NCBI GenBank assembly: GCA_002716745.1
Contig: PBBW01000001.1
Span: 1 to 54,189 of the forward strand
From: Gammaproteobacteria bacterium
GTDB taxonomy: Bacteria > Pseudomonadota > Gammaproteobacteria > Magnimaribacterales > TMED112
Direction of reading: 5' to 3'
DNA: 54,189 nucleotides
Shown here piece after piece: positions 1 through 54,189 of this stretch (position 1 is the first letter of the stretch; every line of letters starts with the position of its first letter). Under the pieces are notes generated by a model. That model was not told the DNA's origin. It was given only the letters and a program-made list of their open reading frames with translations, and searched no databases. A program made the translations under genes and the position numbers.

Positions 1-230
1 CCGCCGAAGCACCAGCTGAAGAAGCACCAGAAGCCGAAGCACCAGCTGAAGAGGCACCAGCTGAAGAAGCACCAGAAGCCGAAGCAGCCGCCGAAGCACC
101 AGCTGAAGAAGCACTAGAAGCCGAAGCACCAGCTGAAGAGGCACCAGCTGAAGAAGCACTAGAAGCCGAAGCACCAGCTGAAGAGGCACCAGAAGCCGAA
201 GCACCAGCTGAAGAAGTACCAGCCGATTCA
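1..230 (+). repeat. Imperfect in-frame tandem repeat with a 15-nt (5-codon) period, GAAGCACCAGCTGAA / GAAGCACCAGAAGCC, encoding E-A-P-A-E / E-A-P-E-A units
   Basis: Direct reading: the same 15-mers recur about 15 times with a few point variants (gaa/gag, cca/cta), and the frame stays open throughout. Confidence 0.9.
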
Positions 231-263
231 GAAACTAAAAATCTTGATAAAAAAGATAAATAA
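3..263 (+). CDS. 3' end of an ORF entering from upstream, with an Ala/Glu/Pro-rich repetitive C-terminal tail ending ...EEVPADSETKNLDKKDK*. Probably ribosomal protein S16 by synteny, but the S16 domain itself is outside the window
   Basis: The frame starting at nt 3 is open to TAA at 261-263. It lies directly upstream of rimM-trmD-rplS, the conserved rpsP operon order. Confidence 0.5.
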   Translation, partial: AEAPAEEAPEAEAPAEEAPAEEAPEAEAAAEAPAEEALEAEAPAEEAPAEEALEAEAPAEEAPEAEAPAEEVPADSETKNLDKKDK

Positions 264-747
264 AATAGACCTTATTCCAATTGCAAAATTTGGGAAAACA
301 TACGGGTTAAAAGGAGAGATAACCTTGGTTTCCTTTAGCAACCCAATCAAAAATATTCTAAATTATCAAAGTTTCTTTAACCAAAAAGGAGAACAAGTAT
401 TATTGACTCTTAATTTTAAAAATAAAAAAATTATCGGAAAAATATCACAGAAAGAATCAGTCAATGATGTAAAAGATTTAGTGAATACCCTAATTTACAT
501 AAGGATAAAAGATCTCCCTGCTTTACAGGACGGGGAATTTTATTGGGATGAGTTGATAGGATTAAATGTTATAGATAAGAAAGGCTTAACATTAGGGAAA
601 GTACATAAAATTGAAAATCATGGAGCGACAGATTTAATTTTTATACAAACAGAATCAGAAGAACTTATAATTCCTTATATAGATGAATTTATAGAGGATG
701 TTTCACCAAGTAAAAATTTAATTACTGTCAATTGGTTTGCAGAATGA
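244..747 (+). CDS. rimM: 16S rRNA processing protein RimM
   Basis: N-terminal GKTYGLKGEI motif, PRC-barrel-like C-terminus, and its position between the S16-like ORF and trmD. The TTG start is uncertain. The stop TGA overlaps the trmD ATG (ATGA). Confidence 0.85.
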   Translation: MIKKINKIDLIPIAKFGKTYGLKGEITLVSFSNPIKNILNYQSFFNQKGEQVLLTLNFKNKKIIGKISQKESVNDVKDLVNTLIYIRIKDLPALQDGEFYWDELIGLNVIDKKGLTLGKVHKIENHGATDLIFIQTESEELIIPYIDEFIEDVSPSKNLITVNWFAE

Positions 748-1487
748 AGATAAATGTTCTTTCAGTTTTTCCAGAAATCTTTGATGCACTCAAGTACGGT
801 GTTGTAGGAAAGGCAATAACAAAAAAATTAATCACTATAAATTTAATTGATTTAAAAGAATTTTCTTTAAATAGTTATTGAAGTCTTGATGACTCTCCTT
901 ATGGTGGAGGCGCAGGCATGGTAATGTCTCCAGAACCAATATCAAATGCTTTAAAAGGTATTAATAAATCATCTCATATTATTTACCTTTCTCCTCAAGG
1001 GAAAACCCTTGACCAAAAAAAGGCAAAACAACTATCTAGAAAAAAGGAGATGACCCTTATATGTGGTAGATACGAGGGCATAGATCAAAGAATTATAAAT
1101 AATTATGTAGATGAAGAAATTTCGATAGGAGATTATGTCTTAAGCGGAGGAGAAATTGCTGGTTGTGTTCTTATCGATTGTATAGCTAGAAATATTAAAG
1201 ATGTATTAGGAAATGAAGAATCACTTGAAAAAGATAGCTTATCTAACGGCAGACTTAAAGGACATCTTTACACAAGACCAGATAAATTTATGAAATATGA
1301 GGTGCCAAAAGTGCTAATGTCCGGAGACCATAAAAAAATTGAAGAATGGAGAATTGGAAATAGTCTTTGGGTAACAAAACAAAAACGCCCAGATTTATTT
1401 CAAGATTTACAACTTTCAGAGAAAGAAATGATATTATTACGTCAATACGAAGCCGGCATAGCAAATCAGGAAACAAAAGATGACTAA
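744..1487 (+). CDS. trmD: tRNA (guanine37-N1)-methyltransferase TrmD, interrupted by an in-frame TGA at 879-881
   Basis: The frame from ATG 744 reads [13 protein letters not shown]...[18 protein letters not shown]...[12 protein letters not shown]...[10 protein letters not shown]. It is collinear with E. coli TrmD on both sides of the stop. The ORF track only reports the part from 918. Confidence 0.85.
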
Positions 1488-1827
1488 AAATATTATTAAT
1501 AAAGTTGAAGAAAGCCAGATTCAAGATAGACCTAAATTTAAGTCTGGAGATACAGTTGAAGTTCAAGTAAAAGTTACAGAAGGTAAAAGGACTAGACTTC
1601 AAGCATTTGAGGGGCTCGTGATAGGTGTAAGAAATAGAGGATTAAACTCTTCATTTACAGTAAGAAAGATCTCTAATGGAGTTGGGGTAGAGAGAACTTT
1701 CCAGACCCATAGCCCTTTGATAGATTCAATGAAAGTAAAAAGAAAAGGGCTTGTAAGACAGTCAAAGCTATATTACATAAGGGAGAGATCTGGTAGATCA
1801 GCAAGGATTAAAGAAAAAATTAACTAG
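1480..1827 (+). CDS. rplS: 50S ribosomal protein L19
   Basis: [29 protein letters not shown] signature and its position after trmD. Confidence 0.95.
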
Positions 1828-2723
1828 TGCAATTTGAATCTAAACTTCTTGTTGAAAGCTTCCTAGACAATTCTTGGTTAGAAAAAAATCTATCTGAAAA
1901 CACGTTATCATCTTATAAAAACGACCTTTCAAAATTCTATAAGTTTACTGAAAAAAATAATAAAAACGTGATTATTGCAGATCATTTAATGATAATTTCG
2001 TACTTAAGTGTACTTATTGATGAAGGGCTAGCCTCAAAAACAATATCTAGAAATATTTCAGCTTTAAAAAGTTTTTATGCGTACCTTCAAAAATTTGGAC
2101 ACATAAAAATTAACCCGACCGAAAACATTGAACCACCAAAATCTGGATTATTTCTTCCAACTACTCTTACAGTTGAAGAGACCGAAAGGTTACTAAATTC
2201 TCCAAGTAATGAAAACTATATTGAACTAAGGGATAAAGCAATGCTTTTTGCTTTATATGCGTCTGGGATGCGTATATCAGAACTTATTAACTTAACTTTA
2301 AATCACTTGGATCTTAATAGGGGTTCTGTACAAGTTTTGGGGAAAGGAAATAAAGAAAGGCTAATTCCGATAACAGACCAAGCAATTAAGATTATTCAAA
2401 TATACCTATTGGAATCTAGAGATAGATTAGCTAAAAACAAAGACCATATCTATGTATTCCTTTCTACTCATGGAAAAAAAATGACAAGACAAAGTTTTTG
2501 GCACAGACTTAAAATCTATATGAGAAGAGAAAGAATAGAAAAGGATATTCATCCACATACTCTTAGACATGCTTTTGCAACACATATGCTGAACAATGGT
2601 GCTGACCTTAGGTCTGTTCAGTTGCTACTAGGACACTCAGACCTATCAACTACTCAAATTTATACTCATGTTGCCCAGTCTGAAATAAAAATCCTTCACA
2701 AGAAACATCATCCAAGGGGCTAA
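1827..2723 (+). CDS. xerD: Tyrosine site-specific recombinase XerD
   Basis: C-terminal HTLRHAFATHML...LLGHSDLSTTQIYTHV catalytic region, with the xerD-dsbC neighbourhood as in E. coli. GTG start overlaps the rplS stop. Confidence 0.85.
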   Translation: MQFESKLLVESFLDNSWLEKNLSENTLSSYKNDLSKFYKFTEKNNKNVIIADHLMIISYLSVLIDEGLASKTISRNISALKSFYAYLQKFGHIKINPTENIEPPKSGLFLPTTLTVEETERLLNSPSNENYIELRDKAMLFALYASGMRISELINLTLNHLDLNRGSVQVLGKGNKERLIPITDQAIKIIQIYLLESRDRLAKNKDHIYVFLSTHGKKMTRQSFWHRLKIYMRRERIEKDIHPHTLRHAFATHMLNNGADLRSVQLLLGHSDLSTTQIYTHVAQSEIKILHKKHHPRG

Positions 2724-2724
2724 T

Positions 2725-3426
2725 ATGAAACAGTTTTTACTTTTAGTTTTTATTCTGATGGGTTATGTTCTTGCTGAGCCAAATAAAGAGAAAATTATAA
2801 ATCTACTTCCACCTGGCGTAGAACTTAATTTTTTTGAAGACTCAGAATTAGAGGGTTTTTATGCTGTAAATGTTGCTAATAATCAAATAATTTATATTTC
2901 CAAAGATTTTAAATATGTGTTTGCAGGGGAACTAATAAGATTTAACAATTCTACTCCTGAAAGTTTAAATGATCTTTACAAGCAGAAATATGTTCTGTCT
3001 GAGCTTGATAAGATCAATGAAAACGAAGCTATTAAATTTATTTCTAACTCAGAATCGAAAGTGATTAGAGTTTTCACTGATGTAAAGTGCGCATACTGTA
3101 GAATTTTTCACTCTGAAGTCCAAAGGTATCTAGACGAAGGCATATCTGTTTTTTATTATGCATTTCCACGAGATGGAAATCTAAGCGATAGCTTTAATGA
3201 TATGAATAATGCGTGGTGCAGTAGAGATAAAAACGAATCGCTTACAAGACTAAAATTAGGGGAAAAGATTGAAAATTCAAAGTGTGATAGCCCTGTTGAA
3301 AGGCATTTTCTTATAGGAAGATTAATTGGGGTTACAGGAACCCCAACAATTATTCTCGATGATGGAAGTATGTTAACAGGCTATATTCCTTCCGAAGATT
3401 TAATTAAAATAATTAAAAATGGATAG
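2725..3426 (+). CDS. dsbC: Periplasmic thiol:disulfide interchange protein, DsbC-like
   Basis: Signal peptide, C-A-Y-C thioredoxin motif, GTPT cis-Pro loop, and synteny with xerD. Confidence 0.8.
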   Translation: MKQFLLLVFILMGYVLAEPNKEKIINLLPPGVELNFFEDSELEGFYAVNVANNQIIYISKDFKYVFAGELIRFNNSTPESLNDLYKQKYVLSELDKINENEAIKFISNSESKVIRVFTDVKCAYCRIFHSEVQRYLDEGISVFYYAFPRDGNLSDSFNDMNNAWCSRDKNESLTRLKLGEKIENSKCDSPVERHFLIGRLIGVTGTPTIILDDGSMLTGYIPSEDLIKIIKNG

Positions 3427-4514
3427 CGCAGAGATCGCTTTAAAGCTTGCCAAAGTATCAGGTCGAATTGATGATCTGAGGGGGTTCCTTTGACCCAAAA
3501 TCACTTAATTTGAAAGTTTCTAGCATTGAAAAAAAACTTCAAGACCCTGAAGTTTGGAAAGATCACGAAAAATTAAATTCTTTAAATAAAGAAAAAACAA
3601 TTAACGAAACTAAAATTAATGAATTTCTCTCAATTGAAAAGGAATTTGAGAATATCTCAGATTTGATAAACATCTCAATCGAATTAACTGATAACGCAGA
3701 GTTATCCAATCAGATAGTTGATCTAGAGAAGCTTATTCAACAGATAGATTCTCTAGAAACAAAAAGGTACTTTTCAAAAAAAGATGATTCAAATAATGCA
3801 TTTCTTGATATTCAGTCTGGCTCTGGAGGCACCGAAGCACAAGATTGGGCTGAAATGCTTTTAAGAATGTATTCAAGATGGTCGGAAGAAAACGGTTTTA
3901 AAATAAAAATTGAAGAATATTCTCCTGGAGATGTAGCAGGAATAAAAAGCGCGAGCTTACACATCAAAGGAGATTATGCATACGGGTGGCTGCGTACAGA
4001 GTCTGGTATCCACAGACTTGTCAGAAAGTCTCCGTTTGATTCAGGTAGCAGAAGACATACGTCTTTCGCTGCTGTTTTTGTTTCTCCTGAGATAGATGAT
4101 GACATAGAAATTAATTTAGAGATGTCAGATGTAAGAATTGATACCTACAGGGCATCTGGAGCAGGAGGGCAGCATGTAAATAAAACAGACTCCGCAGTTA
4201 GATTAACACACACTCCTTCTGGCCTAGTTGTGCAATGCCAATCACAGAGGTCACAACACCAAAATAAGGATAGAGCCATAAAACAATTAAAATCTAAACT
4301 TTATGAACTTGAGCTTAATAAAAAGGAAGAAGAAATAAAAAAATTAGAGGATTCAAAAACAGATATTGGTTGGGGAAACCAAATCAGATCATATGTTCTT
4401 GATCAATCAAGGATTAAAGATATTAGAACAAAGTACGAGGAAACAAATACTCAGGCAGTTTTAGATGGTAAAATCAACAACTTTATTAAAGCAACACTCA
4501 AAGATGGATACTAA
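3419..4514 (+). CDS. prfB: Peptide chain release factor 2, requiring a programmed +1 frameshift (3419..3490 joined to 3492..4514)
   Basis: Frame 0 reads MDSAEIALKLAKVSGRIDDLRGFL then TGA. The +1 frame continues DPKSLNLKVSS...SPFDSGSRRHTSF...GGQHVNKTDSAVRLTH (SPF and GGQ motifs). Confidence 0.95.
3479..3494 (+). promoter_or_regulatory. RF2 autoregulatory +1 frameshift site: internal SD-like AGGGGG, then CTT TGA C
   Basis: AGGGGGTTCCTTTGAC matches the canonical prfB recoding signal (SD, short spacer, CUU UGA C). Confidence 0.9.
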
Positions 4515-5970
4515 AGATTTAAATAAGATTCAAAAAGATAGAGAAGAAAAACTGAAAAAGCTAAGAGATGCAGGCTTTAACTTTCCTAATGATTTTGAAA
4601 AGAAAGATAATTTAGGTGATGTAGCAGAACAGTTTAGCAATGAAACAAAAATAGATCTTGAGGAGAAAGTTGTGTCAGTACAATCTGCAGGAAGAATTAT
4701 CTTTAAAAGAGTTATGGGAAAAGTTTCTTTTATGACCTTAGAGGACGCCTCTGGACGCCTACAAGCCTATTTCTCTCTTGACAACCTAGGGGATGATCTC
4801 GCTCAAATAAAAGAATGGGATTTAGGTGACATTGTTGGCATAAGTGGAAATTTATTTAGAACAAAGACAGAGGAGCTCACAATTGAGGTAAAAGAAGCCA
4901 AATTGCTTACTAAATCACTTAATCCAATGCCTGAGAAGCATAAAGGGATATCGAATATTGAAACTATATATAGACAAAGGTATATAGATTTAATGAGCAA
5001 TCAAGATTCAAGGGAACTATTTATTAAGAGAAATAAGATTATTCAATCCTTAAGAAAAAATCTTGAGGAAAAAGGCTTTTTAGAGGTTGAAACACCAATG
5101 ATGCATCCAATACCTGGAGGAGCAAATGCAAGACCATTTGAAACACATCATAATGCATTAGACAAAAAATTATACTTAAGAATTGCACCAGAATTATATT
5201 TAAAAAGGTTGCTTGTTGGTGGTTTTGAAAAAGTTTTTGAAATCAATAGAAATTTTAGAAATGAAGGAATATCTACAATTCACAACCCTGAATTTACCAT
5301 GCTTGAGTTTTATGAGGCTTATGGAAAATTAGATAAAACCACTGCTTTTATACAAAAACTTATACAAGACAGCGTTCTAGAAGTAAATGGGACACTTAAA
5401 ATTGTATATGATGGAACGCCTTTAGACCTTTCAAATGATTTTAAAGTTATTTCAATAAAAGACCTCTTGAAAGAAAAGCTTGGATTGAACAATCTGGATA
5501 CTGCAGAGGAGATTTTTGATGCTGCTAATAAAACTGGGATGAAAGTTAAAAAGAGTTGGGGGTGGGGAAAGGTGCTTCTTGAGCTTTTCGAAACACATAT
5601 CGAGAAAGATTTATGGGACCCAACTTTTGTAAAAGATTACCCTTACGAGGTGTCACCATTGTCTAGGAGAAAAGATAATGATCCAGATTATACTGATAGG
5701 GTTGAGCTGTTTATTGGGGGAAGAGAATTCGCAAATTTCTTTTGTGAGCTAAATGATCCGATTGACCAGGAGAATCGTTTTGATGACCAGTTAAAACAAA
5801 AGGATCTTGGAGACATAGAAGCAATGTTTTTTGATGAAGACTACATCAATGCTCTAAAGCACGGAATGCCCCCTGCAGTAGGTGTAGGAATTGGGATTGA
5901 TCGGTTAATAATGTTGGCAACTGACAGCCAGTCAATAAGAGATGTTGTTCTTTTTCCAACTTTAAAGTAG
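4504..5970 (+). CDS. lysS: Lysyl-tRNA synthetase, class II
   Basis: Class II motifs (FRNEG, GIGIDRL) and prfB-lysS synteny. Start chosen at ATG 4504 (MDTKDLNK...) rather than the longer ORF start at 4465. Confidence 0.9.
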   Translation: MDTKDLNKIQKDREEKLKKLRDAGFNFPNDFEKKDNLGDVAEQFSNETKIDLEEKVVSVQSAGRIIFKRVMGKVSFMTLEDASGRLQAYFSLDNLGDDLAQIKEWDLGDIVGISGNLFRTKTEELTIEVKEAKLLTKSLNPMPEKHKGISNIETIYRQRYIDLMSNQDSRELFIKRNKIIQSLRKNLEEKGFLEVETPMMHPIPGGANARPFETHHNALDKKLYLRIAPELYLKRLLVGGFEKVFEINRNFRNEGISTIHNPEFTMLEFYEAYGKLDKTTAFIQKLIQDSVLEVNGTLKIVYDGTPLDLSNDFKVISIKDLLKEKLGLNNLDTAEEIFDAANKTGMKVKKSWGWGKVLLELFETHIEKDLWDPTFVKDYPYEVSPLSRRKDNDPDYTDRVELFIGGREFANFFCELNDPIDQENRFDDQLKQKDLGDIEAMFFDEDYINALKHGMPPAVGVGIGIDRLIMLATDSQSIRDVVLFPTLK

Positions 5971-6948
5971 ATCTCTAACTAGTTCTCTTTCTTCTAACAA
6001 TTCATTTGACGTAATCTTAATTTTTGATTTAGCAAATTCACTTAGATTAAAGTCTCTTGCAATATGAATTATGCCATTACCTTCTGAAATGAGAGGGAAG
6101 CCAGAAAATACACCTTCGGCAACTCCATATGAACCATCACTTATGATTGCAGCATTAAATATATCTCCTGATCTAGTGCTATTCTCTACATTTTTCACTG
6201 TATCACAGGCTGCTCTTGCCGCTGATGATGCCGATGAGGCACCTCGGGCTTGTATTATTTCTGCACCTCTTTGTTGTATTCTAGGCAGAAATTCATTTTC
6301 TACCCAACTCTTGTCACCAATTTTTGAATATAGATTTTTACCACCAAAATTAGCATTCTCCAAATCAGGAAACATTGTAGGACTGTGATTACCAAAAATT
6401 GCTAAGCGATAAATTTCATCCACGTGGCAATTGATCTTTTTTGCTACTTGAGCTTTTGCTCTTAAAGCATCAAGCATTGTCATCGCCATCCAAAGTTGGT
6501 TAGGATTATTTGAGTTTTTTTGACCTATTAAAGCATTTGTGTTCGCAGGGTTTCCTACAACAAGCACTTTGCAATTACTTTTTGCCTTGGAACCAATTGC
6601 CTTGCCTTGTTCTGTAAAAATATTCCCATTTATTTGAAGTAGATCAGCTCTTTCCTTAATTTCTTTACCTTTAAAAACTATTCCTCTTGGAATTGAGCCA
6701 ACCAGAAGACACCAATCAGCCTCTTCGACAGCATCATTGATATTGTCAAACGTAGTTATTGAATTGACAGTTGAATATGCTGAATCCTCTAGCTCTTTAA
6801 CAAAACCTTCAAGCTTGTTCATAGCAGGAGGTATCTCAACCAAAGCTAAATCTAACTTTTCATCATTTGAGAAAACCCCTCGTTCGCAAAGAAAAGGTAT
6901 TAATGAGTAGGATATTTGACCGGCGGCTCCAGTTATGACAATTTTCAT
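5962..6948 (-). CDS. mdh: Malate dehydrogenase (328-aa LDH/MDH-family type)
   Basis: MKIVITGAAGQISY Rossmann start, VVGNPANTNA, and typical length. Confidence 0.8.
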   Translation of the reverse strand: MKIVITGAAGQISYSLIPFLCERGVFSNDEKLDLALVEIPPAMNKLEGFVKELEDSAYSTVNSITTFDNINDAVEEADWCLLVGSIPRGIVFKGKEIKERADLLQINGNIFTEQGKAIGSKAKSNCKVLVVGNPANTNALIGQKNSNNPNQLWMAMTMLDALRAKAQVAKKINCHVDEIYRLAIFGNHSPTMFPDLENANFGGKNLYSKIGDKSWVENEFLPRIQQRGAEIIQARGASSASSAARAACDTVKNVENSTRSGDIFNAAIISDGSYGVAEGVFSGFPLISEGNGIIHIARDFNLSEFAKSKIKITSNELLEERELVRDLL

Positions 6949-7037
6949 AGAATAAATTTATATCTATTCTATGTTTACTTGTTTTTTAATTCCATTAGAA
7001 TCTACAATCTAAACACATTATTTATAGGAGATTAAGG

Positions 7038-7949
7038 ATGTCACTGGATTTTAATGGAAAAGTAGCGATTGTCACCGGTTCAGGTGGAGGAATTGGTAAA
7101 GGGTATGCACTTGAGTTAGCAAAGCGAGGAGCAAAGATTGTTGTGAATGATTTAGGTGGTGCTGTAGATGGGACTGGTGGTTCTGTTAGTGCTGCTGAAG
7201 CAGTTGTACAAGAGATAGAGTCAAACGGCGGCGAAGCTATAGCAAATGGAGCAAATGTTAGCGTTCAAAAGGATGTTAAATCTATGGTAGAGGATGCAGT
7301 AAATAAATGGGGAAAAGTTGACATCCTTATTAATAACGCCGGAATACTAAGAGACAAGTCTTTTGCAAAAATGGAGTGGTCAGATTTTGAAGCTGTTATT
7401 AATGTACATTTAATGGGTTCAGCACTTTGTGCACATAGTGTTTTCCCTGTCATGAAAGAACAAGGTTATGGAAGAATAATTATGACATCTTCATCTTCTG
7501 GATTATTTGGTAATTTTGGCCAAACAAATTATGCAGCAGCAAAAATGGGTGTTGTGGGATTAATGAACACGCTTAAACTTGAGGGAGCAAAATATAATGT
7601 ACATACAAATTCAATTGCTCCAACAGCAACAACAAGAATGACTGAACACCTTTTTCCAGCTGAATTTGGAGAAAAGCTTGATCCAAAATATATTATTCCT
7701 GCGGTAATTTATCTTGCAAGTGAAAAAGCTCCAAATGGAGAGATCCTAGAAGCTGGGGGTGGTGTAGTTGCAAATACATATGTTATGGAGACAATGGGGA
7801 AATACTTTGGAACGGGTGACGACTTCAATGCAGAGGCTGTAGCCAACCATTGGGAAGATATTTCTAATACTCAAGATGCAAAAAGACCATTTCAGGGTGG
7901 TGATGTAGCAATGAAACATTTTGAAACAATTCAAAAATCCGAAAGCTAA
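7038..7949 (+). CDS. Short-chain dehydrogenase/reductase, resembling the 3-hydroxyacyl-CoA dehydrogenase part of multifunctional enzyme 2
   Basis: TGSGGGIG cofactor motif, NNAG, and S...YxxxK (NYAAAK) catalytic motif. Confidence 0.7.
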   Translation: MSLDFNGKVAIVTGSGGGIGKGYALELAKRGAKIVVNDLGGAVDGTGGSVSAAEAVVQEIESNGGEAIANGANVSVQKDVKSMVEDAVNKWGKVDILINNAGILRDKSFAKMEWSDFEAVINVHLMGSALCAHSVFPVMKEQGYGRIIMTSSSSGLFGNFGQTNYAAAKMGVVGLMNTLKLEGAKYNVHTNSIAPTATTRMTEHLFPAEFGEKLDPKYIIPAVIYLASEKAPNGEILEAGGGVVANTYVMETMGKYFGTGDDFNAEAVANHWEDISNTQDAKRPFQGGDVAMKHFETIQKSES

Positions 7950-7975
7950 TATTAATTTTTGGATAATAATAAGTT

Positions 7976-8176
7976 ATGAGTATTTTTGTTCTCGGCGGAG
8001 CTGTTTTTATTGTCTCCTTTTGTTTGTTCAAATGGTCAGCATTTAGAAAGACAAATAAAGATCAATCTTGGTTAAAGCTTTCAATAGTTGGTATTGTCGA
8101 CTACTTGATCCTAGTTGTTGGAACTCTTTTTACCGGTATACTCTTTATGACTATGTACACAATTAGCCATGGATAA
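7976..8176 (+). CDS. Hypothetical small membrane protein (two hydrophobic segments)
   Basis: ORF with two hydrophobic stretches and no recognisable family. Confidence 0.3.
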   Translation: MSIFVLGGAVFIVSFCLFKWSAFRKTNKDQSWLKLSIVGIVDYLILVVGTLFTGILFMTMYTISHG

Positions 8177-8459
8177 AAAAATATATTTAATAGTCTCATT
8201 TCTTCTTTCTTTTGGGATATGTAGCCAAGAGAAGGATGTTAAGATCTCTGAAATAACAGTCGAAGAGCTCACAGAAGTTGTTAGAACAATAGTCCAGGAA
8301 ACACTTGAAGACTGCTCTGTTACAGGTGAAATGAACGGAAGGGCTAAAATTAATCTGCAGGTTGAAGGAGAGGTAGTTGCTCGAATAGTCTGTGAGTTTA
8401 ATGCTCAGCCATCCTTGGAAAACAAAGAAGCAGAGACTACATCAGAAGTATTAGAATAA
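8169..8459 (+). CDS. Hypothetical secreted acidic protein
   Basis: N-terminal signal-like segment (LIVSFLLSFGICS). Overlaps the preceding small ORF by 8 nt. No family recognised. Confidence 0.35.
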   Translation: MDKKIYLIVSFLLSFGICSQEKDVKISEITVEELTEVVRTIVQETLEDCSVTGEMNGRAKINLQVEGEVVARIVCEFNAQPSLENKEAETTSEVLE

Positions 8460-8502
8460 ATTTCAAATTAAAAAAATTATTGTTTTGAAAGATTAGAGCA
8501 CC

Positions 8503-8524
8503 GCCAGAGTTGCAGACCTCCAGC
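8503..8524 (-). terminator. Candidate hairpin downstream of nrdB (GCUGGAG-N8-CUCUGGC on the minus strand)
   Basis: A 7-bp stem with two G-U pairs that exist only in the minus-strand RNA. It sits in a locally GC-rich patch (8496-8533), but no immediate U-tract follows. Confidence 0.3.
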
Positions 8525-8542
8525 AATGCAAGCTTTACTTAA

Positions 8543-9790
8543 TTAAAATTTTAATGAGCCACCAACTTGGTACTCGATTACCCTAGTTTCAAAAAAGTTC
8601 TTCTCTTTTCTAAGATCCATTATTTCTGACATCCAAGGGAAAGGATTTTTTGCTCCAGGATATTCTTCTTCCAATCCAATCTGAACAAGTCTTCTATTGC
8701 AAATAAATTTTAGATATTCCTCCATCATCTTTGCGTTCATACCAAGAACACCTCTAGGCATAGAATCTCTTGCATAATCTATCTCGTATTGAGTTCCCTC
8801 CAAGATCATATGTCTGGCTCTAGAGATCATATCTTCGTCCCAAATCTCAGGGTTTTCATTTTTAATACTATTTATTACGTCTATCCCAAAGTTGACATGC
8901 ATTGATTCATCTCTAAGGATGTATTGAAATTGTTCAGAAACCCCTGTCATCTTATTGAGCCTTCCCATTGAAAGAACTTGCGTGAAACCACAATAAAAAA
9001 ACATTCCCTCTAAAACGCAGTAATAAGCAATTAGGTTTGCCAAAAAGATTTTGTCGTTTTCTAGTGTCCCTGTCCTAAAGTTTGGATCAGAAAGTTCTTT
9101 AGTATACTTTAGGCCCCAAGCTGCCTTTTTCTCTACTGACGGCACCTCTCGATACATATTAAATATCTCTCCTTCATCCATTCCCAAAGATTCAACACAG
9201 TACTGATATGCATGTGTATGTATTGCTTCTTCAAATGCCTGCCTTAAAAGGTATTGTCTGCATTCAGGATTGGTTATATTTCTATATACTGCAAGGACTA
9301 GATTGTTTGCTACCAATGAGTCTGCTGTTGAAAAGAAACCTAGACTTCTTTTTACAATTCTTCTTTCATCGTCAGATAGACCATCATTACTTCTCCATAA
9401 TGCTATGTCTTGTGTCATGTTTATCTCTTGTGGCATCCAGTGATTTGCACAGCCATCTAAATACTTTTTCCATGCCCACTCATATTTGAAAGGCACAAGC
9501 TGATTAAGGTCAGCTCTTGAATTGATCATTGCCTTTTGGTCGACTTGAACTCTTCCGTCTAAGGCCTCTAGATCTTCTTTAGCAAGTTTCATGTCCTCTT
9601 CTGTAAGAGTTGATTCCATTTTTTCGCTTGCAGGTTGCTCTACATTTTCTTCTACAAGATTTTGATTTTCTTGTACTTCATCTACGCTCTGTAACCTAGG
9701 ATCTGGCGAAGTCTTATTTTCTTCGCTATTCACTTCCTCTTTCTTTACCGGCGCTTCTTCGTTGTAGTAATCATTCCAATTCGTCTTCAT
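8543..9790 (-). CDS. nrdB: Ribonucleotide reductase class Ia beta subunit, with an acidic N-terminal extension
   Basis: Diiron ligand regions ([16 protein letters not shown]). Start set at MKTNWND, which is preceded by AGGAGGA; the longer ORF start would overlap the nrdA stop. Confidence 0.9.
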
Positions 9791-9798
9791 ATTTCCTC

Positions 9799-12600
9799 CT
9801 ATTGGCATGCCTCACAATCAGGATCAAGGATGCTGCAAGCTTGCGGTGCTTTTCCAGCAGTGACCTGAACCTCTTTGTTGCTATCTACGGCGTTTAAGTT
9901 ACTCCTCTCCACAGTCGATTTTTCGGTAGAGGTCGCTCCCATTGACCTCAGGTAGTATGTCGTCTTCAAACCCTTATACCATGCCATTCTGTAGGTAATA
10001 TCTAGCTTTTTACCATCTACATTAGCGATATATAAGTTTAGTGATTGTGCTTGGTCTATCCATTTTTGTCTTCTGCTTGCAGCCTCGACTATAAAGCGTG
10101 GTTCAACTTCAAAGGCTGTTTTAAATTTGTCTTTAACATCCTCAGGGATTCTATTAATTTGAGAAAGAGAACCCTCATAATACTTGAGGTCACTTAACAT
10201 GACGTCATCCCATAGTTCTTGCTTTTTCAGCTCTTCAATTAGATAAGGGTTTACCACAGTAAACTCACCTGACAAGTTAGATTTTACAAATAAGTTTTGA
10301 TATGTTGGTTCTATTGATTGTGATACTCCTGTTATGTTTGCAATTGTTGCTGTTGGGGCAATTGCCATAACGTTAGAATTACGCATTCCTACTTCTTTAA
10401 CAGCTTCTCGAAGCACCTTCCAATCTAGTGTAGTTTCAGTATTTTGGTCTAAAAATTCTTTCCCTCTCTGTTTGCTTAAAAGTTCGATAGAGTCTATTGG
10501 AAAAATACCTTGATCCCAAAGAGAACCTTTATATGTCTCGTAAGTACCTCTTTCTCTAGCAAGCTCAGAAGATGCTTCTATAGCAAAATAACTTATAAGC
10601 TCCATGGACTTATCTGCAAATTCAACTGCCTCATCAGAGTTATATGAAATACCAATTTTATAGAGAGCATCTTGGAATCCCATCAAACCCAAACCAACAG
10701 GCCTATGTTTCTTATTTGAATTTTCTGCTTGTGGAACTGGATAGTAATTTATGTCTATGACGTTATCGAGCATCCTAAGTGCGGTTTTTACAGTTTTTTT
10801 CAGCTGTTCGACATTAATCCTTCCATCCTTTATGTGTTGTGGAAGGTTAATGCTGCCTAAATTACAAACTGCTATCTCTTCTTCATTTGTATTAAGGGTT
10901 ATTTCTGTACACAGATTTGAAGAATGCACTGTGCCAACATGACCTTGTGGTGATCTAACATTGCAAGGGTCCTTAAAAGTAATCCATGGGTGTCCTGTTT
11001 CGAATAACATTGATAACATTTTTCTCCATAAGGCGACGGCAGGGATTTTTTTATATATTCCAAGCTCATTGTTTTCTGCCTTTTCTTCATATTCTTCATA
11101 CTTTTTATCAAATTCAGATCCATATAGGTCATGAAGCTCTGGCACTTCTGATGGAGAGAAAAGAGTCCACTCTTGCTCATTTTCTAACCGTTTCATAAAA
11201 AGGTCTGGTATCCAATTTGCTGTATTCATGTCATGTGTTCTTCTTCTGTCATCTCCAGTATTTTTCCTTAGGTCTAAAAACTCTTCCACATCAAGATGCC
11301 AGCATTCTAGGTAAGCACAAAAGGCACCCTTTCTTTTTCCTCCCTGGTTTACAGCAACTGCTGTATCGTTAGAAACTTTAAGAAACGGCACTATTCCTTG
11401 GCTTTTTCCATTTGTCCCTTTTATTCTTGACCCTAAAGCTCTCACATTTGTCCAGTCATTCCCTAGGCCGCCTGCCCACTTTGAAAGCAGAGCATTATCT
11501 CTTATAGCCCCATAAATCCCAGAGAGATCATCTGGAACTGTTGTTAGATAACAAGAAGAAAGCTGGGGTCTGTGTGTACCAGAATTAAACAATGTTGGTG
11601 TTGAGCTCATGTAATCGAAGCTTGAGAGGAGATTGTAAAATTCGATTGCTCTTTCATTCTTTTCAGCTTCATTTATTGCAAGCCCCATAGATACACGCAT
11701 CAAAAAAACTTGGGGTAATTCGTATCTCACATCTTCAGAGGTAATAAAGTAACGATCATATAAAGTTTGTAGCCCAAGATATGTAAAATTAAAATCTTTG
11801 GATTGATCAATTGATTCCGATATTTTTTTTAAGTCAAATTCTTTAAGCTGCTTGTTAAGAAAACCAAGCTCTATACCTTTATCAACTGTCTTATTTAGTG
11901 CCTCTGCATACATTGCAGATCTATTCGTCTTTGTTTTCCTATCAATTTTCAAGAAATCCAAAACTTCATTTTCAATATTGTTTAAAAGGATTCTTGCTGT
12001 GACATACGAATAATTAGGCTCTTTTTCAACTAATGTCCTAGCGGATATTACCATGCAATCAGCAAGATCTTTTTCTGTCATTCCTTCGTAAGAAGCAGAT
12101 CTTATTTCATCAATTAGAGTTTCTGGTTCTACATCTTCTAAGCCCTCGCATGCTTTCAATACCACTGTCGCTATTTCATCATTTGCTTTTTCTTCTTTTA
12201 CCTCCTCGATTGGTTGCTCTGTTCTTTCATTCTTCCTGGCCTCTCTATATAAAACATAGCTTCTAGCCACTTTATGGTGTTCGCTTCTCATTAATTGGAG
12301 CTCAACTTGGTCTTGGATTTCCTCTATGTGAAGTGTTCCTCCTGATGGCATTCTTCTTTCAAAGACGTCCACCACAGCTTTTGTTAATACGTCTACATTC
12401 TCATGTATGCGAGATGATGCTGCTGCAGCCCCACCTTCTACTGCAAGAAAAGCTTTCATTATTGCAACTTTAATTTTTTCTTCTTCGAAAGAAACAACCT
12501 TTCCATTTCTTTTAATCACTCTCATTTTTCCAGGAGTCAGAGCAATGTTGCTAACTGATTCACTTTCTGCTTTGTTTTCTTTTGTAATTTGTTGTTCCAT
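9799..12600 (-). CDS. nrdA: Ribonucleotide reductase class Ia alpha subunit with an ATP-cone
   Basis: ATP-cone ([16 protein letters not shown]), the NLCTEI active-site loop, and a C-terminal CxxC redox tail (CEAC). Confidence 0.95.
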
Positions 12601-12650
12601 AGGTCTATTGTGTATTCTTCATTAGTTTGGTACTACAATCAAGGCTTTTA

Positions 12651-12666
12651 ACACAATATATTGTGT
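12651..12666 (-). promoter_or_regulatory. NrdR box 1, a perfect palindrome ACACAATATATTGTGT
   Basis: Matches the NrdR box consensus acaCwAtATaTwGtgt and lies 51 nt upstream of the nrdA start. Confidence 0.8.
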
Positions 12667-12681
12667 TTTTTTGTATCGTGC

Positions 12682-12697
12682 ACACAATATGATGGGG
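12682..12697 (-). promoter_or_regulatory. NrdR box 2 (ACACAATATGATGGGG), with one half-site conserved and the other degenerate
   Basis: Centre-to-centre spacing to box 1 is 31 bp, as is typical for tandem NrdR boxes. Confidence 0.55.
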
Positions 12698-12703
12698 TTT
12701 TCT

Positions 12704-12712
12704 TGTGGATAT
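12704..12712 (-). promoter_or_regulatory. DnaA-box-like 9-mer (ATATCCACA on the minus strand, one mismatch to TTATCCACA)
   Basis: Read directly from the sequence. It lies upstream of nrdAB, where DnaA boxes are known in E. coli. Confidence 0.4.
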
Positions 12713-12789
12713 CTTTGGGATAAATTGGGGTTTTTTTTAAAAAAATATATTAAAAAGGTCTGTAAATAGGTATCATCAGAAACTTCTAC

Positions 12790-13983
12790 ATGATGAAAAT
12801 TCAAGTATTAAATAACATTTCTAATTATGGCCTCAAAATTCTTGAGGATAAATCATTTGACTTAATCAAAGGCGAAAAAATAGAAGACTGCGATGGAATC
12901 GTATTAAGAAGTTTTCCTCTTAAGAACATAGATATCCCAAAGTCTACCCTTGCTGTTTCTAGAGCAGGAGCAGGCACTAACAACATTGATATACAAAAAT
13001 GCACAGATGGCGGCGTTGTTGTTTTCAACACTCCAGGGGCAAATGCAAATGCAGTTAAAGAGATGGTAATTTGCTCGTTGATTCTTGGAAAGCGAGACTT
13101 GGTCTCAGGCAATAAAACAATTGATTCAGTAGATATTGACAACCTATCTGAAAGCGAAATATCAAAAAAATTCGAGGATATGAAAAAAGCTTTTGTTGGC
13201 CAAGAAATTAAAGGTAAGACTCTTAGTGTTATCGGTTTGGGGGCAATTGGTTCGATGGTTGCAGAGCAAGCAATTCAGCTTGGCATGAATGTTCAAGGTT
13301 TTGATCCAGGAATTACTGTGGAAACTGCTCTTAGATTACCAAGAGATATAAAAATTAAAAAAACTATCGATGAAGCATTTAAAAAAAGTGATTACATCAG
13401 TTTGCATATACCGCTCAATGAGAGGACAAAAGGGCTAATCAATAAAAAATTTATTCTAATGGCAAATCAGGACTCTGTCTTAATTAACTTCTCTCGTGGT
13501 GGAATTGTTGATGAGAGATCGATTCTAGAGATGCTAGATTCAAATCATATTTCTAAATACATAACCGATTTTCCAACGAAAACCCTTATCCAAAGATTAA
13601 ATCAAAAAAGAGATGTAATTATTTTTCCACATTTAGGTGCGAGCACAAAAGAAAGTGAAATAAATTGTGCTTTGATGGCATGCGAGCAGATGGCATTGTT
13701 TTTAGAAACAGGAAAGATAAATAATAGTGTAAACTTTCCAAATATTTCATCACCACAAATTGGCAAACGTAGATTATTTATATCAAATGAAAACAAACCA
13801 GGAATCATAAGTAAGATTGCTGAGGTGTTAGCAGATGATGGTGTAAATATTCTAGAATTTGTCAATAAAAGTAGGGGAAAGGTTGCCTGCAATCTAATCG
13901 ATTCAGACGATGAAATTTCAGATGATACTCTCTTAAAACTAAGTAGAATAAAGGGTGTGTCAAATGCAAGGCTTTGCTACTAA
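12790..13983 (+). CDS. serA: D-3-phosphoglycerate dehydrogenase with a C-terminal ACT domain
   Basis: 2-hydroxyacid dehydrogenase NAD motif (GLGAIGSMVA), FSRGGIVDE, PHLGAST, and an ACT-like tail ending ...ARLCY as in E. coli SerA (...ARLLY). Confidence 0.8.
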   Translation: MMKIQVLNNISNYGLKILEDKSFDLIKGEKIEDCDGIVLRSFPLKNIDIPKSTLAVSRAGAGTNNIDIQKCTDGGVVVFNTPGANANAVKEMVICSLILGKRDLVSGNKTIDSVDIDNLSESEISKKFEDMKKAFVGQEIKGKTLSVIGLGAIGSMVAEQAIQLGMNVQGFDPGITVETALRLPRDIKIKKTIDEAFKKSDYISLHIPLNERTKGLINKKFILMANQDSVLINFSRGGIVDERSILEMLDSNHISKYITDFPTKTLIQRLNQKRDVIIFPHLGASTKESEINCALMACEQMALFLETGKINNSVNFPNISSPQIGKRRLFISNENKPGIISKIAEVLADDGVNILEFVNKSRGKVACNLIDSDDEISDDTLLKLSRIKGVSNARLCY

Positions 13984-14022
13984 AAAAACAGCATTTTTTT
14001 TGTTACAAACTATTGCTTTCCA

Positions 14023-14074
14023 CACAGGTCACTAAAAAAGATATTCTTATGAATTCTTGTGCCTGTTTTTTTTT
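14023..14074 (+). terminator. Rho-independent terminator candidate downstream of serA
   Basis: CACAGGTCAC ... GTGCCTGT stem (8 bp, one bulge) enclosing a small inner hairpin, immediately followed by T9. Confidence 0.55.
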
Positions 14075-14203
14075 GAATTCAAACAAAAATCCCTGAAAGT
14101 ACCATTTTTCCTATACTGATATAGGTTGGTTATTTTTTGATCAATATCTTTAATCTAAGAGTTAATAAGCCTTTTTAAAAAAAATATTAACTTTTCCCCA
14201 AAG

Positions 14204-14226
14204 TTATCCACAGTTTCTGTGGATAA
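14204..14226. promoter_or_regulatory. Two perfect consensus DnaA boxes in inverted orientation: TTATCCACA-gtttc-TGTGGATAA
   Basis: Exact 9-mers read from the sequence, 27 nt upstream of the ung start. Confidence 0.7.
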
Positions 14227-14252
14227 AAAAAATATGTTATTTTTAAGAAGCT

Positions 14253-14909
14253 ATGGATAATTTTTTTTGGAATAAATTTATATTAAATCAAACCTCCCAA
14301 GATTACTTTCTAAAGATAAAAAATAGGCTGCTAGATGACCATAAAAATGGATATGCCATTTTTCCTGACCCAAAAGATTTTTTTAGAGCATTTGAAGTAT
14401 GCCCATACGAAAAAACTAAAATTGTTATACTCGGGCAAGATCCATATCATACAAAAGGTATTGCTGATGGCCTTGCATTTTCATCAAAAAATATCGACAT
14501 AATACCACCTTCTTTAAGAAATATTTTTAAAGAAATTAAGGATGATGTCGGTGTAAACAACAACACATCTAATCTAACAAAATGGTCAGAGCAAGGTGTT
14601 CTTTTATTAAATACATCGTTATCAGTCTGTGAAGGCATTCCTAACTCTCATTCAAATATTGGATGGGAAAATTTTACTGATCTTGCTTTGAGAAAGTTAA
14701 GCAAACAGAATAATCTTGTCTATATGCTTTGGGGTGCACATGCGCGATCAAAAAAAAGCCTCATTGGTAATTCTGGTTTAATTCTTGAATCTTCTCATCC
14801 ATCACCATTGTCTGCACATAAAGGATTTTTAGGATCAAGGCAATTTTCAAAGGCTAATCTTTACTTGAGTAAACTTAAGAAAACTCCCATAGACTGGCAA
14901 TTGGCTTAA
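14253..14909 (+). CDS. ung: Uracil-DNA glycosylase, family 1
   Basis: GQDPYH water-activating loop and the HPSPLSA leucine-intercalation loop. Confidence 0.95.
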   Translation: MDNFFWNKFILNQTSQDYFLKIKNRLLDDHKNGYAIFPDPKDFFRAFEVCPYEKTKIVILGQDPYHTKGIADGLAFSSKNIDIIPPSLRNIFKEIKDDVGVNNNTSNLTKWSEQGVLLLNTSLSVCEGIPNSHSNIGWENFTDLALRKLSKQNNLVYMLWGAHARSKKSLIGNSGLILESSHPSPLSAHKGFLGSRQFSKANLYLSKLKKTPIDWQLA

Positions 14910-15588
14910 TTGTATTTTCTTTTGTGATTTCAGCCCCCTCTCTCAACATAAATTGATAAAATATACTCTCCTTAATTTTTGCGCTGAAGAGAAACTTTCC
15001 TTCTTTTTCAAGATACTTGAAATTTTTATTTGATATGTCCTTGAAAATTACAGGTTTAATTGACCCTTTGGACAAATAATTAATTCTTGCAATAATTTCT
15101 TGACCACGGTAACAGCCCTTATCAAACGATACATAGTCTTCTAGATTATAACCAAGCTCGTTTACTCTAAATTTATTGGATATTGACTCATAGATATCAA
15201 TATCAAAATTCACAATTTTTAGCCTGTCCCATTCGTCGTCTTTATTATCTGTTTTCTTTGATCCAAGATGTACGAAAAATTTTCCATTAGAAAATTCTCC
15301 ATAGCTTTCGACATCCTTTACTTCTATAGAACATCTATAAAATTTTATGAACTTCTTTAAGTTCTCTTCCAGGATGCGGTGAACCCCTTTTTTCACCATG
15401 ATTAAAGCAGAATCATTTAAAATAACGTATGCATTTGTAATAACGTAGCCCTTTTCGTCACAAAAAAGGGTTTTGAATTTTATAGGTGATTGAGTTATGT
15501 CAGAAGTAATTTGCCCTTGCAAAAAATCACTTACCCTTTCCCCTGATATTTCCAAAGCAGTATAATTATTTAATTGAAAAAAACTCAT
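14875..15588 (-). CDS. ygfZ: Folate-binding tRNA-modification/Fe-S protein YgfZ
   Basis: KGCYRGQEIIAR signature and divergent neighbour sdhE, as in E. coli. Start set at MSFFQLNNY by alignment to the E. coli N-terminal region; the longer start at 15639 remains possible. Confidence 0.75.
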   Translation of the reverse strand: MSFFQLNNYTALEISGERVSDFLQGQITSDITQSPIKFKTLFCDEKGYVITNAYVILNDSALIMVKKGVHRILEENLKKFIKFYRCSIEVKDVESYGEFSNGKFFVHLGSKKTDNKDDEWDRLKIVNFDIDIYESISNKFRVNELGYNLEDYVSFDKGCYRGQEIIARINYLSKGSIKPVIFKDISNKNFKYLEKEGKFLFSAKIKESIFYQFMLREGAEITKENTIKPIASLWEFS

Positions 15589-15823
15589 GGATAAACTATT
15601 ACTCGTTAAACAACTTAATTTTAAAGCAAGAAGGGGCATGAAGGAAACCTCAAATATTGTAAGAAAATTAATTGATCACGTTGATGATATGACAGAGCAA
15701 GATTTATTAGAGCTTCAAAAATTTATAAATTTAGACGACCAAAAAATGTTTGACTATATCTTCAAGGAACGAGAAATATTTTTTAGAGAGTTTTCAAGGC
15801 TAAAAAAATATTTCCTAATTTGA
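15587..15823 (+). CDS. sdhE: Succinate dehydrogenase flavinylation factor SdhE (YgfY)
   Basis: ARRGMKE (RGxxE) motif at the same distance from the N-terminus as in E. coli SdhE, with similar size. Confidence 0.75.
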   Translation: MDKLLLVKQLNFKARRGMKETSNIVRKLIDHVDDMTEQDLLELQKFINLDDQKMFDYIFKEREIFFREFSRLKKYFLI

Positions 15824-15853
15824 ACTTATTAAACATTAGAATATCAAAGTAGT

Positions 15854-16396
15854 ATGAAAAAAAATAATATCTCAGACCTTGTAAAGCTTTCTCAAGAGGG
15901 GAGCAATACAGCATTTGAGGTTTTATTTACGACTTTTAAAACAAGACTACACCATTCTCTATTTAAAATTCTCAAAAACTTTCATGAAACAGAAGACATA
16001 GTTCAACAAGCTTTTTTAAGAGCCTGGGAAAAGATAGGTACATTCAAGGGTCAATCAAATTTTTACACATGGTTATATAGAATTGGTTTTAACCTTGCAA
16101 TAACAAAGATAAAAAGTTCAAAAGAAAACCAACTAGATGAAGGGTTTGAGCAAACCCTGAAATCTAAAGACAATATTCTTGGTGAAATTGAGCATGGGCA
16201 ATTTGCACATGAAGTAAAGAAATTATTAGATCAGATGCCTGAGGAGCAGAGGAATGCCTATATTCTTTGCGAAGTTGACGGGAAAAATTATGATGAGATT
16301 GCATTTATAGTTGGTGTGCCTGTAGGAACAGTCCGTTCGAGGATATTCAGGGCAAGACAATTTTTAATAGAGAATTTAAAGAATACAAATGAATAA
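15854..16396 (+). CDS. rpoE: ECF sigma factor, RpoE/AlgU type
   Basis: Sigma-70 region 2 (DIVQQAFLRAWEKI..F) and region 4 (GKNYDEIAFIVGVPVGTVRSRIFRAR), followed by an anti-sigma gene and an HtrA protease gene. Confidence 0.85.
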   Translation: MKKNNISDLVKLSQEGSNTAFEVLFTTFKTRLHHSLFKILKNFHETEDIVQQAFLRAWEKIGTFKGQSNFYTWLYRIGFNLAITKIKSSKENQLDEGFEQTLKSKDNILGEIEHGQFAHEVKKLLDQMPEEQRNAYILCEVDGKNYDEIAFIVGVPVGTVRSRIFRARQFLIENLKNTNE

Positions 16397-17129
16397 TATT
16401 TCAGATTACGATTTTAGAAGAATCTCATCTTTTATTGACGGAGAGCTAAGCTATAAGGAAGTGGTTGCTTTAGTAGCTGATATGGATAGTAACACCTCTC
16501 TTAAAGAAACATACTTTTCTCTTATAGAGCTAAGCGAAGCAACTTCACAAATTAAGAATATCGGCATTAAGCAAAAATTAAAAAATATATCTTTCAGAGC
16601 AATTCTTAAGAGCATTTTCCAAAGAATCATTCTTCCAGGCGCAGTATTTACTGCAGGAGTGCTCCTGAGTTATTCAGTGATAATAAGTGTTACTGAAACA
16701 ACGAATAAGCCAATAGAGCCGACCAATCTAATTACACAAGCAATATCATCTATTGAAGCAAAACAAACACTTGAGAACGTTCAGAATGAGGAGATATTAA
16801 AATTTGCTTCTCAGCACTATACTCCAATTTCACAAGGCAATACTGGACTTCTTCCAGTAGGATATAAGCCTAGTTGGGTTCCATCTGGCTTCAAGAGCGA
16901 TCCAAATAAAGGTAATAAGTATATAAACTCCTTAAAAAGGAAACAGTTCTCTATATTCATAAGCAATAAAGGAACATCAGATTTACCGGATGGAGAGTAC
17001 ATTAAAGAAAATTTTATTTTGATAAAAAAGACACGAAAATTTGGAAATCAATCTCAAACGATTACAATCTTTGGTGATATAGATATTGAATCTGGAAAAA
17101 AAATCCTTAACTCAATTCAACCCAGATAA
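16389..17129 (+). CDS. Anti-sigma-E factor: RseA-like N-terminus, one TM segment, and a periplasmic domain with RseB/MucB C-terminal-like motifs
   Basis: N-terminal SSFIDGELS anti-sigma motif, a TM segment near residue 85-105, and C-terminal GYKPSWVPSGF ... TITIFGDIDIESGKKILNSI. Overlaps the rpoE stop. Confidence 0.65.
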   Translation: MNNISDYDFRRISSFIDGELSYKEVVALVADMDSNTSLKETYFSLIELSEATSQIKNIGIKQKLKNISFRAILKSIFQRIILPGAVFTAGVLLSYSVIISVTETTNKPIEPTNLITQAISSIEAKQTLENVQNEEILKFASQHYTPISQGNTGLLPVGYKPSWVPSGFKSDPNKGNKYINSLKRKQFSIFISNKGTSDLPDGEYIKENFILIKKTRKFGNQSQTITIFGDIDIESGKKILNSIQPR

Positions 17130-17142
17130 AAAAAATCAAATA

Positions 17143-18525
17143 ATGAAAATTAAAATATTTTTAACACTACTTACAATTTTTATTCTGCCTGCAAATAATC
17201 TTGATTTTTCAGATTTAGTAGAAAGACAAAAAAGCTCTGTTGTGAATATTGAGTCTACAAAGAAAATCAATGTTTCAAGACGTAATGCAAGCGGTTTTCC
17301 AGAGGAGCTTTTTAGAGAATTTGGATTGCCGATGCCAGAATATGAAGAACCCAGATCTAGACAAAGAGAAGCCGTAAGCACTGGTTCTGGATTTGTTATT
17401 ACTAATGATGGTTACGTTGTAACAAATTACCATGTTGTTCAAGATGCAGATGAAGTAGTTGTTAAATTTCTGGATAGAAAGGAATTCAAAGCAAACGTTA
17501 TTGGAATGGATGAGCTAAGTGATATTGCGCTACTAAAAATAGATGCATCAAATTTGGATCCTGTTTCTGTTGGCAATTCTGATGTTGTTGAACAGGGCGA
17601 TGGTGTTATAGCAATTGGGTCTCCATATAATTATGATTTTTCAGTCACATTTGGAATAATTAGTGCAAAGGGCAGGGGAATTACATCAGGAAGAGGCATA
17701 GGAGATTATGTTCCGTATTTACAAACAGATGCTGCCGTAAATAGGGGTAATTCTGGAGGACCGTTATTTAACCTTGATGGTCAAGTTATAGGGATTAACT
17801 CACAAATCTACTCGAGGTCCGGAGGTAATGAGGGGCTCGCTTTTGCTATTCCCATAAATGTTGCACTAGAAGTTGTTGAGCAATTAAAAGATTCTGGAAG
17901 GGTTTCCAGGGGATATCTTGGAGTTCAGGGAGGAGAGGTTTCTAGTGATCTTGCAGAAGCACTAGGAATGGAGAAACCTTTTGGAGCACTAGTAAGATCA
18001 GTAGTTCCGGGCGAAGCTGCTGAATTAGGAGGTATACAGCCGGGGGATGTAATTGTTTCTATAGGAAATAAGGAGATCATTTACTTCAAGGATTTACAAC
18101 ACACCATTGGAAGAACAAAACCTAATACGTCTGTTTCAACAAAACTTTTTAGAGAGGGAAGATATCAAACCCTGAAGATTGTAGTAGGTGAGCTTCCCAC
18201 TGCTGAAAGAGATCTAGAAGTTGAACCTAAATCAAGAGATCTTAATTATCCACTTGGCTTAAAATTAAGAAGCCTACAAGAAGAAAGCGAAGAAGAAATT
18301 AAATCTGGAGTCAGAGTGCTTGAAGTTACGTCAAATTCTCCAGCTTTCGGCCAAATTTTTGAGGGTGATATCATTACTAAAATTACCTTTAAAAATAAAA
18401 CCTTTGATATTTCCAATATTAATGATTTTACAAAAACTATTGAATCGTTTGATACAGGCGACATAATTCTTATAATTGGTACCCGTAGTGGAATCAATAT
18501 ATTTGAGCCTGTAGAAATTGGATAA
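17143..18525 (+). CDS. degP: Periplasmic serine endoprotease of the HtrA/DegP/MucD family with two PDZ domains
   Basis: Signal peptide and the catalytic triad context (TNYHVV, DIALLKI, GNSGGPL). Start set at MKIKIFL after the upstream stop. Confidence 0.85.
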
Positions 18526-20311
18526 TTTAAGAAATTTTTCAATCATTGCCCATATAGATCATGGGAAATCTACTCTATCCGATAGAATCATTGAAAAATG
18601 TGGTGGCCTCTCAAAGAGAGAGATGAAATCGCAAGTACTTGACACTCTAGAGCTCGAAAGAGAAAGAGGGATAACTATTAAGGCTCAATCAGTAGCATTA
18701 GATTATATCTCTGAAGACAAGAAATTCTCTTTTAATTTAATAGATACACCTGGACATGTTGATTTTTCTTATGAGGTATCTCGATCTCTTGCAGCTTGTG
18801 AAGGGGCATTGCTTGTTGTGGATGGATCTCAGGGAGTGGAAGCACAAACTTTGTCCACATGCTACAAAGCAATCGATTTAGGATTGGAAGTAATTCCAGT
18901 TATTAATAAAATTGACCTGCCTCAGTCTGACCCTGATAAAGTGAAGAAAGAAATTGAAGAAATCATTGGAATTGATGCATCAGATGCGATTTGTGTAAGC
19001 GCAAAAGATGGAACAGGCCTTGAGGAATTAATAGAACAAATTATCCTGAAAATACCTCCGCCAAAACTTTCGAAAATACAAGATCTGCAAGCACTAATCA
19101 TTGACTCTTGGTATGATAATTTTCTTGGGGTAATTTCACTAATTAGAATATTCAGTGGCGAGTTAAAAAGTGGTGAAAAGTTTACTGTTAAATCAAATGG
19201 ACAAAGTTTCAGTGCTGATTCTCTCGGAGTCTTCACACCAAAAAAATCACCGCGTGAAATACTTCATTCTGGGGAGGTTGGATATTTGGTTGCAAATGTT
19301 AAGGATTTAAAATCTGTACCTGTTGGAGATACGATAGTTCTCACAAAAAAACGTGAAACACCACAGTTAGACGGTTTTGAAGAGGTACAGCCTCAGGTAT
19401 TCGCGTCCTTTTTTCCTATTGATTCAAATGATTACCAGTCTTTTAGGGAGGCTTTAATGAAATTAAATCTTAATGATGCTTCATTAACCTTTGAGCCCGA
19501 AAATTCTGAAATTCTTGGAAGTGGTTTCAGGTGTGGTTTTTTAGGTACGTTGCATCTAGAGGTAGTAAAGGAACGTCTTGAAAGAGAATATGGTCTTGAC
19601 TTAATCACAACTGCGCCTAGCGTAAGCTATGAAGTAATTAAGACAAATGGTGATGAGTTAATGATTTCCTCTCCAGCAGAACTCCCTACACCCAATGAAA
19701 TTCATCAAATTAAAGAACCAATTATTAGATCAACAGTACTATGTCCAGATAAATATGTGGGTGATGTTATAGAACTTGCCATGTCAAAAAGAGGAGTGCA
19801 AAAAGATTTGCAATATCTTGGAGGTCAAGTTTCTATTGTTTTTGAAATGCCGCTATCTGAAATAGTAATGGATTTTTTTGATATGCTTAAGTCAAAGAGC
19901 CAAGGATATGCTTCTGTAGACTTCGTTTTTTTAAGGTACCAGCATTCTGATCTTGTAAGAGTTGATGTTGCTGTAAATTCCTTAGTTGTGGATTCATTAT
20001 CTGCAATAATGCATAGATCTGATGCCCAGAGAAGAGGAAGAGAAATTGCCAAAAGGTTGAAAGAAGTTATTCCGAGACAAATGTTTGAAATACCAATACA
20101 AATAATGCTTGGAAGCAAAATAATTGCAAGAGAAAGTGTAAAAGCCTTTAGAAAAAATGTAACAGCAAAACTCTATGGAGGAGATGTCACACGGAAAAAG
20201 AAACTTCTTGAGAAACAAAAAGCTGGTAAAAAGAAAATGAAGCAAATTGGTAAAGTATCATTACCACAAGAGGCATTTTTAAGTTTTCTTTCCACAGACA
20301 AGAGAAAATAA
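18518..20311 (+). CDS. lepA: Elongation factor 4 (LepA)
   Basis: [19 protein letters not shown]1 motif, [12 protein letters not shown], and the LepA C-terminal domain. TTG start overlaps the degP end. Confidence 0.95.
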
Positions 20312-21222
20312 TGTTGAATATTTTTTTTGATGCAATAACACCAATAGCAAATATATTCTGGTTTTTAATCTTAAATACAGCGATCTGTTTAATTTCAATT
20401 CATTGGATCCTTGCAAGGAAAAATAGTGATTCAAACCCAAAATATCACAGAATAATTCAGACTTTTGCACTTTTAATTTCTTTACTTGTGATTGGTATCT
20501 TATGGATTAAGCAATGGAATATTGGCGATCTCCTGGCATTTTATTCTTTATTCTCTGGTCTTATTCTTTTAGTCTCGTTACAAATTGATAATGAAGTAAT
20601 TAAAAAAGAATCCCGAGGGTGGTTTCTGAGCATTTTGCTGGTGTTTGTTTTGAGAGGTTACATTTATGAACCTTGGCAAATCCCATCCAGCTCAATGAAA
20701 CCAAATCTTGAAGTAGGAGATTTCGTATTAGTCAATAGAAATGCTTATGGCCTTGAAGTACCATTCACGAATAGAGCAAAAATATTTTCAAAATCGCCTG
20801 ATATCGGAGATATAGTGGTATTTTATCCGCCTCACAAACCTACAACACCATTTGTAAAGCGTGTTATAGCAAAGGGTGGAGACAATGTTGTGTATGTCAA
20901 TAAAAAGTTTTTTGTAAATGGGATTCAGCTTGATAGCAATTACTTTTCTGAAGATATTGCAGGATCAAGTTTGTTTTTTGAGCAAAACAATAATCTAAAG
21001 TATTTAATACGACAAATTGATTCAAGGCCATCAAATAATGGCAATTGGATTGTTCCTGAAGGTATGTTTTTTGTTTCTGGTGATAACAGAGACAACTCGA
21101 GTGACAGCAGAGAATGGGGTTTCATTAAAGGAGAATCAGTATGGGGAAGGGCAGATTATATTTGGTTATCTTGGCAGTCTGGCAGCCGACCTACTTTTAA
21201 AAGGGTAGGGAAAATTGAGTAA
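20311..21222 (+). CDS. lepB: Signal peptidase I
   Basis: SSSMKPNL (catalytic Ser), KRVIAKGGD (catalytic Lys), GDNRDNSSDSREWG box E, and lepA-lepB synteny. Confidence 0.9.
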   Translation: MLNIFFDAITPIANIFWFLILNTAICLISIHWILARKNSDSNPKYHRIIQTFALLISLLVIGILWIKQWNIGDLLAFYSLFSGLILLVSLQIDNEVIKKESRGWFLSILLVFVLRGYIYEPWQIPSSSMKPNLEVGDFVLVNRNAYGLEVPFTNRAKIFSKSPDIGDIVVFYPPHKPTTPFVKRVIAKGGDNVVYVNKKFFVNGIQLDSNYFSEDIAGSSLFFEQNNNLKYLIRQIDSRPSNNGNWIVPEGMFFVSGDNRDNSSDSREWGFIKGESVWGRADYIWLSWQSGSRPTFKRVGKIE

Positions 21223-21229
21223 AGATTAG

Positions 21230-22114
21230 ATGAAAAGATGTGGATATGTTTCAATTATTGGAAAAACAAATGTTGGGAAATCGACTTTTCTAAACTCTTT
21301 ATCTGGAAAGAAGGTTTCCATAACATCTAAGACATCACAGACTACAAGATCAAATATTTACACAATTAAAAACATTAAAAATACACAAGCTATTTTTATA
21401 GATACACCAGGCATTCACTCCAAGACAAATAAGGCAATGAATAAGATTCTCCGAAAAAAGCCTAGAGAAGTGGTAAATGATGTTGATCTAATATTATTTA
21501 TGATATCTGGATCAAAATTTGACGAGCTTGATGCTGAAACACTTAATTTAATAAAGAAATCAAATTCAAAAAAAATTCTTCTCATTAATAAAATTGATTT
21601 AGTTAAAGACAAATCTGAGTTATTTGAGTTTGTAAAGAACTTCGAGCACAAGGAGATCTTTGATTCTATCATTCCTCTATCTGCATTGAAAAACGATGGA
21701 ATTGATATTGTAGAAAAAGAAATAGAATCCCTCTTGCCAAAGAGTGATTTCTTTTATGATTCTAATAACTTTAATTTTCAAAGTTTTAGTTTTGAAATAA
21801 GCGAAATAATAAGGGAGAAAGTAATTAGGTATCTTGGGGATGAGCTCCCTTATGAGACTGCTGTACAAATTGAATCTATGAATGAGAAAGATGATGAGAT
21901 TGATATAAATGCTTTAATTTTAGTTTCTAGACAAAGCCAAAAAAAGATTGTTATTGGGTCAAAGGGAGAAAAGATTAAACAAATTGGTACTTCTGCAAGG
22001 AAAGAAATCAAAGAGATCCTAAAGAAAAAGGTACGGCTTGAATTATGGTGTAAGGTCAAAAAAAATTGGCTTAACGATCCTGTAACCTTAGAGAGCTTAG
22101 GAATTAAGAATTAA
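21230..22114 (+). CDS. era: GTPase Era
   Basis: GKTNVGKST P-loop, DTPG, NKID, and a KH domain (VIGSKGEKIKQIG). Confidence 0.9.
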   Translation: MKRCGYVSIIGKTNVGKSTFLNSLSGKKVSITSKTSQTTRSNIYTIKNIKNTQAIFIDTPGIHSKTNKAMNKILRKKPREVVNDVDLILFMISGSKFDELDAETLNLIKKSNSKKILLINKIDLVKDKSELFEFVKNFEHKEIFDSIIPLSALKNDGIDIVEKEIESLLPKSDFFYDSNNFNFQSFSFEISEIIREKVIRYLGDELPYETAVQIESMNEKDDEIDINALILVSRQSQKKIVIGSKGEKIKQIGTSARKEIKEILKKKVRLELWCKVKKNWLNDPVTLESLGIKN

Positions 22115-22791
22115 TGGTATTAAACTTACAAGAAGCGTTTGTCATACATTCAAAACCATACAAGGAGACAAGCCTGTTAGTAACATTCTTTGGAAGTGTA
22201 GATGGAAAAATATCTGCCATTGCAAAAGGTGCAAAAAGACCTAAGTCGAGGTTTTCAGGAAATCTTGAACCCTTTCAACTATTGCAAATTAATTTTACCG
22301 GGAGATCAGAATTAAAAACTCTGACGTCAGTTGATACGGTAAATGCCTATCAAGATTTCAGATCAAATAAAAATTTATATTCTGCCTTTTACATTAATGA
22401 ATTGATAAGTCTGATGGTAAAATCGAATGAAGACCCTACACAACTATTCTTAATATACAAAAATTCTCTGAATGAAATAAAAGGTACTGAAAGCATTGAA
22501 ATATGTCTCAGGAAATTTGAGCTGAATCTACTTGCAGTACTTGGGTATGAAATTAATTTCTCTACTGAATATAAGACTGGAGAAAAAATTTTACCTGATA
22601 AAAACTATATATACACACCAGAAAGTGGTTTTGTGGAGAATCAAATAGGATATAAGGGTTTGCAGCTTATTGATATTTCTAATAAAAGGTTCAGTGCTGA
22701 AAGCTTAGCTGTTGCCAAAAAAATAAATCAACAAACATTAGAATATTATTTCGATGAATTAAATATAAATAGTAGACTATTTTTTAAATGA
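22114..22791 (+). CDS. recO: DNA repair protein RecO
   Basis: N-terminal OB region (AFVIHSKPYKETSLLVTFF), size, and era-recO synteny. Confidence 0.75.
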   Translation: MVLNLQEAFVIHSKPYKETSLLVTFFGSVDGKISAIAKGAKRPKSRFSGNLEPFQLLQINFTGRSELKTLTSVDTVNAYQDFRSNKNLYSAFYINELISLMVKSNEDPTQLFLIYKNSLNEIKGTESIEICLRKFELNLLAVLGYEINFSTEYKTGEKILPDKNYIYTPESGFVENQIGYKGLQLIDISNKRFSAESLAVAKKINQQTLEYYFDELNINSRLFFK

Positions 22792-23144
22792 TTATTGGCG
22801 TAGGCACAGATATTCTTAATCAAGAGAGAGTCGAAGCTCTTTACACAAAATATAAAAAAAAATTCCCCAGTAAAATACTTTCTTCTGAAGAGTTAAATTA
22901 TTTCAATAAACTTAAACATAAGAGTAAGGTAAATTTTCTTTGTTCGTCTTTTTGTGCAAAAGAAGCATTTGTAAAAGCACTAGGAACAGGTTTTAGAAGT
23001 CTATATCTATCACAAATTACCTATTCTAAAAATGAAATTGGAGCCCCATCTCTTAAGTATGTGAAGAGGAATAATTTTAAAATTCACCTATCAATCTCTA
23101 ACACTGATAGATATACTCAATCATTTATAGTATTGGAAAAATGA
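22788..23144 (+). CDS. acpS: Holo-ACP synthase
   Basis: IIGVGTDI start, FCAKEAFVKALG motif, ~118 aa. Confidence 0.85.
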   Translation: MIIGVGTDILNQERVEALYTKYKKKFPSKILSSEELNYFNKLKHKSKVNFLCSSFCAKEAFVKALGTGFRSLYLSQITYSKNEIGAPSLKYVKRNNFKIHLSISNTDRYTQSFIVLEK

Positions 23145-23773
23145 ATCTAATCTTACTTGGCATGCCAGGAGCGGGTAAAGGCACTCAGGCAGAACATCTT
23201 CAAAAGAAATTTTCTTTAGCAAATGTATCTACTGGTGCAATTTTAAGGGATGTAAGTAAATCAAATACACCTCAAGCTAAAAAGGTACGTCAATTTCTTG
23301 ATAGTGGAAAGCTTGTTCCAAATGAAATAATTATTGAGATGTTGGTTAAAAGAATCAATGAGAAAGACTGTGCTAATGGATTTATTCTGGACGGTTTTCC
23401 AAGAAATCTTGAACAGGCAATATCATTGGATGATGCTTCGGTAAATATTGATAGAGTTATTTTTTTAAGGATCTCAGAGGATGAAATAGTCTCAAGGATG
23501 TCTGGTAGAAGGGTCCATCTCGCCTCTGGTCGCTCTTACCATGTTATTCATAATCCTCCAAAAATTGATGGTAAGGATGATATTACTGGTGAAGAACTAG
23601 TTCAAAGAGATGATGATAAGCCAGAAGTAATAAAGAAGAGAGTCGAAGTTTATTTCAGAGAAACAGAGCCATTATTAAAATTTTATAAAAATAGCCAAAT
23701 AAACTTTAATGAAATTGATGCCTCAAAACCTATGAAAATAGTTACAAGCAAAATTTTAAAAGCACTAAGTTGA
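23141..23773 (+). CDS. adk: Adenylate kinase
   Basis: GMPGAGKGTQA P-loop, ILDGFPRN, and a LID segment without zinc cysteines. Confidence 0.95.
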   Translation: MNLILLGMPGAGKGTQAEHLQKKFSLANVSTGAILRDVSKSNTPQAKKVRQFLDSGKLVPNEIIIEMLVKRINEKDCANGFILDGFPRNLEQAISLDDASVNIDRVIFLRISEDEIVSRMSGRRVHLASGRSYHVIHNPPKIDGKDDITGEELVQRDDDKPEVIKKRVEVYFRETEPLLKFYKNSQINFNEIDASKPMKIVTSKILKALS

Positions 23774-24357
23774 ATATTCTTTCGATAGACCTTACAAGTG
23801 AAAACCACTATATCTGTATATTTTATTTGGGAGAGTATTATAACTTTGAGTTTAAGGAGGAAGACAAAACTAAAAGAAATGATTGGGATAAAAAAATTGA
23901 AACAATCCAATCCAATATAAATAGTTTTGATATATTAAATCTTGATGCATGTATTTATGCTGCTGGCCCAGGATCCTATACAGGCGCTAGATTGGCTTAC
24001 ACTTTTCTGAGCTCTTTGGAATTCATTAACAGCACTCCATTCTTTGCTATCTCAAATCTGTCAGCTATCGCAGCGAATGAAAAAGAAATGATCCCTGTAA
24101 TTTTTGGAAATAATAAAGATATTTTTTATCAACAAGATGGCAAAGACACATATTGTCAAGATTTAAGCAGAGTACAGCTATTAGGTAAAAAATTGATAGG
24201 AATCCAGCCTGATATTGAAGTGCTCGACAAATTACTAGATAAGAATTCTATTGCAAAATCAATGATACAGATATTCCTGGAGGACAAAAAAAATATCCTC
24301 AAAGAAAATTTTCCAAATTATATCAAGCAGTTAGATTACAGAAAAATCGATGGATGA
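23770..24357 (+). CDS. tsaB: tRNA t6A37 modification protein TsaB (YeaZ)
   Basis: ILSIDLTSE start and the GPGSYTGARL motif. TTG start. Confidence 0.7.
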   Translation: MNILSIDLTSENHYICIFYLGEYYNFEFKEEDKTKRNDWDKKIETIQSNINSFDILNLDACIYAAGPGSYTGARLAYTFLSSLEFINSTPFFAISNLSAIAANEKEMIPVIFGNNKDIFYQQDGKDTYCQDLSRVQLLGKKLIGIQPDIEVLDKLLDKNSIAKSMIQIFLEDKKNILKENFPNYIKQLDYRKIDG

Positions 24358-25111
24358 ATTAAATTATATTCAAATTTTGATACTCAGTATATTGCAAGCA
24401 GTTACCGAATTTCTCCCAATTTCGAGTTCTGCACATTTGTTATTGCCGTCAAAAATTTTAGGTTGGGCTGATCAAGGTATATTTTTTGATATATCTGTTC
24501 ATTTTGCCAGCCTAGCTGCTGTGATAATTTATTTAAGAGAGGATGTCTTAAAGCTAAGTTTTCTTAATTCTAGGCTTTTTTTTATGTTATGCCTCGCTAC
24601 TATCCCAATTGTAGTAATTGCCCCAATTATCGCGTCTTATGAACCTAGATGGACTATTTTTACAATTGCCATATCAAATATATTGTTTGCTCTGTTACTT
24701 TACGCTTCGACTTTAATTGGGTCGCAGGCAAAACAGATAAGGGAAATGTCATCAAATGAAGCATTTTTAATAGGTATATGGCAAGTTTTTAGCATAATTT
24801 CAGGAGCATCTAGATCTGGTACCGCTATCACAGGAGCACTTTTCTTAGGATTTAGTCGAGAAGAGGCAGCACGATTTGCTATTTTACTCTCCATACCTAC
24901 AATCTTAGGAGCATTAGTATTTTCTTTTGGTAAAAATGCAATTTTAACGACAGATGTTGATATTTTAGCGACATTTATAGCATTTTTAACAACATTTATA
25001 ATATCATATTTTACTATTGATTGGTTTATTAAGTTTGTTCGAAAGGTTGGTTTTGGGATTTTTATAGTTTATAGACTTTGTTTAGGTGTTTTATTGTTAT
25101 GTCTGATGTAA
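24350..25111 (+). CDS. uppP: Undecaprenyl-diphosphate phosphatase
   Basis: LQAVTEFLPISSSAHL and SRSGTAITG motifs in a polytopic membrane protein. Confidence 0.9.
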   Translation: MDELNYIQILILSILQAVTEFLPISSSAHLLLPSKILGWADQGIFFDISVHFASLAAVIIYLREDVLKLSFLNSRLFFMLCLATIPIVVIAPIIASYEPRWTIFTIAISNILFALLLYASTLIGSQAKQIREMSSNEAFLIGIWQVFSIISGASRSGTAITGALFLGFSREEAARFAILLSIPTILGALVFSFGKNAILTTDVDILATFIAFLTTFIISYFTIDWFIKFVRKVGFGIFIVYRLCLGVLLLCLM

Positions 25112-25830
25112 ACGCTATTTATTTTCAGAATCAAACATTTAAAAATATTGCTGCTACCTATGCAAAAAAATATAATCTTCCTCTTACAACCAATATTCCC
25201 CTAACTCCTTTTATAAATATTTCAGATGAATCATTTATATCTTTCGATGAACTTTCTCTTAAAAATAATTTTAATAAGGGTAGCTTTAAAAACAGAATCA
25301 TTAATTTTCAAAGAGAAAATCTTTTAAAAAAAGCTATAGGACATAAAAAAAAGCCATCTAAAAAGATACTTGATGTAACTGGCGGTTTAGGGCATGACTC
25401 ATTTCTATTTGCTTTATTAGGCCATGAAGTAACTTTAGTTGAGAGAAATACAGGGCTTTGCATCCTTTTTGAAGAAGCTTTACGAAATCTGCCAAAGACT
25501 ACTTACTTCGAGAAGGCAAAATCTAAAATAAATGTTCTCAATAAAAATTCAGAAAAGTTTTTAAATGAGCTTGATATTTATGATGTCATATATGTTGATC
25601 CAATGTTTGATATTAAGTCAAAAGCTGGACGATCAGGCCAGCTAAACACAATGCAAAGATATCTGAGTGATCAATCTGATGTTTCTATAACTTTGATGGA
25701 AGGCAATTTCAAACGTATGGTCATTAAAAGGCCTATATCATTTAATCATTCCAAAAGTCTAAAACCTCAAATAACTGTTAAAGGAAAAGCTGTTGTTTTC
25801 CATGTATTTCTTAAGAACCCCAACAATTAA
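25099..25830 (+). CDS. rsmJ: 16S rRNA m2G1516 methyltransferase RsmJ (YhiQ)
   Basis: DVTGGLGHDSFLFALLGHEVTLVERN, YVDPMF and VIKRP align with E. coli RsmJ motifs. Start set at MSDVNAIY. Confidence 0.75.
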   Translation: MSDVNAIYFQNQTFKNIAATYAKKYNLPLTTNIPLTPFINISDESFISFDELSLKNNFNKGSFKNRIINFQRENLLKKAIGHKKKPSKKILDVTGGLGHDSFLFALLGHEVTLVERNTGLCILFEEALRNLPKTTYFEKAKSKINVLNKNSEKFLNELDIYDVIYVDPMFDIKSKAGRSGQLNTMQRYLSDQSDVSITLMEGNFKRMVIKRPISFNHSKSLKPQITVKGKAVVFHVFLKNPNN

Positions 25831-25855
25831 TATAATTATCTGCTAACATTACGAA

Positions 25856-26386
25856 ATGAATTTTGGACAGGCAATTGATTCGGCTTTTATTAAAAAATAT
25901 AAGACGTTTAAGGGCAGAGCATGTCGGGCAGAATGGTTTTATTTCCTTTTGTTTTCATTCATTTTAACCTTAATCGTTTCGATAATAGGAAGTTTTTGGT
26001 CAATATCAAATGTGGATCTTGAAATTCTTTCGACAATGTCAGAAGAGGAAATAACAGAGTACCTTGTGCAGGGAGAAAGCTTCCAAGCACTACAATGGCT
26101 TGTGTTGGCTATATCTATTGTGCTTTTTGTTCCCTCAATGTCAGTTACCATACGAAGATTGCAAGATATTGATATTTCATTTGCATGGGTAACTCCTTAC
26201 TTTGTCGGTTCAATTATGGCTGTAGCCTCTGGTTTTGATCCAACATCTGACTTATCACAAAGATTTGGAGGAATTTCAAATCTAATTCTAATTGTTTACC
26301 TATTGGTTTTTCTTAGAAAGGGTACGCCCGGAAAGAATAGATTTGGTAAAAACCCTCTTGAAGAACTTCAAAAAGATACCTACTAA
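25856..26386 (+). CDS. DUF805 family inner membrane protein
   Basis: N-terminal F.GRA.R.EWFYF signature of DUF805 and several hydrophobic segments. Confidence 0.6.
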   Translation: MNFGQAIDSAFIKKYKTFKGRACRAEWFYFLLFSFILTLIVSIIGSFWSISNVDLEILSTMSEEEITEYLVQGESFQALQWLVLAISIVLFVPSMSVTIRRLQDIDISFAWVTPYFVGSIMAVASGFDPTSDLSQRFGGISNLILIVYLLVFLRKGTPGKNRFGKNPLEELQKDTY

Positions 26387-26700
26387 TCCTCGAGAATTAC
26401 ACCCGTTCCGTATGCTACAACCTCTGAAGCTCCTTGTGCAATAGTGCTAGATTGTATTCTGAAACATACAATTGCATTAGCACCTTTCTCCTCGGCATCC
26501 TTGACCATTCTCTCTACTGCTTGATCTCGGGTTTGTTGGAGCAATCTTGAGTACTCCTCGACTTCACCCCCAATTATATTTTTAATGCTCGCAAAAACAT
26601 CTGCTGCCGCATTTCTTGCCCTTGCAGAACTTCCTTTGACGTATCCAATTGTTTTAGCAATTTTTTTTTCAGTAATCTGATCTGAAGTTGTGATAAGCAT
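26383..26700 (-). CDS. YbjQ/UPF0145 family protein
   Basis: About 105 aa, with IGGEVEEY...R..A...M...A...GANAIV and GTGV near the C-terminus. Confidence 0.7.
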
Positions 26701-26762
26701 ATGCTTATTATTTATTAAATTTCTTTCTTTTCAAAGTCAAAACATTTAAAATCCCTTACTTT

Positions 26763-26972
26763 ATGGCAGTACAAAAAAGCAAAAAAACTAGAAGTAGGAT
26801 TGGAATGAGACGATCTCATGACTCTCTAAGTACCAACTCGCTTTCCACAGATCAAGTTTCTGGAGAAAAACATCTTCGTCATAATTTGTCAGCAGATGGT
26901 TTTTACAAAGGAAGATTAGTAAAGGATCTAAAGAAAAAAGAAAAAGAATCAGAAGAAGATCTTCAGCAGTAA
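26763..26972 (+). CDS. rpmF: 50S ribosomal protein L32, with a C-terminal Lys/Glu-rich extension
   Basis: [22 protein letters not shown] start typical of L32. Confidence 0.9.
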
Positions 26973-26975
26973 AAT

Positions 26976-27905
26976 ATGAATTTCTCATTTCTTTTTCCTG
27001 GTCAAGGCTCTCAATACAATGGAATGCTAAAAGAGCATTTTGAAGAATTTCCAGAGTTTTCTGAAACTATTGCTGAAGGGGAAGAATTTTACAAAGAAAA
27101 GTTTCAAGAAGTAATTTTTTCAAATGATCCAAGATTGTCTGATACATACTACACGCAACCTTTACTATTGTTGGTGAGCTTTGCTTTTGTTAGAGTTTGG
27201 AAAAAGCACAATTGCCCATCACCAAAAGTAAGTTTTGGGCATAGTTTGGGTGAGGTTTCATCATTGCTAAGTTCCGAGGTATTTCATTTAAAAGCCGCTT
27301 TAGAATTCGTACAATCTCGTGCAAACCTAATGATAGCCAGCAAAGGGTCAAAAAAAACAAAAATGGTGGCAGTTCTTGGCTTAGATTCTAAAAAAATTCT
27401 TGAGATTGTAAGTGAAAAAAAGGCTGACTTTCTTGAAGCTGTCAATTTTAACTCTCCTATTCAAACAGTAATTGCTGGAAATACAGATGAAGTTGAGCTA
27501 CTAAAACCATCGCTTAAGAAAGCTGGCGCTAAGAGGATCATTGATTTATCAGTTTCAGTTCCATCCCATTCAAGTTTAATGAATATTGCCTCAACAAAGT
27601 TAAGAGTGGTACTAGAAGATTTATCACTTGGAAAAGCAATATTCCCCACAATCCACAATATAGATTCAAAAGTATCTCTTTCGTCGAACGAAATCAAAGA
27701 TAAGCTTGCTTATCAGATATCAAAACCTGTGCTTTGGACGGATTCAATGAAAAAATTAAAAAAATATGGTTTAGACGAGCATCTAGAGCTAGGCCCTGGA
27801 AAGGTGCTTTGTTCCCTCGGAAAACAGAACCGAGTTACAGGTAATTTCTTTAGCTTTGATGACATAAAGGTTTTTAAGGATAAACTTAATAAGTATGGAA
27901 ACTAA
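26976..27905 (+). CDS. fabD: Malonyl-CoA:ACP transacylase
   Basis: FLFPGQGSQ start, GHSLGE active-site serine motif, and its position before fabG-acpP. Confidence 0.9.
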   Translation: MNFSFLFPGQGSQYNGMLKEHFEEFPEFSETIAEGEEFYKEKFQEVIFSNDPRLSDTYYTQPLLLLVSFAFVRVWKKHNCPSPKVSFGHSLGEVSSLLSSEVFHLKAALEFVQSRANLMIASKGSKKTKMVAVLGLDSKKILEIVSEKKADFLEAVNFNSPIQTVIAGNTDEVELLKPSLKKAGAKRIIDLSVSVPSHSSLMNIASTKLRVVLEDLSLGKAIFPTIHNIDSKVSLSSNEIKDKLAYQISKPVLWTDSMKKLKKYGLDEHLELGPGKVLCSLGKQNRVTGNFFSFDDIKVFKDKLNKYGN

Positions 27906-28599
27906 AACAGCTTTAATAACTGGTGGGAGTAGAGGCATAGGGAGAGAACTAGTAGATATTTTTCTTGAATCTGGTTACAGAGTGATTGCTACATGCAGAG
28001 ATAAAACAAAAAGTAAATTTATGGAAAACAAAAATTTAACTGTTGAAAATTTAGATATTTCATCTAAAGATTCTGTGGAAGAGATTCAAAATTTAGTTGA
28101 AGAGATAGGTGTAGATATTCTAATAAATAACGCAGGAATTACTAATGATAAATTATTTTTAAGAATGTCTGAGAGCGAATGGAATGACGTAATAAATACA
28201 AATCTAAATGGAGTTTTCAGGGTAACAAAACTTGTAATGAAACATATGCTCAAAAAGAAATGGGGAAGAATTATAAACATTAGCTCTATTTCAGGAGCAA
28301 TGGGCAATCCAGGGCAAACAAATTATTCTGCATCTAAGGCTGGAGTAGACGGCTTTACAAGGTCTCTAGCTAAAGAACTGGGCTCAAGGAATATAACAGT
28401 CAATTCTGTTTCGCCAGGCTTTATTGAAACGAATATGACGGAGAACATAGTAAATGAAGAAATCATAAAAAAGATACCACTTCAAAGGCTTGGAAAACCT
28501 AGCGATATAAGCCCTTTAGTTCTTTTTCTTGCTTCTGATGAGTCTAACTACATTACCGGGCAAACTTTAGTGGTTGATGGCGGCCTATTTATGAAGTAA
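27895..28599 (+). CDS. fabG: 3-oxoacyl-ACP reductase
   Basis: TGGSRGIG, NNAG and YSASKAG motifs, plus synteny. Confidence 0.9.
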   Translation: METKTALITGGSRGIGRELVDIFLESGYRVIATCRDKTKSKFMENKNLTVENLDISSKDSVEEIQNLVEEIGVDILINNAGITNDKLFLRMSESEWNDVINTNLNGVFRVTKLVMKHMLKKKWGRIINISSISGAMGNPGQTNYSASKAGVDGFTRSLAKELGSRNITVNSVSPGFIETNMTENIVNEEIIKKIPLQRLGKPSDISPLVLFLASDESNYITGQTLVVDGGLFMK

Positions 28600-28634
28600 T
28601 GTATGCAATACGATTCTAAGTTTTTGGAGTAAAT

Positions 28635-28868
28635 ATGAGTGATGTTCTAAATAAAGTTGTTGATATAGTTTGTGGTCAGCTTTCAGTTGACAAAGCTGAT
28701 GTAAATCCTGAATCTGCATTTGTAGAGGATTTAGGAGCAGATTCATTAGACACTGTTGAGTTAGTGATGGCATTTGAGGAAGAATTCGACGTTGAAATAC
28801 CCGATGACGAAGCAGAAAAAATCACGACAATCCAAAGTGCTGTTGAATGGATCGAAGGCAATAGCTAG
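28635..28868 (+). CDS. acpP: Acyl carrier protein
   Basis: [19 protein letters not shown] phosphopantetheine attachment motif. Confidence 0.97.
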
Positions 28869-29829
28869 AAAATCACTAATTGCTTTTTTTCTTATTGGAG
28901 CAGTCTACATATCATTAAAAGTTTTTTTGGGTCCATCCCAGAGCATAAAACCAATAAATCCTGAGCAATTATTTGTTATAAAAAAAGGGTCAACTTTTAA
29001 CGAAGTTTTGGATAATCTTTATGATCAGTTTGAGATTCAAAATCCTCTTTGGATAAAGATTTACTACAGGATTAAAGGCGTACCAAATATTCAAGCAGGA
29101 AGATATGATATTTCTACGGAGATTAAAATCAACAATCTTATTGAAAGGTTTATTGAGGGCGATGTAAAAAAATATAAATTTACAATTATTGAAGGCAGTA
29201 TAGCTAAGAATGCTTTAAGAAAATTAGAAAATATAATTACAAAAAATGAATTTGAAAATAAGCTTACTGATGGAATTAAAAAAGTTTTTTCATCAGAAGC
29301 ACAAATACTTCCAGATACATATATCTTCTCGGATATAGATGAGCTAGAAAATATCTTAATCACCTATCAAGATTATCTTAAAAGGTATTTAGACGAGATA
29401 TGGACTCAAAAGCCTGAGGGTAATCCATTAAAAAATAAGACAGAAGCTTTAGTTCTGGCTTCAATAATTGAACGTGAGGCTGTATTACTATCTGAGAAAC
29501 CACAGATTGCATCAGTCTTTTTATTTAGGCTTGTAAAAGGAATGAGGCTTCAAGCTGATCCAACTTCATCATATGGCTATTACGGAGACTTCAGTAAGAA
29601 AATTGGTCGGGCGGCGTTAGATGACAATAATATTTTTAACACCTATAGAATAAACGGATTGCCACCATCCCCAATATGTTTTCCATCAAAATCCTCCATA
29701 GAGGCAGCAATTAAATCTATTCCCAGTGACTACCTTTATTTTGTAGCAAGAGGGGATGGATCGCATGTTTTTTCAAAAAACTTAGAAGATCATAATAAAG
29801 CTGTGAAAAAATTCATTTCCGGTAAATAA
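28804..29829 (+). CDS. mltG: Endolytic murein transglycosylase MltG (YceG). The start is uncertain (TTG 28774, ATG 28804 or TTG 28846), and every candidate overlaps acpP
   Basis: N-terminal TM segment, YceG-like core ([17 protein letters not shown]...GLPP.PI), and the mltG-tmk-holB order. Confidence 0.8.
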
Positions 29830-29836
29830 TATACGG

Positions 29837-30442
29837 ATGCTTATTTCCTTTGAGGGTATTGAGGGCTCAGGAAAGTCTACCCAAATTAAATTATTATCAG
29901 AAAAATTTGAAAAAAAAGGTTTGAAGGTAATTTGTGTTAGAGAGCCAGGGGGAACTTTAATAGGTGAAAAAATTCGAGATCTATTTCTAGAGGAAACAGA
30001 TGAGATATTTAATCCTCTTACTGAAGTCTTACTTCTTTACTCTTCAAGAAAGCAACTAGATGAGCAGATAATTAGACCAAATCTTGCAGAAGGCAATATC
30101 GTTATTGCCGATAGGTTCTATCATGCTACTATTGCCTATCAATGTTATGGGAAAGGTGTTGAAGTTGGTTTTGTTGAATATATCCATGAAAAACTTAATA
30201 TTTCTAAACCAAACTTATCAGTTCTAATAGATATAGATCCTCAACTTTCTAGACAAAGAATTTCTCAGAGAGACCCAGACAGAATGGAAAAGGAATCACT
30301 AGAGTTCTTTTCAAGAGTCCAAGAGGGATATAAGAGACTAGAAGAAAATAATAAAGATTTTGTGTCTATAGATGGCAAAAAAACAATAGAAAAAATTTCA
30401 GAAGAGATAGAAATTTTAATTGCAAAAAAATTGAATGTTTAG
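29837..30442 (+). CDS. tmk: Thymidylate kinase
   Basis: ISFEGIEGSGKSTQ P-loop and the DRF motif. Confidence 0.9.
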   Translation: MLISFEGIEGSGKSTQIKLLSEKFEKKGLKVICVREPGGTLIGEKIRDLFLEETDEIFNPLTEVLLLYSSRKQLDEQIIRPNLAEGNIVIADRFYHATIAYQCYGKGVEVGFVEYIHEKLNISKPNLSVLIDIDPQLSRQRISQRDPDRMEKESLEFFSRVQEGYKRLEENNKDFVSIDGKKTIEKISEEIEILIAKKLNV

Positions 30443-31238
30443 TTGGTATAAATCACATCTAGAAAATATCAAGGAAATAAAACCTAAATCTATTTTTTAT
30501 TCCTCTTATGGGGGGAGCTTAGAAGCAGTCCTTCAACAAATCATAAAATCAGAACTGTCAAAAGGCTTTAATTTAAAAATCAAAGACAATGCTTTGCTTT
30601 CCGAAATTGCATCTCCGAACTTTTTTTATCTTTCGAGATCTGAAGAAAAAAAAATTATCACATTAGAGCAAATTAGATCTGCTAAAGATTTTTTACTACT
30701 TAAAACAAACAAAAAAAAATACCTTTATATAGATGGTGGGCAGCATATTAGAATAAATGGCTATAATGCTTTGCTCAAAATTGCCGAGGAATCAGATGAC
30801 TCTGTAAATATTTGGATTATGACGAACTCCCTTGCATCAATACCAACTACAATTTTAAGTCGATTTCATAAAGTACGTTTTCCATCTCCAACCCAGCATG
30901 AAATCAAAACATTCCTTGAAAGTCGAAGCATTAATTATGATAGAGAAATACTTAGGTTTCTTTCAGAAAACCCTGCATTGCTTGAGGAGAATGATTCTAT
31001 TGAGCTGTTAAATAGTTTTAATAGTCTGGTTGAAAAGAAAGACATTTATCAAGTCGACAACAATAAGCTTGCACTCCTTGTTGATTATTTAATTTATCTA
31101 GCAAAGCAAGACATAAAAGAAAAACCTAAAAGAGCCTTTAAAAGCTTAGATATATTGTTAGATGTGAAAAAATGCTTATCTTTACCAAATAATCTAAGTC
31201 TTGATGTAATAAAACTAAGAATTAATTCTAGTCTCTAG
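30435..31238 (+). CDS. holB: DNA polymerase III delta-prime subunit (divergent and short)
   Basis: NALLKIAEES and TILSRFHKVRF correspond to the NALLKTLEEP and SRC motifs. Lies after tmk. Confidence 0.65.
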   Translation: MFSWYKSHLENIKEIKPKSIFYSSYGGSLEAVLQQIIKSELSKGFNLKIKDNALLSEIASPNFFYLSRSEEKKIITLEQIRSAKDFLLLKTNKKKYLYIDGGQHIRINGYNALLKIAEESDDSVNIWIMTNSLASIPTTILSRFHKVRFPSPTQHEIKTFLESRSINYDREILRFLSENPALLEENDSIELLNSFNSLVEKKDIYQVDNNKLALLVDYLIYLAKQDIKEKPKRAFKSLDILLDVKKCLSLPNNLSLDVIKLRINSSL

Positions 31239-32730
31239 AGGGTCTTGGAAAAAAATTATTTTCTTGCTCAAAACTAAAAGCAAAATTTATAATTTTTGCC
31301 TCCTCCCATGCTCCACCTAAAAAAGAAACCCCTACTGGAAGCCCATTTACAAAGTCTAGCGGGATGGTAATGTGAGGATAGCCTGCAACAGCAGAGAGCC
31401 CCCCATTTCCAAAACTTAGCCCTCCGTTGCTTGTTCTGGAGTCACCATTAATATGATCTGTTTTCCAGACAGGATTTCTTGTAAGGCCAACGAGAGCATC
31501 CAAACCATTCTCTAAAATCAATGTATCAATCTGGTTCCTTGCTCGTGTAACTACTAGATCTCTCGATTTAATATATCTTTCTTTATCGGTTGCTTGAATA
31601 CTATCTAAAAAGATTTCGTGACCAAAATGCTTAAGAACTTTTTCTGAATTTTCTTTATTAAAATCTATTAAGTCATTAAGGCTTTTTCGCATTGAATTTG
31701 AACTCTTCAAATATTTTTCTATACCCTCATGAAATTCATAGAGAAGTAAATAATATTCATCTTCGAATTTATAATCACTAACAACTTCAAAACTAACCCT
31801 TTGGACGTTTGCACCCAACTTTTCAAGAATTCTTTGGGTTTTATTTAAAAGTTTTACTTCGACATCAGACATTTCATCTTTGATAAGTAGGCCAATATTT
31901 TTATTTTCAAGTGACTGGTTGGTTAAATTGATTAATGCATCATAATCATAATCATCTGGGATATTTTTTGTGGCAGAATCTTTCGGATCGTAACCTGATA
32001 TTGCTTTAAGCACTTTTGCTGCTTCTAAAACACTTCTTGCCATTGGTCCTGCTGTATCCTGAGTTGCCGAAATGGGAATAATTCCATCTCTACTAACCAG
32101 ACCAACTGTGGGTTTAATCCCAACCACTCCATTGCTTGAAGCAGGGCAACTAATTGATCCATTTGTTTCCGTGCCTATCGCGAGTGGAACAAGACCTTCA
32201 GCAACGGCAGCAGCACTTCCTGAGCTTGATCCACAGGGGTTATATTCTAGATTGTAGGGGTTATTGGTTTGTCCTCCAAAGCTTGACCATCCACTCGAGG
32301 ACGGATTTCCTCTAAAATTTGCCCATTCAGATAAATTTGCCTTACCAACAACCACTAGACCTGCTTTTTTCAATTTAGATACTATTTGCGAATCATTTCT
32401 TGGAAGATTGTTTAGTAAAGCTAGGGATCCAGCTGTATTCGGAAGACCAACAGAATCGATATTGTCCTTAATTAATATCGGAACTCCATTTAATCCAAGT
32501 TGATCTGCGTTGACATATTCAAACTTTAGATCAGATGATGAGTATAAAGAAATTATAGAGTTTACTGCACTATCATTAGCTTCCAAATAATCAATGTAGG
32601 AGAAGTATAATTCTTCGAGATTATCAGAGGAGTTTACAAGTTCGTTAAATTCTTTTGTTGAGAGATCTTTAAAATCATCAGCAGAATAAACAATTAAGGA
32701 AAAAAAGAGAAAAAGGGTTTTAAATTTCAT
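31228..32730 (-). CDS. Secreted amidase-signature (AS) family amidase
   Basis: Signal peptide and AS family motifs ([12 protein letters not shown]-like [22 protein letters not shown]). Confidence 0.8.
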
Positions 32731-32785
32731 CTTACTATCTTAATAAATAATTATTGTTTGTGCTTGTATTTAAAGTAAAGAAAGT

Positions 32786-32811
32786 AAGCACATGAACGAA
32801 TTCATGTGCTT
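32786..32811 (-). terminator. Hairpin (11-bp stem, AAGCACATGAA-cgaa-TTCATGTGCTT) just downstream of the EF-hand ORF
   Basis: Perfect inverted repeat read from the sequence. Only a moderately U-rich tail follows on the minus strand. Confidence 0.5.
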
Positions 32812-32816
32812 GAAAA

Positions 32817-33050
32817 TTAACAGCCTCTAAATGCGGTTTTTCTTCCCTTCCTAACTTCTCTAGGATTCAAGAAGCCATCTTTATCTTTGTCAGCAATATT
32901 GAAAAGGCTTAGGTTGAGCTCACAACCTTGGAGCCTTATTTCTTCCGGAGAGATTTTACCATCTCCATTGCTATCAAATTTAGCCATTCTGTCATCAGCC
33001 ACTGCTAAAGATGAAACAGCTAGTAAAAAGTAAAACGTAAAATTTTTCAT
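32817..33050 (-). CDS. Small secreted protein with two EF-hand calcium-binding loops
   Basis: Signal peptide plus DSNGDGKISPEE and DKDKDGFLNPRE loops. Confidence 0.7.
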   Translation of the reverse strand: MKNFTFYFLLAVSSLAVADDRMAKFDSNGDGKISPEEIRLQGCELNLSLFNIADKDKDGFLNPREVRKGRKTAFRGC

Positions 33051-33120
33051 AGTATTTCCTTATTTCATGTAGTAAATTTCTATCTCAACTCTAACTAAAA
33101 AGAATATTAGAAAGAGGGGC

Positions 33121-33178
33121 GAGAGAGGTCGTTATACCACTAGGTAGGGGCCATGGGAATTATCTCAAGACCTCTCTC
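33121..33178 (-). terminator. Long hairpin between amtB and the EF-hand ORF: 10-bp GC-containing stem GAGAGAGGUC/GACCUCUCUC with a 38-nt loop
   Basis: Perfect 10-nt inverted repeat 10 nt after the amtB stop, followed on the minus strand by GCCCCUCUUUCUAAUAUUCUUUUU. Confidence 0.4.
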
Positions 33179-33187
33179 TGTATTTAT

Positions 33188-34414
33188 TTACTCAAATTCA
33201 GGGTAAGCTTCTACTCCAATTTCTTCTGAATCCAAACCTTTTTTCTGGATTTCATCTGAAGATCTTACTGGAGAGACCATATTCACAAGGAATAGGAATG
33301 CGTAAGTTAAAACAAATCCCCAAACTAGTATGGAAGCAACACCAAGTGCTTGAGCACCAAAGGTAGCCTCAGAGTTTGTAAATGGAACAACCATTACACC
33401 AAAGATTCCTGCTGTTCCGTGAGCAGAAATGGCTCCCACAGGATCATCTATCTTCAATACTTGCTCTAGAAGAACTAGCGATCCATAACAAAGTAAACCA
33501 CCTATTGCTCCAATAAGGACAGCTTCATAGCCAGAAGGTGTATCAGGAGCCGCTGTAATAGCTACTAATCCTGAAATGGCTCCATTCAAAGCATAAATGA
33601 TATTGGTTTTTCCAAAAAATATTCTTGATACTAATAAACAAGCAATTACACCGCCTGATGCTGCCATATTTGTATTCAGGAAGACTTGAGCAACAGCATT
33701 GGCATTACTTGCATCGTTAACAGCTAATTGAGACCCTCCATTGAATCCAAACCAACCCAACCAAAGGATGAATGTACCAAGCGCTGCTATCGGAATATTT
33801 GAGCCATAGAGTTTATTAACTCCACCGCTTGATGAATATTTTCCTACTCTAGGCCCAATAAATATTGCAGCTGCTAATGCACATGCTGCTCCTGCTAAGT
33901 GAACTGTTCCTGAGCCTGCAAAGTCTGAATAACCTGCTGCATTCAGAAAACCTGAACCCCAGTTCCAAAAACCTTGTATTGGATAAATCACACCTGCAAT
34001 AAATGCTGCAAGGGCAAAGAAAGGCCATTGATTCATTCTCTCTGCAATTGCACCTGAAACTATTGAAACTGCTGTTGCAACAAAAACTACTTGAAAGAAG
34101 AAGTCAGCTGCATCTGCATACCCTAGATCTTCATTCATTCCAAAATCTTCTTGTCCATTAAGCCCAAATCCAAAATCGTATGGTGGTATAATTCCACCTG
34201 CATTTGCTCCAGGATACATGACCATAAAGCCACACAAGAGGTACATGAAACAAGCAATTGAATATAACCCAATATTTTTGGTTACAATTTCAGCAGTATT
34301 TCTTCTTCTAACGAATCCAGCTTCAAGCATTGTAAAGCCCGCAGCCATCCACATTACCAATGCACCTGTCATTAACAAGTAAAAGGTATTTAACGCGTAA
34401 TCTATTTCAGCCAT
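33188..34414 (-). CDS. amtB: Ammonium transporter, Amt family
   Basis: Polytopic membrane protein with Amt signatures (DFAGSGTVH, GWFGFNGGS, AISAHGTAGI). Confidence 0.95.
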   Translation of the reverse strand: MAEIDYALNTFYLLMTGALVMWMAAGFTMLEAGFVRRRNTAEIVTKNIGLYSIACFMYLLCGFMVMYPGANAGGIIPPYDFGFGLNGQEDFGMNEDLGYADAADFFFQVVFVATAVSIVSGAIAERMNQWPFFALAAFIAGVIYPIQGFWNWGSGFLNAAGYSDFAGSGTVHLAGAACALAAAIFIGPRVGKYSSSGGVNKLYGSNIPIAALGTFILWLGWFGFNGGSQLAVNDASNANAVAQVFLNTNMAASGGVIACLLVSRIFFGKTNIIYALNGAISGLVAITAAPDTPSGYEAVLIGAIGGLLCYGSLVLLEQVLKIDDPVGAISAHGTAGIFGVMVVPFTNSEATFGAQALGVASILVWGFVLTYAFLFLVNMVSPVRSSDEIQKKGLDSEEIGVEAYPEFE

Positions 34415-34423
34415 AATGTCTCC

Positions 34424-35023
34424 TTAAAAAGATGCTCCGACAGTAAAAAACAATCCATCTTCATCTTCTAATCCTGATGCATCTTCTGCTGTAAAAGAGC
34501 TGTAATTAATTGAAGCATCGTAATCACCTAGTGAAAAACCGTATCCTAGAAGGAAATTGCTTCCAGTATCCTCATAATCTCCATAGGAAACTGAAAAATC
34601 TCCAACCCCATAAGATATATCATAGTAATCACCAAATTCATCGCCTACGTAATAGGTAAAGCCTAATCCAGAATATGAAAGACCGATATAAGTCTCAGAG
34701 AAATCTGCACTCGGTGAGACTTCCGGATATGCATAATTGATGTATCCTACATCAAAACCAAGACCACCCTCAGTTTCACCTGCATACCCAAAATATGTAT
34801 CGAGCTCTAATCCAGCTCCGCCAAATGCAACATTTGATCCCCAAGTTCCAGCATAAAAGCCGCTCTCAGAGCTATAATCAAAACCACCACTGTAACCGGG
34901 AGCATCCATAGTCTGAGTCATCCCTCTCCAGAAGTAGTTTGATGAAAAAGTAAAGTTTGAAGAAACCTCTCCAAATACATTTAATGTCAAGAAAATGACA
35001 ATTGTCATAATTCCTTTTTTCAT
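34424..35023 (-). CDS. Small outer-membrane beta-barrel protein (TorF/TIGR02001-like putative porin) co-transcribed with amtB
   Basis: Signal peptide, Gly/Tyr/Phe-rich alternating strands, and a C-terminal ...GASF. This family is commonly adjacent to nitrogen transport genes. Confidence 0.6.
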   Translation of the reverse strand: MKKGIMTIVIFLTLNVFGEVSSNFTFSSNYFWRGMTQTMDAPGYSGGFDYSSESGFYAGTWGSNVAFGGAGLELDTYFGYAGETEGGLGFDVGYINYAYPEVSPSADFSETYIGLSYSGLGFTYYVGDEFGDYYDISYGVGDFSVSYGDYEDTGSNFLLGYGFSLGDYDASINYSSFTAEDASGLEDEDGLFFTVGASF

Positions 35024-35088
35024 AAAATCTCCTTAAAAAAATAAGTGTGATAAGAATGAAAAGGATTAAACCCTACATAGTTTTGTAG

Positions 35089-35140
35089 CCGCGTTCCTTC
35101 AGCTTTCGCTTACTTCCGTCCTCTACTGAGGATGAACGAT
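35089..35140 (-). ncRNA. Glutamine riboswitch aptamer (glnA RNA motif type) in the leader of the porin-amtB operon
   Basis: Minus-strand RNA is AUCGUUCAUCCUCAGUAGAGGACGGAAGUAAGCGAAAGCUGAAGGAACGCGG. P1 is CGUUC/GAACG, the hairpin is UCCUC-AGUA-GAGGA, the conserved core is ACGGAAGUA, and a short GAAA-capped stem precedes the conserved GAAGGAACGCG. Confidence 0.75.
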
Positions 35141-35150
35141 TTAGACGCTG

Positions 35151-35226
35151 CCCCTTTATAGCCATGGAGAATGGTTTAACTTTTAACCCATGTTATATGG
35201 GCTCCTTTTAACCCATGGAGTATGGG
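35151..35226 (-). ncRNA. Array of three contiguous ~25-nt hairpin/pseudoknot modules (candidate novel structured leader element)
   Basis: Minus-strand modules are CCCAU-ACUCC-AUGGG-UUAAAA-GGAG, CCCAU-AUAAC-AUGGG-UUAAAA-GUUA and CCAU-UCUCC-AUGG-CUAUAAA-GGGG. In each, 4 nt of the loop are complementary to the 4 nt after the A-rich linker. Confidence 0.4.
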
Positions 35227-35274
35227 GATGTAAACATCTTCTTTATAAACACTATTTATAAATCTTCATAATCA

Positions 35275-35303
35275 AAACTAATGCCTAAGAATAAAAAAGT
35301 CAA
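35275..35303 (-). promoter_or_regulatory. Candidate sigma-70 promoter for the leader/porin/amtB transcript (TTGACT-17 nt-TAGTTT)
   Basis: Hexamers and spacing read on the minus strand. AT-rich context makes chance matches likely. Confidence 0.25.
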
Positions 35304-35313
35304 GTAAAAAAAA

Positions 35314-35321
35314 TGTATAAT
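35314..35321 (+). promoter_or_regulatory. Candidate extended -10 element (TGTATAAT) for gltBD
   Basis: TGnTATAAT match about 33 nt upstream of the gltB ATG, with a weak -35. Confidence 0.3.
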
Positions 35322-35353
35322 CAAATATAAGGGCAATTATATTAAAAGTATCC

Positions 35354-38300
35354 ATGAGTAATAAACCATCACATAAAGACAATTGCGGTACAGGGGTAAT
35401 ATTCAGTAAAACAAACACTCCTAGCAATTCCATAATTTTTCGCTCATTGCTATCACTCTCTAAAATGAAACACAGAGGAGCTGTTAGTCACGACGGAGAG
35501 ACTCCAGATGGCTGTGGAATTTTGATTGATTTAGATAGAAAATTTTTTCAAAAAGTTCTGCTGGATGAACAAAAAATAATTCTTCCCTCAAACTTTGCCG
35601 TAGGTGTTTTTTTTGTAAATAATCAATTCAATTTCTATGAAACCATTGAAAAAATTTGTAATGAACACGACGTTGATATAATCGCTAAAAGAGAGATAAA
35701 TACCGATAAAAAACTTTTAGGAAATGTTGCTGCAAAATCATGCCCTTCAATTTATCAATTGTTTGTAAAGCCAAAAAAAGAGGAGAGTGGTGGCCTTGAA
35801 ATAAATCTTTACAAAATAAAGAAATTGGTAGATAAAAAGTTTAATCCAGAAAACGAAATTTATTGTGTGAGTCTCTCTTCTCAAACAATAGTTTATAAAG
35901 GGCTAGTTCAACCAAAAAATTTCTCCAAGTTTTATACAGATTTGTCCACTAAGGAGCATGTTTCAGCATCTGCTGTGTTCCATATTAGATTCTCTACAAA
36001 TACCTCTCCAAAATGGCACCTTGCCCAGCCATATAGGGTCCTCGCACACAATGGTGAGATTAATACTATTTCAGGTAATCGTAACTGGGCTCACGCAAGG
36101 ACTAAAATCTTCTCATCAGATAAACTAGGAAATTTAAATGCTTATGAGCCGCTTATAGGTCAGACAGGTTCTGACTCATCCTCACTAGACCATATTTTGG
36201 ATCTTTTTACGAATGGAGGAATAAATATTGGGAGGGCAGCAAGAATGCTTATACCCCCCTCGTGGCAAAATACTGATTTAATGGATGCTGATGAAAAGGC
36301 TTTCCATGAATACAATTCCATGCACATGGAAGCCTGGGATGGTCCAGCCTTTGTATGTTATCAAAACAAGGATTTTACATCGTGCTTTCTAGATAGAAAT
36401 GGGTTAAGACCAGCAAGAATTGAAATTTTTGATGATGATACTGTTAGCGTTGCTTCTGAGGTAGGCTCAAACTATATAGATGATGTTAAACCCATTAATA
36501 CAGGAAGACTTGGGCCAGGAGGCTTACTTCTTTTTGATAGAAAAAATATAAATCTCCTTTTGGATGAGGACGTAGATAAAATGCTTTCAAAAAGCAATCC
36601 ATACAGAGAGTGGTTAAAACAAAAGTCAAAACATCTTGAAGCTAACCTTCATGAGTACTCGGGACCACAAATGAGAGAGATTTCAGACGCATACTTCAAT
36701 GATTCGGCAAAGACATTTCAACTTTCACAAGAAGAAATAAATACTTTGTTTCAATATTCTGAACATGGTGGGGAGCCTACTGGATCAATGGGGGATGATA
36801 CTCCAATTGCACCTTTAAGTAATAAAATCAGGTCAATTTATGATTATTGTCGCCAAAGATTTGCCCAAGTTACTAACCCACCAATTGACTCATTACGGGA
36901 AAAATCTGCAATGTCATTGGAAACATGTATAGGTCCAGAATTAAATATTTTTCAAGAGACCTCAGAACATGCTGAGAGAATTGTGGTTAACTCTCCAATC
37001 TTATCTCATAAAAAATTTAACCTACTGATTAAGAATAAAAAATTTAAAACTTCTCGTTTTTCATTGGAGTACGATCGAAGCGAACAGCTTGAAGATGCAA
37101 TGAAAAATTTACTCACTGAAATTATAAATTCAGTCCAGAGCGGATGCAGCATTATAGTGCTAGATGAAAAGCAAACAACAAAAAATAAACCAGTTATTAA
37201 TGCATTATTAATGACTTCAGCACTTCATCATGAATTAATAGAAAAAAATCTTCGTGTTAAGGCAAACATTATTGTGAATACTGCTTCCGCTAGAGATAAC
37301 CACCAAATAGCTTGCTTAATTGGCTTTGGTGCAACCTGTGTACATCCGTGGCTTGGGCTTCAAACTATCCTGAAACAGTCTCATAAATCTAGGACGGATT
37401 TTTCAACATCGGAATTGTGTGTGTCGTACAGAAAGTCACTAAATAAAGGTTTATTAAAAATTATGTCAAAAATGGGCATCTCTAACGTTTCAAGCTATAG
37501 AGGAGCTGGTCTTTTTGAGGTGGTTGGCCTATCTGATAAGATAAATAACATCTGCTTCCCCAAAAATTTCTCATACATAAAGGGCGAGTGTTTTCAGGAC
37601 TTTCATGCAAAAGCTTTAGCAGTTATTGATTGTAATGTAGACGATAATATTATTGCTAAGGGTCTTCATAAATATGTTCATGGTGGTGAACAACATGCGT
37701 ACAACCCAGATACAGTTACAAGCCTTCAGAACTCTTTAAAAAATAATTCATTCAAGGAATTTAGAAAATTTACATCCACAATCGATAATAGAACCCCTCT
37801 TGCCGTTAGGGATTTTTTTGAGTTTCGTTCCAACAAACCATCAATAAATGTAAATGATGTCGAACCTATTGAATCAATTCTGAAAAGATTCGATTCAGCA
37901 GGAATGAGTTTAGGGTCATTATCTCCAAAAGCACATGAGACCTTAGCTGCTGCAATGAATGGGCTTGGATGTAGATCTAATTCAGGTGAGGGTGGTGAAG
38001 ATGTAAAAAGGTATGGCACTAATATCGAGTCTAAAATCAAACAAGTTGCATCTGGAAGATTTGGAGTCACACCTAATTATTTAGCAAATGCAGAAGTTAT
38101 ACAAATTAAAATTGCCCAAGGTGCTAAGCCTGGTGAGGGTGGGCAGCTTCCTGGATCAAAAGTGGACTCCTACATCGCTGGACTTCGTTATTCTAAACCT
38201 GGAATTACATTAATTTCTCCCCCGCCACACCATGATATTTATTCAATAGAGGATCTAGCCCAATTAATATTTGACTTAAAAGAGGTCAATCCAAAGGCTA

Positions 38301-39757
38301 TGATTTCAGTAAAATTGGTATCTGAACCTGGAGTGGGGATTGTTGCAGCTGGAGTTGTAAAAGCAAATGCAGATTTTATAACAATCTCTGGTCATGATGG
38401 TGGAACTGGCGCTAGCCCAATATCCTCCATAAGACATGCAGGATCACCTTGGGAAACTGGTATGTTTGAAACTCAGAATATTCTTCTTGAAAGCAACCTT
38501 CGTTCTTATGTAAAACTTCAAACAGATGGTGGACTTAAAACTGGCCAAGATGTAATTAAAGCAGCTATCTTCGGAGCAGATTCATTTGGTTTTGGAACAG
38601 CACCAATGATAGCGATGGGCTGTAAATATCTACGAATTTGTCATCTAAACAACTGTGCGACAGGAGTTGCCACTCAACACGTAAAAATCATCGATGAACA
38701 ATTTAATGGCGAGGTTCAAAAAGTTCAAAACTTTTTTCTATTCGTTGCTGAAGAGGTTAGAGAATATTTAGCAAATTTAGGATATAAAAGCCTTGATGAA
38801 ATTATTGGTAACACAGCTTTACTTAATTATAAGAATGGATTTGAGGAGAAAGGGGAGAGGCTTGGGCTAGACGCTCTAAAAGAGAGATTTAGACCTAACA
38901 AAAGACAATTCAATACTAACAAGAATAAAATTAATTCAGATTTAAATGATTATTCTCTTTCAACACAAATAGATAAAAAATTACAGACTAATATCTCAAA
39001 AGGGAAGGGTGGTTCATTCTCTTTCAATATACAAAATACTCATCGATCTATTGGGGCAAAGCTTGCTGGAATCATTGCAAAAAAATACGGAAAAAATGGG
39101 TTTCCAGAAAAACTTACTTTAAATTTTAAAGGCACAGCAGGCCAAAGCTTTGGATGTTGGAATTCAAAAGGTGTTGATTTGATCTTGAAAGGTTCTGCAA
39201 ATGATTATGTAGGCAAAGGAATGAATGGAGGCAAAATAATTATTTTAAAATCAAAATCTCTTAGAGAAAAAAGATCAGTTATAGCTGGAAATACATGTTT
39301 ATTTGGCGCAACTGGCGGCGAATTCTTTGGGAATGGTACTGTAGGCGAAAGATTTGCAGTTAGAAATTCTGGTGCTAAAGCCATTATTGAAGGTGCTGGA
39401 GATCATTGTTGTGAATATATGACTGGCGGTGAAGTAGTAATTTTAGGGCCAGTTGGTAATAATTTTGGTGCAGGAATGACTGGAGGTTTTGCGTATGTAT
39501 TTGATGAGGATAGAAGTTTTGTAGACAAATGTAACAAAGATCTAGTCTCTTTCAACAGGATTACAAGCCAAGATATGGAGGCACATAGGTCTTATTTAAA
39601 GGATAGGATATATAGGTTTCTAACCGAAACAAAAAGTAAAGTAGCTGAAGAAATTCTTGGAGATTTTGATAGATATCAGAGTCTTTTCTGGATCGTTACT
39701 CCAGACGCTGAAAACCTCTCTAGAATAATCAAAAATACAAGAGAGGAAGCTGCATAA
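35354..39757 (+). CDS. gltB: Glutamate synthase (NADPH) large subunit
   Basis: Ntn amidotransferase Cys after a short propeptide (KDNCGTGVI), an FMN/3Fe-4S central domain, a GXGXG beta-helix C-terminal domain, 1467 aa. Confidence 0.97.
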   Translation: MSNKPSHKDNCGTGVIFSKTNTPSNSIIFRSLLSLSKMKHRGAVSHDGETPDGCGILIDLDRKFFQKVLLDEQKIILPSNFAVGVFFVNNQFNFYETIEKICNEHDVDIIAKREINTDKKLLGNVAAKSCPSIYQLFVKPKKEESGGLEINLYKIKKLVDKKFNPENEIYCVSLSSQTIVYKGLVQPKNFSKFYTDLSTKEHVSASAVFHIRFSTNTSPKWHLAQPYRVLAHNGEINTISGNRNWAHARTKIFSSDKLGNLNAYEPLIGQTGSDSSSLDHILDLFTNGGINIGRAARMLIPPSWQNTDLMDADEKAFHEYNSMHMEAWDGPAFVCYQNKDFTSCFLDRNGLRPARIEIFDDDTVSVASEVGSNYIDDVKPINTGRLGPGGLLLFDRKNINLLLDEDVDKMLSKSNPYREWLKQKSKHLEANLHEYSGPQMREISDAYFNDSAKTFQLSQEEINTLFQYSEHGGEPTGSMGDDTPIAPLSNKIRSIYDYCRQRFAQVTNPPIDSLREKSAMSLETCIGPELNIFQETSEHAERIVVNSPILSHKKFNLLIKNKKFKTSRFSLEYDRSEQLEDAMKNLLTEIINSVQSGCSIIVLDEKQTTKNKPVINALLMTSALHHELIEKNLRVKANIIVNTASARDNHQIACLIGFGATCVHPWLGLQTILKQSHKSRTDFSTSELCVSYRKSLNKGLLKIMSKMGISNVSSYRGAGLFEVVGLSDKINNICFPKNFSYIKGECFQDFHAKALAVIDCNVDDNIIAKGLHKYVHGGEQHAYNPDTVTSLQNSLKNNSFKEFRKFTSTIDNRTPLAVRDFFEFRSNKPSINVNDVEPIESILKRFDSAGMSLGSLSPKAHETLAAAMNGLGCRSNSGEGGEDVKRYGTNIESKIKQVASGRFGVTPNYLANAEVIQIKIAQGAKPGEGGQLPGSKVDSYIAGLRYSKPGITLISPPPHHDIYSIEDLAQLIFDLKEVNPKAMISVKLVSEPGVGIVAAGVVKANADFITISGHDGGTGASPISSIRHAGSPWETGMFETQNILLESNLRSYVKLQTDGGLKTGQDVIKAAIFGADSFGFGTAPMIAMGCKYLRICHLNNCATGVATQHVKIIDEQFNGEVQKVQNFFLFVAEEVREYLANLGYKSLDEIIGNTALLNYKNGFEEKGERLGLDALKERFRPNKRQFNTNKNKINSDLNDYSLSTQIDKKLQTNISKGKGGSFSFNIQNTHRSIGAKLAGIIAKKYGKNGFPEKLTLNFKGTAGQSFGCWNSKGVDLILKGSANDYVGKGMNGGKIIILKSKSLREKRSVIAGNTCLFGATGGEFFGNGTVGERFAVRNSGAKAIIEGAGDHCCEYMTGGEVVILGPVGNNFGAGMTGGFAYVFDEDRSFVDKCNKDLVSFNRITSQDMEAHRSYLKDRIYRFLTETKSKVAEEILGDFDRYQSLFWIVTPDAENLSRIIKNTREEAA

Positions 39758-41166
39758 TGTCTGAGAAAAATTTTGAGTTCATAAACATTCAAAGGATAGA
39801 ACCCGAGGTAAAACCACTGGAAATTAGGAAAGTAAAATTTGATGAAATTTATGAAAAACAAAGTTTGAGAGAAGCCAAAGAACAATCTAGTCGCTGTTTG
39901 GACTGTGGCAACCCCTATTGTGAATGGAAATGTCCGCTACATAACTATATTCCTAATTGGCTAAAGCTTGTAGAGGAGGGGGAGATAGAACAGGCAGCAG
40001 ATCTGTGTCATGAAACAAATGCATTTCCTGAAATTTGTGGGCGAATTTGTCCTCAAGAAAAATTGTGTGAGGGAGCATGCACCCTAAATACTGGATATGA
40101 AGCAGTTACTATTGGACAAGTTGAAAAATTTATTTCAGACACAGCACTAGAAAGAGGGTGGAAACCAAAAAAAATCACAAATAATAAATTAGATATTCAT
40201 GTCTCAATAATTGGTGCTGGACCTGCTGGGCTAGCATGCGCTGAAACACTTATAAGAAGGGGAGCAAATTGTACAGTTTACGATAGATACAAAGAAATAG
40301 GCGGGTTATTAACTTATGGAATTCCAGAATTTAAACTAGAAAAAAAAGTTATCAAACGAAGAAGAAAAATTCTTGAGGAACTGGGTGTAAAGTTTGTAAT
40401 GGAGTTTGATGTTGATGCTAAGAACTTGCATAAAATTGAATCAAAGAGTGATGCAATTTTTTTGGGTTTAGGAGTCTATGAATCAATCAAAAGCAATATT
40501 GAAGGTGATGAAAAGGATGGAGTCGTTGAAGCTCTTCCTTATCTAATTAAAAATACTGAATATTTAATGGATATTGATGATCCCCTAAAAATGGATTTTT
40601 CTGATCAAAAGGTTGTTGTTTTGGGGGGTGGTGATACTGCAATGGATTGTGTGAGAACAGCCCTTCGACAAAAGGCAACCTCTGTAACTTGTGTCTACAG
40701 AAGAGATAAAGAAAATATGCCAGGATCAATAAAAGAGGTAAATCATGCAATGGAGGAAGGTGTAAAGTTTATATTTAATGCTCAACCAAAGCGCTTAGTT
40801 GGAAATGGATCAATTAAACAATTAGAAATTATAAAAACAAAGCTTGGAAATATTGATTCAACCGGAAGAAGGAAACCAATCCTTATAGATGGATCTGAAG
40901 AGTTATTGGATATTGATAAACTAGTTATTGCTTTTGGTTACAGCAGCTCACCACAACCTTTTATGGAAAAAGAAAAAATTAATTTAGAAGAAGACGGGCT
41001 TGTAAGTCTCACAAACCAAAAATATAAATATCAAACTAGTAATCCAAAATATTTTGCTGGTGGAGATATGGTAATAGGATCAAGTCTTGCAGTGCATGCA
41101 ATTGCACACGGAAGAGATGCAGCTAAGGAAATTTTAGGTTATATCAGTGATAAAACTGGAAAATAG
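39757..41166 (+). CDS. gltD: Glutamate synthase (NADPH) small subunit
   Basis: N-terminal Cys clusters (CLDCGNPYCEWKCP, CGRICPQEKLCEGAC) and the GAGPAGLA dinucleotide motif. Its start overlaps the gltB stop. Confidence 0.95.
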   Translation: MSEKNFEFINIQRIEPEVKPLEIRKVKFDEIYEKQSLREAKEQSSRCLDCGNPYCEWKCPLHNYIPNWLKLVEEGEIEQAADLCHETNAFPEICGRICPQEKLCEGACTLNTGYEAVTIGQVEKFISDTALERGWKPKKITNNKLDIHVSIIGAGPAGLACAETLIRRGANCTVYDRYKEIGGLLTYGIPEFKLEKKVIKRRRKILEELGVKFVMEFDVDAKNLHKIESKSDAIFLGLGVYESIKSNIEGDEKDGVVEALPYLIKNTEYLMDIDDPLKMDFSDQKVVVLGGGDTAMDCVRTALRQKATSVTCVYRRDKENMPGSIKEVNHAMEEGVKFIFNAQPKRLVGNGSIKQLEIIKTKLGNIDSTGRRKPILIDGSEELLDIDKLVIAFGYSSSPQPFMEKEKINLEEDGLVSLTNQKYKYQTSNPKYFAGGDMVIGSSLAVHAIAHGRDAAKEILGYISDKTGK

Positions 41167-41243
41167 CCGTAATGAAGAATAATTTAGCTTCTAAGCAATA
41201 ATTTGGATAAATAGATGTTGTGGTAAGTAAAAATACAAAAAAA

Positions 41244-41265
41244 GGGCTCTCAGAGCCCTTTTTTA
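41244..41265. terminator. Bidirectional rho-independent terminator (A-tract, GGGCUCU-c-AGAGCCC, T-tract) between gltD and the convergent gene
   Basis: Sequence aaaaaaaGGGCTCTCAGAGCCCtttttt read directly. Confidence 0.8.
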
Positions 41266-41273
41266 TAACATAT

Positions 41274-41669
41274 TTAAGCTTTTTTAATCCAAGTACGCGC
41301 TAATTGCATAAAAAGTACAAGAACTACAAAAAATACACCAACTGCTTTACCTGGTCCAAGCGGATTTTCTGAGTAAGCAGCAAGTCTAGAACCACTTTCA
41401 GCACCTATATCAATCAATAGGGCGGAATATGTCTCGAGAATACCACCGGCTACTTGACCGTTAAAAAACACAAATCCAGCAACACATAGATAAAAAAGAG
41501 ATGAAAGTACCTTAGAAATCATAGGAGCATTGCCATCTTCGTAAATTGCATTAGCAAAACGAAAACCAAGCCATGTTAAAAGTACCATACCAACAAAATA
41601 CATTGCGTTACTAACAAAAGATAAATTCATTAAATTCAATAATTGATATTCATCCATAATTTTCTCCAA
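41274..41669 (-). CDS. Hypothetical membrane protein (3-4 hydrophobic segments)
   Basis: ORF preceded by GGAGA. No family recognised. Confidence 0.45.
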   Translation of the reverse strand: MEKIMDEYQLLNLMNLSFVSNAMYFVGMVLLTWLGFRFANAIYEDGNAPMISKVLSSLFYLCVAGFVFFNGQVAGGILETYSALLIDIGAESGSRLAAYSENPLGPGKAVGVFFVVLVLFMQLARTWIKKA

Positions 41670-41902
41670 GGGAATAATTTCCCATCTAACAAATATTTAC
41701 ACAAAGTAGGGGTAAAGACTAGATAATTTCACAAAAAATACTTTCTTTTTAACATCATATTTATATTCGTATAATATATATTATGTTAAATATATTGTGA
41801 TAAGAAATGGGCTATAAAATATGTACGAATCCCTTTTTTAATGCGGTATTTAAAAGATTATATTATGTAGATGGTAAATTTATTTAACATAATATTTGAT
41901 GA

Positions 41903-42376
41903 TCATGAGAACCATGAGTGTTTTCCAAATTTATTTCTTTCAACACGATGTTTTGTATTAATATAATGTTCAAAACCCTTCAGAACGTTATTAATGTAGC
42001 CTTGCAATTTAAATTTTATGTAAAAATTCCATGCTACCCATCTTACTATTCGATTTTTGTAGGGTAACCTAGGGTTTATTCTCACTCTTAAACTAGAATT
42101 TTCTTTAGATCCTTCAACTATCCATTGGACTTTAGCTATTTTTTTATTTCTTCCAATTTCTAAAACATAACCATTTTCATCCCACTCAATGAAATCTCTC
42201 TTATATTTAAGACCATTAAGATATTCTATTTCGTCTACAGAACCTTTTCCAGGCCACTTTAGTGCATTATTTTCTTTGCAAAACGGATGATAATCATTAA
42301 GATTGCCGGGCCTTCTTATCTCATTAAGTATCTCTTTCTTGCTCTTCTTAAATCTTCTCTTTGCTTCAACGTACAT
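41903..42376 (-). CDS. Hypothetical protein, possibly of the SRPBCC/START-like fold
   Basis: 157-aa ORF overlapping the upstream GNAT gene by 11 nt. Only weak pattern resemblance, so the family is not established. Confidence 0.4.
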   Translation of the reverse strand: MYVEAKRRFKKSKKEILNEIRRPGNLNDYHPFCKENNALKWPGKGSVDEIEYLNGLKYKRDFIEWDENGYVLEIGRNKKIAKVQWIVEGSKENSSLRVRINPRLPYKNRIVRWVAWNFYIKFKLQGYINNVLKGFEHYINTKHRVERNKFGKHSWFS

Positions 42377-42869
42377 ATTTTTCTAAATATACAACTTCAT
42401 GTTCATTATTTATAAGTCTTTTAGAGGTTTCTTTAAACCCTAATTTTCTATGAAAATTTAAAGATATCTCATTCATTGGCTTAACGTTCACTTCCGCACA
42501 AAATCTGGCATTACTGAAATCATCAATATTAAATACATAATTATATAGTTCTGTGCCAATTCCTTGATTTTCAAGGTCTCGAGGCACTCCAACCCTATCA
42601 ATATAGCAAAATTTCGAAAATTTGCCGTTAAAGTGCCGATAATTTTGAGAATGATAATTGCTTTGTTCCTTAAAACACACTATATATCCTGCTAATTGAT
42701 GATTTTTTAATGCATAAAAGCTATGTGACGACATCTCTATCAGGCTGCATAGTTCTTCGGGACTCTCTAAGCTTCCTACCATTGGAGCGAGCAGCTCATT
42801 AAGTTTATATACGTCATTAAGAATACTCTGTGTGGCTTCCTTAAGACATAGAACTCTTAATTTAGGCAT
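42366..42869 (-). CDS. GNAT family N-acetyltransferase
   Basis: Acetyl-CoA binding motif A (IDRVGVPRDLENQGIGTELY) and typical size. Confidence 0.7.
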   Translation of the reverse strand: MPKLRVLCLKEATQSILNDVYKLNELLAPMVGSLESPEELCSLIEMSSHSFYALKNHQLAGYIVCFKEQSNYHSQNYRHFNGKFSKFCYIDRVGVPRDLENQGIGTELYNYVFNIDDFSNARFCAEVNVKPMNEISLNFHRKLGFKETSKRLINNEHEVVYLEKYVR

Positions 42870-42871
42870 TA

Positions 42872-43885
42872 TTACTCTCCCTCTCGGTCTCCATTGATAT
42901 CAAACCGAGATAAAAATGACCATATTAATGAGGATCCATCGATATCTGAATTACTGAAAGAATTAACTTGAAAATAAGGCCAATTATGATCAAATCCACT
43001 AAGCACAACATATTCAACATTCACATTATTGAGGCATTCTGAATATATATTTGTACTCCATACGTTGCCATCAAAATTTTTATCGGAACCCTCTAAGATC
43101 GAAACTTTTGTACAATCGTTAAATTCTTTCCAAAAATTTATTACATCCTCTACATTTTCATGATATTCACTACCATCAATAGGGATTTGTAGGTCTGCAT
43201 CACCATGAATGTGCAAAACTGGCATTGTATGTATTGGGTTGCAGCTAGAAATTGAGCCAATATCCATAGATCCAGAAACTGCAGCTATGCCAGCAATCCT
43301 TTCACTCAAGTTACATGCCAAACTATATGCCATAAAAGCTCCATTTGAAAAGCCCGTTGCATAAATTCTGTCCAAATCTATATTTAGATTAATTTCACTT
43401 GAAAGAGAGTCTAAAATAAAATCTATGTATCCTAAATCACAAACTTCACTTGTATCGCATGTTCCTGTAAACCAACCTGTTGAACCTTTATCCTCTGCAA
43501 CTGATCCTTGAGGAAAAAGAGCAATAAATTCATTTTCCTCAGCTAAATCAGAAAATCCGGTGTAGCTAATATTTGCCTCAGAGGTGTCGTCACCACCGTG
43601 CAGACTTATAAGCAACGGTAAATCTTCACTCTCTGAAGAGTAGCTAGAGGGAAGGTAGTAAGAAAATTGACGATTTAAATCGTTATATGTAACTGTGCAG
43701 TTAATAATTTTTCCTGCAGCTGTTTCGGAGCACTCTGGTTCAGTAATTGGATTTGGGCTTGGGTGGGAAGCATCAAAAGATTTATCTGATGCCCCTTCTC
43801 CGCCACAGGAAGTAATTAATAAAGCACCTAGAAAGAAATATAAATGTTTCACAAAGATAAGGAATTTTTTATAAACAAGTGACAT
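42872..43885 (-). CDS. Lipoprotein esterase of the alpha/beta-hydrolase fold (PHB depolymerase/feruloyl esterase-like family)
   Basis: Lipobox LLITSC, LHGG oxyanion region, GFSNGA nucleophile elbow, and a late His (DHNWP). Confidence 0.65.
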   Translation of the reverse strand: MSLVYKKFLIFVKHLYFFLGALLITSCGGEGASDKSFDASHPSPNPITEPECSETAAGKIINCTVTYNDLNRQFSYYLPSSYSSESEDLPLLISLHGGDDTSEANISYTGFSDLAEENEFIALFPQGSVAEDKGSTGWFTGTCDTSEVCDLGYIDFILDSLSSEINLNIDLDRIYATGFSNGAFMAYSLACNLSERIAGIAAVSGSMDIGSISSCNPIHTMPVLHIHGDADLQIPIDGSEYHENVEDVINFWKEFNDCTKVSILEGSDKNFDGNVWSTNIYSECLNNVNVEYVVLSGFDHNWPYFQVNSFSNSDIDGSSLIWSFLSRFDINGDREGE

Positions 43886-43915
43886 TTTAACTCAACTCTT
43901 TACAATTAGACCCTC

Positions 43916-44134
43916 ATGGCTAATAAAGATGTAATTGAAATGCAGGGAAAAGTTATTGAAGTGCTCCCAAACACTGTTTTTCGCGTAAAGCTTGAAAATG
44001 ATCACACTATAACAGCTCATATATCTGGAAAGATGCGAAAGAATTATATCCGAATCTTAAATGGTGACAACGTGACTGTGGAGATGTCCCCATATGACTT
44101 ATCAAAAGGAAGAATAACTTTTAGAACTAAGTAA
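43916..44134 (+). CDS. infA: Translation initiation factor IF-1
   Basis: 72 aa, with [40 protein letters not shown]. Confidence 0.97.
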
Positions 44135-46346
44135 CTTTTAACTTTGTGCCGGCTTTAAATTTAAGCTTGTTCTTTATTAGCTCGACTAATACTACGTCAC
44201 CCTTCTTAGCCTTATCTTCGATAATGAGATTTGCTATTGGTTTTTTAACTTCTTTTTCGACAATTCTAGCTATTGGCCTTGCGCCTAATTTAGTATCAGT
44301 ATTTTTTTGTAAAATAAATTCCACGACGTTTGAATCATATTCCAGATCAATTCCCTTTTGATTAAGTTTGGTTTGAACTTCTATTAAAAATTTCTCAACT
44401 ACTGCATGTAGATTCTGATTATCAAGCTTATTAAAGTTGACGATTCCATCAAGTCTATTTCTGAACTCAGGCGTAAAAGATTTTGAGACAGCTTTCTGAT
44501 ATTTGTCATCACTTGCTTGTTCAATAAAACCAACAGAATCATTTTCTGCTTCAACTGCACCAGTATTTGACGTCATAACTATTAGAGTATTTTTAAAGTT
44601 TATTTTTCTACCATTGCTATCTGAAAGGTTTCCATAATCAAGAATCTGAAGAAGAATATTGAATATATCTGGATGCGCTTTCTCAATCTCATCTAACAAC
44701 AATACACAATGCTGTTTTTTATTAATTTCTTCCGTTAACAGACCACCCTGCTCATAACCAACATATCCTGGAGGCGATCCTATAAGTTTCGATACAGTAT
44801 GTTTCTCCATGTATTCAGACATATCTATTCTTGTAAATTCAATTCCTAAAAAAAATGCTATTTGTTTTGTGAGCTCAGTTTTACCTACCCCAGTTGGACC
44901 AGTAAAGAGGAATGAACATATTGGTTTATCTTCATTTCCTATCCCTGCTTTTGAAGTTTTGATTGCAGAAACAACAGATTCAACTGCATGATCTTGGCCA
45001 AAAATAACTGACTTCAAGTTTCCTTCAAGATTATTAAGATTTTCTTTATTTGTTGCGGTCAGCTGAACTGCTGGTATATTCGTAATGCTAGATATCAGAG
45101 ACTCAATATCTGATTTTCTAATAACATTGCCTGTTTTTTTATTTAATTTTTTCCTGGATCCAGCCTCATCGATTAGGTCTATCGCTTTGTCAGGAAGTTT
45201 TGAATCTTGTAAGTATTTATTAGAAAGCTCCACTGCTGATTTTAGAGCTTCTTTTGAGTAAGATACCTCATGATATTCCTCGAATTTATATTTCAAACCT
45301 TCAATGATTTTGAGAGCCTGGTCAATTGTAGGCTCTTCAATTGATATTTTCTGAAATCTTCTAGAAAGGGAGTTATTTTTTTCAAAAATTTGACGGTATT
45401 CTTTATATGTTGTTGCTCCAATACATCTTATATCTCCTCGAGCAAGAGCGGGCTTGAGTAAATTTGAGGCATCAAGTGCTCCCCCGGATGCTGAACCAGC
45501 CCCTATAATTGTGTGGATTTCATCCACAAACAGAATAATTTTTTCATTTTTTTGTAAATACTCAGTTAGTGACTTCATCTTTTTTTCAAAATCTCCCCTG
45601 TATTTTGTTCCTGAGACAAGACTGCCAACATCTAATGACATGATTTCATAGTCCTGAAAAATTTTGGGGCATCTTTTTTCTGAGATCGCTTTAGCTAGCC
45701 CTTCGGCAATTGCTGTTTTTCCTACACCTGATTCTCCCACCAATATAGGGTTATTTTTTCTTCTTCTCCCTAAAATTTGAAAAAGCCTCTCTGTCGTATC
45801 CTCTCTTCCTATTAGAGGATCAATTTTTCCATCTAGTGCAAGTGAATTTAAATTTGTCAAAAAGTCAGGATAACTCTCTGATGTTTTCTGTGGCTCCTCT
45901 GCTACTTCTTCTGTCTCTACAGATGCTGTTTTTCCGTGAGATATGTAATCAACAACATCAAGACGACTAATATTCCTCCTGTTAAGGATATAAACTGCAT
46001 AACTCTCTTTCTCGGAGAATAATGCAGCTAAAAGGTTTTCACCATGTACCTCAGTTTTGCCACTGGACTGTACATGAAATATTGCTCTTTGTAGCACCCT
46101 CTGAAATGCAAGTGTAGGTTGAATCTCTTTCTTCTCATTAACTTTAGGTACATTTTTTTTGATATGTTCTTTAATTTCTTTTTGTAAACTGGCTATATCC
46201 ACAGATAAAGTTTCAAAAATTTTCCGTGATGACTCCTCTTTAGTAAGCACCAATAATAAGTGCTCTATCGTTACAAATTCCTCATGATTTTCAGAGCAAT
46301 CTTTGAAGAGTTGGTTTAATGAATTTTCTAAATCTTTTGAAAGCAT
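44127..46346 (-). CDS. clpA: ATP-dependent Clp protease ATP-binding subunit ClpA
   Basis: Two AAA+ modules (GESGVGKT and GPTGVGKT Walker A), a Clp N-domain, and clpS upstream. Confidence 0.95.
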
Positions 46347-46359
46347 ATATCTAATATAT

Positions 46360-46683
46360 CTAATCTTTTGTTAATTCTTCAATATCTGTTTTCAAAGGAT
46401 GGCCACTTTCTTTTGAATAACGATTAATTTGTTGGGACTTTGTTTCTGCAATTTCTTGAGAAAACGCACCACAATACCCCCTCCCCTCATTATGAATTTG
46501 AAGCATTACTTCAGTAGCCTTTGCATGATCATAATTAAGAAATTGTTGAATAACATAAACAACAAACTCCATTGGAGTAAAATCATCATTGAAGAAAACA
46601 ACACAAAAAAGAGGAGGTTTTGACGCTTCTACTTCCGCTTCCTCAAGCTGAATATCTCCAGATGTATACTCTTCTACTGACAT
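46360..46683 (-). CDS. clpS: Clp protease adaptor ClpS
   Basis: About 107 aa, with FNDDFTPMEFVVYVIQ...A...ML.IH..G motifs. Confidence 0.9.
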   Translation of the reverse strand: MSVEEYTSGDIQLEEAEVEASKPPLFCVVFFNDDFTPMEFVVYVIQQFLNYDHAKATEVMLQIHNEGRGYCGAFSQEIAETKSQQINRYSKESGHPLKTDIEELTKD

Positions 46684-46687
46684 TAAA

Positions 46688-47944
46688 TTATTTGAATTTT
46701 TTTATCAACAATCTTCCAAATTCTGAACAGCTAACTTCATTAGCGTCATCAATTAGTCTTGCAAAATCATATGTTACTTTCTTCTTTTGAATAGTTTTTT
46801 CCATTGAATTTATTATAAGATCAGCAGCCTCAGTCCAACCTAAATGTCTAAGCATCATCTCAGCTGAAAGAATTAAAGATCCAGGGTTTACTTTATCTTG
46901 ACCTGCATACTTTGGTGCTGTTCCATGTGTAGCCTCAAAAACTGCAGTCGAATCACCTAAGTTGGCTCCTGGTGCGATACCAATACCTCCTACTTGGGCA
47001 GCAAGTGCATCTGAAATATAATCTCCATTTAAATTTGGTGAAGCAATAACATCATATTCAGCTGGCCTATGTAATATTTGCTGAAGAAAAGCATCACAAA
47101 TCACATCTTTTATAATGATTGGCTTTCCTGTTTTTGGATTTAGAAATGTATGCCAAGGGCCTCCGTCAAACGGTTCTCCATTGAACTCCTCGCGTGCAAG
47201 CTCATATCCCCAGTCTCTGAATGCGCCTTCTGTGAATTTTTGTATGTTTCCTTTATGAATTAATGTTACAGAGTCTCTATTATTCTGTAGCGCATATTCA
47301 AACGACTTTCTAATTAACCTTTTACTGCCTTCTTCAGAAATAGGTTTAATTCCTATACCACAGTTCTCTGTAAATCTAATTTTTTTAACATCAAATTGAG
47401 ATTGTAAAATCTCAATAATTTTGTTTGATTCGTCACTGCCTGATTCAAATTCGACTCCAGCATAGATATCTTCAGAATTTTCTCGGAAGATTACCATATC
47501 TACAAGATCAGGTCGTCTCACAGGGCTTGGAGTTCCATTAAAATATTTTACTGGTCTCAAGCAAACATAAAGATCCAGGACTTGCCTTAAAGCTACGTTT
47601 AGTGATCTTATTCCGCCGCCCACTGGAGTTGTAAGAGGTCCCTTAATAGAAACGATATATTCCTTACATGCCTCTAAAGTTTCGTTTGGAAGCCACTGAT
47701 CATCACCATACACATTCACTGATTTTTCACCACAAAAAATTTCCATCCAACTTATTTCTTTTTTTCCTTGATAAGCAGTATTCACTGCAGCATTTACAAC
47801 ATCAATCATCACTGGTGTAATGTCCACCCCAATACCATCACCTTCAATGTATGGAATAATAGGGTTATCTGGAACAGATAGCTTTCCATTTTTGTGGGTT
47901 ATTTTTTTCCCTTTAGAAGGGATTTTAATTTTTGATCCAGACAT
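46688..47944 (-). CDS. icd: NADP-dependent isocitrate dehydrogenase (homodimeric type)
   Basis: [50 protein letters not shown], 418 aa. Confidence 0.95.
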
Positions 47945-48010
47945 AGCTTAAAATGAGGCTTGATTATACTTAGATTTACACTAAATATTAAGCCTTAAAT
48001 TACAAATGTA

Positions 48011-49150
48011 ATGAAAAATAACAAAAAAGTCATAGTTGGTATTTCTGGAGGGGTTGACTCATCAGTGTCTGCACTACTTCTTAAAGAAGCTGGATTCCAA
48101 GTGAAAGGTATATTCATGAAAAACTGGACGAATACAGCATCAAACATTGAATGCACTTCAGAGGTAGACTTTAAGGATGCAGAAAAGGTATGCGATCAAC
48201 TTGACATTCCCCTCCACCAAGCAAATTTTTCAGGAGAATATTGGGAAAAAGTTTTTGAGAGTTTCCTTTCTGATCATAATAAGGGCTTGACTCCTAACCC
48301 AGATATTCTGTGCAATAAAGAGATTAAGTTTAGAGCATTCTTAGACTATTGTATTGATTCCGGTGCAGACTACATAGCGACTGGACATTACGTAAGAACA
48401 GAAAATATGGAGGAAAAATCCTTACTTTTTAGAGGTCGTGATAGTCAAAAAGATCAATCCTATTTTTTACATCAAGTCACAGGCAAAGATTTATCTAAAG
48501 CATTATTTCCACTAGGAGAGCTTACAAAAACACAGGTTAGAAAGATTGCTGAGGATAACAAACTTATCACCTCTAACAAAAAGGATTCAGTTGGAATCTG
48601 TTTTATTGGAAAAAATAAATACAACGATTTTATTTCTAACTTCCTTGGGAAGGATCCAGGAAACATATTAGATGAAAGTGGTTTAGTTTTGGGCTCTCAC
48701 AATGGATTGATGTATTTTACTCTTGGGCAAAGACAAGGTTTAGGTCTTGGTGGTATTAGAGGAAAAGAACAGGATTCTTGGTATGTAGCACATAAAGATA
48801 TTGAATCTAAAGAACTTACAGTTGTTCAAAGCAATAGCCATGATTTGCTATACAGCGAAGGATGTTATGTAGAAGATGTTCATTGGATAAACCCAATCGA
48901 AGAAAATAATTTCGAATGTGATGTTCAAATCAGATATAAATCAAATCCTATCAAATCCCGCATTCAGAAAATTAATGGAGGTTACAAGATTATATTTTCA
49001 ATACCTCAACTTGCTGTAACACCTGGACAGTCTGCTGTAATATACACTGGCAACCAATGTCTTGGAGGCTCAGTGATAAGGGAAAGAATTTCACAGGACT
49101 TTTATAACTGGGCAACAAAACGGGGGTATAATTACAAAACTTATGAATGA
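48011..49150 (+). CDS. mnmA: tRNA-specific 2-thiouridylase MnmA
   Basis: VGISGGVDSSVSA PP-loop, KDQSYFL, and the GICFIG catalytic Cys region. Confidence 0.9.
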   Translation: MKNNKKVIVGISGGVDSSVSALLLKEAGFQVKGIFMKNWTNTASNIECTSEVDFKDAEKVCDQLDIPLHQANFSGEYWEKVFESFLSDHNKGLTPNPDILCNKEIKFRAFLDYCIDSGADYIATGHYVRTENMEEKSLLFRGRDSQKDQSYFLHQVTGKDLSKALFPLGELTKTQVRKIAEDNKLITSNKKDSVGICFIGKNKYNDFISNFLGKDPGNILDESGLVLGSHNGLMYFTLGQRQGLGLGGIRGKEQDSWYVAHKDIESKELTVVQSNSHDLLYSEGCYVEDVHWINPIEENNFECDVQIRYKSNPIKSRIQKINGGYKIIFSIPQLAVTPGQSAVIYTGNQCLGGSVIRERISQDFYNWATKRGYNYKTYE

Positions 49151-50495
49151 GACTCATGTGAGGAACTTATCTCCTCTGGATGGAAGGTATCACGATAAAA
49201 CAAAAGTAACTCGTGAGATTTTTTCTGAGCACGGCCTAATCGTTGCGCGGGTTAAGTCTGAAGTTTCTTGGCTCATGTTCTTCTTAGAAAATTTTCAAAA
49301 GGATTTATTAACACCTCAAACTAAAAAACAGCTTGAGGATATATTGCTTAACCCATCTGATGAAATAGTGCTTAGAGTAAAAGAAATTGAGAAAAAAACT
49401 AATCATGATGTAAAGGCAGTAGAGCTTGCTATAGCTGAACATTTCGATGGCGACGAAAAGATACAAAGTTTAATACACATATTCCTAACCTCAGAGGATA
49501 TTAATAGCCTTAGTTACTCCATCATGCTCCAAAACATAGTGAACTCCTTTCAAAAAATGTTTACTGATCTTTCAAAGATCATTGAAGAAAAAGCTAATAA
49601 ATATTCTGATTTAGCAATGATGGCAAGGACACATGGGCAGGCCGCTACCCCTACCACTTTAGGCAAAGAATTGAATGTTTTTAGTCAAAGATTAATAACA
49701 CAACTCAAAATACTTAAAGAACAAAAAGTTTATGCAAAATGGGGAGGAGCCACAGCAAACTATAATCCTCACCTTTTAGCATACCCAGATAGCGATTGGC
49801 TTGAAATTTCAAAATCTTTTTTAAGTAAACATAAAGTTAATCTTACAGAGGTTTCCACGCAAATTGAGCCTCACGATTATATGGCAGATATCTTTCAAAA
49901 TATTGTGCGCCTTAATAATATTTTGCTAGATCTTTCACAGGATTTGTGGACCTACATTTCATTGGATTATTTCAAACTAAAGATGGTTGGAGATGAAGTT
50001 GGGTCCTCAACAATGCCTCATAAAGTTAATCCAATTGATTTTGAAAATGCCGAAGGAAATCTTGGGTTATCAAATGCAATTTTTTCTCATCTAGCTGATA
50101 AGCTTACCCAGTCTAGGTTGCAAAGGGACTTATCAGATTCAACCGTTTTAAGAAACATTGGGTCAGCATTTGGTTACTGTGAAATATCAATCAATTCACT
50201 TCTCAAAGGACTTAAAAAACTTGAGGCCAACAAAGAAAAAATAAGTTTGGATCTATCAGATAGATATGAACTTTTAGCTGAGCCACTTCAATGCTTTTTA
50301 AGGCTTGAGGGCAAAAAAAATGCTTACAATTTAGTTAAAAAAATAAGTAGAGGTAAAGTGCTCAATAAGGAGATTTACCAAGAAGCTGTAAATTCACTTG
50401 TAGACAAAGAGGAATATCGAAACATTCTTCTTAAATTGAAGCCTAGCACTTACGTTGGGCTTGCCGAGATGCTTGCTAAAAAGGGAGAATTATGA
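49143..50495 (+). CDS. purB: Adenylosuccinate lyase
   Basis: LSPLDGRY start and the GSSTMPHKVNP signature loop. Confidence 0.95.
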   Translation: MNETHVRNLSPLDGRYHDKTKVTREIFSEHGLIVARVKSEVSWLMFFLENFQKDLLTPQTKKQLEDILLNPSDEIVLRVKEIEKKTNHDVKAVELAIAEHFDGDEKIQSLIHIFLTSEDINSLSYSIMLQNIVNSFQKMFTDLSKIIEEKANKYSDLAMMARTHGQAATPTTLGKELNVFSQRLITQLKILKEQKVYAKWGGATANYNPHLLAYPDSDWLEISKSFLSKHKVNLTEVSTQIEPHDYMADIFQNIVRLNNILLDLSQDLWTYISLDYFKLKMVGDEVGSSTMPHKVNPIDFENAEGNLGLSNAIFSHLADKLTQSRLQRDLSDSTVLRNIGSAFGYCEISINSLLKGLKKLEANKEKISLDLSDRYELLAEPLQCFLRLEGKKNAYNLVKKISRGKVLNKEIYQEAVNSLVDKEEYRNILLKLKPSTYVGLAEMLAKKGEL

Positions 50496-52069
50496 GCGTA
50501 GAATTTAATTTTGAAATACCTGGTGATACTGAAAAAATTTTCACTGATGATGCACTAAAGTTTTTAGAGCATTTGCACAATAAGTTTGATGGGAAAATAA
50601 AAGAAGTTCTGAAAAACAGAGCAATTAAACAGGAAAAATTTAACCAAGGCAATTTGCCAAATTTTTTATCCGAAACAAAAGATATTAGAGAATCTAATTG
50701 GAAAGTTCGAAATATACCCAACGATATTCTAGACAGACGAGTTGAAATCACAGGCCCTGTTGATAGAAAAATGATAATTAATGCTTTGAATTCCGACGTT
50801 AAGGTATTTATGGCTGACTTTGAGGACTCACTTAGCCCTACTTGGGAAAATGTCGCTCTAGGGCAGTTGAATTTATATGATGCTGTTAGGAAAACAATTA
50901 CTTTTGAAAATCCAGATAACAATAAAAAATATAAGTTAAACGATGAAACAGCAATATTGATGTGTCGGGTAAGGGGTTTACATCTTATTGAAAAGGGAAT
51001 GAAAATAAATGAACAGAGTCCTTATGGTTGTCTTTGTGATTTTGGTCTCTTTCTTTTTCATAATGCAAAAGAATTAATAAACAATGGTTCAGGGCCTTAC
51101 TTTTATATACCAAAACTTCAATCGCATTTGGAAGCAAGACTTTGGAATGAAGTAATTGATTACTCGGAGGACTATTTAAACCTTCCTAGAGGAACAGTAA
51201 GAGTCACGTGTCTCATTGAGACCCTTCCTGCAGTATTTGAAATGGATGAAATTTTATTTGAACTAAAAGAACATATAGTTGGACTTAATTGCGGTAGATG
51301 GGACTATATTTTTAGTTATATAAAGACATTTCAAAACTCTCCCGATCGTCTTTTACCAGACAGGTATCAAGTAGGTATGGCACAGCCATTTTTAAATGCA
51401 TATTCAAGGCTATTAATTAAAACCTGTCACAAAAGAGGTGCATTTGCTATGGGCGGTATGGCAGCATTTATTCCTTCCAAAGATCCTGAGGAGAACAAAG
51501 TTGTATCAGAAAAAGTCATGGCTGATAAATTACTAGAGACAAATAATGGTCATGACGGAACTTGGATTGCTCACCCAGGTCTTTCTGACATAGCAAATAA
51601 CGTTTTTTCAAACGCTTTTGAAGCAGGTAATACAAATCAACTACATGTTCTAAGAGAGGAAGATGAGATAACAGCAGATGATTTGATTGCTCCTTGTGAT
51701 GGAGATTTTACTGAAAATTGTTTTCGAGCAAATATAAGAGTTTCTTTGAGATATATTGAATCCTGGCTTAGAGGTGTTGGTTGCGTTCCTATTTATGGAC
51801 TTATGGAAGATGCAGCAACTGCAGAGATTTCAAGAAGTTCATTGTGGCAATGGGTTAAACATAAGGTTCAAATGGATACAGGAACAGAAGCAAACACTGA
51901 GACATTTGAAAAAATTCTTGATGAAGAATACAATGTTGTGCAAGAAGAGGTTGGGCAAACCACTTTGGATTCAGGTAAGTTCGTCGAAGCTAAATCCATC
52001 TTAAAAGATTTAGTATTGAGCGATGAATTAACTGATTTTCTCACATTGCCGGCGTATAGGAGTATATAG
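50492..52069 (+). CDS. aceB: Malate synthase A
   Basis: FMADFEDS, RVRGLHL, LNCGRWDYIFS and DGTWIAHPG motifs, 525 aa. ATGA overlap with the purB stop. Confidence 0.95.
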   Translation: MSVEFNFEIPGDTEKIFTDDALKFLEHLHNKFDGKIKEVLKNRAIKQEKFNQGNLPNFLSETKDIRESNWKVRNIPNDILDRRVEITGPVDRKMIINALNSDVKVFMADFEDSLSPTWENVALGQLNLYDAVRKTITFENPDNNKKYKLNDETAILMCRVRGLHLIEKGMKINEQSPYGCLCDFGLFLFHNAKELINNGSGPYFYIPKLQSHLEARLWNEVIDYSEDYLNLPRGTVRVTCLIETLPAVFEMDEILFELKEHIVGLNCGRWDYIFSYIKTFQNSPDRLLPDRYQVGMAQPFLNAYSRLLIKTCHKRGAFAMGGMAAFIPSKDPEENKVVSEKVMADKLLETNNGHDGTWIAHPGLSDIANNVFSNAFEAGNTNQLHVLREEDEITADDLIAPCDGDFTENCFRANIRVSLRYIESWLRGVGCVPIYGLMEDAATAEISRSSLWQWVKHKVQMDTGTEANTETFEKILDEEYNVVQEEVGQTTLDSGKFVEAKSILKDLVLSDELTDFLTLPAYRSI

Positions 52070-53353
52070 ATGAATTTAGAAAACCAGGTTGATGCTTTGA
52101 AAAAAGATTGGGCAGATAACCCTCGTTGGAAGCACGTTAAAAGACCATATTCTGCCGAAGAGGTAGTTAAGCTTAGAGGCTCTTTGCAGCCTGAATGTAC
52201 ACTCGCAAGAAAAGGATCTGAAAAGCTCTGGAACTATCTTTTTACAGAAGATTATATAAATTGTTTAGGTGCTTTAACTGGGGGACAGGCTGTTCAACAG
52301 GTAAAGGCTGGAGTAAAAGCAATTTATCTATCAGGGTGGCAAGTTGCCGCAGACAATAACTCTGCTGGCACAATGTACCCAGACCAATCGCTTTACCCAG
52401 TAGATTCAGTGCCTAAGGTTATCTCAAGAATTAATAATGCCTTCAGGAGAGCAGATCAAATAGAATGGATGAATACAAATGGAAGCCCAAGCACTGACTT
52501 TTTTGCACCAATAATTGCAGATGCTGAAGCAGGTTTTGGTGGCAACTTAAATGCATTTGAATTAATGAAAAGAATGATTGCTGCTGGAGCAGCTGGAGTC
52601 CATTTTGAGGATCAACTTGCAAGTGTAAAGAAATGTGGTCATCTTGGAGGAAAGGTTCTGGTACCAACCCAAGAGGCTGTTCAAAAACTCATCGCTGCGA
52701 GACTTGCAGCAGATGTTTCAAATACTCCGACAATTTTGATTGCTAGAACAGATGCAGATGCTGCAGATTTAGTCACTTCGGATGTAGATGAAAATGATAA
52801 GCCATTCCTGACTGGTGAAAGGACTTCTGAGGGTTTCTACAGAAGTGAAGCTGGCTTAGAACAAGCTATTTCTAGAGGCTTAGCATATGCACCCTATTCT
52901 GATCTTGTATGGTGTGAAACGTCCAAACCTGATCTGGAACAAGCCAAAACATTTGCTGAAGCCATTAAGAAAGATCATCCTGAAATTATGTTGGCTTATA
53001 ACTGCTCACCATCATTCAACTGGAAGAAGAATCTTGATGAAGCAACTATTTCAAAATTCCAAAAAGAACTTGGTGCCATGGGGTATAAATTTCAATTTAT
53101 TACTTTGGCAGGCATACATTCTATGTGGCACAGCATGTTTAGTCTTTCAAAAGAGTACGTTGCCGACGGTATGTCAGCATACGTGAAACTACAAGAACAA
53201 GAGTTTGCTGATGCTGACAAAGGTTATACATTTGTATCTCATCAACAGGAGGTTGGGACTGGATATTTTGATGCTGTGAATAACTGTATTCAGGGTGAAG
53301 AAAGCTCAACTTCAGCTTTAAGAGGCTCAACTGAGGAAGATCAATTTAATTAA
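52070..53353 (+). CDS. aceA: Isocitrate lyase
   Basis: KKCGHLGGK active-site loop, SGWQVAAD, 427 aa. Starts immediately after the aceB stop. Confidence 0.95.
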
Positions 53354-53356
53354 AAA

Positions 53357-53635
53357 ATGATTACTGAAGCATCAATAGTTTTTCTTGGAATGGCAGTCAT
53401 GACCATGATTGCCTTTAACCTTAGTAACTCTCTAAGAGGTGCAATAAATCGAGGAGAAACTGTACGAAATGTTGCTAAGCTTTTTTGTTCAGGGTTCTGC
53501 ATTTTAGTGGCCAGTTTATTTTTAATCACTCATCTAGATCTAAGTTATGGCGCTCCAAAGACTTTAATTTTCTTTTTTCATTTCTTCATAATTACGTTTC
53601 AAATGGCAATGATTTGGTTTCCACCACCAAAATGA
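53357..53635 (+). CDS. Hypothetical small membrane protein
   Basis: Three hydrophobic segments, and begins 3 nt after aceA. No family recognised. Confidence 0.35.
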   Translation: MITEASIVFLGMAVMTMIAFNLSNSLRGAINRGETVRNVAKLFCSGFCILVASLFLITHLDLSYGAPKTLIFFFHFFIITFQMAMIWFPPPK

Positions 53636-53645
53636 TAAAAATAGA

Positions 53646-53831
53646 TTAAAGAAAACCAAAGAAAAATGGTGCCATTAGCGGTGCCAGTAGCACTATGCTA
53701 TACAAGAATATCGCACTATTTTTAGACAATTTTGATCCAAGCTTCTTTCTCAGTTTTAATGCGATGTATCCAAAGACAACCCAAAATCCGACAATAAATA
53801 TTGTCAAATATAATGCTTCCAGATTAGTCAT
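53646..53831 (-). CDS. Hypothetical small membrane protein (two TM segments)
   Basis: 61-aa ORF directly downstream of the nqrM-like ORF on the minus strand. Confidence 0.35.
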   Translation of the reverse strand: MTNLEALYLTIFIVGFWVVFGYIALKLRKKLGSKLSKNSAIFLYSIVLLAPLMAPFFFGFL

Positions 53832-53839
53832 ATAATTAA

Positions 53840-53998
53840 CTAGTCTTTGACTTTACCGCAAACATCACAAGACTCACCCTTAGACAGATAAACACCACCA
53901 CAGCTTGGACTTAAAGGTTTTTTTCTGAGAATTAACCCTATACCCATTCCAGCAATAGAAAGCGCCACAACGATAAAAGCCAATATAGTGTTGATCAT
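53840..53998 (-). CDS. nqrM: (Na+)-NQR maturation factor NqrM (DUF539), 52 aa, not in the supplied ORF track
   Basis: My translation is MINTILAFIVVALSIAGMGIGLILRKKPLSPSCGGVYLSKGESCDVCGKVKD*: one TM helix followed by SCGG...C..C, as in NqrM. Its ATG overlaps the apbE stop (ATGA). Confidence 0.65.
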   Translation of the reverse strand: MINTILAFIVVALSIAGMGIGLILRKKPLSPSCGGVYLSKGESCDVCGKVKD

Positions 53999-54189
53999 GG
54001 GAATATAGTACCCCAATTAGTCGATTGCATCGAGTTACCGTCATTTAAAATAAAAAACACTGCAAGATCATATCTTTCTGCTATTTTGATGCCCTCCTCT
54101 ATTCCAAGCACATACATTGCTGTTGCCCATGCGTCTGCTCTTGCAGCATCATTAGCTGCAACGCTTACAGAAAGTATATCTCGAGGGCC
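53995..54189 (-). CDS. apbE: FAD:protein FMN transferase ApbE, C-terminal part (the gene continues beyond the window)
   Basis: My translation is ...SVSVAANDAARADAWATAMYVLGIEEGIKIAERYDLAVFFILNDG...*, which matches the conserved ApbE C-terminus (ADA.aTAl.VLG). Confidence 0.7.
   Translation of the reverse strand, partial: GPRDILSVSVAANDAARADAWATAMYVLGIEEGIKIAERYDLAVFFILNDGNSMQSTNWGTIFP

Follow-up and report, generated by a model that had tools for sequence, protein, structure and literature searches.

The preQ1-I riboswitch combines a 5-bp P1 with an A-rich 3′ loop, which occupies the minor groove of P1, and a short P2 made by the 3′ tail; it is found in 5′ UTRs, adjacent to the ribosome-binding site, and tandem copies are known. 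Its L2, of roughly 6 nt, holds the C that recognises the ligand, and the Shine-Dalgarno sequence is usually part of P2. The luteoviral −1 frameshifting pseudoknots (BWYV, PEMV and ScYLV) consist of an S1 of 5 bp, an L1 of 1–2 nt, an S2 of 3–4 bp and an A-rich L3 of 6–7 nt that forms a minor-groove triplex, and are found within ORFs, 5–8 nt past a slippery heptamer. In the mRNAs of T4 gene 32, rpsO and the alpha operon, which encode small basic nucleic-acid-binding proteins, pseudoknots are located in the 5′ UTR near the ribosome-binding site. The units of type III antitoxins are about 34–45 nt long. SAR11 and SAR86, both counted among Earth's most abundant organisms, possess few transcription factors. 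To our knowledge, no mechanism has been described by which glutamine riboswitches turn off genes such as amtB, and the literature searched is silent on it. Ribosomal-protein leaders are listed in PMC2704228. A 2009 survey of Pelagibacter RNAs dealt with other motifs in other contexts, and the sole paper found on SAR86 and glutamine riboswitches has deletions as its subject.

The locus analyzed here is the leader of a porin-amtB operon that diverges from gltB; the porin takes its name from the annotation 'TorF family putative porin [SAR86]'. Within the window, that is, the whole 54,189-nt stretch of DNA under study, the leader and operon comprise the following features.

35298–35303, minus strand: predicted −35 hexamer TTGACT of the leader promoter, from conservation (TTGAC in 15 of 15 SAR86 leaders)
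35275–35280, minus strand: predicted −10 hexamer TAGTTT, from conservation only, with a 17-nt spacer from TTGAC to TAnnTT
35242–35262, no strand: A/T-rich palindrome TTATAAA-N5-TTTATAA, conserved, between the promoter and the array
35202–35226, minus strand: module A, with S1 CCCAU/AUGGG, loop ACUCC, linker UUAAAA and tail GGAG
35177–35201, minus strand: module B, with S1 CCCAU/AUGGG, loop AUAAC, linker UUAAAA and tail GUUA
35151–35175, minus strand: module C, with S1 ACCAU/AUGGC, loop UCUCC, linker UAUAAA and tail GGGG
35088–35140, minus strand: glutamine riboswitch aptamer RF01739, 69.1 bits against a gathering score of 35, E = 2.4e-13, model positions 1–53 of 53
35059–35081, minus strand: post-aptamer element ACUAUG..GGUUUAAUCCUUUU, conserved, from RNAalifold and helix tables
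35021–35034, minus strand: Shine-Dalgarno sequence AAGGAG (35034–35029) and the Gcw_chp start codon (35023–35021)
33188–35023, minus strand: operon of a Gcw_chp/TorF-family putative porin (34424–35023, PF09694) and AmtB (33188–34414, PF00909)

A preliminary description had placed three units with loop–tail complementarity at 35226–35151 of the minus strand, 10 nt from the glutamine aptamer, and the sequence confirms this. A single A at 35176 forms the spacer between modules B and C, and 10 nt (35150–35141) separate module C from the riboswitch. Loop and tail pair as CUCC:GGAG in A, as UAAC:GUUA in B and, with one G·U, as CUCC:GGGG in C. The 4-bp stem and 7-nt linker first assigned to module C are equivalent to a 5-position stem and a 6-nt linker, so that C is a 25-nt unit as well; its outer pair is an A·C mismatch only in the window and A-U in most orthologues, the commonest orthologue version being ACCAU ACUCC AUGGU AAAAAA GGAG. 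Nearest-neighbour estimates for stem 1 are −4.4, −4.4 and −2.0 kcal/mol in A, B and C, respectively, and those for the stem 2 duplex are −3.7, +0.2 and −2.8 kcal/mol.

The motif CCAT-N5-ATGG has three copies in the 54-kb window, all of them in the array (shuffle mean 0.7). A generic scan of the window for any 5-bp stem with a 4-bp loop–tail pairing gave five matches against a shuffle mean of 2.2. A generic module is thus not rare, and the signal resides in the tandem layout, the common sequence and the conservation rather than in any single module. Repeats of the REP/BIME type were rejected, as the single array in 54 kb occupies an equivalent position in 15 SAR86 species-level genomes and always consists of direct repeats. 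Mini-ORFs (AUG GGU UAA, with an SD-like GGAG 10 nt before the module B AUG) proved inconsistent between modules and taxa. CsrA-type GGA hairpins on the plus strand were also discarded: only A and C qualify, and the family orientation and the A-rich L3 favour the minus strand.

Pattern scans identified arrays of the same kind, with 2–4 units, in marine phages, Pelagibacteraceae and MAGs labelled Dadabacteria or Thermodesulfobacteriota. The units follow a common plan: a 5-bp S1 in which the inner CAU/AUG is nearly invariant; a 1-nt L1 whose base is not conserved (A, U, G and C are all seen); an S2 of 3–4 bp that opens with an invariant C-G beside S1; and an A-rich L3 of 6 nt. There is no L2, the last loop base, C10, being followed directly by the 3′ strand of S1 in 71 of 71 modules. 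For 35 distinct modules, 95.9% of cells are paired, compared with 71.8% after shuffling (0 of 500 shuffles attain the observed level) and 27–35% when slid; for 71 distinct modules from SAR86, phages and metagenomes, the values are 96.1% and, shuffled, 71.5%. Across the 71 modules, the middle pairs of S2 include all four Watson-Crick types, and the outer S1 pairs occur as CG, GC, UA, AU and UG; a rare compensatory swap is found even in a core S1 pair (UCGAU..AUCGG). S2 and the outer S1 pairs were left free in the search patterns, and the invariance of CAU/AUG, C10, A20–21 and G22 outside SAR86 is partly imposed by these patterns. Chance matches to the same patterns lack the pairing, and lone modules were never seen within the 1.9 Mb of sequence examined.

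Scans with cmscan against Rfam 15 yielded only noise in the region 34950–35420 at E ≤ 10 (for example, BMV3_UPD-PK1 at 13.4 bits against 38), no match for a phage array at E ≤ 10, and no match on the arrays of SAR11, Dadabacteria-labelled and phage loci at E ≤ 1, in agreement with the earlier failure to assign the units to any known RNA family. Two phage array regions searched with blastn in distant mode gave no match among cultured phages, and no description of the motif was found in the literature. We conclude, with a probability of about 0.9, that the three units form compact H-type pseudoknots at the RNA level and belong to an uncatalogued family of tandem arrays. Covariation across the 71 modules upholds the original proposal of selected H-type pseudoknots with an S1 of 5 bp, an L1 of 1 nt and an L3 of 6 nt, with S2 now set at 3–4 bp.

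The promoter and the array are kept in 15 SAR86 loci, where the protein is 61–90% identical to its counterpart in the window. The loops and tails of the array are invariant across these loci, whereas the riboswitch stems covary. Because the array is almost invariant, the orthologues provide no covariation; the compensatory change that had been read from the comparison of modules A and B finds no echo among them, and the pseudoknot structure is strongly supported by the covariation of the wider family instead. The G·U pair of module C, previously taken as evidence for the strand, is weak in this role, as the family counts of wobble and A·C at the outer S1 pair are mixed. The reading as a minus-strand RNA holds on other grounds: all true arrays point in the same direction as the gene that follows, and a predicted sigma70-like promoter, TTGAC-17-TAnnTT, is found ~45–75 nt upstream of module A in 15 of 15 SAR86 loci. 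Conservation of this promoter implies a transcription start near 35268, ~43 nt upstream of module A. The palindrome at 35242–35262 may be a DNA operator or part of the leader; since orthologues place it anywhere between 0 and 17 nt from module A, it is a separate element. In sister lineages, the same operon has either a sigma54 promoter (TTGGCAC-N5-TTGC) or three tandem glutamine riboswitches, so this leader position is a site of nitrogen control. The sister lineages with true sigma54 promoters have no array.

All arrays outside SAR86 are located in predicted 5′ UTRs and end 10–25 nt before the ribosome-binding site of a small-protein gene, with no terminator between the array and the gene; over all true arrays, the distance to the small ORF is 10–26 nt. 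At about 120 independent loci, all upstream of small basic-protein genes, the downstream product is a basic protein of 29–67 aa from an unnamed family; the types include SAR11 proteins of 48 aa (MFYKDF...) and 64 aa and a phage protein of 32 aa. Many of these arrays start at the predicted +1; at E-type loci, TTGACA-18-TAGAAT ends 6–7 nt before the first module. Some phage arrays come directly after a terminator or a processing hairpin, and in several the tail of the last module, as read from the sequence, shares nucleotides with the 5′ strand of a hairpin in which the Shine-Dalgarno region is sequestered. The small proteins encoded after the arrays fall into two families that are unrelated to each other (hhalign probability 0.07), so simple autoregulation by the downstream product cannot apply to the two alike. 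The small proteins have no match in Pfam, NCBIfam, PHROG or PADLOC; a profile search with the A–D family recovered 27 clusters, all unnamed, and the SAR11 small-protein genes, found at fixed chromosomal positions, account for 1,688 protein clusters. ORFs called through arrays (e.g. P0219) differ in frame between relatives, and no conserved ORF crosses the arrays. A role as a −1 frameshift stimulator was rejected, since the arrays are positioned between a stop codon or promoter and the next ribosome-binding site, outside conserved ORFs.

The SAR86 array lies ~120 nt from the ribosome-binding site and away from the 5′ end, unlike in every other context, and has no adjacent small ORF. Genes of the two downstream small-protein families were not found in the 54-kb window, where an HMM search of the six-frame ORFs for a homologue of the phage small protein gave nothing below E = 0.18, nor could any be assigned to SAR86. 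As the module family nearly always occurs without a riboswitch, it is an independent element that SAR86 combined with one.

The array appears to be wired into the riboswitch leader, as parts of it match the post-aptamer element and the Shine-Dalgarno region by complementarity in colinear order. The segment GUUAAACC (35180–35173), which comprises the module B tail and the next 4 nt, is complementary to 35072–35065. In the RNAalifold structure, it pairs with GGUUUGAC, and AAAAGG pairs with CCUUUU. The complementarity of the post-aptamer element to the array segments follows a colinear, antiparallel order, and CAU.CUCC of module A can pair with GGAGAU(G) at the Shine-Dalgarno sequence. All 12 sequences preserve the 8-bp helix of GUUAAACC; they are the very ones from which the long-range structure was derived, with five one-sided changes, all wobble-compatible; because the 5′ strand is invariant, the long-range helices have no double-sided covariation. 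About one 8-bp match with G·U pairs is expected by chance between two 70-nt stretches, and the energy of the duplex between the array and its 3′ flank is not better than that of shuffles (p about 0.16). In the lineage with the triple riboswitch, the same two heptamers, GUUAAAC and GUUUGAC, pair locally instead, in a 7-bp hairpin (−5.4 kcal/mol) that immediately follows the last aptamer.

For these elements we propose an operator-plus-switch mechanism, which, judged from sequence, we hold as a whole only tentatively and at somewhat below even odds. The arrays would serve as a multivalent RNA operator through which a common trans-acting factor sets translation or stability, the likeliest factor being a small basic protein of the 'ALRxYQK' family, encoded after arrays. 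In SAR86, the sigma70-like promoter would have the array transcribed as the 5′ part of the porin-amtB leader, where it would be wired into the expression platform of the glutamine riboswitch. The folded pseudoknots would hide CAU.CUCC and AAAAGG in module A, GUUAAACC in B–C and CAUGG in C, four segments that could otherwise pair colinearly with the post-aptamer element and the Shine-Dalgarno region; any stabilisation of the pseudoknots would thus leave the ribosome-binding site exposed. The balance would shift towards the long-range 'panhandle', turning the operon off, if the pseudoknots were lost or if glutamine closed aptamer P1. The array-aptamer-anti-array layout provides a concrete, testable model of glutamine riboswitch switching.

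We consider it unlikely that the units are tandem mini-aptamers, in which each 25-nt pseudoknot would recognise an ion or small ligand, perhaps a signal of nitrogen status, and the array would add a cooperative second input to that of glutamine. The architecture is like that of the smallest known aptamers, with the 5-bp P1 and A-rich L3 of preQ1-I; however, L2 is absent and L1 is a single variable nucleotide, which leaves no obvious pocket, and the helices and A-minor contacts account for the conserved positions. The mini-ykkC motif offers a precedent, as it was later reported to bind a ligand. This small repeated motif was once thought to be protein-binding (PMC2864571). The glutamine-II/Downstream-peptide motif is likewise found before small ORFs and is present in marine metagenomes, but the genes downstream of the arrays offer no clue to a ligand, S2 varies freely and no Rfam riboswitch model matches. 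Also in favour of a ligand are the sister-lineage leader, with three glutamine aptamers against three pseudoknots and one aptamer here, and the overlap between the last tail and the Shine-Dalgarno-sequestering hairpin in several phage arrays.

A passive role, in which mechanically stable pseudoknots at or near the mRNA 5′ end would need no specific partner and would shield the transcript from 5′-end-dependent decay or from scanning by RNase E, restrict Rho loading or insulate the riboswitch as it folds co-transcriptionally, strikes us as improbable too. It would suit the many arrays that start at the predicted +1 or after a phage terminator or processing hairpin, although the SAR86 array is not at the 5′ end. 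Unit design is unchanged as unit number varies between 2 and 4, and the units are compact and of the triplex type, as are the luteoviral pseudoknots, which are very stable. Left unexplained are the location of about 120 independent loci before small basic-protein genes and the base-for-base invariance of the SAR86 array next to covarying riboswitch stems.

There is little to recommend a type III toxin-antitoxin-like system, in which the repeats would act as antidote RNA by sequestering the small basic protein, and the SAR86 copy as a decoy or sensor for such proteins, for example phage-encoded ones. Antitoxins of this type are tandem direct repeats of H-type pseudoknots upstream of the protein that they bind, and pseudo-antitoxin arrays are known in phages (PMC5086642); the phages here carry both arrays and small proteins. 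Yet the small proteins, at 29–67 aa, are below nuclease size and match no ToxN, CptN, TenpN, PADLOC, Pfam or NCBIfam model; the interval between array and gene has no terminator; the fixed chromosomal positions of the SAR11 genes, in 1,688 clusters, are unlike those of mobile toxin-antitoxin loci; and the SAR86 array has no neighbouring small ORF.

Function at the DNA level, as CCCAT-N5-ATGGG operators for the divergent gltB/amtB promoters or as a sigma54 promoter (TGGC-N9-GGCA) in module C, is scarcely credible: three 15-bp palindromes do recur at 25–26 bp in a divergent nitrogen-gene intergenic region, module C has the GG-N10-GC spacing, and related non-SAR86 operons use NtrC-like sites and a canonical TGGCA-N6-TTGCA, but loop–tail covariation is meaningless for double-stranded DNA sites, neighbouring sites 25 bp apart lie on opposite sides of the helix, the arrays of other taxa always run in the direction of the gene and often lie downstream of a promoter, and module C departs from TGGCAC-N5-TTGCW, has a poor −12 element and would start transcription inside aptamer P1 in L011, L012 and L032, where merely 2–3 nt separate it from the aptamer.

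Returning to the arrays as RNA operators, a broader reading, possible though doubtful, is that they are the RNA half of an unrecognised post-transcriptional regulon in the most abundant streamlined marine bacteria (SAR11, SAR86 and Dadabacteria-like lineages), copied by their phages. They may be recognition sites of new very small basic RNA-binding proteins ('ALRxYQK') or, in a second version, a new class of tandem mini-riboswitch. If the regulon is real, the array and the glutamine riboswitch would constitute a two-signal gate on ammonium uptake in SAR86. That an uncatalogued RNA motif is shared by SAR11, SAR86, another phylum and phages suggests that a layer of post-transcriptional control has been missed, and the arrays offer an entry point to two families of very small orphan proteins, one with >1,600 clusters. 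The 25-nt unit is among the smallest natural pseudoknot designs with rich covariation and should be useful for studies of RNA folding and for synthetic biology.

Of the known systems, the STAXI motif occurs near DNA-manipulating genes, and single-stranded DNA has been suggested as its possible active form (Weinberg et al. 2010). It is recognised by its sequence and structure consensus and by proximity to Ssb, topoisomerase, antirestriction or integrase genes, whereas the arrays adjoin gltB and porin-amtB or else small basic ORFs; they also occur in different taxa, and the Rfam scans at E ≤ 10, which cover STAXI if it is present there, gave no match. Type III antitoxins (ToxI, CptI and AntiQ) and the arrays are alike in being tandem direct repeats of H-type pseudoknots with an A-rich loop, in lying on the same strand upstream of a protein gene and in having phage-borne cases, and CptI shares the single-base L1 of the array modules (PMC5086642). 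A type III locus is recognised by a Rho-independent terminator followed by a gene for a ToxN, CptN or TenpN-family endoribonuclease (PMC5086642). Instead, the arrays outside SAR86 are followed directly by a Shine-Dalgarno sequence and a 29–67 aa ORF that matches no toxin model, and the SAR86 array precedes a riboswitch and porin-amtB where a type III antitoxin precedes its toxin gene. The array units, of 25 nt, are also shorter.

Unlike preQ1-I, the modules lack an L2 and vary in L1, and cmscan gave no match to RF00522. Their dimensions are almost identical to those of the luteoviral pseudoknots, but the modules are tandem repeats in untranslated leaders, with no conserved slippery site or ORF. 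Compared with the autogenous operators of T4 gene 32, rpsO and the alpha operon, the repeat architecture, the link to a riboswitch and the two unrelated downstream families are features of the arrays alone.

The array lies in the intergenic region 35024–35353 between the divergent gltB gene (plus strand), which encodes all five glutamate-synthase domains, and a minus-strand operon with genes for a putative porin of the Gcw_chp/TorF type and for AmtB. Its three units are as follows.

35226–35151, minus strand, first unit: module A, CCCAU ACUCC AUGGG UUAAAA GGAG
35226–35151, minus strand, second unit: module B, CCCAU AUAAC AUGGG UUAAAA GUUA
35226–35151, minus strand, third unit, preceded by a spacer A: module C, ACCAU UCUCC AUGGC UAUAAA GGGG

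Each unit is 25 nt long, provided that module C is given a five-position stem, whose outer pair, A·C in the window, is A-U in most relatives. A full-length glutamine riboswitch (69.1 bits, 35140–35088) starts 10 nt downstream of the array. CCAT-N5-ATGG occurs in the 54-kb window only at the three array sites. A generic pseudoknot-shaped pattern has five matches against a shuffle mean of 2.2 and is thus not rare alone, so the signal lies in the tandem, sequence-related arrangement. Downstream of amtB, on the same strand, are genes for a 77-aa EF-hand protein (32817–33050) and an amidase-family protein (31228–32730), which may be transcribed with amtB as one nitrogen-related unit.

Viral contigs were scanned with CCCATNNNNNATGGGNNAAAA, for which a null distribution had been expected. 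Most of the 135 matches arose by chance, and the six that were perfectly paired in the register of the preliminary description were, without exception, tandem arrays of like units. Later patterns specified nothing beyond CAU, CAUG, the A run and G22, leaving stem 2 (S2) and the outer pairs of stem 1 (S1) unconstrained; about 35 viral loci were found with them. Metagenomes contributed 88 loci with 32 distinct arrays under a pattern that deliberately left out the SAR86 amtB array. Module structure was looked for among chance matches of the same patterns and was not seen, and no single modules were found in the 1.9 Mb of sequence examined.

Among 35 distinct modules, 95.9% of cells were paired, compared with 71.8% after shuffling (none of 500 shuffles was as high) and 27–35% when partners were slid; for 71 distinct modules the values were 96.1%, 71.5% and 27–34%. 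All four Watson-Crick types occur at the two middle S2 pairs, and CG, GC and UA types at the second S1 pair. Orthologous arrays differ by clean double changes (AAGUC/GACU to AAGAC/GUCU; UCAGC/GCUG to UCAUC/GAUG), and in one module the core C-G pair is swapped to G-C (UCGAU..AUCGG). The search patterns account for part of the constancy of C3 A4 U5, C10 A11 U12 G13, A20 A21 and G22; third and fourth modules, which lay outside every pattern, show it too. The common geometry (S1 of 5 bp, L1 of 1 nt, S2 of 3–4 bp, no L2, and an A-rich L3 of 6 nt) is shared with the luteoviral frameshifters, which are the smallest stable H-type pseudoknots. The modules are thus very probably RNA-level pseudoknots of one family, and the H-type structure first proposed from compensatory loop and tail changes is borne out by this covariation. 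The accompanying statement that the element matches no known RNA family also held, since no Rfam 15 model matched any array in the window or at the family loci.

Outside SAR86, every array has, within the next 10–26 nt, a Shine-Dalgarno sequence and the start codon (ATG) of a very basic ORF of 29–67 aa. In phages the major head gene (phrog_1005) and then a hairpin precede the array; in uncultured marine phages (L170, 9247–10431; L047, L135 and others) the order is phrog_1005, a G+C-rich hairpin, the array and a 29–33 aa basic ORF. The last module's tail overlaps the 5′ strand of a small Shine-Dalgarno-containing hairpin in several phages. Chromosomal arrays, whose taxonomy was inferred from neighbouring protein names, are found in Pelagibacteraceae (Ca. 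Pelagibacter sp. HIMB109 among them) and on contigs of ~1.05 Mb and ~30% G+C from MAGs labelled Dadabacteria or Thermodesulfobacteriota. For one SAR11 gene family, TTGACA-18-TAGAAT ends 6–7 nt ahead of the first module, so the array is predicted to form the 5′ end of the mRNA. Directly upstream of the array lie tRNA genes in one bacterial-type locus (L204, 7149–7220), and a three-tRNA cluster (L203, 3199–3440) stands before the array in a phage-like locus.

At least two families, unrelated to each other (hhalign probability 0.07), make up the small proteins. The 'ALRxYQK' family (alignment A3) comprises phage proteins of 29–35 aa, proteins of 46–67 aa from Dadabacteria-labelled contigs and SAR11 proteins of 48 aa; the second (alignment A2; 63–67 aa, SAR11 and phage) has 1,688 clusters at 90% identity. 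Neither Pfam, NCBIfam, PHROGs nor PADLOC gave a match, and no homologue is encoded in the window. Proteins of 48 aa (MFYKDF..ALRQIRK..) and 63–67 aa (..HLLNEFSRK..GNGTSGY..NAGK..) occupy fixed chromosomal sites in SAR11-like genomes, each after a two-module array. The small-protein loci are:

L286, 6001–6147: Ca. Pelagibacter sp. HIMB109
L249, L206, L274: adjoining rlmN
L234, 4341–4487: small-protein locus

The SAR11 48-aa ORF is sometimes called from further upstream, through the second module (predicted proteins P0219, P0229, P0230 and P0234; ..THSHELKGVT..); the frame of the extension varies between relatives, so these calls look like annotation artefacts.

A porin-based genome scan recovered 13 SAR86 loci (64–90% amino-acid identity), and a metagenome contig yielded one more (61%). 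All share the order array, riboswitch, ribosome-binding site, and nowhere are the aligned leaders more conserved than in the array. Unlike the array, the riboswitch stems covary. In modules A and B no loop or tail base varies, save for an A-to-U substitution in the B loop by which the pairing grows longer. Loop-tail pairing is accordingly neither confirmed nor refuted by the orthologues, which do show that almost every array base is constrained. A sigma70-like promoter is kept in 15 of 15 SAR86 loci, its elements being predicted from conservation among the leaders.

35303–35298, minus strand: predicted −35 element, TTGACT
35280–35275, minus strand: predicted −10 element, TAGTTT, after a 17-nt spacer

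Given this position, the array would lie ~30–50 nt within the transcript. Between the predicted promoter and module A is a perfect A/T palindrome, TTATAAA-N5-TTTATAA (also readable as ATA-N9-TAT; 35242–35262), present in most SAR86 orthologues 0–17 nt from the array; it is a candidate operator for the divergent promoters of gltB and amtB. A feature seen in the window only is TGTATAAT (35314–35321, plus strand), an extended −10-like sequence 33 nt 5′ of the start codon of gltB; it stands back-to-back with the −35 predicted for amtB, so that the two promoters would overlap. About 15–20 nt past the aptamer, an AUG or GUG (35076–35078 in the window, and in orthologues) opens a mini-ORF of 1–4 codons, AUG AAG GUU UGA or UAG (AUG UAG in the window), with no Shine-Dalgarno sequence nearby and a stop retained via different codons in different lineages.

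Sister lineages carry the porin-amtB operon at 51–58% identity behind leaders of other types: a canonical sigma54 promoter, TTGGCAC-N5-TTGC (L022–L027, L035–L037), or three tandem glutamine riboswitches (L028–L030, L033), ~130–500 nt upstream of the Gcw_chp start codon. More distant gammaproteobacteria (L013, L014) have a sigma54 promoter with NtrC-like sites. Most sister-lineage operons include glnK (porin-(glnK)-amtB), which is absent from the window's lineage. To judge from these leaders, the operon has three interchangeable solutions for nitrogen control, which marks this leader position as the site of that control; the window's SAR86 clade would fill it with three pseudoknots and one aptamer.

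In SAR86 the array is invariant and is followed by the riboswitch, not by a ribosome-binding site. RNAalifold on 12 leaders paired array segments with a conserved post-aptamer element, and extension by eye gave four colinear, antiparallel helices.

35166–35161 with 35081–35076: module C 3′ arm, CAUGG(U/C), with ACUAUG
35180–35173 with 35072–35065: GUUAAACC (B tail, spacer and start of C) with GGUUUAAU
35209–35204 with 35064–35059: AAAAGG (A linker and tail) with CCUUUU
35224–35217 with 35032–35026: CAU.CUCC (A arm and loop) with GGAGAU(G) of the Shine-Dalgarno region

All 12 leaders, the same sequences from which the model was derived, preserve the 8-bp helix through five one-sided changes, every one of them wobble-compatible, and there is no double-sided covariation; the overall duplex energy between array and 3′ flank was not significant. 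The triple-riboswitch lineage supports the long-range helix independently: there GUUAAAC and GUUUGAC stand side by side as a local 7-bp hairpin, 4 nt past the last aptamer (nt 4–26 after it). The window's lineage has the two heptamers split, bracketing module C and the aptamer (35180–35173 and 35072–35065). The B tail would then take part both in its own pseudoknot and in the long-range helix, a double role that would account for the difference of B from A and C and for the array's inability to drift.

We propose that the arrays are operators bound by a shared trans-acting factor, because of their exclusive association with small basic-protein genes, their position at ribosome-binding sites or 5′ ends, their multivalency and their use by phages. 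In SAR86, the folded array would sequester anti-Shine-Dalgarno-like and anti-element segments; its unfolding, or closing of the aptamer by glutamine, would let the flanks zip up and shut the ribosome-binding site, which is the polarity to be expected for amtB. Operator and switch jointly remain tentative, with a probability of roughly 0.35–0.4. That the modules are tandem mini-aptamers is unlikely, given that L2 is absent and L1 variable. A passive stabiliser or insulator is likewise rather improbable, as it leaves the gene association unexplained. An RNA antidote of the type III toxin-antitoxin kind would match the architecture, but neither the proteins nor the layout agree (PMC5086642), and we regard it as very improbable. 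A DNA operator or a sigma54 promoter is barely credible, since the S2 covariation, the orientation and the spacing all contradict it.

The literature searched contained no description of mini-pseudoknot arrays. In tandem architecture the closest elements are type III antitoxin arrays and the STAXI motif, in which a pseudoknot is repeated two to three times (PMC2864571); for the single-unit fold they are preQ1-I and luteoviral pseudoknots. Defining features of each were tested and are absent here. The array is thus a bacterial and phage 5′-UTR pseudoknot element that constitutes a sequence family of its own, unusual in its tandem design and, in SAR86, in its fusion to a riboswitch.
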